From Bdellovibrionales bacterium (GTDB lineage Bacteria; Bdellovibrionota; UBA1018; CAIMNF01): DNA of 64,000 nt. This document shows, piece after piece, positions 1-64,000 of this stretch. The notes beneath the pieces are model-generated. The model was not told the DNA's origin. It saw only the letters and a program-made list of their open reading frames with translations, and did no database searches. The position numbers and the translations under genes were made by a program. The stretch spans positions 62,245 to 126,244 of the forward strand of contig JBEIJY010000001.1 of NCBI GenBank assembly GCA_040380025.1. Direction: 5' to 3'. Position 1 is the first letter of the stretch; the number at the start of each line of letters is the position of its first letter.

Positions 1-15
1 TACGATGGACAGCTT

Positions 16-774
16 TCATTTTTTTTCCTGTCCGGGATGCTTCTGGCTCTGCCCGGGAGATTCGCAAACCAGATCAGGTCGCTTTCGATGCGTTCGCTCG
101 AGACTCTGCGCCTTCCGCCATTCCGCGATTTTTGCGTGATTTCCGCTCAAAAGAACTTCAGGGACCTTCCGCCCCAGAAACTCCGGGGGACGGGTGTACT
201 GGGGGGCCTTGAGCAGTCCGCCCTCGAGGCTATCAGACGAAACCGACTCCTCGTTTCCCACCACGCCCGGAACGAGCCGGATCAGAACATCGCTCGCCAC
301 CACTGCGGCGAACTCTCCTCCGGTCAGAACGTAATTGCCGATCGAAAGCTCTTCATCCACGCAGGCATCGATGAACCGCTCGTCGACGCCCTCATAATGA
401 CCGCAGACAAAAACGATGTGCTCATAGCGTTTCACCCAGTCCTTTGCGAGGTCTTGGGTCAGAAGCCGACCCTGCGGAGAGAGCAAGACCGTGAAGGGCC
501 GCGAAGGGGAATCGCTGTTCTTCTCTTCGAGCGAGGTCACGGAACTCCACGCCTCGAACAATACGTCTGCACGCAGGAGCATGCCAGCTCCCCCGCCGTA
601 GCAAGTGTCGTCCACGGTGCGATGCTTGTTTTTGGCGAAATCCCGGATCTGAATGAATTCGAGCTCGAACTGATTCGAGGCACGGGCTTTTCCCACGAGA
701 CTGTGGGAAAGGCCTTGATCAATCATCCCGGGAAAGAGACTCAGATACGAGATCTTCTTCAATGCCATGATCAC
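16..774 (-). CDS. trmD: tRNA (guanine37-N1)-methyltransferase
   Basis: Motifs DDTCYGGGAGM, LLSPQGR, CGHYEGVDER, SIGNYVLTGGE, PQYTRP, VLLSGNHAKI; in the rpsP operon; start may be ATG at 768. Confidence 0.98.
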   Translation of the reverse strand: MIMALKKISYLSLFPGMIDQGLSHSLVGKARASNQFELEFIQIRDFAKNKHRTVDDTCYGGGAGMLLRADVLFEAWSSVTSLEEKNSDSPSRPFTVLLSPQGRLLTQDLAKDWVKRYEHIVFVCGHYEGVDERFIDACVDEELSIGNYVLTGGEFAAVVASDVLIRLVPGVVGNEESVSSDSLEGGLLKAPQYTRPPEFLGRKVPEVLLSGNHAKIAEWRKAQSLERTHRKRPDLVCESPGQSQKHPGQEKK

Positions 775-823
775 GCCATTGCCCGCGGGTGCGCTTCACC
801 CCTAGACCGTGAGCCCTACGGCC

Positions 824-1087
824 TCATTCCACGATTTCCAGCACCGTACGGCGCTTGATCTTCGTGGCGGCGCCAAGAAGAATCGTGCGAATGGCTTTGG
901 CAGTATTGCCTTGCTTCCCGATGATCTTGCCGATGTCGCTCTTGGCGACCCGGAGCTCGATCACAGTGGTGTTTTCTCCCGCCACTTCTTTCACACTCAC
1001 TTGTTCCGGCGAGTCCACGAGGGCTTTTGCCATCACTTCGATCATGTGCGCGAGTTCTGCGGTGGATGGGGTCGGTGCCGTAGCCAT
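824..1087 (-). CDS. khpA: KH-domain RNA-binding protein (KhpA/YlqC)
   Basis: LVDSPEQV...[27 protein letters not shown] (GxxG KH motif); follows rpsP; start moved to ATG at 1087. Confidence 0.92.
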
Positions 1088-1110
1088 GCGATCTCCGCTG
1101 ATAGGGACTG

Positions 1111-1350
1111 TTACTTCGCAGCCTTGACGATTTGTTCGACCGTCAGGGTGAGCTGGGCGCCCTTGGCGATCCAAGCGTCGAATTTGGCTTGATCCAGCTT
1201 GAGCTTGTCTTTGCTGTTCTCGGCCTTCGGGTAATAGAACCCGAGTTTCTCAAAAAACTTTCCGTTGCGGGCCGCGGTCTCGTTCGCCGCGACGATCAAA
1301 TACTGGGGGCATTTCTTTGCGCCTTGGCGCTGAAGTCTGATCTTCACCAT
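1111..1350 (-). CDS. rpsP: 30S ribosomal protein S16
   Basis: [22 protein letters not shown]...[14 protein letters not shown]...WIAKGAQ. Confidence 0.97.
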
Positions 1351-1398
1351 AAATAAATTATCCTTTCGAAAGAGCTGAAGTTACCAATGGACAGGTGT

Positions 1399-2013
1399 TC
1401 AAGTCAACCGTTCTTCTCGGGTCTTCTCGCGGAAGGTCCCGAAAACATGATCCCAAAGTGGAGAACTCACGCCCCACTTCCCGCCTTTTTTGAGGTAGTG
1501 GTGCTTCATGTGGTTCTCCTTGAGTGCACGCCCCCAGGCCGTCTTGGGGCGGAAGTGGTGGGTCGCGAAATGAATATAGTCGTATACGAGGTAGCCCGAC
1601 ATGAACCCGGCAAAGAAGGGCCTGCACAGCTCACCCCCGAGAACTGCCGCAAAAAGCACATAAAACAGCGACGCTAGGGTGATCGAGACCACGGGCGGCA
1701 TCACGAGCCGGGTCGGATCCTCGGGATCGTCGTGGTGGATGCCGTGGAACAGAAACACCAAGTATTGGCCGGCTTTTGACGTAGCCGGAAAATGAAACAC
1801 GTACCGGTGCATGGCATATTCGGTCAGGGTCCAGAACAATGCCCCGAGCACGAACCAGAACAGGAGCACTGCCGCCGGAAGCGCATCGAAGGCCCGGCCC
1901 AGCTGATAAAACACTACAGGAACCCACACCAAAAAAGGAACCGAGGGGTGGACGTGAGTCAGCGCCTCGAGGACAGGGCTTTTGAACAGTCGGATGGATT
2001 GATGGGTCTTCAT
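1399..2013 (-). CDS. Fatty acid hydroxylase/sterol desaturase family (FA2H/Scs7-like)
   Basis: His boxes EYAMHRYVFH, HGIHHDDP, YDYIHFATHH, HMKHHY; RLVMPP; GVSSPLWDHVFGT. Confidence 0.9.
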   Translation of the reverse strand: MKTHQSIRLFKSPVLEALTHVHPSVPFLVWVPVVFYQLGRAFDALPAAVLLFWFVLGALFWTLTEYAMHRYVFHFPATSKAGQYLVFLFHGIHHDDPEDPTRLVMPPVVSITLASLFYVLFAAVLGGELCRPFFAGFMSGYLVYDYIHFATHHFRPKTAWGRALKENHMKHHYLKKGGKWGVSSPLWDHVFGTFREKTREERLT

Positions 2014-2101
2014 AGAATGGGGTTGATTTCTAACGAAATCCGGACCATTTTACAATCTTTTTCAGGAGAGGGCGCGAGCCCCTCCGCCCCAAGGAGACCC
2101 C

Positions 2102-2743
2102 GTGGCCGAAACCGATCGCCTCCGCATCCGACTGAATGCCAGCTACTGGAAGCACCTGAACGCCGTTCCCTTTTCCGAAGACATGGTTCCTTCGAGTCTT
2201 TTCTTGAGGAATCAGCACTACCTCGTGGTGGATCTCGAGACCCAGAACCTTGTCCAGGATGTCGGGGGATGGGGCCATGTGGATCAACTGAAAATATCGA
2301 TCGCCTGTGCCTGGGACTCGAAAACCGGGAAAATGCTTTCCTTCCGCGAGAACGAAATCCCGAAGCTGAACGAGCTCTGCGAGGAACGCCTCGTGGTCGG
2401 GTACAACATTCGGGGCTTCGACCTTGTGATTCTGAAGGCCTACGGGCTCAACCTCGAAAAACTCGATGTGTTCGACATCATGTATGACGTGCAGACCCTG
2501 ACCCGGCAGAAGTTCCTGAAGCTCGAGACTCTGGCTCAAGGAACCCTGAATGCCGGCAAATCCGCCGACGGACTCATGGCCGTGGAATGGTGGAAGAAGG
2601 GCGAGGTCGACAAGATCATCCAGTACTGTCAGCAGGACGTGCAGGTGACGCGTGATATTTTCGAGTATGGACGGAGGAACGGCCTCGTGAAGCTCCGCCG
2701 CGCGGATGGCAGCGACACGGAAGTCAAGGTCAGCTGGAACTGA
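2102..2743 (+). CDS. RNase H-like exonuclease domain protein (YprB/RNase_H_2-like)
   Basis: VVDLETQ, VGYNIRGFD, YCQQDV acidic exonuclease-type motifs; start uncertain. Confidence 0.8.
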   Translation: MAETDRLRIRLNASYWKHLNAVPFSEDMVPSSLFLRNQHYLVVDLETQNLVQDVGGWGHVDQLKISIACAWDSKTGKMLSFRENEIPKLNELCEERLVVGYNIRGFDLVILKAYGLNLEKLDVFDIMYDVQTLTRQKFLKLETLAQGTLNAGKSADGLMAVEWWKKGEVDKIIQYCQQDVQVTRDIFEYGRRNGLVKLRRADGSDTEVKVSWN

Positions 2744-3704
2744 GCGCCCTTACCGTCTCCCGTACGCCGGACTCAAGATCGGTGAATCCGCCCGCATACC
2801 CCTCCGCCGCGAGCTTCTCCATCACGGCTTCGGTGAAGTACTGGTACCGTTCCCGAATGGCAATCGGAGTATCGATATACTCGATGCTCTCGGGAACACC
2901 CATGGCCGAAAAGGTCGCCCGCGCCAGGTCCAAAAACGAGCGCGCTTGTCCGGTTCCGAGATTGAAGATCCCCCGCCGGATCGGTTTTTCGAAGGCAAAA
3001 CAGAGCACATCCACGACATCATTCACCCAGATGAAATCGCGCTTTTGCTCGCCATCCGCGATTCCGTCCCGATGGCTCCGGAACAAACGAATCGTGCCGT
3101 TCGAACGAATTTGATCGAATCCCTGGAGTACGACCGATGACTGTCGCCCCTTGTGACGTTCGCCGAATCCGTACACATTAAAAAACTTGAAACCGCTCCA
3201 GGCGGGAGGAGCGAATCCCCGCTTTGATTGCTCGATCACCCAAAGATCGAATTCGAGTTTCGAGGCCCCGTACGGGTTCAAAGGCCGGAGCCCCTGCATG
3301 GACGCCTCGTCATCGCGATACCCCTGCTCACCCCCGCCATAGGTTGCGGCCGAAGACGCATAAACAAAGGGAATCCCGTACTTCACACACAATGAATACA
3401 GGCGCTGTGAGTATTCGACATTCACGCGTTTCAGATAATCGACGCGCATCTCGGTCGTGTCCGAACTCGCCCCCATGTGGAACACGGCCTTCACGGGAGT
3501 GCCCGCCGAAATCAACTCCTCGAAAAACGATTCGTCGAGAACCTCCGCGGGCGCACATTTTCGATCGAGTGCGAGATCCGCGTGCTCCGCACGGCTCTCG
3601 AAGAACAGCAGTTCATCGACACCGATGACTCCAAATCCCTTTTTTTTCAGGGTTTTTGCAAGCTGATAGCCGATGAAGCCGGCGGCGCCGGTCACGATCA
3701 TCAT
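2730..3704 (-). CDS. hldD: ADP-L-glycero-D-manno-heptose 6-epimerase
   Basis: VTGAAGFIG, HMGASSDTTE, YASSAATYG, PLNPYGASK, FFNVYG, QKRDFIWV, FNLGTG, YQYFTEA. Confidence 0.93.
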   Translation of the reverse strand: MMIVTGAAGFIGYQLAKTLKKKGFGVIGVDELLFFESRAEHADLALDRKCAPAEVLDESFFEELISAGTPVKAVFHMGASSDTTEMRVDYLKRVNVEYSQRLYSLCVKYGIPFVYASSAATYGGGEQGYRDDEASMQGLRPLNPYGASKLEFDLWVIEQSKRGFAPPAWSGFKFFNVYGFGERHKGRQSSVVLQGFDQIRSNGTIRLFRSHRDGIADGEQKRDFIWVNDVVDVLCFAFEKPIRRGIFNLGTGQARSFLDLARATFSAMGVPESIEYIDTPIAIRERYQYFTEAVMEKLAAEGYAGGFTDLESGVRETVRALSSS

Positions 3705-3707
3705 GGA

Positions 3708-4829
3708 TCACGAATTCCCGAACGCGCCGATTTCAAGGGAGGGCGCAGCGGCAGTTTTGGACGAGCGGATCGCCACTTCTTGGGCCACGGACCGGGCAAG
3801 GCCGCGGAACAGTTGGGCGCTCTCGCTCGCGGGATCTTTCACGACGATGGGCTTTCCGAGATCACCCCCTTCGCGGACGGCCTGAACGAGCGGCATCTGC
3901 GCCAGCAGCCGCGTGTTGAACTTGCGTGCGAGGCTCTCGCCCCCGCCTTCGCCGAAGATCTTGTATTTCTTGCCATCATCTCCGGTGAAGTGGCTCATGT
4001 TCTCGACCACGCCGAGCGCGGGCACCTTCACCTTTTCCCACATGTTCAGGGCTTTTCTGACGTCCTGAAGCGAAATTTCCTGCGGAGTGGTCACGATGAC
4101 CGCACCCGTGAGCGGAAGCATCTGGGCAAGCGAAAGCTGCACATCGCCGGTACCCGGAGGCAGATCAAGAACCAGATAATCGAGCTCGCCCCAGTTCACC
4201 TTGGTACAGAATTGATTCAAAATATTATGGAGCATCGGCCCGCGCCAGATCACAGGCTGATCGCCCTGGATCAAAAACCCCATCGACATGACCTTCACGC
4301 CATGACTCGAAGGCGGCGCAAACATCTCGCCTTTTTCGGAATCGACATACAGCTTCGGGTTTTCGGTGACCCCCATCATGGTCGGAATGTTCGGACCGTA
4401 AATATCGGCATCAAGGAGCCCGACGCGCGCACCCTCGAGCGCAAGCGAGGTAGCGAGATTCACCGACACGGTGGACTTACCCACCCCGCCCTTGCCGCTC
4501 GAAACGGCAATCACATGGGCGACTCCCGGAATCCCGTTCGAAAGCCCCGCCCCCCCGACCGATCCGGATGCTTTTTTCACCTCGGCATCCATCACGGCAT
4601 CGACCGCCGCGACTCCCGGAACCTTGCTCACCGCAGTGACCGCCTCGCTTCGGATTTGCTCCTTCATCGGACACGCAGGTGTGGTGAGGACCACGCGGAA
4701 GGAGACCTTCCCGTCGTCATGGACGCGGAGATCACGGACCATTCCAAGCGTGACGAGATCACGCTTCAAATCAGGATCATTCACGGTCCGGAGAGCCGCA
4801 AGAACTGCGTCAAAATCAGGCTTTTTCAT
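3708..4829 (-). CDS. mrp: Mrp/ApbC iron-sulfur cluster carrier ATPase
   Basis: N-terminal DUF59 (LTTPACP), SSGKGGVGKST, DADIYGP, WRGPM, DLPPGTGD, VENMS. Confidence 0.95.
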   Translation of the reverse strand: MKKPDFDAVLAALRTVNDPDLKRDLVTLGMVRDLRVHDDGKVSFRVVLTTPACPMKEQIRSEAVTAVSKVPGVAAVDAVMDAEVKKASGSVGGAGLSNGIPGVAHVIAVSSGKGGVGKSTVSVNLATSLALEGARVGLLDADIYGPNIPTMMGVTENPKLYVDSEKGEMFAPPSSHGVKVMSMGFLIQGDQPVIWRGPMLHNILNQFCTKVNWGELDYLVLDLPPGTGDVQLSLAQMLPLTGAVIVTTPQEISLQDVRKALNMWEKVKVPALGVVENMSHFTGDDGKKYKIFGEGGGESLARKFNTRLLAQMPLVQAVREGGDLGKPIVVKDPASESAQLFRGLARSVAQEVAIRSSKTAAAPSLEIGAFGNS

Positions 4830-4868
4830 AGGGCCCTACTCTAGCAGAGCGGGAACCCGCGAAGCAAG

Positions 4869-5420
4869 TCAGTTCGGCTGGAGCGTGCTCGTGAGCTGAA
4901 GCCTCGAGACGTCGAACAACTGCCCGGCAGCGGCATTCACGAGCTGGTCATACCGGGACTTCGGAATCGACGGGGTCCGGGCAAGGAACCAAAGGAACTT
5001 CCGGTCGGGCGAACCCACCACGGCGGTTTGATAATTCGGATCGAGATCGAGGATCCAATAATCTCCGGCCGGAGCAAACCAGAAGAACTTCACCTTGAGC
5101 TTCGCATTCGAATCGAAGTCCACCACTCGGGCCGTGCCGGTGATCGAGCGGTACTTTCCCTTCGGAGTCCGGCACTCGTTCAACACGCTCACCCGGCCAT
5201 CCGGAAGCAATCCATAGGTGGCCGTGGTGTCAATCGTGCACTTCCCCTGAAAAAAAGTTGGGAAGAATGCGATCTGATACCACTTACCGGCATACCGGTT
5301 CAGATCAACATATTCGACCGTCCGAACCTCTTTCGGGCCGGGAGCGTCCGTCTCGGCCTCCACCCGGAAAGGAGCCATCAAAAGAACCCACACCATCAAA
5401 AAAACAGACCCGTGCCTCAT
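4869..5420 (-). CDS. Lipocalin (Blc-like)
   Basis: VDLNRYAGKWYQIA, AKLKVKFF, GDYWILDLD, LWFLARTP; N-terminal signal peptide. Confidence 0.9.
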   Translation of the reverse strand: MRHGSVFLMVWVLLMAPFRVEAETDAPGPKEVRTVEYVDLNRYAGKWYQIAFFPTFFQGKCTIDTTATYGLLPDGRVSVLNECRTPKGKYRSITGTARVVDFDSNAKLKVKFFWFAPAGDYWILDLDPNYQTAVVGSPDRKFLWFLARTPSIPKSRYDQLVNAAAGQLFDVSRLQLTSTLQPN

Positions 5421-5465
5421 CGAGGAACGGGTCTATCACAAAGGTTTACTGATTAAAATGACCGT

Positions 5466-6533
5466 TTACGGCTTTTCTTGGACGATTTCGCGACACGCGT
5501 TCGCAATGTCCGCCATCTGCGGCACCGATGCGCTCTCGAGGTTGTCGGCAAGACCGATCCCCGGAACATGCGCTCCGGCAAGAAGCCTCGGGCGGGCATG
5601 GAGCGAATAAAAATGCTCCTCGATGGTACGACGAAGAAGGTGCTCGCCGAAGTTCGTCACCTCGGTGTCCTCGTTCACGAAGATCACCCGCTTGGTCTTT
5701 TGAATCGAGGCAGAGATCATCTTCCAGTCATACGGCCAGAGGGTTCTCATGTCGATCACCTCGACCGAGATGCCTTCCTGACGGAGCTGGTCGGCAACAT
5801 CACGCGCGATCAGCACGTGGCGCCCGTAGGTCACCACGGTGACCTGCGAGCCTTCCCGGACGATTTTTCCCTCGCCGATCGGCACGGTGTAATCCTGGAG
5901 CTCGGGCCATTTCGGCTTCCATTTCGAGCGATCCCCGAGCGGAGCATCGATCATTTCCTTCAGTTGTTTCTTGCCTTCGGCGGTCAGAGGCGGCTCGCCC
6001 GGAATCGCCTCCTCGCCCTCGACCCGAAGAAGCGCCTTCGGCTTCAGATACATGGTCGGGTTCTGATCCTTCAGGCACGCCAGCATCAACCCGTACGCAT
6101 CGAGCGGATTCGAAGGCATGACGATCTTGAAGCCCGGAATGTGGGTCATCATCGCATCGAACGAATGCGAGTGATAAATCGAACCGCGGATTCCCGCGCC
6201 CACCGGAGTCATGATCGTAAACGGACTGGGCCAATCGCCGTTCGAAGCCCAAGTCGACATTCCGCCGAGCTTCAACAAGTCGATCGTGTTGTAAATATAA
6301 TCGCAGAACTGGATCTCCGCGACCGAGCGGACATTCGCGAAGCCGAGGCCGATTGCGGCTCCCACGATCCCGCGCTCATCGAGCGGAGAGTTCCAGGTCG
6401 TGGTGAGACCTTGGGTGCAAGTGAACACACCTCCGAGTGGAGGACCGACGTCCTCTCCGAATACATGTTCGAGTCCGAGATTCTTCTCGCCATAATGAAG
6501 GGCCATACGGATGGCCTGTGCCATGTTTGCCAT
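5466..6533 (-). CDS. 2-oxoacid (probably branched-chain) dehydrogenase E1 beta subunit
   Basis: FGEDVG, GGVF, AEIQFCDY, YHSHS, MPSNPLDAYGL, EVIDMRTL. Confidence 0.9.
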   Translation of the reverse strand: MANMAQAIRMALHYGEKNLGLEHVFGEDVGPPLGGVFTCTQGLTTTWNSPLDERGIVGAAIGLGFANVRSVAEIQFCDYIYNTIDLLKLGGMSTWASNGDWPSPFTIMTPVGAGIRGSIYHSHSFDAMMTHIPGFKIVMPSNPLDAYGLMLACLKDQNPTMYLKPKALLRVEGEEAIPGEPPLTAEGKKQLKEMIDAPLGDRSKWKPKWPELQDYTVPIGEGKIVREGSQVTVVTYGRHVLIARDVADQLRQEGISVEVIDMRTLWPYDWKMISASIQKTKRVIFVNEDTEVTNFGEHLLRRTIEEHFYSLHARPRLLAGAHVPGIGLADNLESASVPQMADIANACREIVQEKP

Positions 6534-7519
6534 TACCAGTACCTCCCTTTCTGACCATAGTAGACATGGTCATAGATGGTATCGCCGCTCGGAGCGGGTT
6601 CGGTTTTCACCTGTTTGCTCTGCTCGAGCATGGTGGTGTTGTACTCCTCGCGGATTTTTTCCATCTCCGCGCGCTTCAGAATGCCGGCCTTGTCGAGTTT
6701 CTTCTCGAATTCGACCAGACAGTCTTCCTCGCCGGGCACGAAGTTCGCGCCGCTTGCCGAGGAATGGCCGTACAGGCGGGATACTTTGGCCTCGAGCAGG
6801 AAGGGCTTTCGCTCTTCCCGCACATAGCGGATCGCCTCTTCGAGGGCAAACCAGCTCTCTTCGACATCATTGCCGTTGATCACCCGGTTCTTGATTCCGA
6901 ATGCGTTTCCGCGGGCGGCAATGGAGTCTCCGCCGAACTGGTTGCAGTGCGGGGTCGAGATTCCGACGCCGTTGTTGGTCACGATCATGAGCATCGGAAG
7001 CGGAAGCACCGGACGCGATGCCCACACCAGCGCCGAAGCGAAATCGCCTTCGGCAGTGCCGGAATCGCCGCCGTTCACGATCGTGATTCCCTTGCAGCCC
7101 TTGCGCGTTTGCGCGACTGCGGTTCCGATCGCGGTCAGGTACTGGGTCTCGATGGTCGAAGACACGGGAACCACGTTCCAGTCCCGCTTGGAGTAATGGT
7201 TGCCGAAGTTCCTTCCGCCCGAATACGGATCGGTGGCGGTGTTCTTCATTTGTCTCATGGAGTCGATCGGCTCGGCGCCCATCGCGAGCAGGATCGGGCT
7301 CGACCGGTAATGCAGATGAAGATAATCGTGGTCCAGACCGGACCCTTTCCGGACCTGTAGCCCGAGAGGGACGCTGAACGCCTCTTCTCCCGGCCCTCCA
7401 ATCCAGAAATAGCCGTCATTTTGTTTGTACATTCGGATCAGGCGCTCCTCCAGAACCCGCGATTTCACCATCAAATCGTGGATCTGAACGAGCTTCTTGC
7501 GCTCGAGCTTGAATTTCAT
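6533..7519 (-). CDS. 2-oxoacid dehydrogenase E1 alpha subunit (TPP-dependent)
   Basis: GDSGTAEGDF...NN TPP-binding motif, RLYGHSS; stop overlaps the beta-subunit start; start set at ATG 7519. Confidence 0.9.
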   Translation of the reverse strand: MKFKLERKKLVQIHDLMVKSRVLEERLIRMYKQNDGYFWIGGPGEEAFSVPLGLQVRKGSGLDHDYLHLHYRSSPILLAMGAEPIDSMRQMKNTATDPYSGGRNFGNHYSKRDWNVVPVSSTIETQYLTAIGTAVAQTRKGCKGITIVNGGDSGTAEGDFASALVWASRPVLPLPMLMIVTNNGVGISTPHCNQFGGDSIAARGNAFGIKNRVINGNDVEESWFALEEAIRYVREERKPFLLEAKVSRLYGHSSASGANFVPGEEDCLVEFEKKLDKAGILKRAEMEKIREEYNTTMLEQSKQVKTEPAPSGDTIYDHVYYGQKGRYW

Positions 7520-7527
7520 AGGCGCGC

Positions 7528-7556
7528 AGAATAGCGGAAAGGGGCAAACGGCACAA
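7528..7556 (-). promoter_or_regulatory. Sigma70-like promoter (TTGTGC-17-TATTCT) ending 8 nt before the E1-alpha ATG
   Basis: Read directly on the minus strand; 17 bp spacer; no Shine-Dalgarno before the ATG. Confidence 0.6.
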
Positions 7557-7610
7557 TTCAAAACCTCTTGAAGGATTTCAAAAACCGGATTCGTTGATGG
7601 CGGCCGGAAC

Positions 7611-8768
7611 TCACCCGAGCAAACCCTTCAACCGAAACAGGAGCTTCCGCTCGAACTCTCCTTCAGACTGCAGAAGAAGCGTCTTCAGGCCCGAGCCCGT
7701 GAGATCCTTCTGGATGGCCGGCGGAACCGCATCCAGAAGCCCCTCCCGCCCGAGAACCGCCCCCATTCCGGCAAGCGCTCGCGCATACCCTTGCGAGGTG
7801 TAGATCGAAACCGGATTGAGCTTCTTCCAGCCCGAAACCAGCGCCTCGATGATCTCGCGCAGTTCGCGGTCATCCAGAAGCCCGCCCCGAAACCCGCCAG
7901 TCACGATCCCCGCGCCCCAGGAATCGAGCATCGGGCCATAGGGAATCAGGAAATCCGCCGATTTTCGAAGCCCTTTCGGCGCACGCAGAGCGAAGTTCCG
8001 ATGATTCTCGGCGGCGAGCATGGCCTGATAGACCTTGCCCGCTTCGATAAATGGAGTCCGGGGATTCCGTGCATCCTCGTGCCCCGAGCGGTAGACCCTG
8101 CGCTTCAAGACGTCATTCTCGTCGATTCCGAACGCATCGAACATCCGGTCCAAGTCGCCCAGATTGTGGGCGATGGCGGCAACACCGAACAGATACTTCT
8201 TCATCGTTCCGGTGTCGGGCTCGTTCAAAAATCGCTCACGGAGTTCGCACAGAACCCGCTCCTCGCGCGCCACCTCAGCCTCGATCTCTTCTCGAATCCG
8301 CGCGAGCTCTCCGGAATGAATCCGCTTTGCCGTCGCATATGCACCCATGGCGACCGTAAGCCACTCCCCTTGATGCCCCGAAAGCCGCTCCGTTCCGGAC
8401 CCGACATACCGCCGCGAAACCGGCGCCTCGTCCCAATGCAGAAGCTCGAGAGTCCGCTCCAGCATGGGCAAGAATTCGTCCTCGGAATGCACGAACGACC
8501 AGAGTTTTTCGCGAATCGCAAGATCGACATCGGTCGGAACAAAGGTCCCCACCGTGGCATAGTGGGCCGAAACGCATAGATCGAAATACCCCCACAAATC
8601 AGACTCGTCCGGAAGGTGTGCCGCGGCTTTACGCAGAATTCCGACATACGGAGGCGCCGGATCATCCGGGCCCCCCGAAAAAAGGAAGGGCGCGGTGTTT
8701 CGGACCAATCCAAGAAGCGTCTCGCTCCGGATTCCCGGGTTTTTAATGAAAGGTCTTTTGTCGCTCAT
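7611..8768 (-). CDS. Hypothetical protein downstream of polA
   Basis: Long ORF in the gmhA-RDD-polA run; conserved-looking motifs GHQGEW, HNLGDLDR, ENHRNFALR; start uncertain (8768 or 8825). Confidence 0.75.
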   Translation of the reverse strand: MSDKRPFIKNPGIRSETLLGLVRNTAPFLFSGGPDDPAPPYVGILRKAAAHLPDESDLWGYFDLCVSAHYATVGTFVPTDVDLAIREKLWSFVHSEDEFLPMLERTLELLHWDEAPVSRRYVGSGTERLSGHQGEWLTVAMGAYATAKRIHSGELARIREEIEAEVAREERVLCELRERFLNEPDTGTMKKYLFGVAAIAHNLGDLDRMFDAFGIDENDVLKRRVYRSGHEDARNPRTPFIEAGKVYQAMLAAENHRNFALRAPKGLRKSADFLIPYGPMLDSWGAGIVTGGFRGGLLDDRELREIIEALVSGWKKLNPVSIYTSQGYARALAGMGAVLGREGLLDAVPPAIQKDLTGSGLKTLLLQSEGEFERKLLFRLKGLLG

Positions 8769-8790
8769 CCCGCCGACTCCGCAAGAAGAT

Positions 8791-11511
8791 CTATAACTCG
8801 GCCCAATTTCGTCCGATCCCGACATTCACAACGAGCGGCACCCGGAGCGAGATCGCGCTTTCCATGACCGAGGTCACCAGTTGCTTCACCCGCTCCGCCT
8901 CTTCGCGGGGACACTCCAGAACCAGCTCATCGTGCACCTGCAGAAGGATCTTCGAGCGCAGGCCTTGCGCTTTCAGCTCGCGATGGAGCCGCACCATCGC
9001 CACCTTGATCAGGTCGGAGGCACTGCCCTGGATCGGACTGTTCATCGCCATGCGCTCAGCATTGCTCCGGATGGCGGGATTCGAGGATCGAATCTCGGGA
9101 AGCGCACGCTTCCGCCCGAGCAGCGTCGTCACGAATCCGTTCTCGCGGGCGTGCGCCACTTGCTCGTCCAAAAACGCCTTCACACGCGAATAGCGGTGGA
9201 AGTACTGATCGATCATTTTTTTCGATTCGCCGCGCGAGATGTGCAGCTCTTCGGCCAGACCGAAGGCGGTTTTTCCGTACATGAGTCCGAAGTTGATCGC
9301 CTTCGCCGAGGAACGCTCGGCATCGGTGACCTCGGCCGGATTCTTGTGGAAGATCTCCCCTGCGGTCCGACGGTGCACATCCTCGCCTTTTTGAAAGGAC
9401 TCCATCAGAACCGGATCTTCGCTCATGTGAGCCAGGATCCGGAGCTCGATCTGCGAGTAATCGGCCGAAAGAAGCACATTTCCCTCGTCGGCGATGAACG
9501 CCTCACGGATCTTTTGTCCGCGCGCGGTGCGCACCGGAATGTTCTGGAGGTTCGGTTCGGAGCTCGAGAGCCGTCCCGTCGCGGTGCCAGTCAGATGAAA
9601 ACTCGTGCGCACCCGCGAATCCGCGTGATCCCGGAGTTCCTGGAGCGGAATCACATAGGTGCCTTTCAGCTTTGCGATTTCGCGGTACTCCAGAATGAGT
9701 TTCGGTGCGGGATGAAGCCCGATCAAGGCCTCCAGGACCGAGGCATCGGTCGAGAACCCCGACTTGGTTTTTCCTTGCGGCGGAAGTGAGAGTTCCTCGA
9801 AAAGAAAACCCGCGAGTTGCTTCGGCGAGTTCAGATTCAAAGAGGGATTTTTCGAAAATCCGCGGATCTTGGCCTCGATTGCCGAAATCTCCTCCTGAAA
9901 AGCACCCTCGAGTCTCTTCAGGAAATCCACATTGACTTTGATTCCGGCGTCTTCCATGTCGGCCACGACCTCGACCATGGGCAGATCCACCTCGCGAAAC
10001 AGCGACTCCACGCCCGAAATCCGGAGCTCGAGCTCGAGTTTTTCCCAGAGCGCATAGGCGCACCATGCGTCCTCGGCCGAGTAGTTGGTCGCGGCTTCGA
10101 TCGAGACCTCGGCGAAGCTGATCTGGGCGGCGCCCTTCCCGGTCACCTCCTCGTACGTCTTCACGTCGTAGTTCAGATATTTCTTCGAGAGATAATCCAG
10201 ATTGTGCCGGCCGCTCGAATCGATCGCGTAGGCGGCAACCATGGTGTCGGCGCGGATCCCCCGAAGAGGAATCCCCTGCGCACGCATCACCCGGAGATCA
10301 TACTTCAGATTCTGCCCGATTTTGCCGTACTCCGGGGATTCCAGAAAGGGCGCGAGTTCCCGGAGGACCAGCCCGGCATCGAGCTGCGAACCGGGTCCGG
10401 CCTCGTGACCCACCGGAATATAAAACGCCCCCCGGGAATCCGTGGCGATCGCGATTCCGACAAGTTTGGCCTGACGGGGGTCGAGCGAAGTCGTCTCGGT
10501 GTCGAAGGCGAATTCCTTCTTCTCGCGGATCGAACCAAGAAGCGAGTCGAGCTCCGTCTTCGTGCTCACGGTGCGGAATTCGAGAGAGCGTTTGGGCGAA
10601 ACCGGCGACTCGTCGATCGCGGGCGCGTCCTGGGCGGCCCCCATCGCGGAATATTTCGAAAAAAGGGATTTGAAATTGAGCCGTTTGCAGAACTCAAGAA
10701 GTCCCGCGTGCACGCGGAACTCGAATGCCGCCCGATCGGTGGTGATCGCAAGATCGATGTCTTCCTTCAGCGTGGCGAGCTCCTGCGAGAGCAGGGCGAG
10801 TTCTTCGCCCTCGACGATCATGTCGCCCTTTTTTCCTTTGATTTTACCCGTTTTTGCCGCGTCGATCACCGACGAAAGCGTGCCGAACTCGTTCAAGAGG
10901 ACCGAGGCGCCCTTCGGGCCGATCCCCGTGATTCCGGGGATGTTGTCCGAGGAATCGCCGACCATCGCGAGATAATCCCGCACCTGCGAGGGCTTCACTC
11001 CGAACTTCTCGATGACCTCGTGCTCGGTGTAGTGCAGATCCTTCATCGTATCCCAGAGCTGGGTCTTCGAATCGACAAGCGCCATGAGGTCCTTGTCGCC
11101 GCTGACGATCACGCACCGGTGGCGAGGATCCTCCCGGATCCAGGTCTTGTCGAGCGTTGCGATCAGGTCATCGGCTTCGACCCCGCTCTGCCGGAACGAG
11201 GGGATCCCCATCTCGCGCACCAGCTCCTCGATGAGATCGAACTGGGGAAGAAGCATCTCGGGCGGGGCCGCACGGTTCGCCTTGTATGCGGGATAGCGGA
11301 GCTTCCGGAAAGAGGGCTCCTTCGAGTCGTAGACCACCGCAAGAAACTTCGGATCGACCTCGTCGATGAGCCGCCCGAGCATGGAGGCGACGCCATAAAC
11401 GGCGTTCACGGGGGTTCCGTCGGGTGCGGTCAACTCGCGCACGGCATAGAACGCGCGAAAGATGAAAGAGCTGATGTCGATCAGATAAAGCGTATTGTAC
11501 GAGGATTTCAT
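8791..11511 (-). CDS. polA: DNA polymerase I
   Basis: 5'-3' exonuclease (EADD, SGDKD, GDSSDNIPG), 3'-5' exonuclease (FDTETT), polymerase motifs DYSQIELR, KAINFGLMYG, QVHDEL. Confidence 0.99.
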   Translation of the reverse strand: MKSSYNTLYLIDISSFIFRAFYAVRELTAPDGTPVNAVYGVASMLGRLIDEVDPKFLAVVYDSKEPSFRKLRYPAYKANRAAPPEMLLPQFDLIEELVREMGIPSFRQSGVEADDLIATLDKTWIREDPRHRCVIVSGDKDLMALVDSKTQLWDTMKDLHYTEHEVIEKFGVKPSQVRDYLAMVGDSSDNIPGITGIGPKGASVLLNEFGTLSSVIDAAKTGKIKGKKGDMIVEGEELALLSQELATLKEDIDLAITTDRAAFEFRVHAGLLEFCKRLNFKSLFSKYSAMGAAQDAPAIDESPVSPKRSLEFRTVSTKTELDSLLGSIREKKEFAFDTETTSLDPRQAKLVGIAIATDSRGAFYIPVGHEAGPGSQLDAGLVLRELAPFLESPEYGKIGQNLKYDLRVMRAQGIPLRGIRADTMVAAYAIDSSGRHNLDYLSKKYLNYDVKTYEEVTGKGAAQISFAEVSIEAATNYSAEDAWCAYALWEKLELELRISGVESLFREVDLPMVEVVADMEDAGIKVNVDFLKRLEGAFQEEISAIEAKIRGFSKNPSLNLNSPKQLAGFLFEELSLPPQGKTKSGFSTDASVLEALIGLHPAPKLILEYREIAKLKGTYVIPLQELRDHADSRVRTSFHLTGTATGRLSSSEPNLQNIPVRTARGQKIREAFIADEGNVLLSADYSQIELRILAHMSEDPVLMESFQKGEDVHRRTAGEIFHKNPAEVTDAERSSAKAINFGLMYGKTAFGLAEELHISRGESKKMIDQYFHRYSRVKAFLDEQVAHARENGFVTTLLGRKRALPEIRSSNPAIRSNAERMAMNSPIQGSASDLIKVAMVRLHRELKAQGLRSKILLQVHDELVLECPREEAERVKQLVTSVMESAISLRVPLVVNVGIGRNWAEL

Positions 11512-11933
11512 GATTTCGATTCCCGGATGACAAAACTGCCGGCGAGCACGTCGCCCAATCGTTGCTTACCCGGAGCACGGGCGATGAGACTGAGCTCGAT
11601 CAGACCGAAAGGGAGGGCGGTCAACAGCGCCAGAATCCAGCCCCAGAAGGGAATTACCATCAAAAAGGTAACGATTCCGACCGGAATATTGCGAATGACG
11701 GAGAGCTTGATTCCGATCGGCCTGCCGCTCTCATCGACGACCCGGATCCCGAGAAGTTTTTTTCCGGGACTTTGCCCGGCCAGCGCTCGGATCGGCAATC
11801 CGTCAGCTACAAGAGAATAGAAGAACCCGATCAGGGCACCCGCCCCGCCCTTGATCAAAAGCCCGAGAGCAAGGGCGATCAGGAGATCCGTGAATTTCGC
11901 GAAAAGCCGGGATTGGAGGCTCGCGTGATCCAG
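11508..11933 (-). CDS. RDD family membrane protein
   Basis: SRLFAKFTDLLI, GQSPGKKLLGIRVV, QRLGDVLAGSFV; the conserved N-terminus requires a CTG/ATT start upstream of the ORF-track start. Confidence 0.85.
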   Translation of the reverse strand: MDHASLQSRLFAKFTDLLIALALGLLIKGGAGALIGFFYSLVADGLPIRALAGQSPGKKLLGIRVVDESGRPIGIKLSVIRNIPVGIVTFLMVIPFWGWILALLTALPFGLIELSLIARAPGKQRLGDVLAGSFVIRESKS

Positions 11934-11937
11934 AATC

Positions 11938-12543
11938 TCACCCTTTCAGAAAAAAACGGTCCATGAGGTCCACCAGCGAGTGGACGATGAAAATATGGGT
12001 CTCCTGGATCCGGCTGGAATTCTTCCCGCCCGCAACATTCAGATTCACATCCGAGAGCTCCCGGAGGGCGCCTCCGCTCCCTCCGGTCATCGACACCACG
12101 CGGATCCCTTTTTCACGGGCGGCCTCGACCGCCCGGAGCACGTTTTTGGAATTCCCCGAGGTCGAGATGGCCAGCAGGACATCTCCCGGAAGACCGAGTC
12201 CGCGAACCTGCTTTTCGTAAATAACATCGAATGAATAATCGTTCGCGATCGCAGTCAGATTCGATGTATCGGTGGTAAGGGCCAGGGCGGGAAGCGGATT
12301 CCGTTCGATCAGCATCCGGCCCACCATCTCGGCGGCCATGTGTTGGGCATCCGCGGCCGAGCCGCCGTTTCCGCAAATCATCAATTTGTGACCGGAGCGG
12401 ATGGAGGACGAAATGATCTCGCAGGCCCGGATCAGAAGATCCTGGTTCTCATCGAAGAACTTTTTTTTCGCAGACAACGACTCCTCAAAGGTGTCTTTCA
12501 GATAAGTACGAACGGGATCCATCGGATTTGTCAAAGCCTCCAT
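11938..12543 (-). CDS. gmhA: Phosphoheptose isomerase
   Basis: CGNGGSAADAQH, TAIANDY, ISTSGNS, RIQETHI. Confidence 0.96.
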   Translation of the reverse strand: MEALTNPMDPVRTYLKDTFEESLSAKKKFFDENQDLLIRACEIISSSIRSGHKLMICGNGGSAADAQHMAAEMVGRMLIERNPLPALALTTDTSNLTAIANDYSFDVIYEKQVRGLGLPGDVLLAISTSGNSKNVLRAVEAAREKGIRVVSMTGGSGGALRELSDVNLNVAGGKNSSRIQETHIFIVHSLVDLMDRFFLKG

Positions 12544-12590
12544 CAAGCCTGTCTATTGGAACTCGGGTCAGTTAGTGGTACGATAAATCC

Positions 12591-12923
12591 ATGGCGAATT
12601 CAAAAAATGTTTTGCAAGCGACCGATTCGAACCTCGAAACCGAGGTCATGAAAAACCCCGGGCTCACCCTCGTCGATTTTTGGGCGGAATGGTGCGGCCC
12701 CTGCCGCGCCCTGGGACCCACCATTGATGCTCTCGCGGACCAGTACGCGGGACGGGTGAAGGTCTTCAAGTTGAACGTCGACGAGAATCCGTCTTCGGCC
12801 ACGCGATTCAATGTCCGCGGCATCCCCACCGTTCTGATCCTGAAGAACGGCCAAGTGCTGGAGCAACTCGTGGGCAACCAGCCGAAGGACTCCTACGTTT
12901 CCGCGATCGACAAGAATCTCTGA
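12591..12923 (+). CDS. trxA: Thioredoxin
   Basis: DFWAEWCGPC, VRGIPT. Confidence 0.97.
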   Translation: MANSKNVLQATDSNLETEVMKNPGLTLVDFWAEWCGPCRALGPTIDALADQYAGRVKVFKLNVDENPSSATRFNVRGIPTVLILKNGQVLEQLVGNQPKDSYVSAIDKNL

Positions 12924-12953
12924 AATCCTGCTCCTGATGCCGGTCAATCTCTG

Positions 12954-12992
12954 AAAAAAACCGGAATCTCCCGACGGAGGTTCCGGTTTTTT
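12954..12992 (+). terminator. Intrinsic terminator after trxA (possibly bidirectional)
   Basis: A7-CCGGAATCTCC-cgac-GGAGGTTCCGG-T6. Confidence 0.8.
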
Positions 12993-13065
12993 CCGTTGAT
13001 CTTTTGACCGGACCTCTCCTAGACTTTTGCTCTGGACCGGAACCGGTTTTCAACGGAGGAAAGAC

Positions 13066-13728
13066 ATGGACCCTCAGGCATCCCAGCTGGGAATGATCAC
13101 AGCCCTCCAACAAGGGGGATTTTCGACCGGATTGATCGCGCTCACCATGGCCGTGTCGGTGGCCTTCATATTGGAGCGGACGATCCGGCTGTTCCTGCAA
13201 CTCAGCATCAACGGCCGCTCCTTTATGGCCGAGATCCAGACTTATCTTTTGAACAACGATCTCGACGGCGCGCTTCGCGTCTGCAATGGCGCCGGGAATG
13301 CGGCCCTCCCGCGGGTCATCAAAGCGGGGCTCATGCGGGCCTCCCGAAAAGAGGAACAGATCCAGAACGCGATCGATGCCGCGGCTCTCGAGGTGATCCC
13401 CCAGCTCGAACGCAACCTTCCCTATCTTGCGCTGATCGCGAACGTCGCAACCCTCCTCGGACTCCTCGGGACGATTTCCGGGCTCATCCGTTCGTTCGCC
13501 GCCATCTCCACCGCCGACCCCGCCCAGCGACAGGCGCTTCTTTCGGCGGGGATTTCGGAGGCGATGTTCGCGACCGCCTTCGGACTCGTGGTGGCCATCG
13601 CGACCATGATCGCGCACTCGATTCTGTCGTCGAAAGCCTCCCGCATCGTCTCGGACATCGACGAGCATAGCGTGAAGCTCCTTGATTTGCTTTCGGCCCG
13701 GAAAGTCCAGCATTCCTCCGAGAGATAG
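13066..13728 (+). CDS. MotA/TolQ/ExbB proton channel (AglR-like)
   Basis: ANVATLLGLLGTISGLI, GISEAMFATAFGL; ATG 13066 after GGAGG. Confidence 0.92.
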   Translation: MDPQASQLGMITALQQGGFSTGLIALTMAVSVAFILERTIRLFLQLSINGRSFMAEIQTYLLNNDLDGALRVCNGAGNAALPRVIKAGLMRASRKEEQIQNAIDAAALEVIPQLERNLPYLALIANVATLLGLLGTISGLIRSFAAISTADPAQRQALLSAGISEAMFATAFGLVVAIATMIAHSILSSKASRIVSDIDEHSVKLLDLLSARKVQHSSER

Positions 13729-13740
13729 CGCGGAACCCCC

Positions 13741-14289
13741 ATGCTGAAACGCCCCTCATCCCGCCGGCACTCTTCCCCGCAGGAGATTCAGATCAATCTG
13801 ATTCCCATGCTGGACGCGCTCGTGACGATGATCTCGTTTTTGATGTACACGATGGCGTTTCTCTCGCTCTCGATGATCGAGAGCCCCCTTCCGATCGTCA
13901 GCACCGAAGAAAACGAGGTTCAACTGAAGGACAAACCCCTTCAGCTCACCCTCACGCTCCGCGAGCAGGATGTGCTGGTGTGGAGCCCCTTCGAGCTGAT
14001 TCCGCAAACCGCGCTACCGAACCGCCCCGATGGTTCGATCGACATCCTGCGGCTTCATGAGCGGCTCATCGAGATCAAGCAAAAATTCATGGCCGAAAAA
14101 AAACTCATTCTCGTGCCCCGTGCCGACACCTCGTACGAAACCATCGTAGCGGTGCTGGATGCCGCACGAAGCCTCGACCGGACGGACCCCGTCCTGTCGA
14201 TCCTGAACGAGAAAACCGGTGTCCGCGAGCAAGTGAAACAGCTTTTTCCCGAGACCGTCTTCGGAAACCTGCTCGGAGGAACCGACTGA
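13741..14289 (+). CDS. ExbD/TolR family protein (AglQ-like)
   Basis: INLIPMLDALVTMISFLM transmembrane segment with conserved Asp; YETIVAVLD. Confidence 0.88.
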   Translation: MLKRPSSRRHSSPQEIQINLIPMLDALVTMISFLMYTMAFLSLSMIESPLPIVSTEENEVQLKDKPLQLTLTLREQDVLVWSPFELIPQTALPNRPDGSIDILRLHERLIEIKQKFMAEKKLILVPRADTSYETIVAVLDAARSLDRTDPVLSILNEKTGVREQVKQLFPETVFGNLLGGTD

Positions 14290-14861
14290 TGGCTCCGGCA
14301 CGATCGATCCGGCAACGCAGGGTCCGTCGAAAAATCCACAAGGATTTCGACCTTCAGCTGACCTCGATGATGGACATCCTGGTCATCATCCTCGTGTTTC
14401 TTTTGAAGAGCTATTCCGCGAGCACGAACTCCTTTTCTTCGGTGCCGGGCCTCGCAATGCCGGCGTCCAAGAGCGAGCAACTACCGCCGGACTCCCTGCA
14501 TCTGATCGTCACACCCGAAGCGATCACCTTCGAGGGCGTGCGTGTGATCGAGTTCGCGCAGTCTGCAGAATCGCTTTCTTCCGGGCAGGCCTCCTACTCG
14601 TTCAAGACGGAGGACCTCGACGAGGGCGGAATGCGCATCGCTCATTTGTACGATGCGCTCACCAAAGCGCGCGAAAAGGCCGAGCTCTTGCGAGCGAAGT
14701 CCTCGGCCCGGGATGAAAAGGGAAACCCGCTGCCGTTTGATGGCATTCTTGCCATTCAAGCCGACAAACGGGTCAAATACGACACTTTACGAAAAATCAT
14801 GTACACCGCCGGAGCGGCACGGTTCCACACCTTCCGGCTCCTCGCCACCCGGATCGAGTGA
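14289..14861 (+). CDS. ExbD/TolR family protein (AglS-like)
   Basis: LQLTSMMDILVIILVFLLKS, IQADKRVKY...KIMYTA. Confidence 0.88.
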   Translation: MAPARSIRQRRVRRKIHKDFDLQLTSMMDILVIILVFLLKSYSASTNSFSSVPGLAMPASKSEQLPPDSLHLIVTPEAITFEGVRVIEFAQSAESLSSGQASYSFKTEDLDEGGMRIAHLYDALTKAREKAELLRAKSSARDEKGNPLPFDGILAIQADKRVKYDTLRKIMYTAGAARFHTFRLLATRIE

Positions 14862-14874
14862 CTGGCGCACGCCT

Positions 14875-15393
14875 TCAGGCGACACTTTCGCTCGCGGCCC
14901 CTCCGGCCACGATCTCGACAAAAATTTTTCCTGCGGAACTCTCGAACGGAATCACCACGCATTTCCCCTGCCCCAAGTCCCGCGCATCGTGTTCGGTTCC
15001 CCAAACGGCGACCGGTAGTGCCATCCCGACGGGCTTTCCGAGGTTGCCGAGTTCCACCTTGGCCTGGCCCAGGATCATGTTCGCGAGCTCCGCGGCCAGA
15101 TCGGCGTTCTCGGCCGAAACCGCAGAGACCTCCTCGCCGAAGAGGCTCTTCACGAGGGCGAAAAAAACCGAATCCTCCATGCTGATCGCCAAGGAGCCCG
15201 AAAACGACTTCGAGTCGATCGGGATCAGCCCGCTGATCTTGCCCATGAGCCGGCCCCCGCCCCCTTCTTTCATATAGGGCTTCCCGGCCTTCAGCTCGAG
15301 CGAGCATTGCACCTGAAACACCCGTATGGCGGCCCTAAGGAAGGGCGCCATGAACTGGGGGTCGATGTCGCGGTAGTTCGTTCCGGGACTCAT
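14875..15393 (-). CDS. cheX: CheX-like chemotaxis phosphatase
   Basis: PFLRA, ISGLI, ELANMILG (ExxN), LPVAV, IPFES; orphan, no other che genes nearby. Confidence 0.8.
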   Translation of the reverse strand: MSPGTNYRDIDPQFMAPFLRAAIRVFQVQCSLELKAGKPYMKEGGGGRLMGKISGLIPIDSKSFSGSLAISMEDSVFFALVKSLFGEEVSAVSAENADLAAELANMILGQAKVELGNLGKPVGMALPVAVWGTEHDARDLGQGKCVVIPFESSAGKIFVEIVAGGAASESVA

Positions 15394-15481
15394 CCTCCTC
15401 CCTTCGGTCATCCCGCCTCATTTCTTGAGCCGGAACTACCCCCTTCTAAGTCTCGGCATTTTTTGCCATACTGGGCCCCTT

Positions 15482-16216
15482 ATGGGAGCACAATGGAAAG
15501 CACCGCTTAAAGCGGCGGCCGCCGCAAAAAAGGGCGCCATCATCAGCAAATTGACGAAAGAACTCATCGTCGCCGCAAAACTCGGCGGGCCGGACCCGGC
15601 CTCGAATTTTCGCCTGCGGGGCGCGATCGAGGATGCACGAAAAGCCTCCGTTCCCCGCGATACGATCGAACGCGCCATCAAGCGCGGCGCGGGTCTTCTC
15701 GATGACCCGATCGTATACGAAACCATTTTGTACGAGGGCTTTGCACCCCATCAGGTTCCCGTAATCGTGGAGTGCCTGACCGAGAACCGGAACCGTACCG
15801 CTGCCGACATCCGCGTTGCCTTCCGGAAGGGGCAACTGGGCTCTTCGGGTTCGGTCGCCTGGATGTTCGACCGCAAGGGAGTGGTCGAAGCCCATCACGG
15901 CGATGCCTCGGCCGATCTCGAGGGTGCCGCGATCGAAGCCGGCGCCGATGAAGTGACCACCATTCCCGCATCCGAGGGGCAACCCTCGGGCGGCGTGATT
16001 GCGCGATTCTTATGCTCCCCGACCGAGTTCGATGCCGTGAACAAGAACCTCTCGGCCGCGGGCTGGAATGTGCTCAATTCGGAACTGAGCTACCTTGCCA
16101 AGAATTTTGTCGATCTTTCTTCGGAGCAGTCGAAAGAAGTCGCGGACTTTTTGAGCGAAATTGACGACTCCGATGATGTGCACCGGATCTACGTCGCGCT
16201 GAAGCCGGGCAACTGA
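15482..16216 (+). CDS. YebC/PmpR family protein
   Basis: GGPDPASNFRLR, IERAIKRG, YEGFAP, TENRNRT, GSVAWMF, DDVHRIY. Confidence 0.95.
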   Translation: MGAQWKAPLKAAAAAKKGAIISKLTKELIVAAKLGGPDPASNFRLRGAIEDARKASVPRDTIERAIKRGAGLLDDPIVYETILYEGFAPHQVPVIVECLTENRNRTAADIRVAFRKGQLGSSGSVAWMFDRKGVVEAHHGDASADLEGAAIEAGADEVTTIPASEGQPSGGVIARFLCSPTEFDAVNKNLSAAGWNVLNSELSYLAKNFVDLSSEQSKEVADFLSEIDDSDDVHRIYVALKPGN

Positions 16217-18219
16217 CGGGCGATCTCCGGCACGGCTTCGTTCATGAATACCGCCGTCCACGCCGAACCTGCGGTTTCGGCGGGAGTGGTCGCAAGATAG
16301 TTTCTTCCGAACCGTTCCAGAAAGCGCTGATCCAGCTCTGCGAAATTCCGGGCGTGGAATGCGGCGAGATCTTTCGGACCGAAAAACACCCAGATCCCCT
16401 GCCTCATTCCGCGGTTTCGTACGCAGGCCTTCTCGATCTCGTGGGCGACCCGCCCCATGGTGTGGCGCACATTCACTTCGATCACGGGCACCACAAAGAG
16501 CATTCCGTCCTGATTCCGGGCCACCATCGAATCGATTCCGAATGGTCCGCGGTAGCCAAGCTCGAACAGGTGCGAAGAAACCCGTTCGTGCACCGGACCC
16601 CACTCCCCTTCCTGCTCGCGGATGACTTTTGCCGCCGCATGCAATGATCCTGCGCGGGCGGGATCTCCCAAAAAAGCACCCTGGTACTGATGCAAATCAT
16701 CGGTCACAAAAACACGGGGCTCGAAGCGGATCAACTTCCCGACCGCGGTCCACTCGTACTGGACCGAGAAATCGCATTTCTTTTGATAAAACGGCTCCAG
16801 AACGAGCGCGTCCCCCCGAAGGAGGCGTTTTTCGAGTTTTTGAATCGTGGCCGGGTCCTCGAGCATCGCACGCTCGAGATGCAAATGACCTCTTCCGCTC
16901 GTGCCGACCGAGGATTTCACCAAGACCTCTTCCGCTCCGGGGAGCGCATCCGACGCACGAGCAAGATCCTCCCGCGTCCGGAGCACGACTCCGGGAGTGC
17001 CCAGGAATTCCTTCCAGTACGCTTTCGAATGGAGTTTCTCTGCGGGAAGAGAACGCGAAAACGTGGGAGGATTCCTTAGTTTCGGGGCAATCGCGTCCAG
17101 GCGTTTCCAAGCACCCGGCGAAAACCCCCAGGGCTTGAATTCTCCGAATGCCGGATAACGCCGCAATTCCTCGGGCCCCGTGATGATCTCGGGAAGCGCT
17201 CCTCGCACCTCGTGAATCCGCCCGGAAAACAAAGCGGATGGCCTTCTCGAAAGTTCAAGAACATCCTCCTCGCGGGAAAGAAAAATCATCAGCGGCTCCA
17301 GATCCACGATCTTTTCGCGAAGGGAGGCCGGAAGCGTCGGCAGGGATGCTTCGATCTCGCACTGGGGATTGAACCACAAGAAATCAGGAAACCGCCCCCG
17401 AGAGCCGCCTGCGACTTTCACTTCTTGAATGAACTCGGCAGAAAGCCCCGCCTCCCGCCTCGACTCCGCGGCAAACAGGCGCGCTCCTCGTGCGCGCCTG
17501 GCCGAGAGCGGAAACGGCAGGGCGGCACGGTAGGCCTCGAAGTCAGATTCGAACCCGGGATCGCGCCAATGCTGAAACCACTTCCATCCATGCCCCACAT
17601 GCCGGACTTCGTCGTCATGCACGGCACGGAGGATTCCGGCCGTTTTCGGATCGCCGATGCCGCTCTCGAAAAGCGCGGCGTACTCGAGCGCGAAATCGAG
17701 ATTCGCCTGCTCGAAGGTGAGGCTCATCCGCGCCACAAAATCAAACGGACTTCGAATGTCGCGCAGATGGCTCCAAAAGTAGTGATTCAGGGGAACCGCC
17801 CCGAAAGGCACCCCGCATTCTTCCATTCTCCCAAGATAACTTCGAAGATGCCTTTGCTCTTCTTGAAGGATTCCGAATACGCCCTTTTTGAATGCTTCCG
17901 GCGCATCCGGAAACCGCAAAAGCACATAGGCCATGGTCTCGATCGCGAGAAGCTCGTGATTCGCAAAAAAATGAAGAAGTCTTCCCCTCGCCCGCTCATC
18001 GCGAAGAAGCTCTGATTTTTTCGGAAACGCCGGGGATGCGCCTTCGATCGCACCATGGAACGTGCGCAAAGCGCCGTCACGGCCGGGGGATTCCAGAACA
18101 TCGATCGGGGAACGTCGATCGAACTCGAGGAATTGATAGGACGCACCCGATCCAGCCAGCTTGTGACTGAGCGTTCCCCCGAGGAGAATCTCGCGCAAGA
18201 TCTCGTCACCGGAACCCAT
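16189..18219 (-). CDS. DUF455 ferritin-like domain fused to an ATP-grasp-like domain
   Basis: N-half HFFANHELLAIE, EEQRH, FEQANLD, DEVRHV; C-half VKSSVGTSGRG, VLEPFY, GYRGPFGIDSM, EVNVR. Confidence 0.8.
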   Translation of the reverse strand: MGSGDEILREILLGGTLSHKLAGSGASYQFLEFDRRSPIDVLESPGRDGALRTFHGAIEGASPAFPKKSELLRDERARGRLLHFFANHELLAIETMAYVLLRFPDAPEAFKKGVFGILQEEQRHLRSYLGRMEECGVPFGAVPLNHYFWSHLRDIRSPFDFVARMSLTFEQANLDFALEYAALFESGIGDPKTAGILRAVHDDEVRHVGHGWKWFQHWRDPGFESDFEAYRAALPFPLSARRARGARLFAAESRREAGLSAEFIQEVKVAGGSRGRFPDFLWFNPQCEIEASLPTLPASLREKIVDLEPLMIFLSREEDVLELSRRPSALFSGRIHEVRGALPEIITGPEELRRYPAFGEFKPWGFSPGAWKRLDAIAPKLRNPPTFSRSLPAEKLHSKAYWKEFLGTPGVVLRTREDLARASDALPGAEEVLVKSSVGTSGRGHLHLERAMLEDPATIQKLEKRLLRGDALVLEPFYQKKCDFSVQYEWTAVGKLIRFEPRVFVTDDLHQYQGAFLGDPARAGSLHAAAKVIREQEGEWGPVHERVSSHLFELGYRGPFGIDSMVARNQDGMLFVVPVIEVNVRHTMGRVAHEIEKACVRNRGMRQGIWVFFGPKDLAAFHARNFAELDQRFLERFGRNYLATTPAETAGSAWTAVFMNEAVPEIARQLPGFSAT

Positions 18220-18234
18220 GAGCCGGTCCCGCCC

Positions 18235-18393
18235 TCAGCTGAACCGCGCCTGGTACAGCAGGTACAACATGATCACCATGAAGATGACGATCGGAATCTG
18301 AAGGATCGCGAACAAAAAGAGCGGGCTTTTTCGCACCGGGACCTGAAAGGAGTCCTTGGACTTGGTTTCGGGACTTTGCGGGGAATCGCTCAC
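18235..18393 (-). CDS. Small single-pass membrane protein (52 aa)
   Basis: GTG overlapping the permease stop (GTGA); MSDSPQSPETKSKDSFQVPVRKSPLFLFAILQIPIVIFMVIMLYLLYQARFS; below the ORF-track length cutoff. Confidence 0.65.
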   Translation of the reverse strand: MSDSPQSPETKSKDSFQVPVRKSPLFLFAILQIPIVIFMVIMLYLLYQARFS

Positions 18394-20189
18394 GCTGCCT
18401 GCTTTCTGAGCCGCGAATGGCGGACTCCGTACAGAAAGTATACCGCAAGGCCGGCAACAAGCCAGATCCCGAAGCGATACCAGTTCACGATTCCGAGCTC
18501 GGTCATGAGGTAAGCGCAGGTCGAGAGCCCGAGAAGCGGAATGAGCGAGAATTCGCGCAAAAATGCCGCCGCGCCGAGATACACCATCATGAACAAAAAG
18601 ATCGTGAGCGGAATCCGATGCTTGAAAACTTCAAACCCCGTGGCGCCCGGATTCGCGGGATCGAAGTTCCCGAGATAATTCAAAAGACTCTCGTACCCGA
18701 ACTGATGCCAGCAAATCGCAGAAATCAGAACAAGCGCCGGAAAAATCCACTTCGCATTGATATAAGGCACATAGAACCGTCCCGGCACACGCTCGCGTCT
18801 CGGGTCCTGGCTCAGCACTCCGGCGCAAACGATGGCGAACGCAAAAAGAGTCCCGATCGAGGTCAGATCGGTGACCTCCGTCAGGTTCATGAACATGCAC
18901 GGCACTCCGACGATGAATCCCGCAACAAGCGTCGAGAACCACGGTGTCTTGTACTTCGGATGGATCGCCGCAAATACGGGCGGCAGGAGCCCGTCCCGGC
19001 TCATCGCCATCCAGATCCGCGGCTGACCGAGCTGGAACACCAGGAGCACCGTGAAGAGCGCAATCACGGCACTGATCGCGATCACGCCCGAAATCCAGTT
19101 CACATTCGCGCCTTCAGGTCCGAACACATAGGCGAGCGGATCGCCCACCGAAAGATGATCATAACGGACCACGCCGGTCAGAACGAGCGTCACGAGCACA
19201 TACAGAACCGTGCAAATCAGAAGCGAGTAAATCATGGCCCTAGGCAGGTCTTTTTGCGGATTCCGGCACTCTTCGGCCGTGGTCGAAATCGCATCAAAGC
19301 CAATGTATGCGAAGAAAATCGCCGAGACCCCCTTCATCACCCCCGTGATGCCGTTCGGGGCGAAGGGAGACCAGTTCTCGGGCTTGACGTACAAGGCCCC
19401 GAGCCCTACCACCAAAAGGAGCACAAGAATCTTGAGGGCGACCATCGCATTCGCAACGCGCTTTGATTCCTGGATGCCGACATACACGATTGCGGTGACG
19501 AGAATGGTCGCGATCACGGCCGGAAAATGAAAAATCAGATGCAACCCGAAGATCTGGGGAGAACCGGTCCAGGCCTCATAGCCGTGAACCGAGGCGAGGG
19601 ACAGACCTGTTGCTTGCAGATCGGTAAAGGCGACTCCCGAGTCGAGCGCGGCTTTCACTTGCTCATATCCGCGCGAAGCCGAGAGGAGATCCATCGTAAG
19701 CCAGGAGGGCATGTGGATTCCGTACCCCGAAAGAAGCGAGTTCAGATAATCGCCCCAAGAGATCGCCACCGCGATGTTTCCGATCGCGTACTCCATGAGC
19801 AAATCCCAACCGATGATCCAGGCCAGAAGCTCGCCCAAAGAGGCATAGGCGTACGTGTAGGCCGATCCCGCCACCGGAATGCGCGAGGCGAATTCGGCGT
19901 AACAGAGTGCCGAGAACGCGCAGGCGATCGCGGTGAACAAGAACAAAAAAACCGTGGCGGGTCCGCCATTCGAGGCGGCGGTTCCCACGGTCGAGAAGAT
20001 TCCTGCCCCGATCACGGCGGCGATTCCGAGCGAAGTCAGATCCCAAACCCCGAGAGTCCGTTTCAGTCCTTCGGGAAGCGAGCCTCCGTGCGCAGAACTG
20101 TGTGCCGGACTGTGTGCCGAACCCTCCACCGTGGCCTCGACTAAAATCTGCGGAATCGGCTTCGTACGGAACAAAGATTTCCATGACAT
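18390..20189 (-). CDS. APC/CAT-family amino acid permease
   Basis: LGIAAVIGAGIF, CYAEFAS, GSAYTY, FFAYIGFD, TTAEECRNPQ, SIGTLFAF. Confidence 0.95.
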   Translation of the reverse strand: MSWKSLFRTKPIPQILVEATVEGSAHSPAHSSAHGGSLPEGLKRTLGVWDLTSLGIAAVIGAGIFSTVGTAASNGGPATVFLFLFTAIACAFSALCYAEFASRIPVAGSAYTYAYASLGELLAWIIGWDLLMEYAIGNIAVAISWGDYLNSLLSGYGIHMPSWLTMDLLSASRGYEQVKAALDSGVAFTDLQATGLSLASVHGYEAWTGSPQIFGLHLIFHFPAVIATILVTAIVYVGIQESKRVANAMVALKILVLLLVVGLGALYVKPENWSPFAPNGITGVMKGVSAIFFAYIGFDAISTTAEECRNPQKDLPRAMIYSLLICTVLYVLVTLVLTGVVRYDHLSVGDPLAYVFGPEGANVNWISGVIAISAVIALFTVLLVFQLGQPRIWMAMSRDGLLPPVFAAIHPKYKTPWFSTLVAGFIVGVPCMFMNLTEVTDLTSIGTLFAFAIVCAGVLSQDPRRERVPGRFYVPYINAKWIFPALVLISAICWHQFGYESLLNYLGNFDPANPGATGFEVFKHRIPLTIFLFMMVYLGAAAFLREFSLIPLLGLSTCAYLMTELGIVNWYRFGIWLVAGLAVYFLYGVRHSRLRKQAA

Positions 20190-20193
20190 TGGC

Positions 20194-20221
20194 TTGACGC
20201 CCTCCCTGAAAACAGTATGAT
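20194..20221 (+). promoter_or_regulatory. Sigma70-like promoter for the second permease-lexA unit
   Basis: TTGACG-16 bp-TATGAT in the 71 bp divergent intergenic region. Confidence 0.65.
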
Positions 20222-20260
20222 TGCGAGTCGGGATTGAACACCAATCGGGAGATTTTCACA

Positions 20261-21853
20261 ATGGCAAATCTGTTCCAAAAAAAGGACCTCGCAAAACTGA
20301 TTTCAGATGCGGGAGATCCGAACGCGTCCGAACACGCTCAAGGTGCGGGAACCTTGAAGCGGCACCTGACCGCACTGAACCTGACCCTGCTCGGCGTGGG
20401 CGGCATCATCGGAGCCGGGATTTTCTCGCTGACCGGCATCGCGGCGGCGAACTACGCCGGCCCCGGAATCGTGTTCAGCTTCATCATCGGAGGCATTCTT
20501 TGCGCCTTCGCAGGGCTTTGTTATGCCGAAATGGCGGCCATGGTGCCTGTCTCGGGCTCGGCTTACGCCTACTCCTACGCGACCCTCGGCGAACTCGTGG
20601 CGTGGATCATCGGCTGGGACCTGATTCTCGAATACGCATTCGGCTCGGTGACTGTTGCGGCGGCCTGGTCCGGATATTTCGTCTCGCTCTTCCAGAAAAC
20701 CCTCGGAATCGAAATCACCGATTCCATGCTCCGGCTCACCAAGGGGCCCTGGGAAATGGTCACGCTTGCCGACGGAAGCATGGTTCACGGAATCTGGAAC
20801 CTTCCGGCCAGCGTAGTTGCCATCATTGCCGGCCTGATTCTGTACAAGGGCATCCGCGAGAGCGCGACCGTGAACAATCTGGTCGTGGCGATCAAACTTG
20901 CGATCATCCTCTCGTTCATTGCGATCGGCTGGGGCGTGATTGATTCGATGAACTGGCAGGCGAACCCGAACGCGACGGGGCTCATGGGGTTTGTTCCCGA
21001 AGTCGCCGAATCCATGCGGAACGGCGAATCGATTCTGAGCTTCGGCTGGCCGGGAGTCCTGACCGGCGCGGGAGTCGTGTTCTTTGCTTACATCGGCTTC
21101 GATGCCGTTTCGACCACCGCCCAAGAGGCGAAGAATCCGCAGAGGGATCTGCCGATCGGAATTCTCGCATCGCTCTTCATCTGCACTGCGATTTACATCC
21201 TGATGGCGCTCGTGATGACCGGCGTGGTTCCGTATCGCGAACTCGGGGTACCCGATCCGGTTGCGGTCGGAGTGGATCGGATCGTGAGCCTGCGCGGCTG
21301 GAGCCCGGGAGCCCAGCACACCCTCTCGTTTGCGGTGAAGCTCGGGGCCCTCATGGGACTCACCTCGGTGATCCTCGTGCTCATGCTCGGACAAACGCGG
21401 ATTTTTTACGCCATGGCGAAAGACGGGCTTCTTCCCTGGTTTGATCAGGTTCATAAGGTGTTCCACACTCCGCACAAGGCCACGACGATCACGGCCTTGT
21501 TTGTCGCGGTTTGTGCGGGCTGCATGCCCATGAGCCTTGTCGGGGAGCTGGTTTCGATCGGCACCCTGCTCGCCTTCGTTCTGGTGTGCGTGGGCGTGGT
21601 GATTCTCAGAATCAAGTCACCCGAAACCCCGAGACCCTTCAAAACCCCGCTCTTCTGGTTTGTCGGTCCCGCAGGCGCACTCTCGTGCCTCTGGGTGATG
21701 TCGAGCCTGCCGCGCGACACGTGGATCCGTCTTGCTGTGTGGCTTGTGATCGGATTCGTGGTTTATTTTGCCTACGGCATCCACCATTCCAAGCTCAGAA
21801 AGAATTCCGGACATGGCCTCCCGTCTTACCCCGAAGCAAAAGCAGACACTTGA
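20261..21853 (+). CDS. APC/CAT-family amino acid permease (paralog)
   Basis: LGVGGIIGAGIF, CYAEMAA, GSAYAY, FFAYIGFD, TTAQEAKNPQ. Confidence 0.95.
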   Translation: MANLFQKKDLAKLISDAGDPNASEHAQGAGTLKRHLTALNLTLLGVGGIIGAGIFSLTGIAAANYAGPGIVFSFIIGGILCAFAGLCYAEMAAMVPVSGSAYAYSYATLGELVAWIIGWDLILEYAFGSVTVAAAWSGYFVSLFQKTLGIEITDSMLRLTKGPWEMVTLADGSMVHGIWNLPASVVAIIAGLILYKGIRESATVNNLVVAIKLAIILSFIAIGWGVIDSMNWQANPNATGLMGFVPEVAESMRNGESILSFGWPGVLTGAGVVFFAYIGFDAVSTTAQEAKNPQRDLPIGILASLFICTAIYILMALVMTGVVPYRELGVPDPVAVGVDRIVSLRGWSPGAQHTLSFAVKLGALMGLTSVILVLMLGQTRIFYAMAKDGLLPWFDQVHKVFHTPHKATTITALFVAVCAGCMPMSLVGELVSIGTLLAFVLVCVGVVILRIKSPETPRPFKTPLFWFVGPAGALSCLWVMSSLPRDTWIRLAVWLVIGFVVYFAYGIHHSKLRKNSGHGLPSYPEAKADT

Positions 21854-22466
21854 TTGGATCGAGGAGTTTTCACGGACCCGGGGCACGTTTCCCTCTCGCA
21901 GGGAAATCGCCTCGGGTCTCGGACTCTCCTCGCCCGCCACCATCCAACAACACATCGAGGCCCTCGAAAAGAAGGGCTTCCTGAAGCGCGGAGAAGCCCA
22001 CGAAAGTCGCGGACTCGAATGGACCGCACGCTCCAGACGACTGTTCCAGGAGCAACCCGATCTCGAGACCGTCCCCCTGATCGGGACGATTGCGGCAGGG
22101 TTTCCGATCGAGGTGTTCCCGGAGCCCGAACAAAAACAAATTCCGCTTCAAGCGTTTTTGAGAAACGAACGAGGAGGCGTCTCCCGCGAGGGAATCTTCA
22201 TGCTCGCCGTTCGGGGGGATTCGATGATCGAAGACGGAATCCTACCCGGGGACTGGGTGATCCTGAGAAAATCCTCGTCCGCACGACCGGGCGAGACCGT
22301 GGCGGCGCTCTTGAACGGCGAAGCAACACTGAAACGATTTCAAAAAACCCCGCGTGGTCCCGAGCTTCACCCGGCGAATCTGCGCTACCCGGTCCTTTCG
22401 ATCCGGGAGGGCGACCGCTTTCAAATTCAAGGAATTCTGATCGGACTTCTTCGTCAATATTCTTGA
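21813..22466 (+). CDS. lexA: LexA repressor
   Basis: LTPKQ..., PSRREIA, HIEALEKKG winged HTH; IAAG cleavage site; GDSM (catalytic Ser); ATLKR (catalytic Lys). Confidence 0.93.
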   Translation: MASRLTPKQKQTLDWIEEFSRTRGTFPSRREIASGLGLSSPATIQQHIEALEKKGFLKRGEAHESRGLEWTARSRRLFQEQPDLETVPLIGTIAAGFPIEVFPEPEQKQIPLQAFLRNERGGVSREGIFMLAVRGDSMIEDGILPGDWVILRKSSSARPGETVAALLNGEATLKRFQKTPRGPELHPANLRYPVLSIREGDRFQIQGILIGLLRQYS

Positions 22467-22497
22467 ACTCTCGCCTCGAAGCGACCATACTCTGCCC

Positions 22498-23721
22498 GTG
22501 TCATTCCGCGAATCCAAACCTCTTTTTGCGATCTTCTTCATTGTTTTCGTGGATATCCTCGCATTCACCCTGATTCTTCCGTATTTGCCGTTCTACGCCG
22601 AGCGTTTCGGCGCGACCCCGACCCAGGTGGGACTGATTGTCACGAGCTTCTCGCTTTGCCAGTTTTTGGCAGGACCGGTGCTCGGTCATCTTTCGGACCG
22701 AGTCGGACGAAAACCGATTCTGATCACAAGTCAGATCGGGACTTGCGTGGGCTTTGTGATCCTCGCGCTTTCGAACAACCTTTGGATGGTGTACCTCTCG
22801 CGAATCCTGGACGGAATCACCGCCGGAAACCTCACGGTCGCGCAGGCCGCGATCTCGGACATCACCAAACCCGCCGATCGGGCGCGGGCGTTCTCGTGGA
22901 TCGGTGTCGCCTTCGGGACGGGTTTTTTCATCGGTCCCGCGATCTCAGGACTCCTCTCGCACTTCGGGCCAGAGGCTCCGGCATGGGGAGCGGCATTCAT
23001 CTCGCTTTGCTCGATCTTCTCGACCGCCGTTTTGTTCCGGGATTCGGGCCCGATGCTCGAGACCAAAAAACCGTTCCGGGTATCGCGATCCGACCTTCTT
23101 CGCGCCCTTGATCTGCGGCCCTTGGCGCATTATCTACGCCATCCGGGGCTGAAGCCGATCTTGCGCCAGTTCTTTTTCTTCAACGTGTCGTTTTCGGCGC
23201 ACATTTCGTGCTTCGCCCTTTTTGCCGAGCGCGTGCTGACCTGGAATGGAAAGCCCTTCGGGCCCACGGAGGTCAGTTACCTCTACGCGTATCTCGGGTT
23301 CCTCGGAATCGCCGTGCGCAGCTGGCTCATCGGTCTTTTGATTCGCAGATTCGGCGAGCGCGGCACCTCCAAAATCGGCTTCCTCGCCCAAGGCCTAGGA
23401 TTCGGCGCCTACGCCTTCGTGACCGATATTCCCGGGGCTCTGATTGCCTCGACGCTCTCGAGCATCGGTTCGGGACTGATCCGGCCCTCGCTGAGCGCGC
23501 GAATGTCGCATGAGGTGAGCCCGAAAGAGCAAGGCGCGATCTTCGGGGTGAGCCAGAGTCTGGCCTCGATCGCCTCGATCCTTGCGCCTGTGATTGCGGG
23601 ATTCATCCTGGGCTCGGTTTCGGTCCGTGCCTGGGCCGTGTTCTCGGGCGGAATGATGCTGATTGCGTTCGTATTCCGGGATCGGGAGGCATCTCCCGCC
23701 ACCCAAGAAGCGCGGCCCTGA
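22498..23721 (+). CDS. MFS transporter (TetA/DHA1-like)
   Basis: LGHLSDRVGRKP motif A, SRILDGITAGN, about 12 hydrophobic segments. Confidence 0.92.
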   Translation: MSFRESKPLFAIFFIVFVDILAFTLILPYLPFYAERFGATPTQVGLIVTSFSLCQFLAGPVLGHLSDRVGRKPILITSQIGTCVGFVILALSNNLWMVYLSRILDGITAGNLTVAQAAISDITKPADRARAFSWIGVAFGTGFFIGPAISGLLSHFGPEAPAWGAAFISLCSIFSTAVLFRDSGPMLETKKPFRVSRSDLLRALDLRPLAHYLRHPGLKPILRQFFFFNVSFSAHISCFALFAERVLTWNGKPFGPTEVSYLYAYLGFLGIAVRSWLIGLLIRRFGERGTSKIGFLAQGLGFGAYAFVTDIPGALIASTLSSIGSGLIRPSLSARMSHEVSPKEQGAIFGVSQSLASIASILAPVIAGFILGSVSVRAWAVFSGGMMLIAFVFRDREASPATQEARP

Positions 23722-23795
23722 GGGCTCTCCCGGAAGAACTCACGATGAAACTTCCGCTCCGTTTTTGCCGCGCGTTATGCTAGAACCCGCACACC

Positions 23796-24806
23796 ATGAC
23801 TCTTCCCGGGACTTCCACCCCCTTTCGTTTTGTCGTTTTGGTTTTGATCTTTTCGGCGACGCTCCCTTCGGGAATCGCCCGAGCCGACGACATTTCTTGC
23901 AATGAACTCCTTACCGGCCTGAAGAACAAGATCATCGGGTTTTTCGGTCCGGAACGGCCTCCCGAGCCGGTCCCGACCATGACAGAGCTTCTGGCATCCC
24001 GACTCCCCGCGGATCCGGAGGTGATCCGCCTTTTCGTGCGCGATCCGAAGATCCCCACCATGCCCCATTATACGAACAACATGATCGGTTCGATTCAAGA
24101 TGCCTTCGCTCCGTGGTTTCGGAGGGAGCACACCGAATCCTATGCGGAGATGCTCCGCAAACAACACCGGCTTTTGACCGGGGGAGAAACCGGGGAACAG
24201 ACGTATCTCTCGACCTCCGTCTCCCGGCCCTTGGAGCCCGGGGAAATCGGAAAATTCCGTCATGAATTGCCCCCCACGATCGACCGGGCGATGCTCCAAT
24301 TCCGGTTTGCCGAAAGTCTCGGGAGCCTGGGCAAGCATCCCGCGCCGGTGGCGGAGTTCCTGAAATCGATCAAATCAGGCGAAATCCGCTGGATCTCGAT
24401 CACCGAAGTGCCTCGCAAGGCGCACCCGAAGTCATCGGTCCTGCCCAAGGTGTTCTTTGATGAAACGATCGAGGTGATTTTCACGCAAGTGTACCCGGAA
24501 CGGGCGCATGCCGGGCATTACGTGGAAGCCCTCGAAAAAACCATGGAAACCCTCCGCGCGCTCCCCCGCCCCGCGGAGCTCGAAACCCTCATTCCGCCCT
24601 TGGCCGCCACGATCAAGTTGTTCGCCGCGGGTCTGCCTTTCGAAAAAGTGAACTTTTCAATTGCGATGTCCCATGTGAACTTCATTTTGATGGAGCATGG
24701 TTACCGCGGGATCGAGAATGGATTTTTTGATGTCTACTCGATGCTTCTTCCCGAGGAGACCTTCCATTCCCTTCTTCTGGAGACGATTCGGAAGGCACAA
24801 CCATAG
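23796..24806 (+). CDS. Secreted hypothetical protein with a degenerate Fic/Fido-like C-terminus
   Basis: Signal peptide ending ARA; LPFEKVNFSIAMSHVNFILMEHGY resembles HPFxDGNGRxxRxLxNxxL. Confidence 0.6.
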   Translation: MTLPGTSTPFRFVVLVLIFSATLPSGIARADDISCNELLTGLKNKIIGFFGPERPPEPVPTMTELLASRLPADPEVIRLFVRDPKIPTMPHYTNNMIGSIQDAFAPWFRREHTESYAEMLRKQHRLLTGGETGEQTYLSTSVSRPLEPGEIGKFRHELPPTIDRAMLQFRFAESLGSLGKHPAPVAEFLKSIKSGEIRWISITEVPRKAHPKSSVLPKVFFDETIEVIFTQVYPERAHAGHYVEALEKTMETLRALPRPAELETLIPPLAATIKLFAAGLPFEKVNFSIAMSHVNFILMEHGYRGIENGFFDVYSMLLPEETFHSLLLETIRKAQP

Positions 24807-24839
24807 AGAATGCGCGAGAGAATGCGCAGGAGCACAAGC

Positions 24840-25229
24840 ATGAGTGATTTGAGCTTTGATCGAAAAATCCCCCTTTCTTTTGATGCCGCGATCGAGCGGG
24901 TCACCGAGGCGCTGAAGCAGAACGGCTTCGGCGTGCTCACACGGATTGATTTCGACCAAAAGATTCGCGAGAAACTGGGCCATGAGCTTCCGAGAACCGC
25001 GATTCTCGGCGCCTGCAATCCGGGCTTCGCCCATGCGGGTTATCAGCAAGATCGCGACATGCTTCTTTTGATTCCCTGCAATGTCGTGGTCGAAGAGATC
25101 GCTCCCTCGGAAGTGTCGGTACGGATGGTGAAGCCGAGCGCGATGATGGGGGCCCTGAACTCGCCTGCGCTCGAGGAACTCGCTTCGAAAGTCGACGAAA
25201 GCCTCTTGCTTGCTCTCCGAAGCCTCTGA
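24840..25229 (+). CDS. DUF302 domain protein
   Basis: ALKQNGFGVLTRID, ILGACNP, LLIPCNVVV. Confidence 0.9.
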   Translation: MSDLSFDRKIPLSFDAAIERVTEALKQNGFGVLTRIDFDQKIREKLGHELPRTAILGACNPGFAHAGYQQDRDMLLLIPCNVVVEEIAPSEVSVRMVKPSAMMGALNSPALEELASKVDESLLLALRSL

Positions 25230-25316
25230 TTGACCTTTCTTCCCTGACGGAATCCTGACGGAAGCCTTTCCGGATCACAATGATTCTGCTTTCGGGTTCC
25301 GATACCATCGGAGCAT

Positions 25317-26108
25317 ATGCAAGCACTCGAATCCCGTCCCGGTCCCATCCGGATTTACAGGCGCATGGAGCCGTTTGTCCCGATGTCGGTCGAAAACTCG
25401 CGTTACCTTCTGAAGACCGTCGACCAGACCTCCGAGCTGAAAGAAGTCATGCAGCTCCGTGCCCGGGTGTTTTCGGCCGAATACGGCGCAAAAAGCGCCT
25501 CAGGCGGGCTCGACATCGATCCCTTCGACTTTCACTGCGATCATCTGGTGATCGTCGAAAAATCTTCGGGCACCATCATCGGAACCTATCGGGTTTTGTG
25601 CTCGCGGTTCACCGCGAACTTCTACTCCGAGACGGAATTCGAACTGGGAGATTTTTTGCGCGCTCCCGGCACCAAGATCGAACTGGGGCGGGCCTGCATC
25701 GAACCCGCCCATCGACGGGGAATCGTACTCAGCCTTCTTTGGCGGGGAATCCTGCGCTATGCGCTCGAGACCCGCGCGGATTATCTCTTCGGATGCTCGA
25801 GCATCAAGACCATCGACCCGGCGGAAGCGAGGCTCCTTCACGATCAGCTCGCCGGCGCCGGATCCGTTTCGACAGAGTGGAAGGTCGATCCGGTCGAAAA
25901 ACACCGAATCAACGGGTTCGCCTCGATTCGTCCGAAAGAGGGCGTTCCCACCGCCGAGATCCCGCCTCTTTTGCAAAGCTACCTGAATGCCGGAGCGAAG
26001 ATCCTGGGCGAGCCCGCGCTCGATCTTGATTTCCGGTGCGTAGACCTCCTGACCGTCCTGAAACTGACCGACTTGAACCGGACCCATGAGAAATTCCATC
26101 AGATTTGA
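25317..26108 (+). CDS. OlsB-like GNAT N-acyltransferase (aminolipid synthesis)
   Basis: LRARVF, DIDPFDFHCDHL, GTYRV, FYSETEF, ELGRAC, LFGCSS, PPLLQSYL..GA. Confidence 0.87.
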   Translation: MQALESRPGPIRIYRRMEPFVPMSVENSRYLLKTVDQTSELKEVMQLRARVFSAEYGAKSASGGLDIDPFDFHCDHLVIVEKSSGTIIGTYRVLCSRFTANFYSETEFELGDFLRAPGTKIELGRACIEPAHRRGIVLSLLWRGILRYALETRADYLFGCSSIKTIDPAEARLLHDQLAGAGSVSTEWKVDPVEKHRINGFASIRPKEGVPTAEIPPLLQSYLNAGAKILGEPALDLDFRCVDLLTVLKLTDLNRTHEKFHQI

Positions 26109-26904
26109 CCAGACGATCCGGTTTTCGAGGATGGCGGTGCTCGTTCTGGAGTTTTTCGTCACGGCCTCGGTCGAACATCTCATGCTCGGACTCAGCCGGA
26201 GCGGTCGCGAACAGCTCCCGCGCAAAAAAGCGCTCCGAATCGGCCGCTACTCGAAGCGCGCTCTTGCCATTCTCGGAGTTCGCGTCGACTACGACCGGAA
26301 CACCCGCCCCTTTCCGGGCGGAGGCATGATGGTCTGCAATCATGTTTCGTACCTCGATATTCTGGTGCTCTCTTCGCAGATTCCGGCGCTTTACATCACC
26401 TCAGTCGAGACCGGATCGGCCGGCTGGATCGGGGCCTTGTGCCGGCTTGCCGGATGCCTTTTTGTCGAACGACGAAAAGTGACCGCGCTCAAGAAAGAAG
26501 TCTCCGAGATCGACTCGGCTCTGAAAAACGGGGTGCCGGTGGTCTTGTTCCCCGAGGCGACTTCATCGGATGGCCGGGATGTGCTGCCCTTCCGATCTTC
26601 TCTTTATGAGTGCGCTCTGCAAGCCCGGGCGCCGATTCACTCCTTTTGCATTCACTACACTCCCGAAGACAACGGAGTTCCCTATTACGGCGAGATGACG
26701 ATCCTGCCGCATCTGTTCGCCATTTGCGACGGACGCTCGAGAACGGCGCATCTCGAATTCCTTGACACGATCGAGCCCTCCGATACCCTTGAACGGAAGG
26801 CGGCCGCGCGAACCACCCGCTTTCAGATCCGGCAGGCATATGTTTCGAGAATGGGAAGAGCTCCAGAAGATCAAGTCCGGCCTGAGTCCGCACTGCAGGC
26901 GTGA
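26086..26904 (+). CDS. PlsC/OlsA-like acyltransferase
   Basis: CNHVSYLD (NHxxxxD), FVER, FPEATSSDG; directly after the OlsB-like gene. Confidence 0.88.
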   Translation: MRNSIRFDQTIRFSRMAVLVLEFFVTASVEHLMLGLSRSGREQLPRKKALRIGRYSKRALAILGVRVDYDRNTRPFPGGGMMVCNHVSYLDILVLSSQIPALYITSVETGSAGWIGALCRLAGCLFVERRKVTALKKEVSEIDSALKNGVPVVLFPEATSSDGRDVLPFRSSLYECALQARAPIHSFCIHYTPEDNGVPYYGEMTILPHLFAICDGRSRTAHLEFLDTIEPSDTLERKAAARTTRFQIRQAYVSRMGRAPEDQVRPESALQA

Positions 26905-27847
26905 AACCCTGACCGTCCTGAATCATCGGGAGCAAGCCTTCCCGGTAGAAGCCTTTGTTTTCGGGAATCCCTCGCCCACCGTGCCGGTGCTCGGAATCAC
27001 GGGCGGAATTCACGGGCTCGAGCGGATCGGCACCTGGGTCGCGCTTTCCTTCTTGCAGTATCTGGACTCGAGGATTCCGTGGGATCCGAGCCTCGAGTTC
27101 CAGCTCGATCGGATGCGAGTCTTCATCGTGCCGCTCGTGAATCCGGTCGGCATGGAGCGCTTCACCCGTTGCAACGGGAACGGCGTGGACCTCATGCGGA
27201 ATGCTCCGGTCGAGGCGGACCACGCATCGCCGCTGGTCGGGGGCCAGCGCTTCTCGCGTGCGCTCCCTTGGTATCGCGGGAATCCTGAACAGACTTTTGA
27301 AGGCATGGAGCCCGAGGCGCGAGCGCTTCTTCGATTTTGCGAGCATCAACTCGAACGCGCGCCCCGCTCGATCCTTCTCGATTTGCACTCGGGATTCGGA
27401 CTTCAGGATCAGCTCTGGTACCCGTATGCGAAATCGAAAGAGCCGTTTCCGGACCTGAAAGAAGTCCTGGAGCTGAAGGCGCTCCTCGATCGGGTTCTGC
27501 CCCATCACATTTACCGCTTCGAGCCGCAGAGCAAGCACTACACGACCCACGGCGATCTTTGGGATTATCTATACGACTCGCGAAGAAGAGCATCTCCGGA
27601 GGCGGGAACCTTGATTCCGATCACCTTGGAAATGGGATCATGGAATTGGGTGAAGAAAAATCCGGTACAACTTTTGAGTTATCTCGGGCCGTACAATCCG
27701 ATCAAGCCCCACCGACTGAAACGGACCCTGCGACGGCATCTGCCCTTGCTCGACTTCTTGATGCGCGTTCTTACCCGTCATCCTCCGCACCATCCGCACC
27801 ACCCACCGCACATGGCCCCTGATTCGCAACCCCGGCAACTCCCGTGA
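26840..27847 (+). CDS. M14-like zinc carboxypeptidase
   Basis: GGIHGLE, PLVNPVG, RCNGNGVDLMRN, DLHSG, TLEMG. Confidence 0.85.
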   Translation: MFREWEELQKIKSGLSPHCRRETLTVLNHREQAFPVEAFVFGNPSPTVPVLGITGGIHGLERIGTWVALSFLQYLDSRIPWDPSLEFQLDRMRVFIVPLVNPVGMERFTRCNGNGVDLMRNAPVEADHASPLVGGQRFSRALPWYRGNPEQTFEGMEPEARALLRFCEHQLERAPRSILLDLHSGFGLQDQLWYPYAKSKEPFPDLKEVLELKALLDRVLPHHIYRFEPQSKHYTTHGDLWDYLYDSRRRASPEAGTLIPITLEMGSWNWVKKNPVQLLSYLGPYNPIKPHRLKRTLRRHLPLLDFLMRVLTRHPPHHPHHPPHMAPDSQPRQLP

Positions 27848-28295
27848 AATCCACCACCACCGCCTGTCCGGGCTGATTGTTCGAGCCCAGGTACCCGAGC
27901 GAGACATAGCCTATCAAGGGATCAGGAGAACAGTTCCGGTACCGGATCCGGACCGTGCACGAGCTCCCCGCACTCAACGTGGTTCCCGGGGTACAGGAGA
28001 CATTCGTAAGCAAGAAGCCATTCGGGAGGGCATCGGTCACCGAAAGCATGCGCGCTTCCCGGGTCGCGGTGAACGTGACTGTCACATCGGGAGACAGGAG
28101 AGCAGAAGGAAACTGATGAGAAGAGATATCGGCGACCACCCAGGCTCCCGAAAACCCGCCGCCCGAAATCACATCGACCGGGGATCGTCCGCAGTTCTGA
28201 AACACGATCACGAGTGCGACCGCAGTGATTCCCACCGTGATTCCGAGCTGATTCCGCCGGAATTGAACCAAAAATCTGCGCCATCTCATTTTCAT
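27771..28295 (-). CDS. Putative lipoprotein (FQNC lipobox) with Ig-like body
   Basis: ALVIVFQNCG; SCTPGTTLSAGSSCTVRIRY beta-sandwich-like segment. Confidence 0.7.
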   Translation of the reverse strand: MKMRWRRFLVQFRRNQLGITVGITAVALVIVFQNCGRSPVDVISGGGFSGAWVVADISSHQFPSALLSPDVTVTFTATREARMLSVTDALPNGFLLTNVSCTPGTTLSAGSSCTVRIRYRNCSPDPLIGYVSLGYLGSNNQPGQAVVVDFTGVAGVANQGPCAVGGADGAEDDG

Positions 28296-28429
28296 CGCCC
28301 ACGGGCCCCCTCATTCCCTGCTTCGGCAACACTCCGAGAAAACTTGAATCCATCGGCCCGGATCAACGAAAAAAATGGAACGAGTCAAAAACCCGTGATA
28401 TACGGATTTCAAGCCGTCTCGGGGGGGAC

Positions 28430-29860
28430 ATGATCATGACACCGACTTTTTCTCTGACTTTTTTTCTGCGCGGAACCGTTTCGTTTTTCGTGGCATTCGC
28501 CGCATTCACCGGCACCATCGCTTTCAGCACCATGATTGCTTCTGGCACGGCGGTCGCGTCTCCGGAGGGCTCCGGATTCCGGCCGAAGCCGTTCGTGTTT
28601 CGCGACGGACAAGCGGTATTCGCCGACTTTACCGAGGCCCGCTACGAGATCACCTACGACCTGAACCGCTCGATCGCACGGGCCAAAGCGCGAATCGCAT
28701 TCGAGCTTGGGGAAGAGGGCTACCCGGTCTTTGATTCCGTCACCGCCCCGGATTCGATTGTGCTCGACGGAACCCCGGTCCAAGCGATCGAGACCCGCAC
28801 CCCCTCGAACGAGACCACCCTGCGGGTCATTGCAAAAAAGGCGAGTCCGGGCGCGCACCGGCTCGAAATCGACCTGCCTCTTGTGAGCCTCGTGAAGTTC
28901 GGGCAGGACGGGGTCCGGAGCGCCTTCTGGACCTCCGACCTCGACGAGCGTAACTTTCTGGAGCGTTACCTGCCCTCGAATCTTGAATATGACCAGGTCA
29001 AAATGAACTTTGTTGTCCGGTTTGCGGGACTCAGGCAAGAGCAGTTGATTTACACGAACGGGCAGGTCCAGCGCATTGATGCCGGCACATACTCCATCGA
29101 CTTTCCCGCACACTTCACTTCCTCGAGCATCTTCTTTCATACGACCCCGAAGGGCTCGACGCTCGAGCGCTCCTTCCAGATTCGCTCGATCGATGGGCGG
29201 GTGCTGCCGGTCATGATCTACTCGGCCTATTCGGCCTTGGGGTCCCCGCTCGATGGTCTGCAAAACCGGGTCACGAAGGTGATTGCCGAGCTCGAAGCGG
29301 CTTACGGCCCCTTTCCGCATCCTTCCGTTCTGGTTCTGAACGCCGGCATGGGCGGCATGGAATACTGCGGAGCCACGATGACCGATGTGAGCTCGGTCGG
29401 GCATGAGCTGTTCCATTCGTACTTTGCTCGCGGGGTAATGCCCGCAAACGGCAATGCGGGATGGATTGATGAGGCCCTCGCTTCTTGGCGCGACAACGGC
29501 TACCCGAGTTCTTCTTCGTTCTCGGGCGGGTCTTCGATGTCGTCCCACCCCTACTACACGCGAATCACCGATCGCGCGGCCTACAGCTTCGGCGCGCGCT
29601 TCATGAGCTACCTCGACTGGAAAACCCGCGACAAAGGCGGACTGAAGCCGTTCTTGAAGTTCATGGTTCAAACCCAAACCTTCCGACCATTTCTGATCGA
29701 GGAATTCATCGCAGAAATGAGCCGTTTCTACGGTGTTGGTTTCGACGGGGACTTCCAGCGCCACACCTTCAGCACCGGACGCTCGCTCCAGGAAATGGCA
29801 CGCGACGAAGAGGCCCCGCACCCGAAGATGAGCCTCGAAGAGCTCGAACGGCTCCTTTAG
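28430..29860 (+). CDS. Secreted M1/gluzincin metallopeptidase
   Basis: GGMEY, HELFH...WIDEALA; hydrophobic N-terminus. Confidence 0.85.
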   Translation: MIMTPTFSLTFFLRGTVSFFVAFAAFTGTIAFSTMIASGTAVASPEGSGFRPKPFVFRDGQAVFADFTEARYEITYDLNRSIARAKARIAFELGEEGYPVFDSVTAPDSIVLDGTPVQAIETRTPSNETTLRVIAKKASPGAHRLEIDLPLVSLVKFGQDGVRSAFWTSDLDERNFLERYLPSNLEYDQVKMNFVVRFAGLRQEQLIYTNGQVQRIDAGTYSIDFPAHFTSSSIFFHTTPKGSTLERSFQIRSIDGRVLPVMIYSAYSALGSPLDGLQNRVTKVIAELEAAYGPFPHPSVLVLNAGMGGMEYCGATMTDVSSVGHELFHSYFARGVMPANGNAGWIDEALASWRDNGYPSSSSFSGGSSMSSHPYYTRITDRAAYSFGARFMSYLDWKTRDKGGLKPFLKFMVQTQTFRPFLIEEFIAEMSRFYGVGFDGDFQRHTFSTGRSLQEMARDEEAPHPKMSLEELERLL

Positions 29861-31794
29861 TTCGAGTCTGCGACCGCGGGAAAGTACTCGAGCTTTTCGC
29901 CGATGGCATGCCCGGCGGGGATCGGAACGCCGAGCTCGTCAATGCGAAACACACTCACCGGAAGATTCAAGGTTCTTCTGAGCTTCTCCATCGTTTCGGG
30001 TACGAAGGGGTGCAGAAAAATCATGAGGTTCTTCAGGACATAAAAGCTCGTGAACAAGGCATCCCGTCTTGCATCCTCGGGAAAGCGATCATCATGCGGC
30101 TTGAACTGGGTGAACAAACTGTTGATCTGGCGGGCGTAGTTCTCGATCAAGTTCAAAAGCGTCCCATACTCAGCGCGCTCCATCGAGTAGAGGTACTTCT
30201 TCACGAGCTTCGCCGTCTCGATCTCGACCTTCTCGATCAGCTTCCCTTCGGGCACCTGCCCGCCGAATTTCGAATGACAGGCCGATACGGGTTTTTCGAA
30301 GGCCGCATTCATGGGTCCGGCAAGGAATCGATTCCGCTCCTCGAGGGTTGAGAAATCAAAATTCGAGGACTTCTCGGGCAAACTCAGCATGGCAAGAAAA
30401 TACCGAATCTGATCGGGAGAATACCCCTTGTCGTCGATGAGCTCGTCGGCCGAATAAAAATTGCCCGTGGACTTGCTCATTTTCTCGCCGCCGACCATGA
30501 GGTGAAAGCAGCTGAACACATCGGTGAGCTGGAACTCCCCTTCGATCGGAAGCCGGGTCAGGTCCTTCTGACTGCCGATCCACATCGCGCCCTGCATGAG
30601 CACATAAAAATATACATTGTCCTGCCCGAGGAACTGCGCGATGCGTGCATTCGGGTTCTTCCAGAAATCGGCATATTCGGCAGGATTCCGCCCCTTCGCC
30701 TTCAGGGCGACCTTCGAGAACGAGATCGGCGCAATGAGCGAATCCGGCCACACGTACAGGGTCTTGCCCTTCATCTCGGGGTCCGCATCCTCGGGCATGG
30801 GAATTCCCCAGGGAACATCGCGGCTGATCGAGCGATGGGCCCACGAATCGAGGAACTGGGAGGGGATCCCGCAGGATTCGAGAAAAACCCGTCCAGCCTC
30901 GAGGTCGGCCTTGGTGGCGAAGGTGACTGCGATTTTCTTGCCAGGCGCGTAGCGGCTCTTGTGCGCGGGAAGCTCGGCTTTCCGCTCTTTGTAGGCTGGC
31001 TCATGGACATTATCGAAGATGAGCGCCGGCATGACCGTTCCGTGCACCTCGTTGTAAACGCCCGCCCGCCACTTCTTCGCCTTGCCTTCGATCCAGATCC
31101 GCAAGGGCTCGGACACCTTCCAGAGATCAAGCCACCAGTGCACGGTCTCGCGAAGCTCGGGAACCCCGTCACTCACCGCCGATCGCGGATTTTGAAGCTC
31201 GGCCGGAAGATGGGCCGTTCCGCATTTTTCGCATTCGTCGCTGTAGGCGTTGTCATTGCCGCATTTCGGGTTCGGACAGGTCCCGCGCACCAGACGGTCT
31301 TGCAAGAACCTTCCGATCTTCGGATCGTACCACTGCCGGCTCGTGCGTTTTTCGAGCATGCCGTTTTGGTGGAGCTTTCTTAAAAACTCCTGCGAGAGCT
31401 CCTTGTGGACCGGAAAGCACTCGGGGCTCGAGGTGCCGGTATATTTTTCGATGCTGATCGAATAGCGGTTCAGGGTTTTTTCTTGCAGCGCATGGATGCC
31501 GTCGATGAACTCGCGCACAGGCTTCCCCGCTTGGATCGCGGCAAGCTCGGAGGTCGAGCCATGGTCGTCGGTCCCGCACACGAACAGCACGTTTTCTTCG
31601 CCGATCAGCATGCGCATGTACCGCGCGTAAATGTCGGGCGGAACCAGGGCTCCCGCAAGATGCCCGAGATGAAGCGGCCCATTCGCATAGGGCATCCCCC
31701 CCGTCACCACCATGCGTGCGGGACGGAACGTTTGGCGCTTGATCCACTCAATGTCGTTCGGATTGACGGGGGCTCGTTCAGGCTGTGTGCTCAT
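29857..31794 (-). CDS. metG: Methionine--tRNA ligase
   Basis: PYANGPLHLGH, GTDDHG, Zn-knuckle cysteines, SISRDVPWG, YVWPD, KMSKS. Confidence 0.96.
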   Translation of the reverse strand: MSTQPERAPVNPNDIEWIKRQTFRPARMVVTGGMPYANGPLHLGHLAGALVPPDIYARYMRMLIGEENVLFVCGTDDHGSTSELAAIQAGKPVREFIDGIHALQEKTLNRYSISIEKYTGTSSPECFPVHKELSQEFLRKLHQNGMLEKRTSRQWYDPKIGRFLQDRLVRGTCPNPKCGNDNAYSDECEKCGTAHLPAELQNPRSAVSDGVPELRETVHWWLDLWKVSEPLRIWIEGKAKKWRAGVYNEVHGTVMPALIFDNVHEPAYKERKAELPAHKSRYAPGKKIAVTFATKADLEAGRVFLESCGIPSQFLDSWAHRSISRDVPWGIPMPEDADPEMKGKTLYVWPDSLIAPISFSKVALKAKGRNPAEYADFWKNPNARIAQFLGQDNVYFYVLMQGAMWIGSQKDLTRLPIEGEFQLTDVFSCFHLMVGGEKMSKSTGNFYSADELIDDKGYSPDQIRYFLAMLSLPEKSSNFDFSTLEERNRFLAGPMNAAFEKPVSACHSKFGGQVPEGKLIEKVEIETAKLVKKYLYSMERAEYGTLLNLIENYARQINSLFTQFKPHDDRFPEDARRDALFTSFYVLKNLMIFLHPFVPETMEKLRRTLNLPVSVFRIDELGVPIPAGHAIGEKLEYFPAVADSN

Positions 31795-31972
31795 CCCGAT
31801 TTTATATCCTCACGAGGAGCAAAACCTCAACCCGCCACTTTTAAATCGAAGCGGTCGAATGTCCGCTTGCCAAATCAGAACGAACCCGATAACGACTTCG
31901 TACCGCCTTGGGAGGCTGCGTCAACCCAAAAGGTTGACAAGGTTTGGCGGAACATCATTCGGGAGGAACAGC

Positions 31973-34603
31973 ATGCGCAAGCATTTTGTTGTGTTGGGTT
32001 TGGTCGTTTCTTTTTTCGTTTCATTCCAGGCGGAATCGGCTCCGCCTGAATTCAAAATCTACGAGTACATCACTCAGCTGGTCTACCCCGAGGGCAGGGT
32101 CGATCTTCGCATCGAGATGCGAATCAGCACGGGCCGCGAGGATTTCGCGGACGAGTGCACGCTGTCGATCAAGAATAGTGCTTCGAACGAGTGGCTTCCG
32201 ATCCACGACGAGAAGCTGATCCGGTTCTCGAAGGTCACCTACACGCGCGATCTCTCTCCCGGGGTGAAAGTCCGCGAATGGCTCATCGCGAGCCCCGCGG
32301 ACGGAAACCCGAAAAACGTGCGGAATGATCTCGGAATCGCGTTCCAGGATTCCGATCTCCGGCAGACCCAGCTTTATCGCCAGTCGCTGAAGTCCCGCAT
32401 CGAAGATGAGTTCTCGGCCATCGCAAAAGGCGCAACGGCCCTTCCCGAGTCACCGCGGGCGACGGCGAAGGCTCCGGTCAAGACGAAGAACAGCATCCTT
32501 TTTTACGAAGGCGATCGCGAGTTCGCACTGACCTTCGAGAAAAACGACGCGGTTCTGTCTTCGTCGGACGGCAAGTCTGTCCGCTTTGCCAAAGAGGGCG
32601 TCTCGCTGAACTCCCTGCACCACATCGAAGATGGCATTTTGTATCTGACCGGCACCGCCCGGATTTTCGACCTGCGGATGTTCGATGCCGAGGTTTCGTT
32701 CATCGGAAACACCACACTCACGAATTCGGTGCAACGGGCCGATGGCGGCATGGCCGAACCCGAAACGGAATTCAACCGTTTGTATCCGGACCTCGTGAAG
32801 AAGGAACGCGAACTGATCGAGAAGAAGCTTGCGGCTCCCATGACCGAGGAGGCGAGCGAGACCGTGCTCCGGATTGCGCGCTCCCTTCGATTGAACAAGA
32901 GCGTGAAGCTTTTGGGCCCTGCCGGAAGCGGCAAGACCTCCGAGATGAAGGCCCTCGCGCGCCTGATCGCGGCCGGGAAAATCCCCTCGATTCCGCGGAC
33001 GGCGCAGATCCGCGTGATCTCGTTGAACTCCCTTGCCTCGGGCACGAAGTACGTGGGCGAAATCGAGCAAAAAATCGCCGTGATTCTGGAATACGCGAGC
33101 ACTGCCCGGCCGATCCTCCTGATCGACGAGTTCCATGTCGCTTCGGGGGTCGGCGTGAGCCAGGGGAACCCGAACAACATCGCGCAGGCCCTGAAGCCGT
33201 ATCTCGAGGACGGCTCGCTCCGCATGGTCGGGATCTCGACGAATCAGGAGTGGGACAATGCGTTTGCGAACGACGCAGCCTTCGACCAGCGTTTTGAGGA
33301 AGTCACCCATGCCGAACCGAAGGGCGAAGAACTCCGCCAGAAGGTGCGGAACTCGTTTGTGCTCCGGGGCCTCCCCGTTCCGGGCCCTGATGCCATCGAG
33401 CGCGCGATTGTGCTTTCGGATCGCTTTGCGATCAGCGGCGCACAACCCAGAAAAGCCGTGAACTTGCTCATCAAAGCGACCGGCATCATGGACGAGATGG
33501 GACAAGTGGGCGCGCCCGCGAATGTTCAGTCGGTCGAGAGTGCCGCCGTCGAGAGCTACCAGATCGATCCGACCGCGTTCGACCGCGCGAAAATCCAGGA
33601 GCGACTCGCGAACATGCGCCAGGTGCTCGAAAGCCAGATCGTGGGCCAGCGCGAAGCGATCGAAAAGATGAGCCAGGTGTGGTTCCGGAAGCTCACCGGC
33701 GTGGGCTCGAGCCAGACCGCGAATGCGATTCTGTTCTTCGGCCCCCCCGGCACCGGAAAAACCCTGACCGCACGCCTCTCGGCGCAAGCCGGAGGCTTCA
33801 AATCGATGGTGATCGAGATGAACAAGTACGCGAATGGCGATGTCGAGGCATTCCGCTACGAGGTTTTCCGGGCCCTTCGCGGAAGCCCGAATACGGTCAT
33901 CATTCTGGACGAGATCGAAAAGGCCCATCCGAAGGTGCAGAATGCGACTCTGGCGATGATGCAGCCCGGGCAGTTCACCGTGAACTTCGAAGACCAAGGG
34001 GGACGAAAGGTCTTCGAAGAGGTGAACAGCTCGAATGCGATCTTCGTGCTGACGACGAATGCAGGACAATCGCTCTTCACCCGCGAGGCGCCGCGCGCCC
34101 AGCTCGGATACCGGCCCGTTCCGATTCCGACCGAGCTCCCGGGGGGTGCCCAGGCCACATCGGGCGAGATCACTGCAACGCTTGTTCGCGACGGGATCTC
34201 GGAGCCCCTGCTCTCGCGGATCGAGGCCGTGGTCGGAATGGCGCGGCCCAGTGCCGGAGAGTTCCGGACGGCGCTTGCACGCGAGATTCAGGCGACGCTT
34301 GCGCGCGAGAGCGAGAAAGTCGGAGTGACGTTCCGCCTGAGCAACCAGGAAGCCCTGATCGAAAAACTCATGACGAGTTATCAGCCGAACGCGTCTGATT
34401 ATCGAGATGTGGGCGCACTCTTGCGCGAGAACCTTGACCCCCTGATCGCACAGGCGATCATCGAACCCGGGATCGAGACGGCACGGGTGATCCGGATCGA
34501 CTGGTCCCCGCTCATCAATGTGAAGGACCTTCCGAGCGCAAAACCGTGTGACTTCTTGCTTCGCAAAATCAACCGCCCGCTCGGGGAGCTCGGGCGCCAA
34601 TGA
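31973..34603 (+). CDS. Signal-peptide-bearing ClpA/B-like double AAA+ protein
   Basis: MRKHFVVLGLVVSFFVSFQAESA after SD GGAGG; D1 GPAGSGKT, GTKYVGEIE, LIDEFH; D2 IVGQREA, GPPGTGKT, ILDEIEKAHP, LTTNAG. Confidence 0.85.
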   Translation: MRKHFVVLGLVVSFFVSFQAESAPPEFKIYEYITQLVYPEGRVDLRIEMRISTGREDFADECTLSIKNSASNEWLPIHDEKLIRFSKVTYTRDLSPGVKVREWLIASPADGNPKNVRNDLGIAFQDSDLRQTQLYRQSLKSRIEDEFSAIAKGATALPESPRATAKAPVKTKNSILFYEGDREFALTFEKNDAVLSSSDGKSVRFAKEGVSLNSLHHIEDGILYLTGTARIFDLRMFDAEVSFIGNTTLTNSVQRADGGMAEPETEFNRLYPDLVKKERELIEKKLAAPMTEEASETVLRIARSLRLNKSVKLLGPAGSGKTSEMKALARLIAAGKIPSIPRTAQIRVISLNSLASGTKYVGEIEQKIAVILEYASTARPILLIDEFHVASGVGVSQGNPNNIAQALKPYLEDGSLRMVGISTNQEWDNAFANDAAFDQRFEEVTHAEPKGEELRQKVRNSFVLRGLPVPGPDAIERAIVLSDRFAISGAQPRKAVNLLIKATGIMDEMGQVGAPANVQSVESAAVESYQIDPTAFDRAKIQERLANMRQVLESQIVGQREAIEKMSQVWFRKLTGVGSSQTANAILFFGPPGTGKTLTARLSAQAGGFKSMVIEMNKYANGDVEAFRYEVFRALRGSPNTVIILDEIEKAHPKVQNATLAMMQPGQFTVNFEDQGGRKVFEEVNSSNAIFVLTTNAGQSLFTREAPRAQLGYRPVPIPTELPGGAQATSGEITATLVRDGISEPLLSRIEAVVGMARPSAGEFRTALAREIQATLARESEKVGVTFRLSNQEALIEKLMTSYQPNASDYRDVGALLRENLDPLIAQAIIEPGIETARVIRIDWSPLINVKDLPSAKPCDFLLRKINRPLGELGRQ

Positions 34604-34620
34604 ATCAATCGGGGGGAATC

Positions 34621-35673
34621 ATGATGAATCGAATGTCTGTTCGCACCGCAGTGGCCGTCCTGATCGGCGCTCTGGTTTTATCGCAAGGTGCGCTCGCACA
34701 AACGCCCGAGGAACCAACGGGCACGGATCGTCTGGCTCTTGCGATCGAGAGCATGAAGGAAGAAACGATCGGCCAGGACTATGCGATCGAGAAGCTGGCG
34801 GGTTCGCTCTCGGAGGAACGCTCGGTCACCCTCCTTGTGGGCCCCGAGGGAACCGGAAAAACCACGCTCGCCCGGAACGCGACCCTTGCACTTGGACTGA
34901 ATGCGGTGGAGTTCGATCTCGCGAAGGCGAATTCGAGCTGGACGGAGGTGCTGGCCGCGATCGGACTCGGGGTCACGAAAGAGGGCACGGACACGGTGAT
35001 TCTGAGCGGAATCGAGGCCCTGTCTCCCCGTGAGCAGGTTCAGCTTGCGCTCATTCTTCAAAAACGGAAGTTCGTGATCCAACTGCCTGCTGCGAAAGCG
35101 AAAACCCCGAAACCGACGATCGTGGACCTGTCGGCGACGCGGTTTGTGCTGATCACCCACGAGGGCGAGAATCTGTTTCGCACTCCGGTGGGATTCCGCA
35201 CGTCGTGGATCCACTACCCGGACACAGATGCGTATGTGCGGGAGATCTCGAATGAGCGGATCAAGCTTGCGCTCTCGAATGTTACTTTGGTCGAGCCGCT
35301 CGTCGATGCGGCGACGACGATGATCCCGGTACGAAGGCTCAGCGCGGAGGAATACAAGTTCGCAATCGCTGAAACTCTGGATCGCATCACGATGGCGCTC
35401 GAGGAAGAGCTGAAAAAACCGGTCATGATCGAGCGAAAAGAAGCGCTGATCGAGAAGCTCTTCGAGCGGACCCATTTGGCGAACCGCTCGACTTTTCATG
35501 ATCTGAACGAATCGATCGCGGAACTCCTGCCCGAAGAACTGGACCCGGGTGCGATTTCGCCCCGGATCCGCCGCCTGAAGTCGATTGTCCTCTCGTGGTC
35601 GGACGAGACGCTTCAGATCTCGGTCTCGCGCTCCTGTTCTGACCTTTTGAAGGGCGAAAAGAAAGACGACTAG
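34621..35673 (+). CDS. Signal-peptide-bearing single AAA+ (Clp D2-like) protein with degenerate Walker B
   Basis: Signal peptide ending ALA-Q; TIGQDYAI, GPEGTGKTT, VILSGIEAL; alternative start at 34600. Confidence 0.75.
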   Translation: MMNRMSVRTAVAVLIGALVLSQGALAQTPEEPTGTDRLALAIESMKEETIGQDYAIEKLAGSLSEERSVTLLVGPEGTGKTTLARNATLALGLNAVEFDLAKANSSWTEVLAAIGLGVTKEGTDTVILSGIEALSPREQVQLALILQKRKFVIQLPAAKAKTPKPTIVDLSATRFVLITHEGENLFRTPVGFRTSWIHYPDTDAYVREISNERIKLALSNVTLVEPLVDAATTMIPVRRLSAEEYKFAIAETLDRITMALEEELKKPVMIERKEALIEKLFERTHLANRSTFHDLNESIAELLPEELDPGAISPRIRRLKSIVLSWSDETLQISVSRSCSDLLKGEKKDD

Positions 35674-35684
35674 GCGAAACGGGT

Positions 35685-36656
35685 TTAAAACTCGCCTTTT
35701 TCGAAGATCCAGCTCCAGATCAACTCCTGGTACTCGTCGTTGACCCCGGCCACATCGAAATCGGGGTCATTCTCTTCGATCGCCTTGATCATGAGGTCGG
35801 CGAACGCCTTGCGCTCTTCGAGGCCGCCCAAATGCCGGCTGAAGACCATCTTCACCGCCCGCATGATGCTTCCCGTGTCCGGACCGACCTCGCCCATGTA
35901 CTTGCGGGTGAAGATCGCAAGCTCGGCCATGCGGTCCACGGCGCGGATGCGGTCGCCCCGAAGCCAAAGGTCGATCGCGTCCTTGCATACCGTCCTGACG
36001 GTCGCGACGGCGTTCACGAGGGCCGTGCGTGCAGCAAGCTGGGTCGGCGTGAACTCCCCCATCATCCGGGCGTAAATCTCGTCGAGCTTGAAGTTCTCGG
36101 GGGCGTCGTTCTTCCAGGTCTTTCCTTCGCGGAGCCGGAATGCGGCGGAGGTCGAGATCGATGAAAGCCGGTCCCAGAAGGGGGCGCCGAACTTCAGGAT
36201 TCCGATCATCGTGAGCGGCACCGTGAGCTCGGTGATCCACCCCCAGCCCGAGTCGGCCGGAATCGAGCCCTTCAGCGCGTGGTTCAAGTACGCCGAACCC
36301 GCCATGGCCGACAAGATGAGCCCGTAGCCGCGAACCAGGGTGAAGGTTCGATTCACTGCTTGCCGGCCTTGCAGGACCCGCCCCACCTCGGTGCGCACCA
36401 CGGCCTCGATCTCGGCCCGTTCACAGCCTTCGGGTCGCAGGCACTGATTCAGCACTTTGTTCGAGATGTTTCTGCGCAGGATGCGGATCATGAGGCGATC
36501 GAGCCCGTCCTCGGCCCGGTTCAGCTCGTTCAGAATCTGCTCGGACGCAACAGCCTTCACCTCGGCCCTGGTCAGCAAAAGCCCGCACTCGGATGCCCGA
36601 GCGGAGAACGAGAGCAAAAGAAACAGCAAGACCCCGCTTCGTACCCGATTTCCCAT
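35685..36656 (-). CDS. Secreted or membrane hypothetical protein
   Basis: Signal peptide ending ARA-SECGLLL; central hydrophobic hairpin; SD GGAGG. Confidence 0.75.
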   Translation of the reverse strand: MGNRVRSGVLLFLLLSFSARASECGLLLTRAEVKAVASEQILNELNRAEDGLDRLMIRILRRNISNKVLNQCLRPEGCERAEIEAVVRTEVGRVLQGRQAVNRTFTLVRGYGLILSAMAGSAYLNHALKGSIPADSGWGWITELTVPLTMIGILKFGAPFWDRLSSISTSAAFRLREGKTWKNDAPENFKLDEIYARMMGEFTPTQLAARTALVNAVATVRTVCKDAIDLWLRGDRIRAVDRMAELAIFTRKYMGEVGPDTGSIMRAVKMVFSRHLGGLEERKAFADLMIKAIEENDPDFDVAGVNDEYQELIWSWIFEKGEF

Positions 36657-36750
36657 GATGCCTCCGCGGGCGAGGCTATCAAAAAATCAGGAAATGGGAA
36701 GGGGCGGCAGCCCGGTAAATTCGTTGATCGGAGAAATAGCTGAGCAAAAG

Positions 36751-37686
36751 CTATTGATTTACCGGGCCATATTTGCCAGATTTCAGAAGATTTCGGTAAA
36801 CATCCCTTTGAGACTCGCTCATCCTGAGTCTCATGGGATCCAAGGTGGAATACTTGCTCGAACTCATCAGACGCCCCCCTTCGAAAGTATCAACTGCCTC
36901 GGTGATATTATCGGCGAAATATTCCATTGTTTGCATTTTCCAATTATTCTGATTCAGCTCTCGAAACAATAGAATCACGGATAACGGCTTCTTCTCCAGC
37001 CGATTCCTGATGAAAAGCAGATAGTCCGAAAGAATGGACTCCGTCATGACTTCACAAGATTTCGCGTTTTGATCTTTATAAATACTCGAGAACAACCCAT
37101 GGTCCTCAGCGCAGTCAAAGCGACTGTGGACACCGAACAAACGCGATTGAATCCCGTCAATGAACTCCGAGGACACCTTTTCGAGAGGATCCTCGATCCA
37201 AACCCGGAAGGAGGCTGCAGGCGGTATGAAGATCGTCTCCGGATTCCGTTTTGCGATCGAGTAGGAGCTACTCTCCGCATGCCCCGAGGATCGATCAAGG
37301 ACGCTGTATCCCATCATGAAATTGAAAAAATTCGGATGATCCCGATGATTCACATATTGAACCGTGGAGTTGAAACTACTCCTCCATGTTCTCGAGATCT
37401 CGACTCGCGGATCATTTTCCTTCACGAATACATCGAGCTTTACCCCCTCAAAAACTGCAGAAATCGAGGCCATATTGACTTCAATGACAGCAGAAGTCTT
37501 GTTCCTCATCTCGAGGATCCCACCCGAGAGAGGAACTGGCGTAAATGAAACATCCAATCGAGAATCAGCTTCCCCGGAGCTCCTCCGGACACTGTAATCC
37601 AGATAAACATATCGATTCGGCGAAATCGCACACGCAGAAACCATAAACATCAGTATTCCGCCCAAGATAAAATGATTTTTGATCAT
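36751..37686 (-). CDS. Putative lipoprotein, lower GC than the backbone
   Basis: MIKNHFILGGILMFMVSAC lipobox; AT-richer codons. Confidence 0.7.
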   Translation of the reverse strand: MIKNHFILGGILMFMVSACAISPNRYVYLDYSVRRSSGEADSRLDVSFTPVPLSGGILEMRNKTSAVIEVNMASISAVFEGVKLDVFVKENDPRVEISRTWRSSFNSTVQYVNHRDHPNFFNFMMGYSVLDRSSGHAESSSYSIAKRNPETIFIPPAASFRVWIEDPLEKVSSEFIDGIQSRLFGVHSRFDCAEDHGLFSSIYKDQNAKSCEVMTESILSDYLLFIRNRLEKKPLSVILLFRELNQNNWKMQTMEYFADNITEAVDTFEGGRLMSSSKYSTLDPMRLRMSESQRDVYRNLLKSGKYGPVNQ

Positions 37687-37812
37687 GAGTTGTATTTTAC
37701 AAAACCAGCGGCAACCGGTCAAATAATTCCCGGCAAAGCCGGGGAGGACGACTTCTCCCGGGCCACTTCTTCGCCCGTTTCAATTTGGCTAAGTCGAGCG
37801 AAGTGAGCGAAA

Positions 37813-38040
37813 GAGGCGTATGAATAATACGCCGGACTGAGCGAATCTGATGCGAGACGACCCCAAATTGGATTGGGTGAAGAAGTGGTTGGGGCGCTAG
37901 GATTCATCTCGGCCGTCCCGGCCTCGACCATGCGGACGGCAGTCGCTACCGCTCCCGCCGTGCAAAAATGCCTCCGCTCCTGGCGGAGCTTCCTTGGCAT
38001 TAACGCCCCAACCACTTCTCTCCTGTATCTCCCGGAATCC
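37813..38040. repeat. 228 bp direct repeat, copy 1 (contains tRNA-Gln 3' end in both orientations)
   Basis: Matches 39507..39734 with 5 substitutions counted by eye. Confidence 0.95.
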
Positions 38041-38166
38041 GGGATAGAGCTGTCCTGTGTGTTGAAATCCATTGCGATCCGGTTCGGAGAAACAATCGGT
38101 TGCTGATCCCGGCAGATCAGTTGTGAACTGCGGGAGCGGGGTGGGGGGGCGGTACTCGATTCAACC

Positions 38167-38203
38167 TATGTAAAATTAAAAGCAATGATTTCAATTTTAC
38201 ATA
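38167..38203. promoter_or_regulatory. AT-rich inverted repeat upstream of the AAA_14 gene (operator candidate)
   Basis: TATGTAAAATT-N15-AATTTTACATA, perfect 11 bp arms. Confidence 0.5.
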
Positions 38204-38230
38204 TGTTAAAAAATGGTGCATAGTGGAGAA

Positions 38231-39412
38231 ATGGCTCACACGAGACCCCGCCATCTGAAACCCGTTTTCGAGAAATCCCTTCGTTGGTCCCCTTCGGTGT
38301 CATTGCTGGGAATGAGGCAGGTGGGCAAAACCACCCTGATGAAGGAATTGGTGGATCATTACCAAACCTTCGATGACGACACCCTTGTGTTCAAGGCGAA
38401 TTCCGGGAATTGGTCGTTCGTGGATGCTCCCAAAGGAACTCTTGGTCTGGATGAGTGCCAAAAAGCTCCCTCTGTGTTCGATCGGGTGAAATTGAACATC
38501 GACCAAAGGAAGCGCCCCGGGCAATATGTGCTGAGCGGCTCCGTTCGCTTCCTCTCCAAAAAACAGATTCGCGAATCCCTCTCCGGAAGAACCGACATTC
38601 TCGAACTGTTTCCGATGGGCATTTCGGAATGCCATTCGGGGGAACCGAGCCGGTTCCTGCCCATTGCGCTGAAGCTCGAGGGGCAAGCATTGCTCAATAA
38701 GATCGAGAGCAACGCCCGATACTCGCGGAAACAAGTTGAAGACGGCTTCATTTCGGGCGGATTGCCCGGGATCTGCTTCTTGAGGGATGCCGCAGTCCGA
38801 AATGCGAAATTCAGGATCCAAATCGAGACGCTTTTGAGTCGAGACATCGAAATGATCGCCCCGACCGATGTCGGATATGCAAAATTGAAGGCTCTCGCCA
38901 CCGGGGTTTTGAAGGAGTGCGGATCTCCTGTCAATCATTCCCGCCTCGCGAAGAACTCGGGCCTTTCGGCCCCTACTGTACGGAGACTCCTCGGAGCACT
39001 CGAGGGTCTGTTTTTGATTCGAAGACACGGTCGCTGTTTTTTCGGGACCGATACGGGACTCACCCATTTTCTGGTCAAGGAGTGGGAACCGGACTCCAGG
39101 CCATTCCTGTTGAGCACTGTTTTCATGGAGTTGACCCGTCAGCTTTCTTACAGATATCCCAATCTTCACGAGTTCGATGAATTCCGGAGTCGAGGAGGCA
39201 TCGATGTTCCATTCTTGATACGAGTCCAAGGCCATGCTCCGCTCGCGATTGTTCCGGACATTACGGAAGGCGCCTCGAACAAGTCGCTGATTAGCCTCAC
39301 GTGGTTCAAGAAAAAATTCAAAGACGCGAAGACCATCGTTCTTCACCGGGGAAATCGGGCATATCAAGCCTCGAGCGGTCATCTCTGTTTGCCATACGAG
39401 ATGATCTACTAG
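38231..39412 (+). CDS. AAA_14 ATPase with DUF4143 domain (COG1373-like)
   Basis: GMRQVGKTT, LDECQK, LSGS, ESLSGR, GGLPG, winged-HTH-like segment, C-terminal nuclease-like fold with an atypical motif. Confidence 0.88.
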   Translation: MAHTRPRHLKPVFEKSLRWSPSVSLLGMRQVGKTTLMKELVDHYQTFDDDTLVFKANSGNWSFVDAPKGTLGLDECQKAPSVFDRVKLNIDQRKRPGQYVLSGSVRFLSKKQIRESLSGRTDILELFPMGISECHSGEPSRFLPIALKLEGQALLNKIESNARYSRKQVEDGFISGGLPGICFLRDAAVRNAKFRIQIETLLSRDIEMIAPTDVGYAKLKALATGVLKECGSPVNHSRLAKNSGLSAPTVRRLLGALEGLFLIRRHGRCFFGTDTGLTHFLVKEWEPDSRPFLLSTVFMELTRQLSYRYPNLHEFDEFRSRGGIDVPFLIRVQGHAPLAIVPDITEGASNKSLISLTWFKKKFKDAKTIVLHRGNRAYQASSGHLCLPYEMIY

Positions 39413-39506
39413 GTCGGGACCGAGATCTAGCGAGAAAGGGTTGCCGAATTCTTCAAGACTCTGCCCATTCTTCCGGATCGTATTCGGAATGACAACGGAT
39501 CCGAGG

Positions 39507-39734
39507 GAGGCGTATGAACAATACGCCGGACTGAGCGAATCTGATGCGAGACGACGCCAAATTGGATTGGGTGAAGAAGTGGTTGGGGCGCTAGGATTCA
39601 TCTCGGCCGTCCCGGCCCCGACCCTGCGGGCGGCAGTCGCTACCGCTCCCGCCGTGCAAAAATGCCTCCGCTCCTGGCGGAGCTTCCTTGGCATTAACGC
39701 CCCAACCACTTCTCTCCTGTATCTCCCGGAATCC
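39507..39734. repeat. 228 bp direct repeat, copy 2
   Basis: Matches 37813..38040. Confidence 0.95.
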
Positions 39735-39738
39735 AGAA

Positions 39739-39811
39739 AGACCCGAGCGCTTGAAGCCGGAGAGGTCAGGATGACCGCAGGAGTCCTCCCCTACTTCAAG
39801 CGCTCGGGTCT
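39739..39811. repeat. Palindromic element with perfect 18 bp arms
   Basis: AGACCCGAGCGCTTGAAG...CTTCAAGCGCTCGGGTCT enclosing GGTCAGGATGACC. Confidence 0.85.
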
Positions 39812-39840
39812 GTTTGAAAAATGGAAATAAAGGAAAGAAG

Positions 39841-39915
39841 TGGTTGGGGCGCTAGGATTCGAACCTAGGAATGGCGGAATCAAAATCCGCTAGCTTACCA
39901 CTTGCCGACGCCCCA
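39841..39915 (-). tRNA. tRNA-Gln (TTG)
   Basis: TGGGGCG acceptor stem, GCGGA-TTTTGAT-TCCGC anticodon arm, GGTTCGAATCC T-arm, encoded CCA. Confidence 0.97.
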
Positions 39916-40018
39916 ACAGAGTTATGAAGCTTAGCGGATGAAAGAGGGATAACACAGGCACGGGGACAGCGCAAGGCAACAGTCCGCAGGATTGCGGAAT
40001 CAAAAGAAGAAAAGCGAA

Positions 40019-40336
40019 CTACTCGTGACTGGCGAGCTCCTGAAGACCGTCGTCTTCGGGCAAACCGGAATGCCCCGAACCGCGCTTGATCTCAGTAAGA
40101 TACGCCTCGAGGATTTTTTTCTCCATCGTCATCCGGGTCGCTTTGTTCAGCGGATGGGCCACGTCCTTGTATGATCCGTCCGATCGTTTTTTGCTGGGCA
40201 TGGCGACAAAAAGGCCGGTTGCGCCGTTGATGATCTTGAGATCGCGAACCACGAAACATCCGTCGAGCACGATCGTCACATAGGCCTTCAGCTTTTCTTC
40301 GCTGACAGGAAAAACTTTGACTTCAGTGATTTCCAT
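40019..40336 (-). CDS. spoVG: SpoVG family nucleic-acid-binding protein
   Basis: MEITEVKV...LKAYVTI..D.CFVVRDLKII.G..GLFVAMPSKK..DG.YKDVAHP. Confidence 0.95.
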   Translation of the reverse strand: MEITEVKVFPVSEEKLKAYVTIVLDGCFVVRDLKIINGATGLFVAMPSKKRSDGSYKDVAHPLNKATRMTMEKKILEAYLTEIKRGSGHSGLPEDDGLQELASHE

Positions 40337-41882
40337 TGCATTTCTCCCCCCGCCCAAACCTTGTAAGATTGACCTAACAACCGGCAAGACCTGTCTTCTA
40401 TTATTTTACGGAACAAGTCCGGGATATGCAAATTTACTTCTTGACGAGGAAGTTGCCTTGACCCTCTTGCCAAGGAAGGTGCATTCTGATCTCAATGAAA
40501 GAAATCGACATTTTTCTGGCGCAAATTGCAAGCTTTCTGAATCCTGCGCAAATCCTGCTCGATCCCGAATCGTGCGCCTTCCACGCCCAAGACTGGAGCA
40601 AGATCCTCAAGCCAAACACAAGCGCGGTCGTGTTCCCCGAATCAACACAGGAAGTATCCCGCATTCTCGCGCTCGCCCACTCGCTCGGGGTGCCGATCGT
40701 GCCCTCTGGGGGGCGCACGGGGCTTTCGGGCGGAGCCGTGGCGACGAACGGCGAGGTCGTGCTCTCGCTCCTGCGGATGAACAAAATCGGCGCGCTTCAC
40801 AAGGGCGCCCTCTCGCTCCAGGTCGAGGCAGGAGCGATCACCGAGTCGGTGCATCTTCACTGCGCGCCCTACGGGCTCACCTGGCCTGTCGATTTTGCAT
40901 CGAAGGGCTCGTCGACGATCGGGGGGAATCTCGCCACGAATGCGGGCGGGGTCCGGGTGATCCGCTACGGAAACGCCCGGAACTGGGTACTCGGAATGAC
41001 GGTGGTTACAATGGACGGAACGGTTCATTCCTTCAATTCGGAACTCGAAAAGAACAATACCGGGTATGATTTCAGGCAGCTTCTGGCCGGAAGCGAGGGA
41101 ACACTCGGGGTGATCACCGAAGCAACTCTCAAGCTCTGCCCTCTGCCCGGGCAAACCCTGGTGGCGATGGTTCCGCTTGCGAGTTTTTCGAAGCTTCTCG
41201 AGCTGTTCGCGTTTGTCCGAAACCGATTCCCCGCTCTAAGCGCCTTTGAGTGCCTCGATGCGGCCTCGATGAAGGCGGTGCTTGAGCACTTCTCGCTCCC
41301 CCTCCCCGTTCAAACCGGGGGGAAAGTTTATGCTCTCCTCGAGATCGAAAATACCGAATGGAATGCCGCCGAGCCGGCACTGATGGAAATCCTCGCCGAA
41401 GGAATCGCTCCCGATGCGATCCTGGCCCGCACCGAAAAAGAGGCGCGGGCCCTTTGGCGGTATCGCGAAGGTGTGGCCGAGAGCATCTTGCATGGGCATG
41501 AGGTCCACCAAGAGGACGTGTCGGTCCCGGTGTCGAGGCTTCAAGAATTTTACAGCGAAATCGAAGCCCGCTACGCGCAGATGCTTCCCGGATTCCGTGT
41601 GTTCTTTTTCGGGCACATCGGAGACGGGAACCTGCACATCTTCATCCAAAAGCCGAAAGAACTCGACTCGAAGACCTTTCGGGCCCGCGCGCATGAGGCC
41701 GATCAGGGACTCTTCGAGATTCTTCGTTCCTTGGGCGGATCGGTCTCGGCGGAACACGGCATCGGGCTCCTGAAGAAGCACGCGCTTCCGTTCTCGCGCT
41801 CGCTTGCCGAGATCGAACTCATGCGCGGAGTGAAGAAGGTCTTCGACCCGAAGGGGCTTCTGAACCCGGGCAAGATCTTCGA

Positions 41883-44480
<2,598 letters not shown>

Positions 44481-44522
44481 ACGAGTCTCCCATACGAATC
44501 AATGGCACCCGATCGGGATCTG

Positions 44523-44759
44523 TCAAGGCTTGTCGGATTTGCTGGACTGCACAAAGGCCATCCGGAGCTGAAACAGCAGGTGCTCGATCAGCTGATTTTC
44601 TTCTTCGGTCCGGTTTCCTTGTGTTTTTTCTTTCATGAGCTCCAACAGCTCGATGTTGTGCCTTGCCAGGTTCAGGTCGGTCGAGCCGGCCTCCATCGAT
44701 TGCATTCCTTGTTGGTAGACAGAAAAAAAGAAGGTGGTGAGATCCCACTTGGGCAACAT
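44523..44759 (-). CDS. DUF1844-like small protein
   Basis: LARHNIELLELMKEKTQGN..EEE.QL...LFQLRMAFV. Confidence 0.8.
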   Translation of the reverse strand: MLPKWDLTTFFFSVYQQGMQSMEAGSTDLNLARHNIELLELMKEKTQGNRTEEENQLIEHLLFQLRMAFVQSSKSDKP

Positions 44760-44762
44760 CGG

Positions 44763-45305
44763 TCAGATCCTCGCTATGGTGAGCAGTCGCTCGATTGGAA
44801 ACAGCCAGAAAGAAACAAACCAATACCGAAACGAATCCATACTTCCCTTCCAGCCCTGAAAACGCAGGCTCACGGCGAAGCGGCGGTTCTCGAGAAAGAC
44901 CTCGCGCAGGCGTGTCCGATCGAGGCCTGCGAACATGGTCGAGAGCGCCTCCTCGGTGCCGGTTTCCAAAAAGCCCCGACTGAAAAGAATGGTCACCGCC
45001 CCGGAATTCCGAACCCAGATCATCGCCTCAGGCACCGGAGACCGGTACTCGAAAAAATCCGCCTCCATCCGGGCAGGCGCGGAGGCAATCCAAATCCGCT
45101 GGATCGTGGTGGAGGCCCGGGAGTCGAGAGGAAGCGCGCGAAACCGCTCCAGAACCCTTCCGCGCGAGTCGTAAAAAAACAACACCACAAACCCGGCACC
45201 GCAGAATGCGGCGATTCCGGCCATCAGTACGGACTGAAGCGCCAACGCCACCGACAACAGGGGCAACGAGCAGGACATAAAAAGAATCAATGCAATTCGG
45301 ATCAC
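44763..45305 (-). CDS. Membrane protein resembling an HtpX N-half without HEXXH
   Basis: Two N-terminal hydrophobic segments; SPVPEAMIW...ILFSRGFLE...EEALSTMFAG. Confidence 0.55.
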   Translation of the reverse strand: MIRIALILFMSCSLPLLSVALALQSVLMAGIAAFCGAGFVVLFFYDSRGRVLERFRALPLDSRASTTIQRIWIASAPARMEADFFEYRSPVPEAMIWVRNSGAVTILFSRGFLETGTEEALSTMFAGLDRTRLREVFLENRRFAVSLRFQGWKGSMDSFRYWFVSFWLFPIERLLTIARI

Positions 45306-45340
45306 GGTTCCGCCTCTGGTCTTGCCATCTTGCTCTCTTG

Positions 45341-45820
45341 CTAAGGAAGGGTCAATTCTTCAAGATACTCGATCGACTCCCGGATGCCTCGCACCGACTT
45401 GATCCGCCAGACGTCCTGCTCCTTCACAATCGTACACAACTTTCGTTGGGTGATCCGGGTGGATTTTTCCTTCTCCCCCTCCTCGAACGAGAGCTCGTAG
45501 GTCAGAGCCACCTCGGCATCGCCGACCCGGTTGCTCTCGAGGATTTTGAGCCCAGTGAACTTCCGTTTCGACTCCAAAAACGCCTTCGCGAATTGTTCGT
45601 CGCTCCATGAATTCAGGCGGCTCTTCGAGTCGCCCGTGAGGAGCTCCTCCATCTTTTTTTTGTCTCCGACCGAGGAGGCATTGAAGCTGATCCTAATGTA
45701 TTCCCCGAGCACCTTGGCCGGCGTACTGTCCCGTGCCGGCGGGGTACACCCCCAAACCAAACTGGTGAGAAGGGCCATTGCCCCGGCCCCCGCCCGCATG
45801 ACCCCTCTCCCACCCCTCAT
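45341..45820 (-). CDS. Putative lipoprotein (NTF2-like fold possible)
   Basis: LLTSLVWGC lipobox; ends KEQDVWRI; start may be about 45799. Confidence 0.7.
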   Translation of the reverse strand: MRGGRGVMRAGAGAMALLTSLVWGCTPPARDSTPAKVLGEYIRISFNASSVGDKKKMEELLTGDSKSRLNSWSDEQFAKAFLESKRKFTGLKILESNRVGDAEVALTYELSFEEGEKEKSTRITQRKLCTIVKEQDVWRIKSVRGIRESIEYLEELTLP

Positions 45821-46506
45821 AATCCCTTTCCCCTCAGTCGTTGAACCAGTCCGGTGTACAGGCTCAGATGATAAAGGTCTTTCACCAAAAACTGAAGACC
45901 TGCGCCCGTGTTTTCGCCGCGAAAGAGCGCCATAACCCTGCCCTCGCCTTCGACCGGAACACCCTCGACCTCGACCCGCAGCCCCACCTTCGAGAGCGGC
46001 GTCAACGAAACCGGTGAATCAAAAAAAACAAAACAGCCCTCGAAATCGATCTTGCGAACCGAGGCCATGACCGTGCTCCCGCCGACCTGCAGGACCGCAC
46101 GAACCCCGGCAAGCCCGCGGGGCTTGCCGTCGTACCATTCGCAGTCCGGATTGATCCCGGCCGAGGACAATCGTTTTTCGAGCCAGAAACCGAGGGCGAT
46201 CGAGATCATCAGAAAAAACAGGGACCCGGCCATGACCGTAAAATCACGGCCCGGGATCGAGGGGATGAGCGCGGAGAGGATCACCGCCCCGATCGCGGAA
46301 TACAGCGCGAACCGCACACGGAACAGCCCTCGCCTTAGAAAGAACGGAAAGGCCCAGGCACCCAGAAGGCCCAACACCGAAACCCAGATTCGCGCCTCAC
46401 GACGAAAGAGCAGATCGTTCGGATGGAACGAAAACCACATCACGGCCGGAAGAAGGCCGAAACAAAACAAAGCCCATCTAGGGATTCCGTAGATCCTCAA
46501 TCTCAT
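45817..46506 (-). CDS. Membrane protein with C-terminal PilZ-like domain
   Basis: About 4 hydrophobic segments, then KPR...KIDFEGCF...GAGLQF. Confidence 0.65.
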   Translation of the reverse strand: MRLRIYGIPRWALFCFGLLPAVMWFSFHPNDLLFRREARIWVSVLGLLGAWAFPFFLRRGLFRVRFALYSAIGAVILSALIPSIPGRDFTVMAGSLFFLMISIALGFWLEKRLSSAGINPDCEWYDGKPRGLAGVRAVLQVGGSTVMASVRKIDFEGCFVFFDSPVSLTPLSKVGLRVEVEGVPVEGEGRVMALFRGENTGAGLQFLVKDLYHLSLYTGLVQRLRGKGL

Positions 46507-47341
46507 GCCGGATATCGTCCATGCGGATCGATTGTTTGCCAAGCTCGAATCGACCGCCAAAGGTAGGATCGGCGCGGTCCAGGCGCTGCTTCAGGTGGTC
46601 CGGGAGGACTCCCCGCGCGATCCAGGCGCGAATTTGATGCTCGGCGCGGAACCAAAGCACGGGACTGCCAAGATCAAGCCAAGGAGCACTCGAACGCACG
46701 AAGCCGACTTTCCCGGCGCGAATCGCGGGCTCGAGAACCGCGGGGACGAACTCGGCGGGCACCCCCGGAGGAAGATGCGAGAACGCATCGGGCTCGAACA
46801 CGGCGGTCCCCGTGAAGAAGGGGACTCTTGGTTTTTTTTCTCCGAACCCCGTGATGAGTCCGCTTCGGGAATCGGCGAGAATCTCGCGGTACTCCCCTTC
46901 TTGCTCCGCAAGAACCGGCCCGTCCGCGAGCACGAGGGTCATGGACACCCCGTGACGGGCGCGGAGCGCCCCGTGGGCGCGCACCAATTCAGCAAGATCA
47001 GCCAGATGCACCACATCGGCGTTCATCGAAAGAAACGGCGTTCCGCCGAGCACCTCGAGTCCTTGCCGGAGTCCGCCGGCGCTTCCGAGCAAAAGCCCGG
47101 ACTCGTCGCTTTCGAGGATCCTCGGAATTCCGCCCGGGGATTTTCGCGAAAAACCCGAAAGAAACCGTCTCATCTGATCGGGGTGCGCGTGGAGGTTCAC
47201 CGCAACGGGATCGATTCCGGCATGACGGAGCGAGAGAAGCGCGTACTCGAGACAAGGAACTCCGTACAAGGGAATCAGCGGCTTCGGAACCCGATCGGTG
47301 AACGGCCTGAGCCTCGTACCCAATCCCGCGGCAAGCACCAT
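46478..47341 (-). CDS. Nucleotidyltransferase (MurU-like)
   Basis: MVLAAGLGTRLRPFT...PKPL, NLH, LLGSAGG, WLDLG; directly after the AmgK-like gene. Confidence 0.85.
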   Translation of the reverse strand: MVLAAGLGTRLRPFTDRVPKPLIPLYGVPCLEYALLSLRHAGIDPVAVNLHAHPDQMRRFLSGFSRKSPGGIPRILESDESGLLLGSAGGLRQGLEVLGGTPFLSMNADVVHLADLAELVRAHGALRARHGVSMTLVLADGPVLAEQEGEYREILADSRSGLITGFGEKKPRVPFFTGTAVFEPDAFSHLPPGVPAEFVPAVLEPAIRAGKVGFVRSSAPWLDLGSPVLWFRAEHQIRAWIARGVLPDHLKQRLDRADPTFGGRFELGKQSIRMDDIRHEIEDLRNP

Positions 47342-47345
47342 TCCG

Positions 47346-48431
47346 CTAGAAATAGTAGTAATGATACAGAACCTCCCGAAGCTGGGAAAACTCGGGGTAT
47401 TTGAGAAGATTCCTGCGGATGTTCTCGAAGGTGTTCCCGATGAACTTCAGATAGCCCGGGTTCCCCCGACGGTTCAAGAAAGAAGCGAAGCTCCCGATCG
47501 CCTTGAAATTGCGCTGAACCGCCATCAGGTCGAAAAGCCTGAGAAAGCGCGCCTCGTCGTTCACGGGGGACCCTGCGGCCGCCATGCGATCGAGGTAATA
47601 GCGCACGAGGTGCCGGATCTGGGCCTCATCGAGTTGATAGTAACTGTCCCGGAGAAGCGAGGCGAGATCGTACTGCGGCGGTCCCATCCGCGCATCCTGG
47701 AAATCGATCATGACGTAGCGGCCCGAGGATGTGACCATGAGATTCCGGCTATGATAATCGCGATGGGTGAACACCACCGGTTCGGCGGCCAGTTCGGAGC
47801 AGATCTTGAGAAATCCAGAATCGAGGATTTCACGGTCGCGGGGACGGATCTTCCGTTCAAGATGCTTCTCGTAAAAATGCTCGAGGGTGAAATTCACCTC
47901 CCACATGAGCTTTTCGACATCGAAGCGAAGCCCGAATCCGCTGATCGATGCGCGCTCTTCCGCGGTGGCGTGCGCCGGTCCCGAGGCGGTGTGCAGTGCG
48001 ACCAGGGCATCGATCGCTTTTTCGAAGTACGCGCGTTCCTGCGCGCCATCCGACACTTCCTGGAGACTGCGAAGGAGTGTGGTGTCCCCGAGATCTTCGA
48101 GCAAAATGAACCCTTGGACGGGATCGGTATCGAGGACACGGGGAACATCGACCCCGGTCCGGGCCAGATGGCGCTGGATCGAGAGAAACGGAATCTCGCC
48201 CGTCTCGCCGGCAAACGGCTCCATGGCCATCACCACGAGCGTGCTTTCGGAATCGGATTCGGGGTCATGGGCGCGAATGCGATAATAGCGGCGGGTGCTG
48301 GCATCGCCGGGCATCTTTTCGATGGACCGGATGTTCCGGGTTCGTTCGAGAAAAGACTGCATCCCCTGCTCTTCGCTCAAGTGTGCTTCCATCGCAATTT
48401 TCACCTCGTCCAAAACGGTTCTTCCAGGCAT
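47346..48431 (-). CDS. AmgK-like anomeric MurNAc/GlcNAc kinase (APH fold)
   Basis: GDASTRRYYR, LLEDLGD, HRDYHSRNL, IDFQDA, YDLASLLRD, QRNFKAIGSF. Confidence 0.87.
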   Translation of the reverse strand: MPGRTVLDEVKIAMEAHLSEEQGMQSFLERTRNIRSIEKMPGDASTRRYYRIRAHDPESDSESTLVVMAMEPFAGETGEIPFLSIQRHLARTGVDVPRVLDTDPVQGFILLEDLGDTTLLRSLQEVSDGAQERAYFEKAIDALVALHTASGPAHATAEERASISGFGLRFDVEKLMWEVNFTLEHFYEKHLERKIRPRDREILDSGFLKICSELAAEPVVFTHRDYHSRNLMVTSSGRYVMIDFQDARMGPPQYDLASLLRDSYYQLDEAQIRHLVRYYLDRMAAAGSPVNDEARFLRLFDLMAVQRNFKAIGSFASFLNRRGNPGYLKFIGNTFENIRRNLLKYPEFSQLREVLYHYYYF

Positions 48432-48436
48432 GCCCT

Positions 48437-49189
48437 TCAGCGGATCTGATCGAGTTCACTCTTGAACTGCAGAAACTCCGCGCTCCTGACAATCGGTTTT
48501 TCAGCCGGAAGCAGCTCGCTCTTCGCACGATGCGCCTCCCTCAGCTCCGAGTTTACTTCTTTTTCGGGGGTTTCGGAACCCGCATTTCGAAAAAATGACG
48601 GGTAGCGCTTGAGGATCGACACCATTCCGCGGGAGTCGTACCCGGCGAAATGAAGAAGGCGCGTTCCGATCCGGATCGACCGGATCCGCTCTTCGGAGGT
48701 GAGAGCGAATACACTTTCGGGCCCGAAAAGCGGGACTTCCCGGGAAGCCCCGGTACCTCCTTCCGTAGCTTCAAGACGATTCGCAAGATGCCGCTCGATG
48801 ATTCCGCCCAGCTCGAAGGCGATCGCGGCGGCTAGCTCGTTCTCGAATTCGACTTTTTTCAGGAATCCGAGCGGAACCGAGACTGTGGTTCCGGGAAACG
48901 AAAAGAACCGCGCTTGGGCGGGAGCCTGCTCGACATGAACCAATACCTCGACGGTCCCGAGCGGAAACCCCTTGGATGCGGCCGAAATCCGCGCCGCGGC
49001 CTGTTCGAGGTAGCGCCGGATGTGCGGCACATTCAGCAAGCGCGCCTTCGAGCGGAACTCCCCCGTGAGTCCGCGCGCACTCTTCGTGTCGGCGGCGATC
49101 TGCTCCACCGGGGAGACGGTTTTCGGTGGCGGAGTGGAACACGAAGCCGCAAGGGCAAGAACGGCGGCGATCCTAAAACGAGAAAACAT
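48437..49189 (-). CDS. Lipoprotein with M48 peptidase-like fold lacking HEXXH
   Basis: LAASC lipobox; FSFPG, ENELAAAIAFELG (normally AHE..H), AGYDSRGM. Confidence 0.65.
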   Translation of the reverse strand: MFSRFRIAAVLALAASCSTPPPKTVSPVEQIAADTKSARGLTGEFRSKARLLNVPHIRRYLEQAAARISAASKGFPLGTVEVLVHVEQAPAQARFFSFPGTTVSVPLGFLKKVEFENELAAAIAFELGGIIERHLANRLEATEGGTGASREVPLFGPESVFALTSEERIRSIRIGTRLLHFAGYDSRGMVSILKRYPSFFRNAGSETPEKEVNSELREAHRAKSELLPAEKPIVRSAEFLQFKSELDQIR

Positions 49190-50075
49190 CCTGCACGCTC
49201 CAAAAGAACCAGACGAGGCACATCAAGAACAGCAAAAACAGCAAGACGTAGGCTTTGGCGAAGCTCCAATTGAAGGGAAAATGCCGGTACGCCGAACGGA
49301 ATTGCGATGCCCCCGCCCCCTTGGTGAGCCAGGGCACGGCTTTTTCGGCCAGAATTCCGGCTGTGGCGTCGAGACCGACCTGCCCCGAGTGCGCCGTTGC
49401 GAGTGCAGGATCGCCCCACCGCCCGTCGATTTTATGAAAAACATAATCAAAAAACCGAGAAACCGAGGGTTTCGGCGCGGGAACGCGCGCAAGGGTCTCG
49501 AATCCCGGACGGACCAGCGCGGGAGCGAGATGAAGCATCGCAGAGGTGTCGGCAATACCGCCGTGCTCGGAGGGAAGCGCGATCATCGGCGACAAAAAAA
49601 CCTCTTTTGAGTCGACGAGCGCGCTCGTGATCGAAATCAATCTCGCCCCCGAGCCCGCAAACCAAGCACGACTGGTGACAATCTTCGCCGCCTCTTCGAG
49701 CGCGGTGACTTGCTTGGGCGAAAGATGGCTGTTCACGGCGATGAAGTTCTTGTGCCCGAGTCGCTTCAGATGCTCGCACTGGTCGACGACCGCGTCGCGC
49801 ACCACATGGGGCCTGACCGGTGTGCAAAGATTCCGCGTGATTCCGTCGATGGTGAGCGGAATCAGGGGCATCAGAATGAAGTTCCAGGCGGGGAGTCGTT
49901 TTTCGAGTTCGCGGGCGATGCCCGAGGCCAGCGCCTCGGCATGGAAGAGCTTGGTGCCGAGCGGAAGATGGGGGCCGTGTTGCTCGATTCCGCCGACCGG
50001 AAAGAGAAACACTGTCAGATCGGGCCTGAGCGCGGTAAATCCGTCCGGATTCAGGTCGCGAAACGAGGCGATCAT
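49173..50075 (-). CDS. Creatininase-family amidohydrolase-like protein with C-terminal transmembrane anchor
   Basis: PVGGIEQHGPHLPLGT, VNSH, EHGG..DTS, GRWGDP; start set at ATG 50075 overlapping the yceI stop. Confidence 0.78.
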   Translation of the reverse strand: MIASFRDLNPDGFTALRPDLTVFLFPVGGIEQHGPHLPLGTKLFHAEALASGIARELEKRLPAWNFILMPLIPLTIDGITRNLCTPVRPHVVRDAVVDQCEHLKRLGHKNFIAVNSHLSPKQVTALEEAAKIVTSRAWFAGSGARLISITSALVDSKEVFLSPMIALPSEHGGIADTSAMLHLAPALVRPGFETLARVPAPKPSVSRFFDYVFHKIDGRWGDPALATAHSGQVGLDATAGILAEKAVPWLTKGAGASQFRSAYRHFPFNWSFAKAYVLLFLLFLMCLVWFFWSVQDVFSF

Positions 50076-50695
50076 GCGCCGCAATTCTCGAGAATCCGCG
50101 CCTGGAGCTTCAACACCACCTGCGACCAGGTCTTCGAGACCCCGTCGGTGCCCGTGTGAAGAACCTCGCAAGTTTTATGAAGATCTTCGAACGCGGTCGA
50201 AAGGTTGAAATCCAGCACATCGAGATTCCCGGCCGCCTCGAACTCGCCCTCGAGCGTCCGGCGGTAGTGCATCGGAATAGGGCGGCTCTTGCCGTTCATG
50301 TTCAAAAGAAGCTCGAAACTTCCTTCGCGCTTGTCGCCCTTCGCGGTCCGGATGGACGCACTCAGGAGCCCGTCCTTGGTGAAGAACTTGAAGAAGTGCT
50401 GAAAAAGGGTCAGATCGCGCGCGGGGTTTCCGGTCTGGATGGTTTTTTCGTCCCGCACGGTGATTTCGCCCGTGAGGCCCGAAAGAAGCGCAGGCACTCC
50501 TTTGGTGCTCTCGAGACCGCCCTTCACGCCCACCTCGGCAAAGGAACCGTTCACCGCGACCTTTTGCTTGGTTTTGAAGGCGGTCCAGTGGATTTGAACC
50601 GAGGCCGGATCGAGGGTGTGCTTGCAAGCACCCCCAGCGCGGGCTGCGATCGGGGCAAGAGTCCAAATGGCGAGGATCACGATGATTTTCTTCAT
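50072..50695 (-). CDS. YceI-like periplasmic protein
   Basis: Signal peptide; WTAFKT, V.GSF, TGNPARD, GVSKTWS. Confidence 0.8.
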   Translation of the reverse strand: MKKIIVILAIWTLAPIAARAGGACKHTLDPASVQIHWTAFKTKQKVAVNGSFAEVGVKGGLESTKGVPALLSGLTGEITVRDEKTIQTGNPARDLTLFQHFFKFFTKDGLLSASIRTAKGDKREGSFELLLNMNGKSRPIPMHYRRTLEGEFEAAGNLDVLDFNLSTAFEDLHKTCEVLHTGTDGVSKTWSQVVLKLQARILENCGA

Positions 50696-50826
50696 GGCGG
50701 GTTCAGTGTACGTAAGCAAAAATACCTATGCAACTTTTTTGGTCGGGACAGCCACCCGGGGTCAAAAATAGCTTTTGCGCCAAAACCCAAGCTTTGGTAG
50801 CGTACGGACTTCGACCAAGTTTCAGC

Positions 50827-50916
50827 GGAGAGATGGGTGAGTGGTCGAAACCACACCCTTGCTAAGGGTGCAGGGAGTAACATCCCTCGAGAGTTCGAAT
50901 CTCTCTCTCTCCGCCA
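50827..50916 (+). tRNA. tRNA-Ser (GCT)
   Basis: GGAGAGA acceptor, CACCC-TTGCTAA-GGGTG anticodon arm, long variable arm, GTTCGAATC, GCCA end. Confidence 0.97.
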
Positions 50917-50920
50917 TTTT

Positions 50921-50962
50921 AAAAAAAGCCGGTGAGCCCGCAAGGGTTCAACGGCTTTTTTT
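50921..50962 (+). terminator. Intrinsic terminator after tRNA-Ser
   Basis: A7-GCCGGTGAGCCC-GCAA-GGGTTCAACGGC-T-tract. Confidence 0.8.
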
Positions 50963-50972
50963 ATTTTGCACA

Positions 50973-51123
50973 GCGGGGAGAGAGAGATTCGAAGCGAGCA
51001 GACCGGCCTGCGGTGCAGGCTGAGCGAGCGTGATGCGAGCGAAAGGTCTGCGAGGTGGCCAGGCGGAGGAGCGGCCGGATGGCGCGACGAGCGCTTGGCC
51101 GAATCTCTCTCTCTCCGCCATTT
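50973..51123 (+). repeat. Inverted-repeat element derived from the tRNA-Ser 3' end
   Basis: Inverted copy at 50973..50993 and direct 24 bp copy at 51100..51123 of 50896..50919. Confidence 0.9.
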
Positions 51124-51161
51124 AAAAAAGGCTTCCGGGCATTTCCCCGGAGGCCTTTTTT
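51124..51161 (+). terminator. Bidirectional-looking terminator after the duplicated tRNA end
   Basis: A6-GGCTTCCGGG-catttc-CCCGGAGGCC-T6. Confidence 0.8.
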
Positions 51162-51181
51162 AGTTCGTATCGCGGGAACCA

Positions 51182-51823
51182 TCACTTTGACTTCTTGTCG
51201 CATTCGAGACTTAGAATCGAATGCATTTTTTGAGGCATTTTCCACACAATTCGATCCAGCGGGATAGATGCGGCGGCCCATTGCTTCCTGTCTGCCAGCG
51301 GACCAACGAGTTCGGATTTCAGGAACTTCTTGAAGTCCTCGGAGCTTTCCTCGTACCTCGCACCTTCGCAGGATTCCATCCGATTCCAACGCCTCTCAAA
51401 TCCCAGAAGAACCTCGCGGCATTGCTCGTGCCTCAGCGAAACACGGGCTTGCTTCTCGCTATCATGGAAATCGGCAAAAAATCTCCGGATGCGAGCCTCG
51501 CATCGGACGATGGCGCCCCGATCCCACGCCGCTGACAGTACCCCGATCACAGCCGAGAGCTTGGTATCCAAGGTCACGGAATCGGGGGTTTTTCGGCTTT
51601 CGAGCAACACTCGCTGGCGGAGAGCCTCCGGAAGGTCCTGGACACCGTAATACTGGCATTCGACCGGGATAACCAACGGGCCCCTTTTTGTGGCGGCCCC
51701 GGAGAGCTGATCGAGCTCTTGGGTCACGGCATTCAGGCACGAAGAAGGCACCGCAAGAGCCGATTGCGAGGCAAATCCGGTCACTACCCCGAACAGAACC
51801 AAGAAAAGGAATCCCCTGCCCAT
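51182..51823 (-). CDS. Secreted Cys-containing hypothetical protein
   Basis: Signal peptide MGRGFLFLVLFGVV...ALA; 6 Cys. Confidence 0.65.
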   Translation of the reverse strand: MGRGFLFLVLFGVVTGFASQSALAVPSSCLNAVTQELDQLSGAATKRGPLVIPVECQYYGVQDLPEALRQRVLLESRKTPDSVTLDTKLSAVIGVLSAAWDRGAIVRCEARIRRFFADFHDSEKQARVSLRHEQCREVLLGFERRWNRMESCEGARYEESSEDFKKFLKSELVGPLADRKQWAAASIPLDRIVWKMPQKMHSILSLECDKKSK

Positions 51824-51916
51824 GGTTTTATGATGAACGGAAGAGAGCAAAGTGGCAAGCGAGGGCAGCTTAGGTGAAATCCGCCAATCGCCTCAGGCCC
51901 ATACTGAGCTCAACGC

Positions 51917-53059
51917 CTAATCCCCCGATTCCCCCCGGCGGGAGAGATCAAGCGTGGCCAGAAATTCATGTGCAGGAATGACACGGACCCCGCCCGGATA
52001 AAGCCTTGCTTTCGAAAGATGGAGTACTACCTGGATCTTTCGGGCATGGGGATGGAGCTTCTCGTAGTGTCGGAAGTTCTCGCTTGGATCCGGATCGCTC
52101 AGTTTCACCTCGATCAAATGAGTCACTGTTTTTCCGTCCATCACCGCAAAGTCGATTTCCTGCTTCTGCTTGTTTCGCAGGAATCGAAGCTGAAGATCAC
52201 ACCCCTTGGCCTCGTTGAGATTCAGAATCTCTTTGTACAGGGACAAACCCACACAGTTCTCGAATCGGGCCGCTTCGTTTTCGATCCGGGGGAGGTCAAA
52301 AAAATACAATTTCGGCATCTTCTTGAGCGATGTCGCGGTAGTGCCCAGAGGATGGATTCTGAAAAAAAGATATGAATTTTCGAGCATTTCGATCCAATTA
52401 CGGATGGTCTTGTCGCTTTTCGAAAGATCCTCGCAAAGGGACTGATAACTCAGTAATCCACCCACCTTTTCGGTGAGAAGCAAAAAAAGATTCTGAATAT
52501 CGCTCAGGTTCCGGATGTTCTCGAGTTCGGCAAGATCCTGTTTCAGAATCACATCCAGATGGGAACTCCGCCATCGTCGATAATCGGAGACACTGCCACT
52601 GAAGAACGGCTCGGGGAAGCCCCCCACAGTCAGGATCCTCTCGAGAATCTCGCTTGAGGAGAGCGAGGGAAGAAGCTTCATTCCTTCTTTCACATCGATC
52701 GGAAGAAGCGTGTGATGAAAAAAACGGCCGGCAAGCGAATCCCCCGCTCTCCGGAACGTGTTCATGCGGGCGCTCCCGGTCACGATCGTTTTTTCGGGTA
52801 AATGGCCGGTATCATACAACCCCTTCAGCCAGAGCTTCCAACGGTTGTGCTTGTGAAGCTCATCCAGCACCAAGGGAGTGTTCATTTCCCACCGCTGTTT
52901 GAGAATTGCGGTACGATCGTCCAGAAAATCGTAGTTATAGTAGGTGCAATCGGGGAACAGAGATCGGGCAAGAGTGGTCTTTCCCACTTGCCGTGGCCCG
53001 CTCAGCAGAACCAGCTTTTTTCCGAGGTCTTTTTTGAGGTCGGTGCCGAGACTTCTCAT
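51917..53059 (-). CDS. AAA_14 ATPase with DUF4143 domain (COG1373-like)
   Basis: SGPRQVGKTT, LDELHK, VTGS, DSLAGR, GGFPE, PKLYFFD, FENCV, EIDF...IEVK (PD-(D/E)xK). Confidence 0.93.
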   Translation of the reverse strand: MRSLGTDLKKDLGKKLVLLSGPRQVGKTTLARSLFPDCTYYNYDFLDDRTAILKQRWEMNTPLVLDELHKHNRWKLWLKGLYDTGHLPEKTIVTGSARMNTFRRAGDSLAGRFFHHTLLPIDVKEGMKLLPSLSSSEILERILTVGGFPEPFFSGSVSDYRRWRSSHLDVILKQDLAELENIRNLSDIQNLFLLLTEKVGGLLSYQSLCEDLSKSDKTIRNWIEMLENSYLFFRIHPLGTTATSLKKMPKLYFFDLPRIENEAARFENCVGLSLYKEILNLNEAKGCDLQLRFLRNKQKQEIDFAVMDGKTVTHLIEVKLSDPDPSENFRHYEKLHPHARKIQVVLHLSKARLYPGGVRVIPAHEFLATLDLSRRGESGD

Positions 53060-53060
53060 G

Positions 53061-53123
53061 TTTACTTTATCGGATCAAACTCCGAGAAAGTAAATACTTT
53101 TCCGGAGTTCGCTCCGGGAAAGT
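53061..53123. promoter_or_regulatory. Two tandem related palindromes directly upstream of the AAA_14 start
   Basis: TTTACTTTaTCGGA-N6-TCCGAgAAAGTAAA and ACTTTtCCGGAG-TTCG-CTCCGGgAAAGT. Confidence 0.55.
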
Positions 53124-53212
53124 TAAAGCATCGTGTATTCAGATACTTAGAATACCAAAATCGGAGCTCATGCGATCCCTGCCGCACACAGCAGGAAAGG
53201 AAGGGTGCGAAA

Positions 53213-54265
53213 ATGCACGAAGTCGGACTCATTGTCGGGAAGTTCTCGCCGCTCCATTCGGGGCATGTTCATGCCATCGAAGAGGCCCGGAGGCAGTGCC
53301 GCGAGCTGATCATTTTGACCTATTCGAACCCCGAGTTCGAGGGGTGCGAGCGAGAAAGACGGGAGCGATGGCTGAGGCGGCTGTTCTGCGATTCGAGAAT
53401 TATCGCACTCAATCAAGAATCGGTGCCGGACCAAGTACTGCCGCTGAACAGCGCAAGCGACCACGAACAACGGGAGTTTGTGGCATGGGTTCTCGAGACA
53501 CTGCTTTGCGAGAACCGAATCGGACTTCTGCCGGATGTGGTTTTCACGAGCGAGTCTTACGGTCCTGGGTTTGCCCGGCACCTCTCGGATCGGTTCAAAA
53601 AACTGGTCGAACACATCGCGATTGATCCTTCCCGATCGCGCTACCCCGTCTCGGCGTCTCTGATCCGGGCTGATCTTCATGGCCAAAGGCACTGGCTCCC
53701 GCCCGAGGTGTATCGCGATTTTGTTCAAAAGGTCCTTTTCCTCGGCGCCGAGAGCACCGGCAAAAGCACGCTCTCGCGACGAATGGCCCATGATTTCGAC
53801 AGCATCGCCATCGAGGAATTCGGACGAACCCTCTGGGAGCAAAAAAACGGACTCCTCGATTTTTCTGACATGCTGGCGATCGGGTGCGGGCAAATCGAGC
53901 GCGAGGAGGAGCGCCTGGGGAGGGCGAACCGGTTTTTGTTCTGCGACACCTCCCCCCTCAGCACCGTTTTTTACAGCGAGGCCTTGTTCGGCCGGGTCGA
54001 TCCCCGCCTCATGGAACACGCCCGGAGACACTATGATCAGGTCTTTCTTTGCTTCCCGGATTTTCCACTCGTTCAGGACGGAACCCGCTCGGACGAGGCG
54101 TTCCGGAAACGCCACCATGATTGGTACATTCGGGAGCTCGCAGAGAGAAAAATCCCCTATCACGAACTGCGAGGGCCGCTTGAGGACCGGGTACGGGAGA
54201 CGCATGCAATGATCGGGAAAACCAGCATTCATTCTGAAGTTGTCAAATTGAACAACATAGAGTAG
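53213..54265 (+). CDS. NadR-like NMN adenylyltransferase / ribosylnicotinamide kinase (no HTH)
   Basis: GKFSPLHSGH, VFTSESYG, VSASLIR, GAESTGKSTL, EFGR, FCDT, VQDGTR. Confidence 0.88.
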   Translation: MHEVGLIVGKFSPLHSGHVHAIEEARRQCRELIILTYSNPEFEGCERERRERWLRRLFCDSRIIALNQESVPDQVLPLNSASDHEQREFVAWVLETLLCENRIGLLPDVVFTSESYGPGFARHLSDRFKKLVEHIAIDPSRSRYPVSASLIRADLHGQRHWLPPEVYRDFVQKVLFLGAESTGKSTLSRRMAHDFDSIAIEEFGRTLWEQKNGLLDFSDMLAIGCGQIEREEERLGRANRFLFCDTSPLSTVFYSEALFGRVDPRLMEHARRHYDQVFLCFPDFPLVQDGTRSDEAFRKRHHDWYIRELAERKIPYHELRGPLEDRVRETHAMIGKTSIHSEVVKLNNIE

Positions 54266-54280
54266 ACTGGGATTTGGTAG

Positions 54281-54592
54281 ATGACCTGACGGGAATACAT
54301 TACAAGAATTACCGTTAACTCCAGAAGCATCCGTAAAGTGGTGATTGATTCCCACTATGAGGTCAAACACGGAAGCGCAATGAATGACGACTTAATCTTA
54401 AGGTTAGTCAGACTTCTTGATGGTGGTACCTTTCCCTCTCAAGAACGCGATGAACCTTATGATTACTTCGTAAATGACGGGCTGTTTTTGGATGGTAAGT
54501 GCTACAAACCAATCTGACTACTTGAGGATCACGGACTTTACCTTGGGGTAGTCAATGCCTACAGAAGGAAAAATCATGGGATTTCCAGGTGA
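54281..54592 (+). pseudogene. Toxin-like ORF interrupted by two in-frame TGA stops
   Basis: MT*REYITRITVNSRSIRKVVIDSHYEVKH...KCYKPI*LLEDHGLYLGVVNAYRR; TGA at 54287 and 54515; overlaps the HTH gene. Confidence 0.7.
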
Positions 54593-54878
54593 AAAGAAAC
54601 TATCCGCAGTCCGATCCAAACTTCAAAAAAAGGACGGATTTCTGATGCTCTCACCCGGGGCGGATGAGCTTGATCAATTCAGATTTCGGATTTGTCAGGA
54701 GATTTTGAAATACGCCCTTCGCAAGAAGCTCACCGCAAGCGAGATGTCGAAACTGCTTGGAATCACCAAGGCGGACATGAGCAGGATCTTCAATCACCGG
54801 ATCAAACGATTCAGTACCGACCGACTGATTCGAATTTACTCCAAGATCAATCCCCGCTACCGCCTGCGCGTAGCCTGA
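54576..54878 (+). CDS. XRE/HigA-like HTH protein (putative antitoxin)
   Basis: LTASEMSKLLGITKADMSRIFNHRIKRFSTDRL. Confidence 0.82.
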   Translation: MGFPGEKKLSAVRSKLQKKDGFLMLSPGADELDQFRFRICQEILKYALRKKLTASEMSKLLGITKADMSRIFNHRIKRFSTDRLIRIYSKINPRYRLRVA

Positions 54879-54883
54879 TTGAA

Positions 54884-56764
54884 TCATCGTCTTTGAAACA
54901 ACGAGGCGAAACCTCCGAGCACCAAACACACCCCGAAATCGAGCGGATGAATCGGATTCATCTCGAACAACCGGCATAGCTCGGGGCTTCGTAGCACCAA
55001 AAAAAACACCGAGACCGCAACCATCCCCGCAAGCGCCCGATACAGGGTTCGCTGACCCATGATCATCAGCCCCGCATTCGCAAAAACAAAAGTCGTGAGC
55101 ATGAGGGCACGCACATCCCACTCGCCTTTTCCCTGAAACCACGCGAACACTCCCACCACCGCCAGAGACGCAAGAATGCGAAGGCTTCGCACGAGCGCCT
55201 TTCGGAGAAGAACCGGATCGCGAAACGCCGCCCTCACGGGTCCGCCCGTGAGCATCTCTCTTGCCGGATCCTGCACAAACACCAAAAGTCCGAAGGGCAC
55301 CAGCACAAATGCCAGAACCACCAAATGAAGCGGCAAAAAAACGGGTGGCAAGCCCGTGACCATCGGTAACAGCACCGCTCCCGCCATTGCCATCCGGACC
55401 GACGCAAGATATGCGATTGCACTCTTCATTCGGATCACTTCGCATCGCGACTCCATGACGGCCTCGCGCACAAGAGCGGCATCATCCCGAAGAAGTACGA
55501 GCTGAGACTTTTCTCGCAATGAATCGGGACCCTTGTACCCGGGAGCAATCGAGACCTCGGCCTCGGCAAACACGGCCTGATCTTGTACCGAATCGCCGAG
55601 AAGGATCACCCGCTCGCCTTTTCGTCGAAGAATCCGAAGAAGCCTGCTCTTTTGCTTGGACTGAAGCCCCTGAAATACCGGCACCGGATTTGCCGCAGAA
55701 CTGCCCGTCGATTCGCGCGCAATTTGGGCATCATCCATCAAGTCGAACGCATCGGAGACAATGCGGTTTTCCGGATGATTTGCAGGGTGATGGAAACCGT
55801 GATTTTCGCGATGAACCTCCGCCTCCCCAGCCTGAGCCAGCACCGTGACTGCGACTCCCTCGACGGGATCACGCAAAAAAACTCCCGCATGGTGATGGTC
55901 CAAAACCACGCGATTCGCGCCCGAAAGCCCCTCGATCGCACTCGAATCCCGAACGGCGATTCCGGCGGCAAGAAGCCTTGCCGCACTTTGCTCGGCGAAA
56001 ATCCGGATCAGTGCTGGCATCTCGGCCGGGATTGCCGCCAGAAGAAACCCCACACTGAAATCCACCCCATCCGACCAATCCTTCCGAAGGGCCACGAACA
56101 AAAACAACAAAACCCCGCTTAAGGGCACGGTGATCCAGAACCACTGCCGTAAAAAATCGCGCGCCTCCGCAAGGAGTCCTCGCTCTGCTCCACGCCCTTC
56201 TTCTACCTCGATCCACTCCGCGGGGAGATCGCGGGACCTCGGTTTCGCCGCGCGGATCCTCACCACGCCCGAGCCACGGGTCACGACCGAACCGGGTGCC
56301 AGCATCTCGTGCATCGGGGTTGCCACACTGAGTTCGATCGGGGAGCCGGCAAGGAGCTCGGCCTCGGCCGGAACCCGATCGCCCTCTTCGAGGAGCACGA
56401 GGTCCTCCCGCACGAGTTCGGAATGGGGAATCCGGAAGGTTCGGCCGTCGCGAATGACTTGCGGCCGACAGGTCGCCCATTCGCGCCAACGCTCGAGCCT
56501 GATTTTTGCGCGCCAGCGTTGCATCAAAAGACCCGCTAACAAAGCGGCGAGAATGATCGCGGTCCGCCATCCCGAGGAGCCTCCGGTCGCAAAGAGCGCA
56601 ACACATCCGAGGGCCACCATGGCTGTGAACGGGTCAAAAATGGCCCGAAGGACTTTCTTGGGACTCCGCGAGTGAAACCGAAAAATCGAGCTCGTGCCTT
56701 CGGCCTCAAGCCTTGATTTCGCGAGGGATTGGGTGATTCCTGAGAACACGGGCTCCCGGGCCAT
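54884..56764 (-). CDS. Degenerate P-type ATPase-like membrane protein
   Basis: VIRDG, LLEEGDRVPAEA, AIPAEMP, LLGDSVQD..F..AEVSI retained; DKTGT, TGES and the N-domain are absent. Confidence 0.75.
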   Translation of the reverse strand: MAREPVFSGITQSLAKSRLEAEGTSSIFRFHSRSPKKVLRAIFDPFTAMVALGCVALFATGGSSGWRTAIILAALLAGLLMQRWRAKIRLERWREWATCRPQVIRDGRTFRIPHSELVREDLVLLEEGDRVPAEAELLAGSPIELSVATPMHEMLAPGSVVTRGSGVVRIRAAKPRSRDLPAEWIEVEEGRGAERGLLAEARDFLRQWFWITVPLSGVLLFLFVALRKDWSDGVDFSVGFLLAAIPAEMPALIRIFAEQSAARLLAAGIAVRDSSAIEGLSGANRVVLDHHHAGVFLRDPVEGVAVTVLAQAGEAEVHRENHGFHHPANHPENRIVSDAFDLMDDAQIARESTGSSAANPVPVFQGLQSKQKSRLLRILRRKGERVILLGDSVQDQAVFAEAEVSIAPGYKGPDSLREKSQLVLLRDDAALVREAVMESRCEVIRMKSAIAYLASVRMAMAGAVLLPMVTGLPPVFLPLHLVVLAFVLVPFGLLVFVQDPAREMLTGGPVRAAFRDPVLLRKALVRSLRILASLAVVGVFAWFQGKGEWDVRALMLTTFVFANAGLMIMGQRTLYRALAGMVAVSVFFLVLRSPELCRLFEMNPIHPLDFGVCLVLGGFASLFQRR

Positions 56765-56804
56765 GCGAAGGAAATGTGCAAGTCCCGCACCGGAATCTGA
56801 TGGA

Positions 56805-58118
56805 TCAAAACAAATCGGCGATGCTTTGTTTTGGCACCTGATACAACTGCGAGCCGGGCGAGGGATAATTCTGCTGATCTCCCGTGAACATCAAAAGATC
56901 CAAAGTCGGGAGATGGTTCCTGAATGCTCCCCCCCTTCCCGAGGAAAGATACGGGTAAGAGACTGTGCGCATCCCGGGAAACCCTACTTGTTTGATCTCG
57001 TTGGTGTCGGCCTTGACGATGTAAGCTGTGTCATAACCGATGGCCAAAAAGTATAGGTTTGTTCCTACCTCAAATGCACGAATCCAAATTACTTTCCGCC
57101 CATTCGTCCACTGCAGGGGAGTTTCCGGACCCACCGCTCCCAATGCGGAGATGAATCGCATTTTGAATTCGAAATTCTGCGGATTCTTTCGATCCTTGTA
57201 GATCGCGATCACCTCTCCATTCGATCTTTCGAACAGCTCTGACTGCTCGGCGATCTCGGGGTACTGATCCGTGATTGCGAGAGGATCCTGGGAGAGATCA
57301 AACAGCATCGATTCACTCCACGAGGCTCCATCAAACGAGAAGAAAGGGATTTTATAATAGCGATTGAAGGCCGGGGGTCCGGGTACGAACTCGTCCTGGA
57401 CCGGAAGCAAAAACGCCCGGCCGGAGTCTTTGTAAACCACATAAGGATACCAATAGTCCGTCGGAAGTTGGGTGATCTTTTGCTCGGTCCAAGCACCGTT
57501 CGGGGCTTTCGTATACAGAAACAAAGTCTTCGAATTGGAAACGGGATCGAGAAACAAGCCGTATGACACCGCAAGATGCCCCTGTCCGTTCGAGGTTGCT
57601 CCGACCCGGATGTTCACGACTTCATCGGTTGGAGAAAGAGCCTGACGGATCACGGTGCGCGAAGTCTGGGAGAAATCATCGGCTTGGACATTCGCATATT
57701 CGTAATGAACCAATGATCCGCACCAGCCACAAATGCTCACATCGTATGGCTCGAAGGCGATCACATGGAGTTTTCCTGAAGGATCCACCAGAACATTCCC
57801 GGGCCTCGATACGGGAATAGAAGCCACCCGGGCCGGTGGAAGCCCGTCCTTTTTTTTGTAAATGACGAAATCCGCAAGAGTGGTTGTGGCGCCTGTGTCT
57901 CCCTCGATGATTCCGTAGTAAATTGACGCTCCAAACCTGCTGATTTTTGTCATGTTGTACCCCCACCAGGTTGAATTCGGGGAGTGCGTTCGGCTTGACG
58001 GCAGAATCGTCAACGAGAGTCCGGGAATTGAAACTACCGGTTCTTTGGAAGAGCAGGAAAAAATGCTCAAAACCATGACGGATGCCGCAAGGGTTGGAAG
58101 CAGAAAGTTTCGGATCAT
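56805..58118 (-). CDS. Putative lipoprotein, beta-rich (propeller-like)
   Basis: MIRNFLLP...LSIFSC lipobox; repeated D..G..H and W motifs; lower GC. Confidence 0.7.
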   Translation of the reverse strand: MIRNFLLPTLAASVMVLSIFSCSSKEPVVSIPGLSLTILPSSRTHSPNSTWWGYNMTKISRFGASIYYGIIEGDTGATTTLADFVIYKKKDGLPPARVASIPVSRPGNVLVDPSGKLHVIAFEPYDVSICGWCGSLVHYEYANVQADDFSQTSRTVIRQALSPTDEVVNIRVGATSNGQGHLAVSYGLFLDPVSNSKTLFLYTKAPNGAWTEQKITQLPTDYWYPYVVYKDSGRAFLLPVQDEFVPGPPAFNRYYKIPFFSFDGASWSESMLFDLSQDPLAITDQYPEIAEQSELFERSNGEVIAIYKDRKNPQNFEFKMRFISALGAVGPETPLQWTNGRKVIWIRAFEVGTNLYFLAIGYDTAYIVKADTNEIKQVGFPGMRTVSYPYLSSGRGGAFRNHLPTLDLLMFTGDQQNYPSPGSQLYQVPKQSIADLF

Positions 58119-58799
58119 TCCATGCTGGAGTTTCTTCACTTCTACTCTTCGGTTCCCTGCTTTTTTTCTTAAACACCCCGTCGCACTCAAGCGGCCTCGT
58201 TGCAAAAAACCTGAAAAGGGACGAAATTTCCCGCGAATTCTTGAAAAATTCTCGTCCCCGGAACAAGGGAGAATCAATTGATGGAACTCAAAAAAGATGT
58301 TCTTTTTTTTTGAATTCACCCGCCATAAGGTGCGGGTGGGTTTGAAAAAGGAGGCACCGATGATGATTTGCACACTCAACCCGGACTCCCGCATCCTGAT
58401 TGCGAGCGGGGATTCCCTTCTTTTGGATCTGCTTTGCGAGGCGATCCAGCTCGGAGGGGCGGAAGCGATCCGCGCAGGATCGATTCAGGATGCACTGCTG
58501 ATGCTCAAAAGAAAATCAATCCACGCCGTGGTTGCGGACTCGAAGATGATGGACGGCTCAGGCGTGGACCTGATTCGAAGAATCCGAAGCCAAGGGATCC
58601 TGATTCCGGGCGCTCTGATGATGGGTCGGGACCCGGAGCCCGCAGAGCTCGCCCTGCTTTCAGGAGATGCGGAGGTCGTATTCCGGAAGCCCTTTGGAAT
58701 CGACGATTTTTTGGCGGGCTTGCGAGAAATGCTCGACCAGCAACTTCCGGGCCTCCGGTTTCAGGCACCCCTCCGGCCAAAGGGCTCCGCGCGATCCGC

Positions 58800-60434
<1,635 letters not shown>

Positions 60435-60485
60435 GGAAGCTTGATCTTACCTTTTTCTTTGATTTTTATCGAGTTCGAAGCGCAA

Positions 60486-61502
60486 TCAGGCCCGCAGGGC
60501 CGAGCGTTTGATCATGAGCTGGGGCCCCGAGAAGAATTTGCGGAGCGCCTCCTCGATTCCGTCGTAGCTTGCGGAGGCCTGGATCCGGCCCTGAAGATGC
60601 TCTCCGAACTGCACCCAAGGCTTGCCCCACACTACCAAAAAGAGCATGCGGCGCTTGCCGGCCTCCCAGGGGTAATGCGTGCGGAGCTCTTGCAGGACCC
60701 GAAGCAGGAACTCGCCATACCAGGCCCCTTGGGTGGCCGGATCGGGCTCGGGCTCGTTCCGGATGAGCCAGGGCTTTGCGATCATCGCGCGCCCCACCAT
60801 CACGCGATCGCACTCGGATTCGTGAAACAGAGCGCGCATGTCCTCGAAACACTGCACATCGCCGTTCCCGATGATCAGGGGATTCATTCCCCGCGAGCGG
60901 AACTCGCGCTTCAGCTTGCGGATGAGATTCCAATCGGCCGTGCCTTTTCGTTTTTGCTCGGCGGTTCGGGGGTGGATCGTGATCCACGCGGCGCCGGCCT
61001 CGAAAAGGCCCTCGACAAAGCCCAAGAGCTGCGAGAAATCCTGTCCGCCGATTCCGGCCCGGAGCTTCACACTCACCGGCACGCTCGCATGGCGCACGGT
61101 CATGCGCACGACCTCTTTTGCGTATGCGGGATCGCCCATGAGCGCGACCCCGTAGTTGTGCTTCAGGGCTTTTTGCACCGGGCACCCCATATTGATGTCG
61201 ATCGCGCTCGCGCCCCACGATTCGAGCCTGGGCACCGAAAGACGGATGAACTCTTCTTCGTTCGCCAACAGTTGGGGGCAGAGCCCGTATTCGGCATCAT
61301 GGAAATAAATCTCGGGAAACTCATTCGGGCGCTGCGAGGGAATGCGCCGGGAATTCAGCATCTCGGTGGGCCAGAGAACGCGCGCGCCTCCGGGAAGAAA
61401 CTGCCTCACCCCGCAGCGAACGGCATAATGCGTGAGCCCCACCATCGGGGCCAGCATGATCGGATGCGGAGACAATCGATCGAGAGGATTATTCGAGCTC
61501 AT
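60486..61502 (-). CDS. tRNA-dihydrouridine synthase family
   Basis: LAPMVG, IDINMGCP, SVKLR, IHPRT, GNGDV, VMVGR. Confidence 0.92.
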   Translation of the reverse strand: MSSNNPLDRLSPHPIMLAPMVGLTHYAVRCGVRQFLPGGARVLWPTEMLNSRRIPSQRPNEFPEIYFHDAEYGLCPQLLANEEEFIRLSVPRLESWGASAIDINMGCPVQKALKHNYGVALMGDPAYAKEVVRMTVRHASVPVSVKLRAGIGGQDFSQLLGFVEGLFEAGAAWITIHPRTAEQKRKGTADWNLIRKLKREFRSRGMNPLIIGNGDVQCFEDMRALFHESECDRVMVGRAMIAKPWLIRNEPEPDPATQGAWYGEFLLRVLQELRTHYPWEAGKRRMLFLVVWGKPWVQFGEHLQGRIQASASYDGIEEALRKFFSGPQLMIKRSALRA

Positions 61503-62632
61503 CGCCGCCGCGGGCCCAGTTCCCGGTCACGCGGCAGGCAAGGTACGCTTTCAGGTAGCCGTCGAGGTCGCCGTTCAACACCTGATCGGCACTCGAGGAG
61601 GTGTGCCCCGTGCGGTGATCCTTCACCATCTTGTACGGATGAAGCACGTAGGAGCGGATCTGCGATCCCCAGGAGATGTCTTTCTTGGTGCTCTCGATCG
61701 CGTCCATCTTCTTTTTTTCTTCTTCGAGATGCCGCTCGTAAAGACGCGACTTCAGCACCTTCATGGCAAGATCGCGGTTTTTGATCTGGGAGCGCTCTTG
61801 CTGACAGGTCACGACAATCCCCGAGGGAAAGTGCGTGATCCGGACGGCGGAGTCGGTGGTGTTCACCCCCTGACCGCCCTTTCCGCCCGCGCGATACACG
61901 TCGATTCGAAGATCGGCCGGGTTGATCACGACCTCGAAGTCGTCGTCGACCTCGGGGGTCACGAACACACTCGTGAACGAGGTGTGACGGCGGGCGTTCG
62001 AATCAAACGGAGAAATGCGCACCAGACGATGCACGCCGGCTTCGCTCTTTAACAGCCCGTACGCGTTCGGTCCGTTCACGGTGAAGGCGACGTTCTTGAT
62101 GCCAGCCTCGTCGCCCGGAAGTACATCGAGAACCTTCGAATCGAAGCCGTGATCCTTGGCCCACATTTGATACATGCGGAAGAGCATCTGCGCCCAGTCC
62201 TGCGACTCGGTTCCACCGGAACCTGCGTTGATGGTGACGATGGCATTCTTCGGGTCCATCGGGTCCGAGAGCATTTTTTTCAGTTCGGCCTCTTCGAACT
62301 TGAGCGACAGGGGCGCGATCATGTCGGAGGCCTCTTTGAAGAGACTATCGTCTTTTTCTTCTTCGGCCATCTGGAACATCGTCTCGGCGTCCGAGAGCAA
62401 AAGGTCGAGCTCCTTGAACCCGTTCACCTCGGATTCGAGGCGGGATTTCTCCTGGGTCAGGGTCTTTGCCTTTTTGTTGTCGAGCCAGAAGGATCCTTCG
62501 GTCTCGAGATGGGAGATTTCTTCTATGCGGCGGGTTTTCTCAGCGAGGTCAAAGCGAACCTCGGAGGAACTGAAGCTTCGCTTTCATTTCCTCGAGGGTT
62601 TTGCGGATCTCAAATGCTTCCATGGTGCTCAT
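61489..62632 (-). CDS. prfB: Peptide chain release factor 2, translated through a +1 programmed frameshift
   Basis: Short ORF ...LRGSL-TGA, then the +1 frame DLAEKTRRIEE...; SPF and GGQ motifs; start 62632 or 62623. Confidence 0.96.
62548..62562 (-). promoter_or_regulatory. prfB +1 frameshift site
   Basis: GAGGT-TCG-CTTTGAC on the minus strand (internal SD plus slippery CTT-TGA-C). Confidence 0.93.
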
Positions 62633-62671
62633 ATGGGAAAGACTCTAGCAGGAAAACACCCCGCTTGGCAA

Positions 62672-63154
62672 TCAGGAGCGCGCGACCAGGCTTTTTGTTT
62701 TCTCGCCCAGAATCTTTTTTTCGAGGCTCGCCATGAGTTCGGCCTCTTTTTTCGAGGTCTCGTGGTCGAAATGACAAAGATGGAGAAGCCCGTGCACGAT
62801 CAGAACGTCGATTTCGCGCTTCCAGGAATGCTGGAATTCCTTTGCCTGACGGAGGGCGACTGGGCCGCATAAAATGAGGTCTCCGAGCATGCCCTGACGC
62901 TGGAAGATCTCGGGGGTCGGGAAGCTCAGCACATCGGTGGGAGCAGGCTTCTTGCGGAACTCGCCGTTCAGCCGGGCCATCGTGACCGGGCCACAGACCG
63001 AGATGTCGACCTGGTAGGTTCCCGACTCGCACTCCACGAGGCGGGAGCGCACCTTCGATTCGCTTATGGTTTTCTTCAAAAGGCGTTTTACCGAACGAAC
63101 AGCATACTGTTCGATCTCTTTCAGCGGGACCGGTTTTGATCGCATGGATTCCAT
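62672..63154 (-). CDS. ybeY: Endoribonuclease YbeY
   Basis: LN..FR.K..PTDVLSFP, LGDL, HGLLHLCHFDH. Confidence 0.93.
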   Translation of the reverse strand: MESMRSKPVPLKEIEQYAVRSVKRLLKKTISESKVRSRLVECESGTYQVDISVCGPVTMARLNGEFRKKPAPTDVLSFPTPEIFQRQGMLGDLILCGPVALRQAKEFQHSWKREIDVLIVHGLLHLCHFDHETSKKEAELMASLEKKILGEKTKSLVARS

Positions 63155-63171
63155 GCTAACAAAGACCCATC

Positions 63172-64000
63172 ATGCCCTACAACGAAGAAGCCACCCTCCG
63201 CGCGTTTTCTGAAGTCCTCCGAACCGTAGCCCGCCTGAGGGGCCCCGGGGGATGCCCCTGGGACCGCGAGCAAACCCACCATTCGTTACGGAAGTTCCTG
63301 ATCGAAGAGACCTACGAGGTCACCGATGTGCTCGACCGGATCGACGATCCAGCGCGCCTCAATGAGCCAAATTTACACTTTGCGTTTCGCGAGGAATGGG
63401 GAGACCTGCTCCTTCAGATCTTGCTCCATGCCGAGATCGCGACCGAGACGAATCCCGAGCTCGGGTTCGAGGCGATCGCAAAAACCCTGAACGAGAAGCT
63501 GATCCGCCGGCACCCGCATGTGTTCGGCGAGACGACCGTGAGCGGAACCGATGAAGTGCTCCGGAACTGGGATGAGCTGAAGAAAAAAGAGAAGAAGGAT
63601 CCGACAGACGGAAGTCTTTTTGACTCGATTCCGAAGAGCATGCCTCCCCTGCCCCGGACCGAGAAGATCATCGCAAAGGTCACCAAAGCGGGATTCCAGT
63701 GGCCGGACCTGAAGGGACCGCTCGCGAAGCTCGAGGAGGAAGTCTCGGAGCTCCGGTCCGCCCTCGAGAACGCGGACCTCTCGGACCGCGAGACGCGGGC
63801 GAAGGTCGAATCCGAGATCGGCGACGTGCTGTTTTCGGTCGCGAACGTGGCGTTTTTATCAAAAATCAATCCGGATGAGGCCCTTCGCTCGACCCTGAAC
63901 AAGTTCGAATCGAGATTCCGTCACGTCGAGAACCGCCTTCGGGAATCGGGAAAGACCCCCGAGTCATCGAATCTCGAAGAAATGGACCGCCACTGGGACG
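63172..64000 (+). CDS. mazG: Nucleoside triphosphate pyrophosphohydrolase MazG (truncated by window end)
   Basis: Read from sequence: RLRGPGGCPWDREQT, IEETYEV, EEWGDLLLQ, KLIRRHPHVFG, EIGDVLF; absent from the ORF track because no stop lies in the window. Confidence 0.95.
   Translation, partial: MPYNEEATLRAFSEVLRTVARLRGPGGCPWDREQTHHSLRKFLIEETYEVTDVLDRIDDPARLNEPNLHFAFREEWGDLLLQILLHAEIATETNPELGFEAIAKTLNEKLIRRHPHVFGETTVSGTDEVLRNWDELKKKEKKDPTDGSLFDSIPKSMPPLPRTEKIIAKVTKAGFQWPDLKGPLAKLEEEVSELRSALENADLSDRETRAKVESEIGDVLFSVANVAFLSKINPDEALRSTLNKFESRFRHVENRLRESGKTPESSNLEEMDRHWD

Follow-up and report, generated by a model that had tools for sequence, protein, structure and literature searches.

By textbook accounts, the AAA+ unfoldases and ATP-dependent proteases of bacteria work in the cytoplasm, and neither the periplasm nor the exterior of the cell is taken to contain ATP. 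Export signals on Clp-type ATPases come as a surprise, since machines driven by ATP in this way are regarded as intracellular only. Of these machines, the larger protein described here best matches ClpA; in ClpAP, D2 is the main translocating ring. Torsin is a signal-peptide AAA+ ATPase with a single ring and no aromatic pore loops, to which a degenerate AAA+-like partner (LAP1 or LULL1) donates the Arg finger. The pore partners of Plasmodium HSP101 are EXP2 and PTEX150. HSP101 itself is described as the force-generating ATPase of PTEX, working beyond the parasite plasma membrane (PMC8693896, PMC6550532).

The window, a stretch of 64,000 nucleotides from a Bdellovibrionales contig, encodes two adjacent Clp-type proteins, A and B, each with a predicted N-terminal signal peptide (Table 1). 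A literature search covering few subscription journals returned no description of signal-peptide-bearing Clp/AAA+ proteins in bacteria or Bdellovibrio. Our favoured reading, held tentatively and at a little under even chances, is that A and B are exported, ATP-hydrolysing unfoldases that would act on prey, where ATP is available; both export and function are predicted from sequence.

Table 1 Features of the A/B locus and the nearby clpB, in positions of the window.
Feature	Position	Strand	Basis and remarks
Gene A (P0001), double AAA+ ATPase, ClpA-derived, 876 aa	31973..34603	+	ORF, SD
A predicted signal peptide, residues 1-22, MRKHFVVLGLVVSFFVSFQAES before A	31973..32038	+	Sequence; same n/h/c pattern in 10/10 close homologues; inspection and heuristic
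A N-domain, residues 23-290, all-beta in model, two subdomains, unrecognised	32039..32842	+	Pfam, AF2, Foldseek, VIA-align
A D1 AAA+ module, residues ~291-530	32843..33562	+	Walker A 32915-32938; pore loop GTKYVGE 33041-33061; Walker B DE 33125-33130
A D2 AAA+ module and C-terminal extension, residues ~531-876	33563..34603	+	Walker A 33740-33763; Walker B DE 33908-33913; GYVG pore loop deleted; LGY 34103-34111; Cys859
Gene B (P0002), degenerate D2-type AAA+ paralogue, 350 aa	34621..35673	+	ORF, SD, BLASTP, AF2
B predicted signal peptide, residues 1-26, …SQGALA before QT	34621..34698	+	Kept in 3/3 B-family proteins with complete N-termini
B Walker A, GPEGTGKT	34840..34863	+	Sequence, alignment
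B VGF tripeptide in invariant PVGFRT (P189-T194)	35188..35196	+	Aligns with the genome's own ClpA AVGF
Canonical clpB, 865 aa	41883-44480	-	Clp_N, AAA, AAA_lid_9, AAA_2, ClpB_D2-small

Domain composition of A compared with described Clp ATPases

ClpA is the best match of A in both NCBIfam (1.4e-51, 175.6 bits, under the equivalog cut-off of 993) and the PDB (6uqe, 3.2e-39, residues 300-705). Like ClpA, A has two AAA+ modules in tandem, complete in their Walker A/B, sensor and Arg-finger residues (Walker A GPAGSGKT and Walker B DEFH in D1; GPPGTGKT and LDEIEK in D2, all catalytic residues of which are kept), a KYxG-type D1 pore loop (residues 357-363), an xGF-type tripeptide at the position of the ClpP-docking loop, and no M-domain, the ~130-column ClpB-only insertion being absent from the alignment. 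The tripeptide of A itself, LGY, is assigned to the docking loop by its aligned position only, after the D2 sensor-1. Unlike ClpA, A carries a predicted signal peptide and a ~270-aa beta domain in place of Clp_N (PF02861, no Pfam match in A at E<=0.1), has lost the D2 pore loop, ends in a C-terminal extension that holds a conserved Cys, and is predicted to reside outside the cytoplasm. In the alignment, all six family rows and both B rows show the pore-loop deletion: 12 residues are missing where the genome's own ClpA and ClpB have GAPPGYVG(F/Y). Judged by this make-up, A is a ClpA-derived double AAA+ protein in which Clp_N has been replaced by a predicted signal peptide and a beta domain.

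A also shares the class I double AAA+ architecture of ClpB/Hsp104 (24% identity) but lacks the M-domain coiled coil and Clp_N, and it has a signal peptide and the xGF loop that ClpB is without. The likeness to HSP101, two structures of which (6e10 and 6e11) are among the PDB matches of A, is that of a Clp/Hsp100 ATPase outside its own cytoplasm, at a host-parasite interface, although for A this location is predicted; HSP101 differs in being eukaryotic and ClpB-like, with an M-domain and a Clp_N-type N-domain.

No Pfam domain was matched in residues 23 to ~290 of A, and the AF2 model of this region (pLDDT 71.1, pTM 0.47) returned nothing from the PDB at E<=1e-3 with Foldseek. The top VIA-align score (Z 6.7), to propeller-blade-like pieces, lies inside the tool's stated noise range. 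We do not claim a new fold, because subdomain 1 was barely compared. The initial annotation had given A an unrecognised N-domain, an intact D1 with its pore loop, a D2 with Walker A/B and no GYVG loop, and no ClpB M-domain; these features were borne out by Pfam for the N-domain, which extends over ~270 aa, and by alignment with the genome's own ClpA and ClpB for the others.

Signal peptides and conservation across the A family

Gene A starts 178 nt from the divergent metG start, with an SD sequence (GGGAGGA) 6 nt ahead of its ATG; a promoter and terminator scan gave no signal above shuffles. The criteria for a Sec signal were a basic n-region, an apolar h-region of 7-15 residues and small residues at -3/-1. 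By inspection, the N-terminus of A falls into such n-, h- and c-regions (MRKH, FVVLGLVVSFFVSF and QAES before A), as does that of B (MMNRMSVR, TAVAVLIGALVL and SQGALA before Q). The hydrophobic segment belongs to the A protein, because the conserved N-domain begins at about residue 27, ahead of the next in-frame Met (residue 49); a true start downstream of this segment, which the initial annotation had raised as a way for its export idea to fail, is thus not what is seen.

The same pattern with a small -3/-1 site was found in 10/10 close homologues of A and in 3/3 complete homologues of B, in diverged sequences. Signal peptides were called by inspection for A, B and these 13 homologues, and with a home-made heuristic. 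An exhaustive profile search recovered at least 140 clusters of A relatives, and among its best 150 the strict heuristic was passed by 106. A signal-peptide-like segment begins 94 of the 126 full-length-looking relatives; retention of the signal peptide in homologues, which the initial annotation had put forward as a check, is thus seen in most of them. None of 110 canonical ClpB controls passed, though these include just 11 distinct N-termini. The remaining 32 of the 126 fail the heuristic, partly through incomplete gene calls, and others may really be without a signal peptide. The N-termini are signal-peptide-like, not anchor-like, because the apolar run is short (median 13 residues in 125 members vs 25 in the membrane anchor of the genome's SppA), and the basic n-regions predict that the N-terminus faces inwards and that most of the protein lies outside. 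Regular expressions matched a lipobox in 1/142 and a twin-arginine motif in 8/142 relatives, several of the latter plainly spurious, and these counts favour neither side.

Depending on the residue, 109-125 of 125 members keep the ATPase residues of the two modules (Walker A/B, sensor-1, Arg finger and sensor-2). In D1, K321 is conserved in 122, D385 in 119, E386 in 118, T423 in 119 and R440 in 119; in D2 the counts are 125 for K596, 121 for D646, 120 for E647, 121 for N696, 117 for R749 and 109 for R811. Given this strong conservation, ATP hydrolysis would matter wherever the family acts. The D1 pore loop keeps its aromatic residue in 89 and G362 in 123 of the 125, and G712 of the docking loop is found in 76, with 32 gaps. 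The docking tripeptide reads IGF, VGF or IGI in relatives, aligned with AVGF of the genome's own ClpA, and is missing in ClpB.

Eight long relatives were examined with Pfam. Two, P0198 (an ankyrin-Clp protein) and P0254 (of the AAA+/M41 family), were rejected as members, and the N-terminal regions of the six true members gave no domain. PADLOC returned generic partial AAA matches only (best DolB, 8e-14, 162/375 positions). A is no orphan but one member of a large family of Bdellovibrio-like bacteria that appears to be undescribed.

Gene B is a degenerate copy of the D2 half

Gene B follows the A stop after 17 nt, with an SD sequence GGGGGA; an alternative B ATG overlaps the stop as ATGA. B matches residues 532-864 of A (27% identity, 2e-18, BLASTP), its best matches are the D2 halves of the A family, and its AF2 model (pLDDT 71.8) matches ClpX, ClpA-D2, ClpC-D2 and ClpB-NBD2 at E~1e-11. 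As first noted from the sequence, B keeps Walker A and has no Walker B acidic pair (SG at the DE position); the sensor-1, Arg-finger and sensor-2 positions are substituted as well. The VGF tripeptide lies in a loop that is flexible, of low confidence, in the model (pLDDT <50 at residues 196-200).

Three relatives of B were found. No B homologue was found in G173, G057, G344 or G039, matches there being confined to the D2 of A homologues, and none was detected in the GTDB representatives, the three matches there being spurious P-loop hits. In a quick-method D2 tree of 45 rows (3 B, 11 subfamily members, 22 hand-picked from ~130 broader members and 9 canonical Clp), canonical Clp proteins form one clade (99) and B one long-branched clade (100), with no firm place for B within the family. 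We take B to be a lineage-specific duplicate of the D2 half of A, predicted to be catalytically degenerate.

The initial annotation had likened the pair to torsin with LAP1. This comparison holds in part: B is a degenerate AAA+ partner beside a signal-peptide ATPase. The activation mode does not fit, because B lacks the Arg finger, its family having A, S or K but never R in the column of R749 of A. Torsin further differs from A, which has two rings and a D1 pore loop, and neither A nor B matched the Pfam Torsin family.

Genomic context and distribution

The expected normal clpB was found 6.2 kb beyond the end of B, and the genome also encodes a genuine ClpA (G000:C7; 1030.6 bits against NCBIfam ClpA). 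A search with PF00574 for an exported ClpP-like peptidase found none in the genome, returning only the cytoplasmic clpP-clpX locus and SppA, a periplasm-facing peptidase of the ClpP fold. Two further ATP-dependent enzymes carry signal peptides: one of 1410 aa that combines three AAA+ modules with an FtsH-type Peptidase_M41 domain, and a PIN-PhoH ATPase. Relatives of the AAA+/M41 protein occur in 39/401 genomes; of 21 fetched, 20 begin with a signal-peptide-like segment, under a permissive start search with a 39% baseline.

In another reading, A and B are not exported. Were the N-terminal segment a membrane tether or non-functional, the rings would stay in the cytoplasm, use the ATP there and dock through xGF on the cell's own ClpP, as a ClpA variant close to the membrane that has a new domain for substrate recognition. 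This would solve the ATP problem and account for the docking tripeptide that is aligned with the cell's own ClpA, and it accords with a normal ClpP in the genome and with the 32 relatives that fail the heuristic. We consider it quite unlikely: a basic n-region, a short apolar run and small -3/-1 residues are the signature of a cleaved Sec signal, A has no second hydrophobic segment to return the rings inside, a bona fide ClpA is already present, and the two other, unrelated enzymes bear the same N-terminal signal.

Of 401 Bdellovibrionota genomes sampled, 23 carry the A family; its source names, where given, are Bdellovibrionales or Bdellovibrionia MAGs, in agreement with a Bdellovibrionota lineage. 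Locus scans of genome and metagenome contigs with A as single query gave nothing. The gene stands alone in 18 of 19 loci examined, and all-against-all BLAST of their ORFs revealed neither a recurring neighbour nor a secretion-system gene. The operon of two that was first proposed is therefore not how the system is organised; B occurs rarely, as a lineage-specific D2 duplicate. One small ORF recurs in three of the 19 loci, distant from the A-family gene. The homologue in G173 adjoins prkA-yeaH-spoVR, an adjacency to PrkA seen at one of the 19.

HSP101, a Clp/Hsp100 ATPase at work beyond its own cell's membrane and among the structural matches of A, raises the option of a translocon motor: a hexamer mounted on a membrane pore of the prey or bdelloplast that threads predator hydrolases in or prey proteins out, with xGF docking the pore complex instead of ClpP. 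The intact D1 pore loop and new N-domain of A would suit such a role. The 19 loci, with no pore-like or other conserved neighbour, and the D2 without a pore loop make it very improbable.

With no secretion-system neighbour to carry them past the periplasm, A and B might instead serve the producer's own envelope, as a motor for extraction or quality control in the periplasm or in association with the outer membrane. This reading shares its signal-peptide evidence with the prey-directed one, and SppA could in principle be a docking partner. Such a motor would run on ATP that enters the periplasm, whether imported from prey or the environment or supplied in some unknown way, or it would bind nucleotide mainly for assembly. 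It is unlikely in our view, since we know of no periplasmic ATP source, the retained catalytic Glu, sensor and Arg-finger residues argue for turnover over mere binding, and the patchy distribution would be odd for a housekeeping envelope role.

A possible role in prey

In the favoured, prey-directed reading, the Sec pathway would export A and B across the inner membrane. A would form a hexamer in which both rings hydrolyse ATP and the D1 pore loops hold the polypeptide, and the beta-rich N-domain presumably selects what A acts on or where it docks. Since the periplasm of the producer contains no ATP pool, A would most likely work while prey is being attacked, inside or at the prey cell, taking prey proteins apart or unfolding them for degradation with prey ATP. 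Delivery into prey and an unfoldase or dominant-negative activity, as the initial annotation had it, are putative. A peptidase partner could be reached through the retained ClpA-type docking loop or be found among co-secreted proteases. B would be co-translated and co-exported, and may modulate A or compete for the same docking partner.

The signal-peptide AAA+/M41 and PIN-PhoH enzymes count for export, and the adjacency of A and B, whether 17 nt apart or overlapping, counts for their pairing. An ATP transport system recorded in B. bacteriovorus 109J (Ruby & McCabe 1986, as cited in PMC13689555) counts for extracellular ATP use by such predators. The reading presumes a predatory lifestyle of this uncultured lineage, and it meets several difficulties. 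The PF00574 search of the genome yielded no exported ClpP-like peptidase, and 32 of the 126 relatives fail the heuristic. The 19 loci offer no secretion-system or conserved neighbour and thus no route over the outer membrane or into prey. The D2 of A has no pore loop, so threading into a peptidase may not be the mechanism. The retained docking loop would be most simply explained by a meeting with the cell's own cytoplasmic ClpP.

The same loop, kept in both proteins, may give a concrete form to the earlier idea that they act on the Clp machinery. After export and delivery, the xGF loops of A and B would dock prey ClpP; A would feed prey proteins into it with prey ATP, and the ATPase-dead B, through PVGFRT, would open ClpP in the manner of acyldepsipeptide antibiotics or displace prey ClpX/ClpA. 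We rate this ClpP hijacking as rather improbable.

Implications

What is new is a conserved, catalytically intact, ClpA-derived ATPase family with predicted export signals, together with a signal-peptide FtsH-type AAA+ protease family in the same lineage. Should the signal not serve export, the family would still be an undescribed form of ClpA in which the N-domain is new and the D2 ring is pore-less. Were the ClpP-hijacking reading true, it would imply, together with the AAA+/M41 and PIN-PhoH enzymes, that the export of ATP-dependent degradation machines powered by the victim is routine in Bdellovibrionota. If A-family proteins truly leave the cytoplasm, either bacteria can remodel proteins with ATP outside it, or predators use prey ATP to drive their machines; either outcome would open a new chapter for AAA+ biology and for the mechanism of bacterial predation, in a directly testable system.

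Gene arrangement and surroundings of the ClpA-like pair

The genes for the ClpA-like double AAA+ protein (hereafter, A; P0001) and the paralogue of its second AAA+ module (B; P0002) are adjacent. Gene A starts at an ATG placed 6 nt after GGGAGGA. The ATG of gene B, preceded by GGGGGA, lies 17 nt past the gene A stop, and an alternative gene B ATG overlaps that stop as ATGA; the two are almost certainly co-transcribed. A simple scan for promoters and terminators gave no signal above shuffled sequence.

Features of the window and related loci in other contigs and genomes (unprefixed positions are window coordinates)
Feature	Length	Position	Strand	Remarks
M14 carboxypeptidase gene		26762-27847		just upstream of the HELFH protein gene
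HELFH protein	476 aa	28430-29860	+	hydrophobic N-terminus; HELFH (HExxH) motif; no Pfam/PADLOC match
metG		29857-31794	divergent from gene A	178-nt gap to gene A holds the start signal
Gene A	876 aa	31973-34603	+	ORF
Gene B	350 aa	34621-35673	+	ORF
Hypothetical protein	323 aa	35685-36656	-	convergent with gene B; signal-peptide-like N-terminus; no Pfam/PADLOC match
Hypothetical protein	323 aa	36751-37722	-	convergent with gene B; lipoprotein-like N-terminus (…MFMVSAC); no Pfam/PADLOC match
Direct repeat, first copy	233 nt	37808-38040		97% identical to second copy
AAA_14/HTH/DUF4143-type ATPase gene		38213-39412		between the repeat copies
Direct repeat, second copy	233 nt	39502-39734		
Triple-AAA+/M41 protein	1410 aa	G000:C40, L057:2582-6814	-	three AAA+ modules; C-terminal FtsH-type Peptidase_M41, HEAGH
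PIN_4 + PhoH protein (P0278)	519 aa	G000:C38:17279-18835, L082		PhoH2-type ATP-dependent RNA helicase/RNase
A homologue P0010 beside prkA-yeaH-spoVR		G173:C4, L008 1680-9203	P0010 divergent from operon	genome of the same genus
A-family member		G311:C5, L040 773-3430	same strand as next	
A-family member		G311:C5, L040 7929-10595	same strand as previous	4.5 kb from previous
A-family member, third copy		G311:C3		

Elsewhere in the window, the repeat-flanked stretch has a G+C content of 0.53 against about 0.58, a pattern that suggests insertion of a cassette or duplication of an attachment site. The HELFH protein may belong to an unrecognised family of exported metallopeptidases.

Signal-peptide-like N-termini are retained in homologues

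Residues 1-22 of A read MRKH-FVVLGLVVSFFVSF-QAES|A. On inspection, all nine close homologues found by a word-indexed search (P0003-P0011, 68-27% identity), together with a protein of another sampled genome (G057), had signal-peptide-like N-termini; in each, a basic n-region is followed by a short apolar stretch and by small residues at -3/-1, while the residues themselves vary; P0004 carries 10 extra N-terminal residues owing to an upstream start call. The same n/h/c start was present in three of three B-family proteins with complete N-termini, the fourth being a fragment. The signal peptides proposed in the initial annotation are thus kept in relatives of both proteins. A true start of A downstream of the hydrophobic segment was not borne out, as the next in-frame Met falls after the conserved N-domain has begun, so that initiation there would remove part of the conserved protein.

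For the wider set of relatives (the A family) we used two home-made measures, a strict heuristic and the length of the apolar run. The heuristic asks for four things: an uncharged run beginning within 35 residues, a Kyte-Doolittle mean over 8 residues of 2.0 or higher, an n-region that is basic on balance, and small residues at -3/-1; a looser first version flagged 105 of 110 ClpB controls and was of no use. The strict version was positive in 106 of the 150 best A-profile representatives (41/50, 31/50 and 34/50 by rank), in 94 of 126 A-profile proteins of at least 700 aa starting with M, and in none of the 110 ClpB controls, which represent only 11 distinct N-termini. The 44 negatives include 12 fragments, canonical Clp proteins and several gene calls starting inside an apparent signal peptide. 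The apolar run had a median of 13 residues in 125 A-family members versus 25 in the SppA membrane anchor of the window's genome (G000). That A and B are not exported, their N-terminal segments tethering them to the membrane with the producer's own ClpP as partner, is rather improbable in our estimate; contact with cytoplasmic ClpP is nevertheless what most simply accounts for the retained docking loop described below, and this counts against export.

A resembles ClpA in its ATPase modules

Pfam recognised only AAA-type domains in A, from residue ~300 onward. The top NCBIfam model was ClpA (1.4e-51, 175.6 bits; cut-off 993 bits) and the closest solved structure E. coli ClpA (6uqe; 3.2e-39, residues 300-705). 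A was aligned with the bona fide ClpA of the same genome (1030.6 bits) and with the ClpB of the window. This alignment bore out features reported initially: the pore loop of the first module (D1), SGTKYVGE, resembles that of ClpA/B, the ClpB M-domain is absent, and the second module (D2) lacks the GYVG loop. The D2 loss is a 12-residue gap precisely at the GAPPGYVG(F/Y) of the genome's ClpA and ClpB. At the position of AVGF, the ClpP-docking loop of the same ClpA, A has LGY and its relatives IGF, VGF or IGI, with no counterpart in ClpB. A descends from ClpA and would seem to work like it, but differs from it in four respects, i.e., the missing Clp_N domain, the missing D2 pore loop, a score below the equivalog cut-off and a predicted location other than the cytoplasm.

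The N-domain had been called unrecognised, and so it proved: residues 23-290 had no Pfam match, and an AlphaFold model computed from 8 aligned rows (all-beta, two subdomains; pLDDT 71.1, pTM 0.47) had no Foldseek match in the PDB at E<=1e-3. Its top VIA-align hits (Z 6.7) were generic beta-propeller-blade-like pieces inside the noise of the tool, and the comparison barely reached subdomain 1, so we call the domain unrecognised, not new.

Of 142 A-family proteins collected, the 125 that reach 700 aa or more were used to count residue conservation. D1 retained K321 of Walker A (122/125), D385 (119/125) and E386 (118/125) of Walker B, sensor-1 T423 (119/125) and the Arg finger R440 (119/125), and D2 retained K596 (125/125), D646 (121/125), E647 (120/125), N696 (121/125), R749 (117/125) and R811 (109/125). 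The D1 pore loop had an aromatic residue in 89 and Gly in 123 of the 125; the docking-loop Gly was present in 76, with 32 alignment gaps. The retention of catalytic residues in 109-125 of 125 members suggests that both rings are selected for ATP turnover.

B is a putative inactive D2 module

The mature part of B aligns over its full length with the D2 half of A (residues 532-864; 27% identity, 2e-18), a match that takes in the C-terminal extension with its conserved Cys, and its top BLAST matches in the collected set were the D2 halves of P0005, P0003 and P0001, i.e., A and its closest relatives. An AF2 model (pLDDT 71.8, pTM 0.65) matched ClpX, ClpA-D2, ClpC-D2 and ClpB-NBD2 (E~1e-11, TM ~0.42-0.45). 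B shares the D2 pore-loop deletion with A. As first described, it keeps Walker A without the Walker B acidic pair, having SG at that position versus DH in three relatives; H or D replaces the sensor-1 Asn, H replaces the sensor-2 Arg, and the Arg-finger column has no Arg. PVGFRT, adjoining a low-confidence loop in the model, is invariant across the B family. Judged by these residues, B is a D2 module that lacks catalytic function and retains the docking-loop motif. The likeness to torsin with LAP1 drawn initially holds loosely, in that one active and one inactive AAA+ protein both bear signal peptides, but B cannot supply an Arg finger.

The A family is large, and its pairing with B is local

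A profile search run exhaustively against 1.84 billion representatives placed A in a far larger family. The 150 highest-ranking representatives scored 262-1413 bits, with canonical Clp proteins confined to the bottom of this list; the window ClpB scored only 222.6 bits against that profile. Source names, where given, were 'AAA family ATPase' or 'ClpA', from Bdellovibrionales/Bdellovibrionia MAGs; one relative labelled Xanthomonadaceae comes from the G057 genome, which genome classification places in the window's order. Among 401 sampled genomes of the phylum, the N-domain used by itself as query matched 5, and the A-family profile (E<=1e-85, at least ~290 bits) matched 23, 16 of them in the window's own order (window genome included) and 7 elsewhere; at the same threshold the family was absent from the 100 sampled genomes of one family. 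One genome (G311) carries three copies, so the A family can be multi-copy.

The B family has three other members among 5.8 billion proteins, and B was not found in the relatives searched. No recurring neighbor was detected in 19 A-family loci, each taken with roughly 8 kb of flanking sequence, where prkA-yeaH-spoVR adjoins the A-family gene once and B only in the window. The 'operon of two' therefore stands for this locus and not as a general unit; here a gene that otherwise stands alone has been elaborated locally.

Further ATP-dependent enzymes of the genome with signal-peptide-like starts

A screen of G000 for a signal-peptide-like start with Walker A and Walker B returned A, the triple-AAA+/M41 protein and the PIN-PhoH protein; Lon and MutS2 were also returned and judged false positives. 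The triple-AAA+/M41 gene has a Shine-Dalgarno sequence before its start and a Sec-type signal peptide (…SRALA|QL). Its product shares 25% identity over 1200 residues with another member of the AAA+/M41 family (P0254), whose start is also signal-peptide-like. Searching with the C-terminal 499 residues of the triple-AAA+/M41 protein gave relatives in 39 of the 401 Bdellovibrionota genomes sampled. In 20 of 21 relatives examined, the early part of the open frame holds a signal-peptide-like start, as judged by a permissive search that flags 39% of all G000 ORFs of at least 200 aa. These proteins are a candidate family of exported ATP-dependent proteases. The N-terminus of the PIN-PhoH protein, MKLIRLSACLLVLSQLPQIALA|NV, is clearly signal-peptide-like, with no in-frame Met ahead of the PIN domain. 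That one 2.35-Mb genome encodes three ATP-dependent enzymes that process macromolecules, unrelated to one another and each with a Sec-type N-terminus, makes an accident of gene calling unlikely.

Possible sites of action

What is said here of the export and function of A and B is prediction from their sequences. We found no description of signal-peptide-bearing Clp/AAA+ proteins in bacteria in the literature searched, which is no proof of absence since most subscription journals lay outside the search. By analogy with HSP101 of PTEX (PMC8693896, PMC6550532), A might be the motor of a translocon, which we consider quite improbable.

There is no evident way for A and B to cross the outer membrane, which counts against action beyond the producer. 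A function of A and B resident in the producer's own envelope seems unlikely to us. No exported ClpP was found in G000, and this, like the missing pore loop of D2, also weighs against an exported unfoldase. The xGF (ClpA-type ClpP-docking) loops of A and of the presumably ATPase-dead B could dock onto prey ClpP, as a protein-level analogue of acyldepsipeptides, although we regard this as doubtful.

An ATP transport system is reportedly on record for B. bacteriovorus, in work attributed to Ruby & McCabe 1986 and cited in PMC13689555. Given this, the signal peptides, the conserved ATPase residues, the other exported-looking enzymes and the phylum, we tentatively favor, at a little under an even chance, A-type proteins as active unfoldases whose predicted export would let them work where prey ATP is available, the predation of this uncultured lineage being presumed. 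Apparent selection for ATP turnover in proteins that bear export signals is the core of the paradox.

What the first reader, a model, noticed from the sequence alone, without database searches (positions are those of the whole stretch)
37813..39915. tRNA-3'-end palindromic elements delimit an integrase-free gene cassette downstream of tRNA-Gln
Seen: two 228 bp direct repeats (37813..38040, 39507..39734; 5 substitutions) bracket exactly one gene, an AAA_14/DUF4143 ATPase. Each repeat holds a 26 bp exact copy of the tRNA-Gln 3' end from the T-loop through CCA plus 6 bp of flank (37880..37905 and 39574..39599, matching 39835..39860). It also holds an inverted 16 bp copy of the same end (38004..38019, 39698..39713). 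This makes a 139 bp element whose terminal inverted repeats are made of tRNA sequence around a hairpin-rich core. No integrase or transposase is in the window. Established: tyrosine integrases duplicate tRNA 3' ends from the T-loop, but leave a direct repeat only. Inference: a non-autonomous tRNA-anchored recombination site that accumulates single-gene cassettes like an integron attC array, with the recombinase acting in trans. The low-GC lipoprotein at 36751..37686 may be an older cassette.
Basis: partly seen in the sequence, partly recalled or inferred. Interest (0 to 1): 0.9.

Follow-up and report, generated by a model that had tools for sequence, protein, structure and literature searches.

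The report
Structured insert in tRNA tail copies
The two repeats each hold a partial copy of the tRNA-Gln tail carrying a conserved four-hairpin element, one member of a widespread and apparently undescribed family of small elements found in tRNA T-loops and at gene starts, and here two copies flank a foreign ATPase gene.

Summary
Each holds a 26-nt exact copy of the tRNA-Gln 3' end and a 19-nt inverted copy.

The ~100 nt between the arms is a conserved four-hairpin module, folded on the tRNA-sense strand. In 65 distinct aligned copies, 94% of cells pair and all 27 pairs show double changes. A covariance model finds it in 13/19 family genomes, 33/116 order genomes and 54 metagenome sites. Rfam 15 has no match.

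Of 66 copies, 37 lie within 700 nt downstream of a same-strand tRNA or tmRNA. There the module sits inside the T-loop of a partial copy of that local tRNA. Other copies sit exactly at gene starts and supply the start codon.

Best reading: a small, strand-specific, hairpin-ended insertion element, with IS200/IS605-MITE-like anatomy and no identified enzyme. Its copies serve as recombination substrates, since module–cargo–module recurs in five genomes.

Mechanism, DNA versus RNA action, and the recombinase remain open.

The parts
39841..39915 (-). tRNA-Gln(ttg), intact gene with encoded CCA
   Evidence: ARAGORN; Rfam RF00005, 59.6 bits
39734..39816 (.). Palindrome H1 between the tRNA and module copy 2. 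Its apical hairpin has loop ATCCT on the tRNA-sense strand.
   Evidence: Inverted repeat I3, 32-nt arms, 84% complementary; hairpin 39764-39776
39502..39734 (.). Direct repeat, copy 2 (nearer the tRNA)
   Evidence: Family D1, 233 nt, 97%; 7 mismatches
39596..39693 (-). Four-hairpin core (P1-P4), copy 2
   Evidence: Covariance model R1, 86.2 bits, E 8.5e-17; structure
39695..39713 (-). 5' arm of copy 2. It equals the acceptor 5' strand plus the complement of CCA and flank, and pairs with the tRNA-tail copy.
   Evidence: I10; fold shows a ~20-bp closing stem
39574..39599 (-). 26-nt copy of the tRNA-Gln 3' end (T-loop ~57 to CCA, plus 6 nt), joined to the 3' end of core copy 2
   Evidence: Family D2, 100%
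38041..39501 (.). Unique 1,461-bp cargo segment between the repeats, GC 0.52
38213..39412 (+). AAA_14 / HTH / DUF4143 ATPase gene (399 aa), antisense to the tRNA and modules
   Evidence: Pfam. The closest relatives in the order are 45-47% identical and lie in another family. None of the 11 homologue loci fetched holds the core.
37808..38040 (.). Direct repeat, copy 1 (distal)
   Evidence: Family D1
37902..37999 (-). Four-hairpin core, copy 1. Two of its three differences from copy 2 fall in P3 and weaken it.
   Evidence: R1, 80.2 bits; mismatches at 37924, 37930 and 37936
38001..38019 (-). 5' arm of copy 1
   Evidence: I8
37880..37905 (-). 26-nt copy of the tRNA-Gln 3' end, distal
   Evidence: Family D2
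37763..37888 (.). Palindrome H2, complete, starting at the CCA of the distal tail copy. Its tail-proximal arm and apex (37808-37879) lie in repeat copy 1 and recur at 39502-39573. The same type follows tRNA-Gln directly in relatives.
   Evidence: I5, 26-nt arms; relatives L005, L007, L012, L022; also after tRNA-Leu(tag) in this genome
36751..37686 (-). Low-GC (0.464) lipoprotein-like gene with no Pfam family. It adjoins the array, but no module lies beyond it.
   Evidence: The lipobox was read from the sequence and checked by no tool.

Best explanation
Each repeat carries one 'tRNA-tail module': a partial copy of the 3' end of tRNA-Gln with a ~100-nt four-hairpin element in the T-loop position.

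Shown:
- The element belongs to a large family whose fold is conserved on the tRNA-sense strand only.
- Family members have defined ends. They begin CAA... directly after TTCGA or TTCA, and end ...NTGA directly before (A)AT.
- Cutting the element out restores a 7-nt T-loop.
- Copies stack head to tail (...ATGA|CAAA...).
- Elsewhere, copies sit exactly at ATGA start codons.

Inferred:
- This is a small non-autonomous insertion element moved as a folded single strand. Its anatomy matches the miniature derivatives of IS200/IS605: subterminal hairpins P1 and P4 on one strand, no terminal inverted repeats, no clear target duplication, and insertion 3' of a short motif. The enzyme is not identified.
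- Copies in a working tRNA gene would be lethal, so the survivors sit in spare partial tRNA copies just downstream of the intact gene.
- In the window, a recent event duplicated the module plus 73 nt of the adjoining palindrome (98% identity) on both sides of a foreign 1.46-kb ATPase segment. The likeliest route is recombination between module copies, either integration of a circle holding cargo plus module or unequal exchange.
- The same module–cargo–module layout in four other genomes suggests the modules act as landing or recombination sites for small cargo.
For: Structure:
- 11-sequence alignment: 20 of 27 pairs show compensatory changes.
- 71 matches, 65 distinct: 94.0% of cells paired against 66.8% in shuffles (0/500 reach it). 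All 27 pairs show double changes. Slid controls reach at most 49.6%.
- Strand: G-U/U-G 47 against A-C/C-A 12. Sense fold -81.5 against antisense -70.6 kcal/mol.

Distribution:
- 13/19 genomes of the family, up to 6 copies each.
- 33/116 genomes of the order.
- 16/151 genomes in a phylum-wide sample.
- 56 matches (54 unique) in 80 metagenome loci.

tRNA link:
- 37 of 66 unique copies lie within 700 nt downstream of a same-strand tRNA or tmRNA. About 0.6% is expected from 40 tRNAs in 2.35 Mb.
- The tRNAs are Gln, Arg, Glu, Met, Ser, Pro, Val, Leu, Phe and tmRNA.

T-loop insertion:
- 41/66 copies have GTTC directly upstream.
- In 22 of 40 tRNA-linked copies both T-arm halves are present, and the two T-loop pieces add up to at least 7 nt (TTCGA + GAAT, or TTCA + AAAT).

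Tandem abutment.

Gene-start copies: type III Res (4 loci with a whole or long frame, plus a 70-aa N-terminal piece in L176), AlaRS and an OprB porin all begin at the element's terminal ATG or GTG.

Recurrent bracketing: G000 233 nt at 97%; G024 176 nt at 100% around a 0.75-kb two-gene pair; G018 96 and 90 nt at 96%; G013 45 nt at 87%; G009 67 nt at 87%.

All six partial tRNA 3'-end copies found in this genome (five direct, at four tRNAs, and one inverted, at Arg-acg) carry a structured module.
Against: - No transposase fits. Y1_Tnp is no commoner in genomes with the element (19/33) than without it (60/83). TnpB 0/5, IS110 1/5, serine recombinase 2/5, reverse transcriptase 2/5.
- G016, at 98% completeness, has only two Xer-sized tyrosine recombinases.
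- No near-identical copies at different loci of one genome. The best such pairs are about 83% identical, so there is no sign of recent jumping.
- Copies at the same tRNA in sister species differ by fully compensated stem changes. Cores between mod and res are about 85% alike by eye, while the Res proteins look far less alike (not computed). This looks like selection at the locus and fits a functional RNA better than a dead insertion.
- The origin of the partial tRNA copies is not shown.
- The window's own copies lack the T-stem 5' strand and carry an acceptor-complement arm instead.
- The exact cut is ambiguous by 1-2 nt.
- In G011 and G008 the native terminator lies between the tRNA and the module. 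This argues against a simple swap of the tRNA 3' end.
Confidence: 0.45

Rival explanations
1. One reading: an attachment site of an integrase-free cassette system. The folded module plus tRNA tail is a recombination site, like attC or a folded phage attP. A recombinase acting in trans uses it to add and remove small circular cassettes at the tRNA T-loop.
For: - The tRNA 3' end is repeated from the T-loop on.
- The fold is strand-specific and conserved in structure rather than sequence.
- Cargo is bracketed in five genomes, and two of them have 97-100% identical flanks.
- Cargo is typical of cassettes: a toxin-antitoxin-like pair, Fic, GNAT, an ATPase.
- Tandem arrays occur.
Against: - No integrase lies in cis at any of the loci read.
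- G016 has only two Xer-sized recombinases.
- The T-loop of the distal copy is interrupted rather than contiguous, as a core site would be.
- Near-identical flanks look more like a duplication than like cassettes each bringing its own site.
- The G016 cargo used a different 7-nt repeat.
- Copies occur at gene starts with no tRNA nearby.
- Moving such an element to a new tRNA would make a chimeric tRNA.
Confidence: 0.2
2. A functional structured RNA. The module is transcribed with or after the tRNA, or as a 5' leader of genes. It acts in cis or trans, for example to control translation through the GGA/GGAGG-bearing P4 loop placed 7-9 nt before an AUG, or as a processed stable RNA closed by a T-stem. 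The tRNA pieces are relics of how it arose.
For: - Strong covariation, G-U pairs and tandem G-A motifs on the sense strand.
- Compensated changes at the same tRNA in sister species.
- Cores between mod and res look more conserved than the res genes, by eye and not computed.
- P4 presents a Shine-Dalgarno-like loop just before the start codon of Res, AlaRS and OprB.
- Many copies are followed by a terminator-like hairpin.
- The T-stem is kept while the acceptor part decays.
Against: - No promoter and no expression data.
- Rfam has no match, so no known class applies.
- The loop GGA is not invariant; UGA and CGA variants occur.
- Sub-hairpins with the complementary loop lie on the same strand in the adjoining palindromes.
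- A pure RNA gene does not explain precise T-loop splitting, tandem abutment, or repeated origin at more than 10 different tRNAs.
- GNA triloops (CCCGNAGGG) are, from recall, typical of stable DNA mini-hairpins.
Confidence: 0.25
3. Nothing special: a chance or assembly-made tandem duplication next to a tRNA.
For: The window comes from a 53-contig assembly, and no single public contig bridges the repeat.
Against: - Five substitutions distinguish the copies.
- The repeat contig has about double depth.
- The same architecture occurs in dozens of independent genomes and metagenomes.
Confidence: 0.02

Closest known systems
IS200/IS605 family and its miniature derivatives (palindrome-associated transposable elements)
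   Same: Strand-specific. Subterminal hairpins with similar loops at both ends (P1, P4). No terminal inverted repeats and no clear target duplication. Insertion directly 3' of a short motif (TCGA / TTCA / ATGA), and the element's own end (NTGA) resembles the target. Tandem insertion occurs. The family properties are recalled, not read in a paper here.
   Different: No Y1 transposase is associated and TnpB is absent. The element is only ~80-100 nt and has two further conserved internal hairpins. It targets a hairpin loop, the T-loop. No recent copies are seen.
Integron attC sites and cassette arrays
   Same: Conserved as a fold of one strand rather than as sequence. Sits at the borders of small, often single-gene, promoter-poor cargo such as toxin-antitoxin pairs. 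Forms arrays.
   Different: No IntI, attI or Pc. Four hairpins rather than one bulged hairpin. The boxes are not RYYYAAC...GTTRRRY in that order (motif recalled). Gene orientation is mixed. The arrays are anchored at tRNA genes. Flanking copies can be identical.
tRNA-targeting genomic islands, cis-mobilizable elements and tycheposon-shaped islands
   Same: Partial tRNA 3' ends repeated downstream of the tRNA, with foreign low-GC cargo between them. Integrase-less remnants and serial insertions occur (tycheposon preprint 10.1101/2020.12.28.424599, passages read).
   Different: Those have a plain direct repeat. Here the distal T-loop holds a conserved structured insert shared between at least 10 different tRNA targets. 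No integrase is found at the loci read. The hallmark tyrosine recombinase is not present here.
REP/BIME (REPIN) elements with RAYT transposases
   Same: Short intergenic hairpin repeats, present in both orientations, long-lived, often at the ends of genes.
   Different: Larger and multi-hairpin. There is no conserved GTAG head (recalled). RAYT-like Y1 genes are common in the order (79/116) but not linked to the element.

Membership tests
Integron (attC / cassette array) | Integron integrase IntI with attI and promoter next to the array | tested here: not met
   PF00589 matches lie on C27, C2, C35 and C31 only, none on the window's contig C1. ORFs around the array hold no recombinase.
Integron (attC / cassette array) | attC is one imperfect hairpin with R''/L'' and L'/R' boxes (RYYYAAC ... 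GTTRRRY; motif recalled) | tested here: not met
   The fold has four hairpins plus a closing stem. The arms read GTTGGGG ... CCCCAAC, which is the opposite order.
Integron (attC / cassette array) | The site is conserved as the fold of one strand | tested here: met
   94% of cells paired and 27/27 pairs covary; G-U 47 against A-C 12
Integron (attC / cassette array) | Cassettes are co-oriented, each ORF followed by its own attC | tested here: not met
   The ATPase is on the strand opposite to the module and tRNA. The flanking modules are 97-100% identical duplicates.
Tyrosine-integrase att site in a tRNA T-loop / cis-mobilizable element | Direct repeat of the tRNA 3' end, starting in the T-loop | tested here: met
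   26-nt exact copies. The same holds at other tRNAs.
Tyrosine-integrase att site in a tRNA T-loop / cis-mobilizable element | A cognate integrase in the element or elsewhere in the genome | tested here: inconclusive
   None in cis. G000 has two ~405-aa integrases on other contigs. G016 has only two Xer-sized enzymes yet carries modules.
Tyrosine-integrase att site in a tRNA T-loop / cis-mobilizable element | A contiguous core site (stem-like arm, 7-nt overlap, stem arm) at the distal junction | tested here: not met
   The T-loop is split by the 80-100-nt core.
IS200/IS605 miniature element | Y1 HUH transposase (TnpA) present in genomes that hold the element | tested here: not met
   Y1_Tnp is found in 19/33 genomes with the element and 60/83 without it. 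The G000 copy has a degenerate HUH, by my reading. It has no homologue near any fetched locus.
IS200/IS605 miniature element | Subterminal hairpins on one strand, with no terminal inverted repeats and no target duplication | tested here: met
   P1 and P4 have like loops. The junctions are TTCGA|CAA... and ...TGA|AT, with an ambiguity of at most 2 nt.
IS200/IS605 miniature element | Insertion 3' of a fixed 4-5-nt target | tested here: inconclusive
   TCGA, TTCA and ATGA are all seen. They are similar but not one motif.
IS200/IS605 miniature element | Excision and insertion as single-stranded DNA, biased to the lagging-strand template | not testable with these tools
   Needs replication-strand maps or experiments.
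REP/RAYT | Short (20-40 nt) hairpin with a conserved head, and a linked single-copy RAYT gene | tested here: not met
   The element has 88 model positions and four hairpins. Y1 genes are not linked to it.
Any Rfam 15 family | A match to a curated covariance model | tested here: not met
   Only tRNA matches up to E = 0.5; the one other row, a plant miRNA family at E 0.88, lies in palindrome H1, not in the element. Searched: window 36000-41500 and six other loci.

The most novel reading that the evidence does not exclude
A new class of tiny (~80-100 nt), strand-specific element that homes to hairpin loops and start codons, above all the universally conserved T-loop of tRNA and tmRNA genes. It has no known transposase family. 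It leaves behind a T-stem-closed four-hairpin fold that is then kept by selection. That fold may serve as a ribosome-binding leader or a tRNA-trailer RNA, and it may double as a folded recombination site where small defence and toxin-antitoxin cassettes accumulate next to tRNAs. This would be a tRNA-anchored counterpart of the integron that works without its own integrase.
Probability: 0.25. Interest if true: 0.9.

Novelty: new variant of a known kind. Interest (0 to 1): 0.78.

Why it matters
tRNA genes are the classic landing sites for genomic islands. The accepted explanation is an integrase that copies the tRNA 3' end.

Here the displaced tRNA tail regularly carries a conserved, covarying structured insert. 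The insert is shared between more than ten different tRNA targets and is also found at gene starts. It has no curated RNA family and no known enzyme.

If the element is mobile, it points to an unrecognised way of targeting the T-loop, one of the most conserved short sequences in biology. It could also point to a compact, possibly programmable, single-strand insertion chemistry.

If it is an RNA, it is a widespread new structured motif that supplies ribosome-binding sites and start codons to restriction enzymes and housekeeping genes.

Either way it offers a concrete handle on how small integrase-less islets beside tRNAs are built. That question is open for many environmental bacteria.

Tried and rejected
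Known RNA family:
- Rfam at E <= 1 over 36000-41500 and at E <= 0.5 over six other loci gave only tRNA, apart from one chance-level plant miRNA row (E 0.88) in palindrome H1.

Phage or plasmid origin:
- blastn of the repeat against the phage and plasmid collections gave no match.
- The mod-res subfamily core against plasmids gave no match.
- A viral contigs pattern scan gave two hits, and neither matched the model.

Recombinase hunt:
- No family tracks the element.
- CsrA is present in 5/5 genomes. I dropped CsrA binding because the loop GGA is not invariant.

ATPase as part of the system:
- Homologues occur in 51/116 genomes, often many per genome.
- None of the 11 homologue loci fetched has the core, and 1 of 11 has a tRNA.
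- The ATPase is cargo only.

Guide-RNA idea (a TnpB-like scaffold plus tRNA guide):
- Dropped. TnpB is absent, and the intact tRNA would be self-targeted.

tRNA 3'-end swap model (the element carries the replacement tail):
- Weakened. In G011 the terminator between the tRNA and the module resembles the native terminator of the element-free G008 site.

Strain comparison of this locus:
- An exact 31-nt pattern in metagenome contigs found nothing.

Sequencing runs and reads:
- No RNA holder is listed for the stretch.
- The laid contigs show no joints, so neither a circle nor a deletion was seen. Contigs cannot show absence.

Taxon of the metagenome contigs:
- Two protein-atlas look-ups gave no usable taxonomy.

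Literature (five searches; listings and abstracts only, except passages of the tycheposon preprint):
- None describes a structured insert in tRNA T-loop copies.
- The library is open-access only, and supplements were not opened.
- 'Not described' therefore rests on these searches and on Rfam 15.

Not attempted: protein structure and complex prediction, and homology searches of the lipoprotein.
Full report
**Observation**

- The repeat finder reports a 233-nt direct repeat (37808-38040 / 39502-39734, 97%).
- It reports three exact 26-nt copies of the tRNA-Gln 3' end (37880, 39574, 39835).
- It reports 19-nt inverted arms 101 nt apart.
- tRNA-Gln(ttg) is at 39841-39915 on the minus strand.
- One gene lies between the repeats, an AAA_14/HTH/DUF4143 ATPase.
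- The element occurs only at this locus in the 2.35-Mb, 53-contig genome.
- GC falls to 0.46-0.52 between 36.7 and 39.5 kb, against 0.576 for the window.
- Public contigs of one run break at the repeat edges. The repeat contig has depth 44 against 24-29 beside it. This is weak and not independent, but it fits two real copies.

**The core is a conserved fold**

Relatives hold partial matches to the ~100 nt between the arms. These always lie downstream of a tRNA or tmRNA, on the strand opposite to the query, as in the window.
- Eleven copies align to four hairpins, P1-P4. RNAalifold finds 27 pairs, 20 of them with compensatory changes.
- A covariance model (R1) then collected 71 matches, 65 of them distinct.
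- On these, 94.0% of cells pair against 66.8% in shuffles (0 of 500 reach it). All 27 pairs show double changes. Sliding the partners drops pairing to 50% or less. That alignment is fitted to the model, which favours it; the 11-sequence MAFFT alignment gave the same picture.
- G-U/U-G pairs outnumber A-C/C-A 47 to 12 on the tRNA-sense strand. The sense strand also folds better (-81.5 against -70.6 kcal/mol).
- So one strand, the tRNA-sense strand, is the folded one, whether as RNA or as single-stranded DNA.
- Rfam 15 has no match.

**Distribution**

R1 finds the element in:
- 13 of 19 genomes of the family, up to six copies per genome;
- 33 of 116 genomes of the order, in 8 of 12 families;
- 16 of 151 genomes sampled across the phylum.

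These are lower bounds, because the first-look filter scored only part of its candidates. A loose pattern scan of metagenome contigs returned 80 loci, 54 of them with unique model matches.

The three genome records that matched a strict pattern are titled 'Oligoflexia bacterium' or 'Proteobacteria bacterium' MAGs. One phylum member is a single 3,782,950-bp contig. I recall that size for Bdellovibrio bacteriovorus HD100; this was not tested.

**Link to tRNAs and the T-loop**

Of 66 unique copies in the loci I fetched, 40 have a same-strand tRNA or tmRNA upstream in the locus. For 37 of them it lies within 700 nt. About 0.6% is expected by chance, from 40 tRNAs in this genome. The tRNAs are Gln, Arg, Glu, Met, four Ser, three Pro, Val, Leu, Phe and tmRNA.

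The 3' end of the core always runs into the local tRNA's T-loop remainder, then the T-stem 3' strand, the acceptor 3' strand and CCA.

The key new point is that the 5' side usually carries the local T-stem 5' strand plus TTC(G)A.
- GTTC lies directly upstream in 41 of 66 copies.
- In 22 of 40 tRNA-linked copies both halves are present, and the T-loop pieces add up to 7-10 nt: TTCGA + GAAT, or TTCA + AAAT.
- Removing the unit 'CAA...NTGA' restores a perfect T-loop.
- Tandem units abut as ...ATGA|CAAA....
- The acceptor part of the copy often decays while the T-stem is kept.

The window's two copies are a variant. That feature is not general.

**Copies away from tRNAs**

In G094, five of nine copies have no tRNA within 9 kb. 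The Bdellovibrio-sized genome has two copies embedded in a larger conserved unit.

In metagenome contigs a subfamily sits exactly at gene starts.
- Two tandem units lie between the stop of mod and the ATG of type III res in L148, L181 and L166; in L189 the first unit is a 37-nt remnant. A fifth contig (L176) begins a 70-aa Res-like frame at the terminal ATG.
- Single units lie before alaS and an OprB porin gene.
- In each case the unit's terminal ATG or GTG is the start codon, and the GGAGG-like P4 loop lies 7-9 nt before it.
- Of 22 non-tRNA copies examined, 8 begin an ORF of at least 100 aa at that codon, and a ninth (L176) begins a 70-aa frame that runs off its contig.

Insertion after ATGA is therefore harmless, because the unit regenerates ATGA.

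**Cargo**

Module–cargo–module recurs in five genomes:
- G000: 233-nt flanks at 97%, around the ATPase.
- G024: 176-nt flanks at 100%, 930-bp spacing, around two small ORFs that I read as a RelE/HigA-like pair.
- G018: 96-nt and 90-nt flanks at 96%, around an HTH_37 pair and a 290-aa ORF.
- G013: 45-nt flanks at 87%, at tmRNA, around Fic, HxlR and oxidoreductases.
- G009: 67-nt flanks at 87%, around a partial serine-recombinase domain, ORF6N and GNAT.

No integrase lies at any of these loci.

In G016, however, a 3-kb block entered between tRNA-Met and its old terminator with its own 7-nt repeat. This pushed an older module away.

ATPase homologues are abundant in the order (51/116 genomes). 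The closest are 45-47% identical and lie in another family. They are not linked to the core (0/11 loci). The ATPase is cargo.

**Enzyme**

No family tracks the element.
- Tyrosine recombinases are universal. G016 has only two of Xer size, while G012 has ten and no element.
- Serine recombinases 2/5, reverse transcriptase 2/5, TnpB 0/5, IS110 1/5.
- Y1_Tnp-like genes are common (79/116) but no commoner with the element (19/33) than without it (60/83).

**Reading**

A small, strand-specific insertion element with IS200/IS605-MITE-like anatomy and an unknown enzyme best explains the following:
- the defined ends;
- the restored T-loop;
- the head-to-tail stacking;
- the start-codon sites;
- the single-strand fold.

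Survivors in tRNA contexts sit in spare partial tRNA copies. In this genome every partial tRNA 3' copy found carries a structured module. How those partial copies arise is not shown.

Points against:
- There are no recent copies; the best cross-locus identity within a genome is about 83%.
- Compensated divergence at the same tRNA in sister species, and high conservation before res genes, suggest selection in place. That keeps a functional-RNA reading alive.

The two readings are not exclusive.

For the window itself, the 98% duplicate of module plus palindrome around a foreign gene most likely arose by recombination between module copies. I could not decide between circle integration and unequal exchange.

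**Comparison and novelty**

The element shares the folded single-strand logic of attC and the anatomy of IS200/IS605 miniatures. It fails defining tests of both: no IntI or attC boxes, and no TnpA. It also fails those of plain integrase att sites, because the T-loop is interrupted.

I found no description in Rfam 15 or in five literature searches. I file it as a new variant of a known kind, a small structured intergenic mobile repeat, with a bolder reading left open.

Noticed in passing
window 50917-51130 (downstream of tRNA-Ser(gct) 50827-50916, + strand): A second module type ('B') in the same window. The order is tRNA, a terminator hairpin, the complement of the tRNA's acceptor, T-stem and T-loop, a different multi-hairpin core with GCGAGC...GCGAGC motifs, and a direct copy of the tRNA 3' end that leaves GCCA unpaired. 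It folds at -84.9 kcal/mol, z -6.5. Similar modules follow tRNA-Arg(acg) on contig C26, and other types follow tRNA-Leu(tag) and tRNA-Glu in this genome.
   Followed up: partly
window 37763-37888 and 39734-39816; also L006, L011, L021: Large palindromes begin right at the CCA of tRNAs and tRNA-tail copies. Most of their apical sub-hairpins (H1 here; L006, L011, L021) have loops ATCCT / ATCCA on the tRNA-sense strand, the reverse complement of the CAGGAT-type loops of P1 and P4; H2's apical loop is TATTC / TGTTC instead. In the window and in G024 the duplication ends lie near the apex of such a palindrome.
   Followed up: partly
window 38136-38148: The public contig of run X1 has one extra G in the G-run upstream of the ATPase gene, after 38142, at depth 24.3 of 24.3. 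This may be a homopolymer length error in the assembly or strain variation. The site is intergenic.
   Followed up: no
L148, L181, L166, L189 (metagenome contigs): Two tandem core units fill the gap between the stop of a type III mod gene and the start of res (in L189 the first unit is a 37-nt remnant). By eye the cores are about 85% alike between contigs, while the Res N-termini differ strongly. Neither figure was computed. This may be a translational control element for res.
   Followed up: partly
L063 (G016), L109 (G012), L110 (G006): Islets that entered at the very 3' end of tRNA-Met share a conserved end motif about 150-200 nt after the tRNA. In G016 a 7-nt repeat (GCAACCA) marks the far side. 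This looks like a separate, classical att system working at the same tRNA.
   Followed up: no
G000 contig C13:34583-35185 and 35187-35295: A single-copy 200-aa Y1_Tnp-like ORF (27.5 bits) whose HUH motif looks degenerate by my reading. A ~100-nt perfect-armed palindrome follows it directly. Such ~180-250-aa Y1-like genes are numerous in the order, up to 21 per genome.
   Followed up: partly
G000 contig C31:1-1650: An excisionase-like ORF and a 404-aa integrase at a contig start. They are followed by a tRNA-like 3' fragment ending in CCA and a terminator, with no structured insert. This is a classical integrative element elsewhere in the genome.
   Followed up: no
order-wide: AAA_14/DUF4143 ATPase genes are strongly multi-copy in many genomes of the order, with 10-16 or more scored matches in several. 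Several copies contain in-frame stops. This suggests a selfish or defence-linked gene family.
   Followed up: no

Follow-up and report, generated by a model that had tools for sequence, protein, structure and literature searches.

The 3′ end of the tRNA-Ser(GCT) gene considered here is found twice more behind the gene, once inverted and once direct, on the two sides of a GC-rich core of ∼105 nt. The question that this locus raises is what kind of unit the arrangement represents, and how its arms come to match the tRNA gene next to it. The window, i.e., the whole stretch of DNA that was analysed, consists of 64,000 nt of a Bdellovibrionales bacterium (assembly GCA_040380025.1, contig JBEIJY010000001.1, positions 62,245–126,244; the genome is labelled G000). 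The order at the locus is tRNA-Ser(GCT), hairpin terminator, inverted 3′-end copy, core, direct copy and a second terminator, with the following features in window coordinates.

50827..50916, + strand: tRNA-Ser(GCT), host gene of the unit (ARAGORN; Rfam tRNA, 55.8 bits)
50896..50919, + strand: X1, the tRNA tail from T-loop C56 to CCA plus TTT, putative template of both arms (direct repeat, pattern search)
50920..50963, no strand: spacer, a bidirectional terminator-like hairpin 1 with A-run, stem-loop and T-run (inverted repeats, terminator scan)
50973..50993, + strand: left arm, an inverted copy of tRNA positions 54–74, 21 nt with one mismatch (repeat and pattern search)
50983..51108, + strand: match of covariance model R1, covering the Y-shaped core and the inner ends of both arms (G000:C1:113227-113352; 125.2 bits, E 4e-26)
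50998..51051, + strand: core domain A, a 7-bp covarying stem around a variable hairpin and a conserved GCGAGC-GTGAT-GCGAGC hairpin, then GAAAGG (fold, covariation)
51057..51100, + strand: core domain B, a 9-bp stem GGCCAGGCG / CGCTTGGCC with a conserved G·U, around a variable hairpin (fold, pair counts)
51100..51123, + strand: X2, an exact 24-nt direct copy of the tail (C56 to CCA plus TTT), which closes the predicted fold with the left arm (repeat search, fold, pattern search)
51123..51162, no strand: terminator-like hairpin 2 (repeat search, terminator scan)

These features had been described in a first-pass annotation of the DNA, and ARAGORN, Rfam, the repeat search and shuffles located all of them where it had placed them. 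The repeat search returns a direct repeat of 30 nt with 97% identity (50896–50925 / 51100–51129) that is exact across CGAATCTCTCTCTCTCCGCCATTT, and an inverted pair (50964–50991 / 51100–51127). A longer imperfect palindrome of 79% (50894–50927 / 50960–50993) consists of hairpin 1, X1 and the inverted arm. Both terminator-like hairpins were recovered twice, by repeat search and by terminator scan. A 19-mer that starts at C56 of tRNA-Ser is present three times in the window, i.e., in the tRNA, in the inverted copy with one mismatch and in the direct copy, and not once in 100 dinucleotide-preserving shuffles of the window. The mismatch in the arm is an A to G change on the + strand, and thus reads as G·U (G·T) on the tRNA-sense strand, as had been noted; G·U pairs generally fall on that strand. 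The ortholog in a related genome, G013, displays the same arm with the same mismatch. X2 together with hairpin 2 is 92% identical to the tail and terminator of an element-free tRNA-Ser(GCT) locus in another relative, G001.

A second host gene in the window, tRNA-Gln, is followed by two further units.

39841..39915, − strand: tRNA-Gln(TTG), second host gene in the window (ARAGORN, Rfam)
39502..39734, − strand: Gln unit 1, with arm (39695–39713), Gln-type core, direct copy (39574–39599) and the start of an "M" hairpin module
37808..38040, − strand: Gln unit 2, 97% identical to unit 1, with arm (38001–38019) and direct copy (37880–37905)
38213..39412, + strand: payload between the two Gln units, an AAA_14/DUF4143 ATPase gene

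The layout is that of the Ser locus, with an inverted copy of 16 nt on one side of the core and, on the other, a direct copy of 26 nt that reaches 6 nt into the flank. A complete M hairpin follows unit 2 and extends to 37763. The Gln arm is predicted to pair through CCA into the flank, such that no free CCA would remain. The equal architecture at the two loci had been pointed out before, together with two related motifs, GCCGGATGGC and GCCGGGACGGC; both motifs are present, each in the last hairpin that precedes the direct copy. The direct copy had been said to begin at GAATC at both loci. This is accurate for Gln, and at Ser the copy starts one base earlier, at C56 (CGAATC). Comparison of copies across loci bears out that the arms are locus-specific and set by the local tRNA, and that the core is common.

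The core is modelled as a three-way junction in the form of a Y, and its pairs covary strongly. In an alignment of 74 rows that was fitted to the model, which favours structure, 93.2% of alignment cells are paired, compared with 69.7% in shuffles and 28–38% when partners are slid; both-side changes are found in 30 of 31 pairs. A MAFFT alignment that was not fitted to the model shows compensatory changes at 13 of the 31 pairs, with one G·U kept in 10 of 11 sequences. G·U pairs outnumber A·C pairs by 90 to 32, and the predicted fold energy is −90 kcal/mol for the + strand and −74.7 for the minus strand. The junction nucleotides are invariant. On these alignments and models, a predicted single-strand fold of the tRNA-sense strand is shown to be maintained through compensatory change. 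In the predicted fold of the Ser copy, the final pair of the domain B stem involves C56 of the direct copy, and the arm pairs with the entire tail to C74, leaving CCA at the 3′ end.

Every tRNA locus was scanned, as the first-pass annotation had proposed, and the unit layout is found at 5 of the 40 tRNA genes of G000. An extra match to the tail of tRNA-Val, on contig C23, lies within a long stretch that has no element features and was taken as chance. Model R1 gives 76 matches, found in 27 of 116 genomes of the order and in 14 of 70 genera; four matches at contig ends were left out (G090:C153, G033:C105, G033:C6 and G091:C109). Position counts were taken over 74 examined copies. The units are found almost exclusively behind tRNA and tmRNA genes: 51 of the 74 copies follow a same-strand tRNA or tmRNA gene at a distance of up to 300 nt, four are second units at 301–700 nt and one is 2.8 kb away behind a payload. 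The host genes comprise 24 tRNA species plus tmRNA, with between 0 and 8 units per genome. The recurrence at other tRNA loci and the covarying structure shared by the cores were the two points on which the idea of a common mechanism had been staked, and both have been found. In Rfam scans of the units, no family reaches threshold. A 26-base core pattern has no match in viral contigs, and in the genome collection it is found in only five contigs, all from MAGs titled Bdellovibrio-like, Oligoflexia or Proteobacteria. The host group of the family is uncultured predatory-type bacteria. A literature search, in which supplements could hold more, brought up no description of such a tRNA T-loop hairpin or miniature-element family.

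The arms follow simple rules. Among the 51 tRNA-linked copies, the direct copy is 17 nt or longer in 36, and the start is nearly always T-loop C56 (C56 or G57). In 43 of the 51 the core is adjoined by an inverted arm that is 8 nt or longer; most arms consist of T-loop and T-stem only and are 8–13 nt long. In the other 15 copies the direct copy is 14 nt or shorter, with cores still among the best conserved (137 bits for L015, 117 bits for L011). Direct copies track the local flank and do not have CCA where the adjacent tRNA gene has none encoded. Since they follow the local DNA, they are not copied from mature tRNA. The spacer differs between genera: in g51 the unit starts 7–10 nt past the tRNA and there is no terminator in between, while in g1 a terminator is usually ahead of the unit.

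Close relatives differ by gain and loss of units, which also form tandem arrays and undergo decay. The tRNA-Ser(GCT) unit is present in G000 and G013 and absent from G001, G002, G016, G011 and G007. Tandem arrays are found in G013, in G090 and behind the tmRNA gene of G002, and truncated and internally deleted copies occur. Cargo between units includes an ATPase, a BrnT/CopG pair and ORF6N. A tree was built from the 42 of 74 copies that score at least 60 bits. Cores behind Ser-CGA, Ser-GCT, Trp and Arg-TCT (G089) and Lys (G090) are 85–95% identical, and the Ser-GCT and Arg-ACG cores of G013 are 94% identical; the Ser-GCT cores of G000 and G013 share 67% identity. Within-genome similarity of cores could also reflect gene conversion among existing units, without recent movement. 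Among the relatives compared, none displays a recent insertion for which the flanks of an empty site can be aligned, and the limits of the inserted segment are thus not fixed; the flanks of a candidate empty site in genus g51 are too diverged for alignment. The two available comparisons disagree over which tail copy is native, and positions informative for the template of the arm divide 37 to 25 between one tail copy and the other.

It seems reasonably likely that the Ser feature is a copy of a lineage-wide, small, non-coding repeat of the "tRNA-tail" type, similar to the rtT repeat of Escherichia coli, that is non-autonomous and mobile and takes its arms, by copying, from the neighbouring tRNA gene. 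Such a unit consists of a spacer, often the terminator of the tRNA, an inverted copy of T-loop and T-stem that sometimes continues into the acceptor strand and flank, the core of ∼105 nt and a direct copy from C56 to the 3′ end. The unit would represent selfish non-autonomous DNA, laid down by copying anchored at the T-loop, whether through copy-back, template switching or a folded single-strand recombination site. One copying event would write both arms from the target gene and leave the tRNA intact, and presumably no element-encoded protein takes part. By analogy with E. coli rtT, transcription from the tRNA promoter probably continues through the unit, and enzymes of tRNA processing would trim the product.

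The closest known system is rtT (tyrT/tyrV of E. coli; RttR; Rfam RF00391), a close architectural analogue that has no significant sequence or model match to the present family. In both, the unit immediately follows a tRNA gene of the same strand and the order of parts is the same; in rtT these are a spacer, an inverted copy of T-arm and acceptor, a GC-rich core with a CGAGCG..GCGAG hairpin and a direct tail copy. The first-pass annotation had described rtT as direct repeats only. This was mistaken, as each rtT unit also has an inverted copy of 22 nt that is 86% complementary. The Rfam RtT consensus closes its fold by pairing of arm and direct copy, the same closing as in the present family, and rtT is therefore a closer analogue than had been thought. 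The rtT direct copy starts in the T-loop at A58 and ends in CCA, while copies of the present family start at C56 or G57. Tandem arrays are found in both, at a spacing of 178 nt in rtT. Of the RtT characteristics, the same-strand position behind a tRNA and a T-loop-starting tail copy closed by a 5′ arm are displayed by the present family. In contrast, all known rtT repeats are behind tRNA-Tyr of enterobacteria, and the present family is found behind 24 tRNA species and tmRNA. Model R1 scores at most 4.8 bits on E. coli rtT, which is not significant. With the RtT model, the Ser copy by itself scores 14.6 bits (gathering score 45) and the Trp, Gln-type and Cys copies give no match, and an Rfam scan of 12 kb shows no RtT match at E ≤ 1.

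The likeness to rtT bears on the first alternative, that the unit is a non-coding RNA gene that serves the host. It would be co-transcribed with the tRNA, the stem of arm and tail would provide tRNA-like ends for RNase P and 3′ trimming, the product would be a stable RNA of ∼150 nt, and the spread would be by ordinary duplication. Strong covariation, the conserved G·U and the invariant junction nucleotides are consistent with this, as are the g51 units, which follow the tRNA with no terminator in between, and the constancy of arm and direct copy in G000 and G013 despite divergence of the terminators. The E. coli rtT unit, which has the same build, is annotated as a small RNA of 171 nt that ends at the CCA of the direct copy; a statement in PMC3318445, which cites Bosl and Kersten (1991), has this RNA as experimentally shown, and one statement in a 2024 preprint describes the rtT mode of action as still unknown. 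On the other side, the distribution is patchy (27 of 116 genomes, 0–8 copies), truncated and deleted copies are present, orthologous loci differ by presence and absence, and no partner protein gene recurs nearby. In g1 a terminator usually precedes the unit, with no promoter-like site. An intrinsic terminator is present between tRNA and unit at many loci, and the scan gave no promoter-like site, which argues against efficient read-through transcription. In four runs labelled as RNA, contigs reach the tRNA alone; one run, probably DNA, extends into the core. A host-serving RNA gene is rather unlikely as the explanation of the family.

Known transposing systems were compared with the mobile repeat that we favour, and no mobilising enzyme was found. 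There is no gene inside the units, and clustering of 184 downstream open frames gives no family beyond pairs. In MITEs and REP sequences the arms are identical in all copies and the elements are dispersed. The present units share with MITEs and REP/REPIN sequences that they are short, non-coding, hairpin-forming, multi-copy and non-autonomous, but each locus has arms of its own sequence and the copies keep to the tails of tRNA genes. Assignment to MITEs was rejected: there are no shared terminal inverted repeats, as the arms are those of the local tRNA, nor a short fixed target-site duplication, the duplication being at least 21 nt, anchored at C56 and variable at its far end. REP/REPIN with RAYT was also rejected, as the copies are not dispersed and PF01797 shows no association with the core (18 of 27 core-bearing genomes, 61 of 89 core-free genomes). 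The one weak Y1 gene of G000 (PF01797) has unrelated flanks and no core nearby. The core had been called REP-like, a term that is apt loosely, for a folded repeat, and fails for the RAYT-type gene link and for dispersal. Elements of the IS91 type insert next to GTTC, and in some subtypes the T-loop GTTC adjoins the core on the other strand. A rolling-circle element of this type was rejected, as the Y2 transposase domain PF04986 is not associated with the core (6 of 27 core-bearing and 17 of 89 core-free genomes) and none of G000, G001 and G002 has it. Neither a Cas12f/TnpB-type domain nor an IS110 DEDD domain was found in G000.

A folded single-strand site is a further point of comparison. The CTX phage attP hairpin, reportedly described by Val et al. 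in 2005, is a site of this kind. Topology is alike in the order of direct copy, payload, inverted copy, loop and direct copy. Integron attC sites, as outlined in PMC5027507, also display a conserved structure, variable stem sequence and a strand-specific fold. The present units differ in that there is no IntI-type gene, the loop is a complex three-way junction of ∼105 nt and the stem takes its sequence from the very gene that is targeted. The units display a fold and a strand bias of the attC/CTX type; of candidate recombinases, G001 has only two Xer-like ones, and hopping of the core between tRNA identities is hard to fit.

The second alternative is that the units are scars of tyrosine-integrase islands, the direct copy representing attR and arm plus core an attP arm after interior deletion. 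A T-loop sublocation class of tRNA-gene integration was reportedly defined by Williams in 2002. tmRNA is also targeted by the present units, there are cargo genes between them, and in G003 an island with an integrase fragment and AbiE is found at the same tRNA-Leu site. A direct repeat from T-loop to 3′ end is the geometry of displaced island fragments, and tRNA and tmRNA islands likewise target the 3′ part of the gene, leave the gene intact and have a displaced tail copy at the far end (Islander database, PMC4383910). Tandem accretion with cargo between copies also occurs in such islands, with the tandem ssrA islands of Dehalococcoides as an example (PMC3146451). In the present units a displaced tRNA 3′ fragment is present, and an integrase within the repeat-bounded segment is absent. 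The units are 130–300 bp long, unlike integrase islands they have an inverted tail copy and a covarying single-strand fold, and no integrase is found beside them: the four PF00589 genes of G000 are on C2, C27, C31 and C35, and G001 has only two Xer-like tyrosine recombinases (PF00589) and yet three units. Free compensatory pair changes would not be seen in an arm that is bound by protein as double-stranded DNA, and the G003 island lacks such a core at its right end. One core serves many tRNA identities; as an element with its own tRNA tail would break tRNAs of other identity, near-identical cores behind five different tRNAs argue against island scars, which we regard as improbable.

That the transcript acts on its cognate tRNA, as a CCA-ended mimic or decoy or as an antisense or primer-binding site for the 3′ end, was proposed in the first-pass annotation and is very improbable: the free CCA of the Ser copy and the built-in complementarity of the inverted arm to the tRNA 3′ end are set against direct copies of 14 nt or less behind well-kept cores, which make selection for a mimic unlikely, arms of mostly 8–13 nt of T-loop and T-stem, a Gln arm that pairs across CCA, copies without CCA where the gene has none, and the finding of no reverse transcriptase (RVT_1) in G000, a genome that is 98% complete.

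The non-autonomous tRNA-tail repeat may belong to something wider. As a tentative and somewhat doubtful proposal, the present units and E. coli rtT might form an unrecognised class of self-retargeting elements, in which a core with no protein is spread by T-loop-anchored copy-back or template switch, the arms are rewritten for each target, the tail is duplicated and the host gene survives. In this proposal the folded strand, either as DNA or as RNA, is the active intermediate, and the sole machinery would be host enzymes of replication, repair or tRNA processing.

The rtT repeat behind tyrT has been known for decades as an isolated oddity (Bosl and Kersten, 1991, as cited in PMC3318445). The family found here represents a large evolving population of the rtT-type architecture, with 24 tRNA species and tmRNA, many genera, arrays, and both fresh and decayed copies. 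A single-locus curiosity thereby becomes a comparative system with a well-supported fold. With it, one can address how a small element targets the universal T-loop without killing the gene, how inverted arms are templated from the target and whether the product is a functional RNA. In the genomes that carry these units, the tRNA tails are sites where small cargo accumulates, such as ATPases and toxin–antitoxin pairs.

The repeat unit behind tRNA-Ser(GCT) has the following parts (window positions).

50827-50916, tRNA-Ser(GCT), the upstream neighbour of all parts of the unit
50920-50963, bidirectional terminator-like hairpin, the first feature past the tRNA
50973-50993, inverted copy of tRNA positions 54-74, with one mismatch
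between inverted arm and direct copy, GC-rich core of ~105 nt
51100-51123, tail repeated in direct orientation, T-loop C56 through CCA and TTT, 24 nt, exact
51123-51162, second terminator-like hairpin, the last feature of the unit

The 19-mer that starts at C56 occurs three times in the window, as against no occurrence in 100 shuffles. On the tRNA-sense strand, the predicted fold is a long closing stem, formed by the arm and the direct copy, around a three-way junction, with a predicted energy of -90 kcal/mol (z = -5.9) versus -74.7 on the other strand. Open frames of 57-65 aa run through the unit (50966-51163 (+) and neighbouring frames), but they are taken as chance, given the covariation of the stems and length differences among copies that are not multiples of three.

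The first-pass annotation anticipated inverted and direct 3'-end pairs at further tRNA loci, and this is borne out in G000, the 2.35 Mb, 53-contig assembly that is the source of the window. With the last 30 nt of each gene plus 10 nt of flank as query, a scan of the 800 nt past each of 40 tRNA genes shows the pattern at five. Both the Gln-TTG and the Ser-GCT loci fall inside the window. At tRNA-Gln(TTG) (39841-39915, minus strand) the layout matches that of the Ser unit, and two 233-nt units with 97% identity flank a 1.46-kb cassette that carries an AAA_14/DUF4143 ATPase gene. The direct repeat at Leu-TAG extends ~130 nt into the flank, and Glu-TTC has a 21-nt direct copy and a decayed arm. 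Arg-ACG displays a 19-nt arm, a direct copy shortened to 7 nt, and a second, internally deleted core 2.8 kb further on.

A common covarying structure of the cores, likewise foreseen, is found in two alignments. RNAalifold on a MAFFT alignment of 11 cores gives 31 pairs, 13 with compensatory changes, and one G.U is retained in 10 of the 11 sequences. In a 74-row alignment, whose fit to the model favours that structure, pairing is seen in 93.2% of cells, versus 69.7% in column shuffles and 28-38% with slid partners, and 30 of the 31 pairs have changes on both sides. The same alignment has 90 G.U/U.G cells versus 32 A.C/C.A cells; the folding strand is therefore the tRNA-sense one, either as RNA or as single-stranded DNA. 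The core consists of two domains. In domain A, a covarying 7-bp stem encloses a variable hairpin and a conserved GCGAGC-N5-GCGAGC hairpin with GAAAGG; the stem of domain B has 9 bp and encloses a variable hairpin.

The alignment of 11 cores was used to build R1, a covariance model of the Ser-type core. R1 matches the Ser copy and two Arg copies in G000, whose Gln, Leu and Glu cores are assigned to other subtypes. Within the order there are 76 matches in 27 of 116 genomes (14 of 70 genera); 72 were retrieved, four at contig ends being left out, and a rescan of the loci gave 74. Fifty-one of these 74 copies follow a tRNA or tmRNA gene of the same strand at a distance of at most 300 nt, four at 301-700 nt as second units of arrays, and one at 2.8 kb. 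Four others have less than 150 nt of upstream sequence, and for 14 no gene was detected in the available 600-1500 nt; among the 14, one has an N-masked tRNA-Asn ~100 nt upstream, and another lies 3.6 kb downstream of a tRNA-Leu, from which an integrase fragment and AbiEi/AbiEii separate it. Host genes comprise 24 tRNA species and tmRNA, and homologues of the Ser core in relatives sit behind Ser-GCT, Asp, Arg-TCG, Cys (three times) and Ser-CGA. The Gln-type core is present in relatives behind tmRNA, tRNA-Gln and tRNA-Arg-TCT (6 of 41 genomes). Unit arrays immediately follow ssrA in three relatives. ARAGORN found no tmRNA gene in the 98%-complete G000 assembly, where the locus may have failed to assemble owing to such repeats.

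The arms are copied from the local tRNA gene. In 36 of the 51 tRNA-linked copies the core is followed by 17 nt or more of the local tail without a mismatch, and in 43 its other end is adjoined by an inverted copy of 8 nt or more. Direct copies almost always start at C56, exactly 9 nt ahead of the R1 end. Inverted copies always terminate in the T-loop complement (..TCGAA or ..TTGAA). Most are 8-13 nt long and span just the T-loop and a portion of the T-stem; others reach 18-25 nt. As a rule the direct repeat stops 0-5 nt beyond the tRNA, sometimes 8-46 nt or more into the flank, and it lacks CCA wherever the tRNA gene does. As the direct copies follow both the flank and the absence of CCA, their template is the local DNA rather than mature tRNA. 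Locus comparisons conflict as to which of the tail copies is native. At tRNA-Val-CAC of one relative (G089), 7 positions distinguish the distal tail copy from the gene, and the flanks past both copies are identical.

Units are gained and lost. Behind tRNA-Ser(GCT) there is one in G000, two in the relative G013 and none in G001, G002, G016, G011 and G007. The "empty" site of G001 (L081, G001:C14) is not clean: past the terminator there is a stretch resembling an arm and a decayed core of the Gln type, and a direct copy is missing. A perfect tandem repeat (127/127 nt) is present at tRNA-Lys of G090 and an array of ~2.5 units at the tmRNA of G002; the last unit of an array is often partial and breaks off inside the arm or 5-75 nt into the core. 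Cores behind Ser-CGA, Ser-GCT, Trp and Arg-TCT (G089) and Lys (G090) share 85-95% identity. The Ser-GCT and Arg-ACG cores of G013 are 94% identical, and the Ser-GCT cores of G000 and G013 67%. Either units move among tRNAs of differing identity and are re-armed each time, or gene conversion homogenises cores and leaves the arms local; both scenarios are consistent with a repeat family in flux. A mosaic unit behind the G013 tmRNA (L068/L106, G013:C6, ~26291-26496) has an R1-type left half and a Gln-type right half, and core subtypes therefore recombine.

Several other features are associated with the units, three of them in the window.

38213-39412 (+), AAA_14/DUF4143 ATPase gene, the cassette between the tRNA-Gln units
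51917-53059 (-), AAA_14/DUF4143 ATPase gene
37763-37879 (-), module M, also at G000 C5 ~22755-23138 and in loci L015, L016 and L064

G000 has about nine paralogues of the ATPase (383-449 aa), one of them 0.75 kb beyond the tRNA-Ser unit, and another such gene is downstream of a relative's tRNA-Cys unit; these genes may be mobile cargo at tRNA tails. Between the two tRNA-Arg-ACG cores (L011 849-3265, G000:C26:3000-7000) are a BrnT toxin/CopG-type antitoxin pair, an orphan gene (363 aa, no Pfam match) and an ORF6N-domain gene, and a second ORF6N-like frame lies past the second unit. Module M, a ~125-nt hairpin whose tip is conserved and whose stem is pyrimidine-rich/purine-rich, is placed directly after the CCA of a tail copy and ahead of the inverted arm; in G000 it is confined to the Leu and Gln arrays. 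L089 (G003:C266, 7113-9527 (-)) displays a 3.3-kb island with tRNA-Leu on one side and an older M-arm-core unit on the other. It contains a 198-aa integrase C-terminal fragment and an AbiEi/AbiEii pair, and its right end is a tail copy with an internal deletion.

Position, locally templated arms, a strand-specific fold and turnover characterize the family. We infer a non-autonomous element, with insertion or duplication that would be anchored in the T-loop and would duplicate the target's tail, once direct and once inverted. Often the inverted arm lies within a larger imperfect palindrome that mirrors tRNA tail and flank across the spacer hairpin (Ser, 34 nt, 79%; Arg, a hairpin of ~190 nt; Leu), a shape expected from fold-back (copy-back) synthesis at a hairpin. 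The topology agrees with that of a folded single-strand recombination site such as attC or the CTX site, but a search for a recombinase gave no candidate. Scars of a classical integrase are unlikely, because no integrase is present, one core type serves many tRNA identities, and stem sequences vary freely with pairing kept, which is not expected of a sequence-specific protein-binding arm.

The putative non-autonomous element has no genes inside its units, and downstream genes are unrelated from locus to locus. G000 (98% complete) has no RVT_1, TnpB-type or IS110 domains; none of its four tyrosine recombinases adjoins a unit, and its one weak Y1 gene has unrelated flanks. G001 carries three units and just two Xer-like recombinases. 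Neither IS91-type Y2 genes (6 of 27 genomes with the core vs 17 of 89 without) nor Y1 genes (18 of 27 vs 61 of 89) are associated with the core, and the core pattern has no match in a viral contig collection.

The architecture is identical, part by part, to that of E. coli rtT. The first-pass annotation described rtT as direct repeats only, which is not right. In the tyrT-tyrV region of K-12 the repeats are spaced 178 nt, and each tRNA-Tyr is followed by a spacer, GGGGAAGGATGAGAAGCTTCGA, a GC-rich core with a CGAGCG..GCGAG hairpin, and AATCCTTCCCCCACCACCA. GGGGAAGGATGAGAAGCTTCGA repeats the T-arm and part of the acceptor in inverted orientation (22 nt, 86% complementary), and AATCCTTCCCCCACCACCA is a direct copy of the tRNA-Tyr tail from T-loop A58 to CCA. 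In the Rfam RtT consensus, pairing of these two closes the fold and leaves the last 9 nt (CCACCACCA) unpaired. The annotated rttR RNA (171 nt) runs from just past tyrV to the CCA of the direct copy, and by analogy the present unit may be released as RNA. Terminators precede many units and no promoter-like site was found, which speaks against strong expression.

Membership of RF00391 fails on similarity. The RtT model has no match in the window at E<=1; on the Ser copy scanned alone it scores 14.6 bits end-to-end (gathering score 45), and on three other copies it has no match. R1 scores at most 4.8 bits on E. coli rtT. On these comparisons the family is classed as rtT-like in build and not as a member of RF00391. 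PMC3318445 and a 2024 preprint describe rtT as a single-locus small RNA whose mode of action is unknown. A literature search on hairpin or miniature elements at the tRNA T-loop turned up no comparable description.
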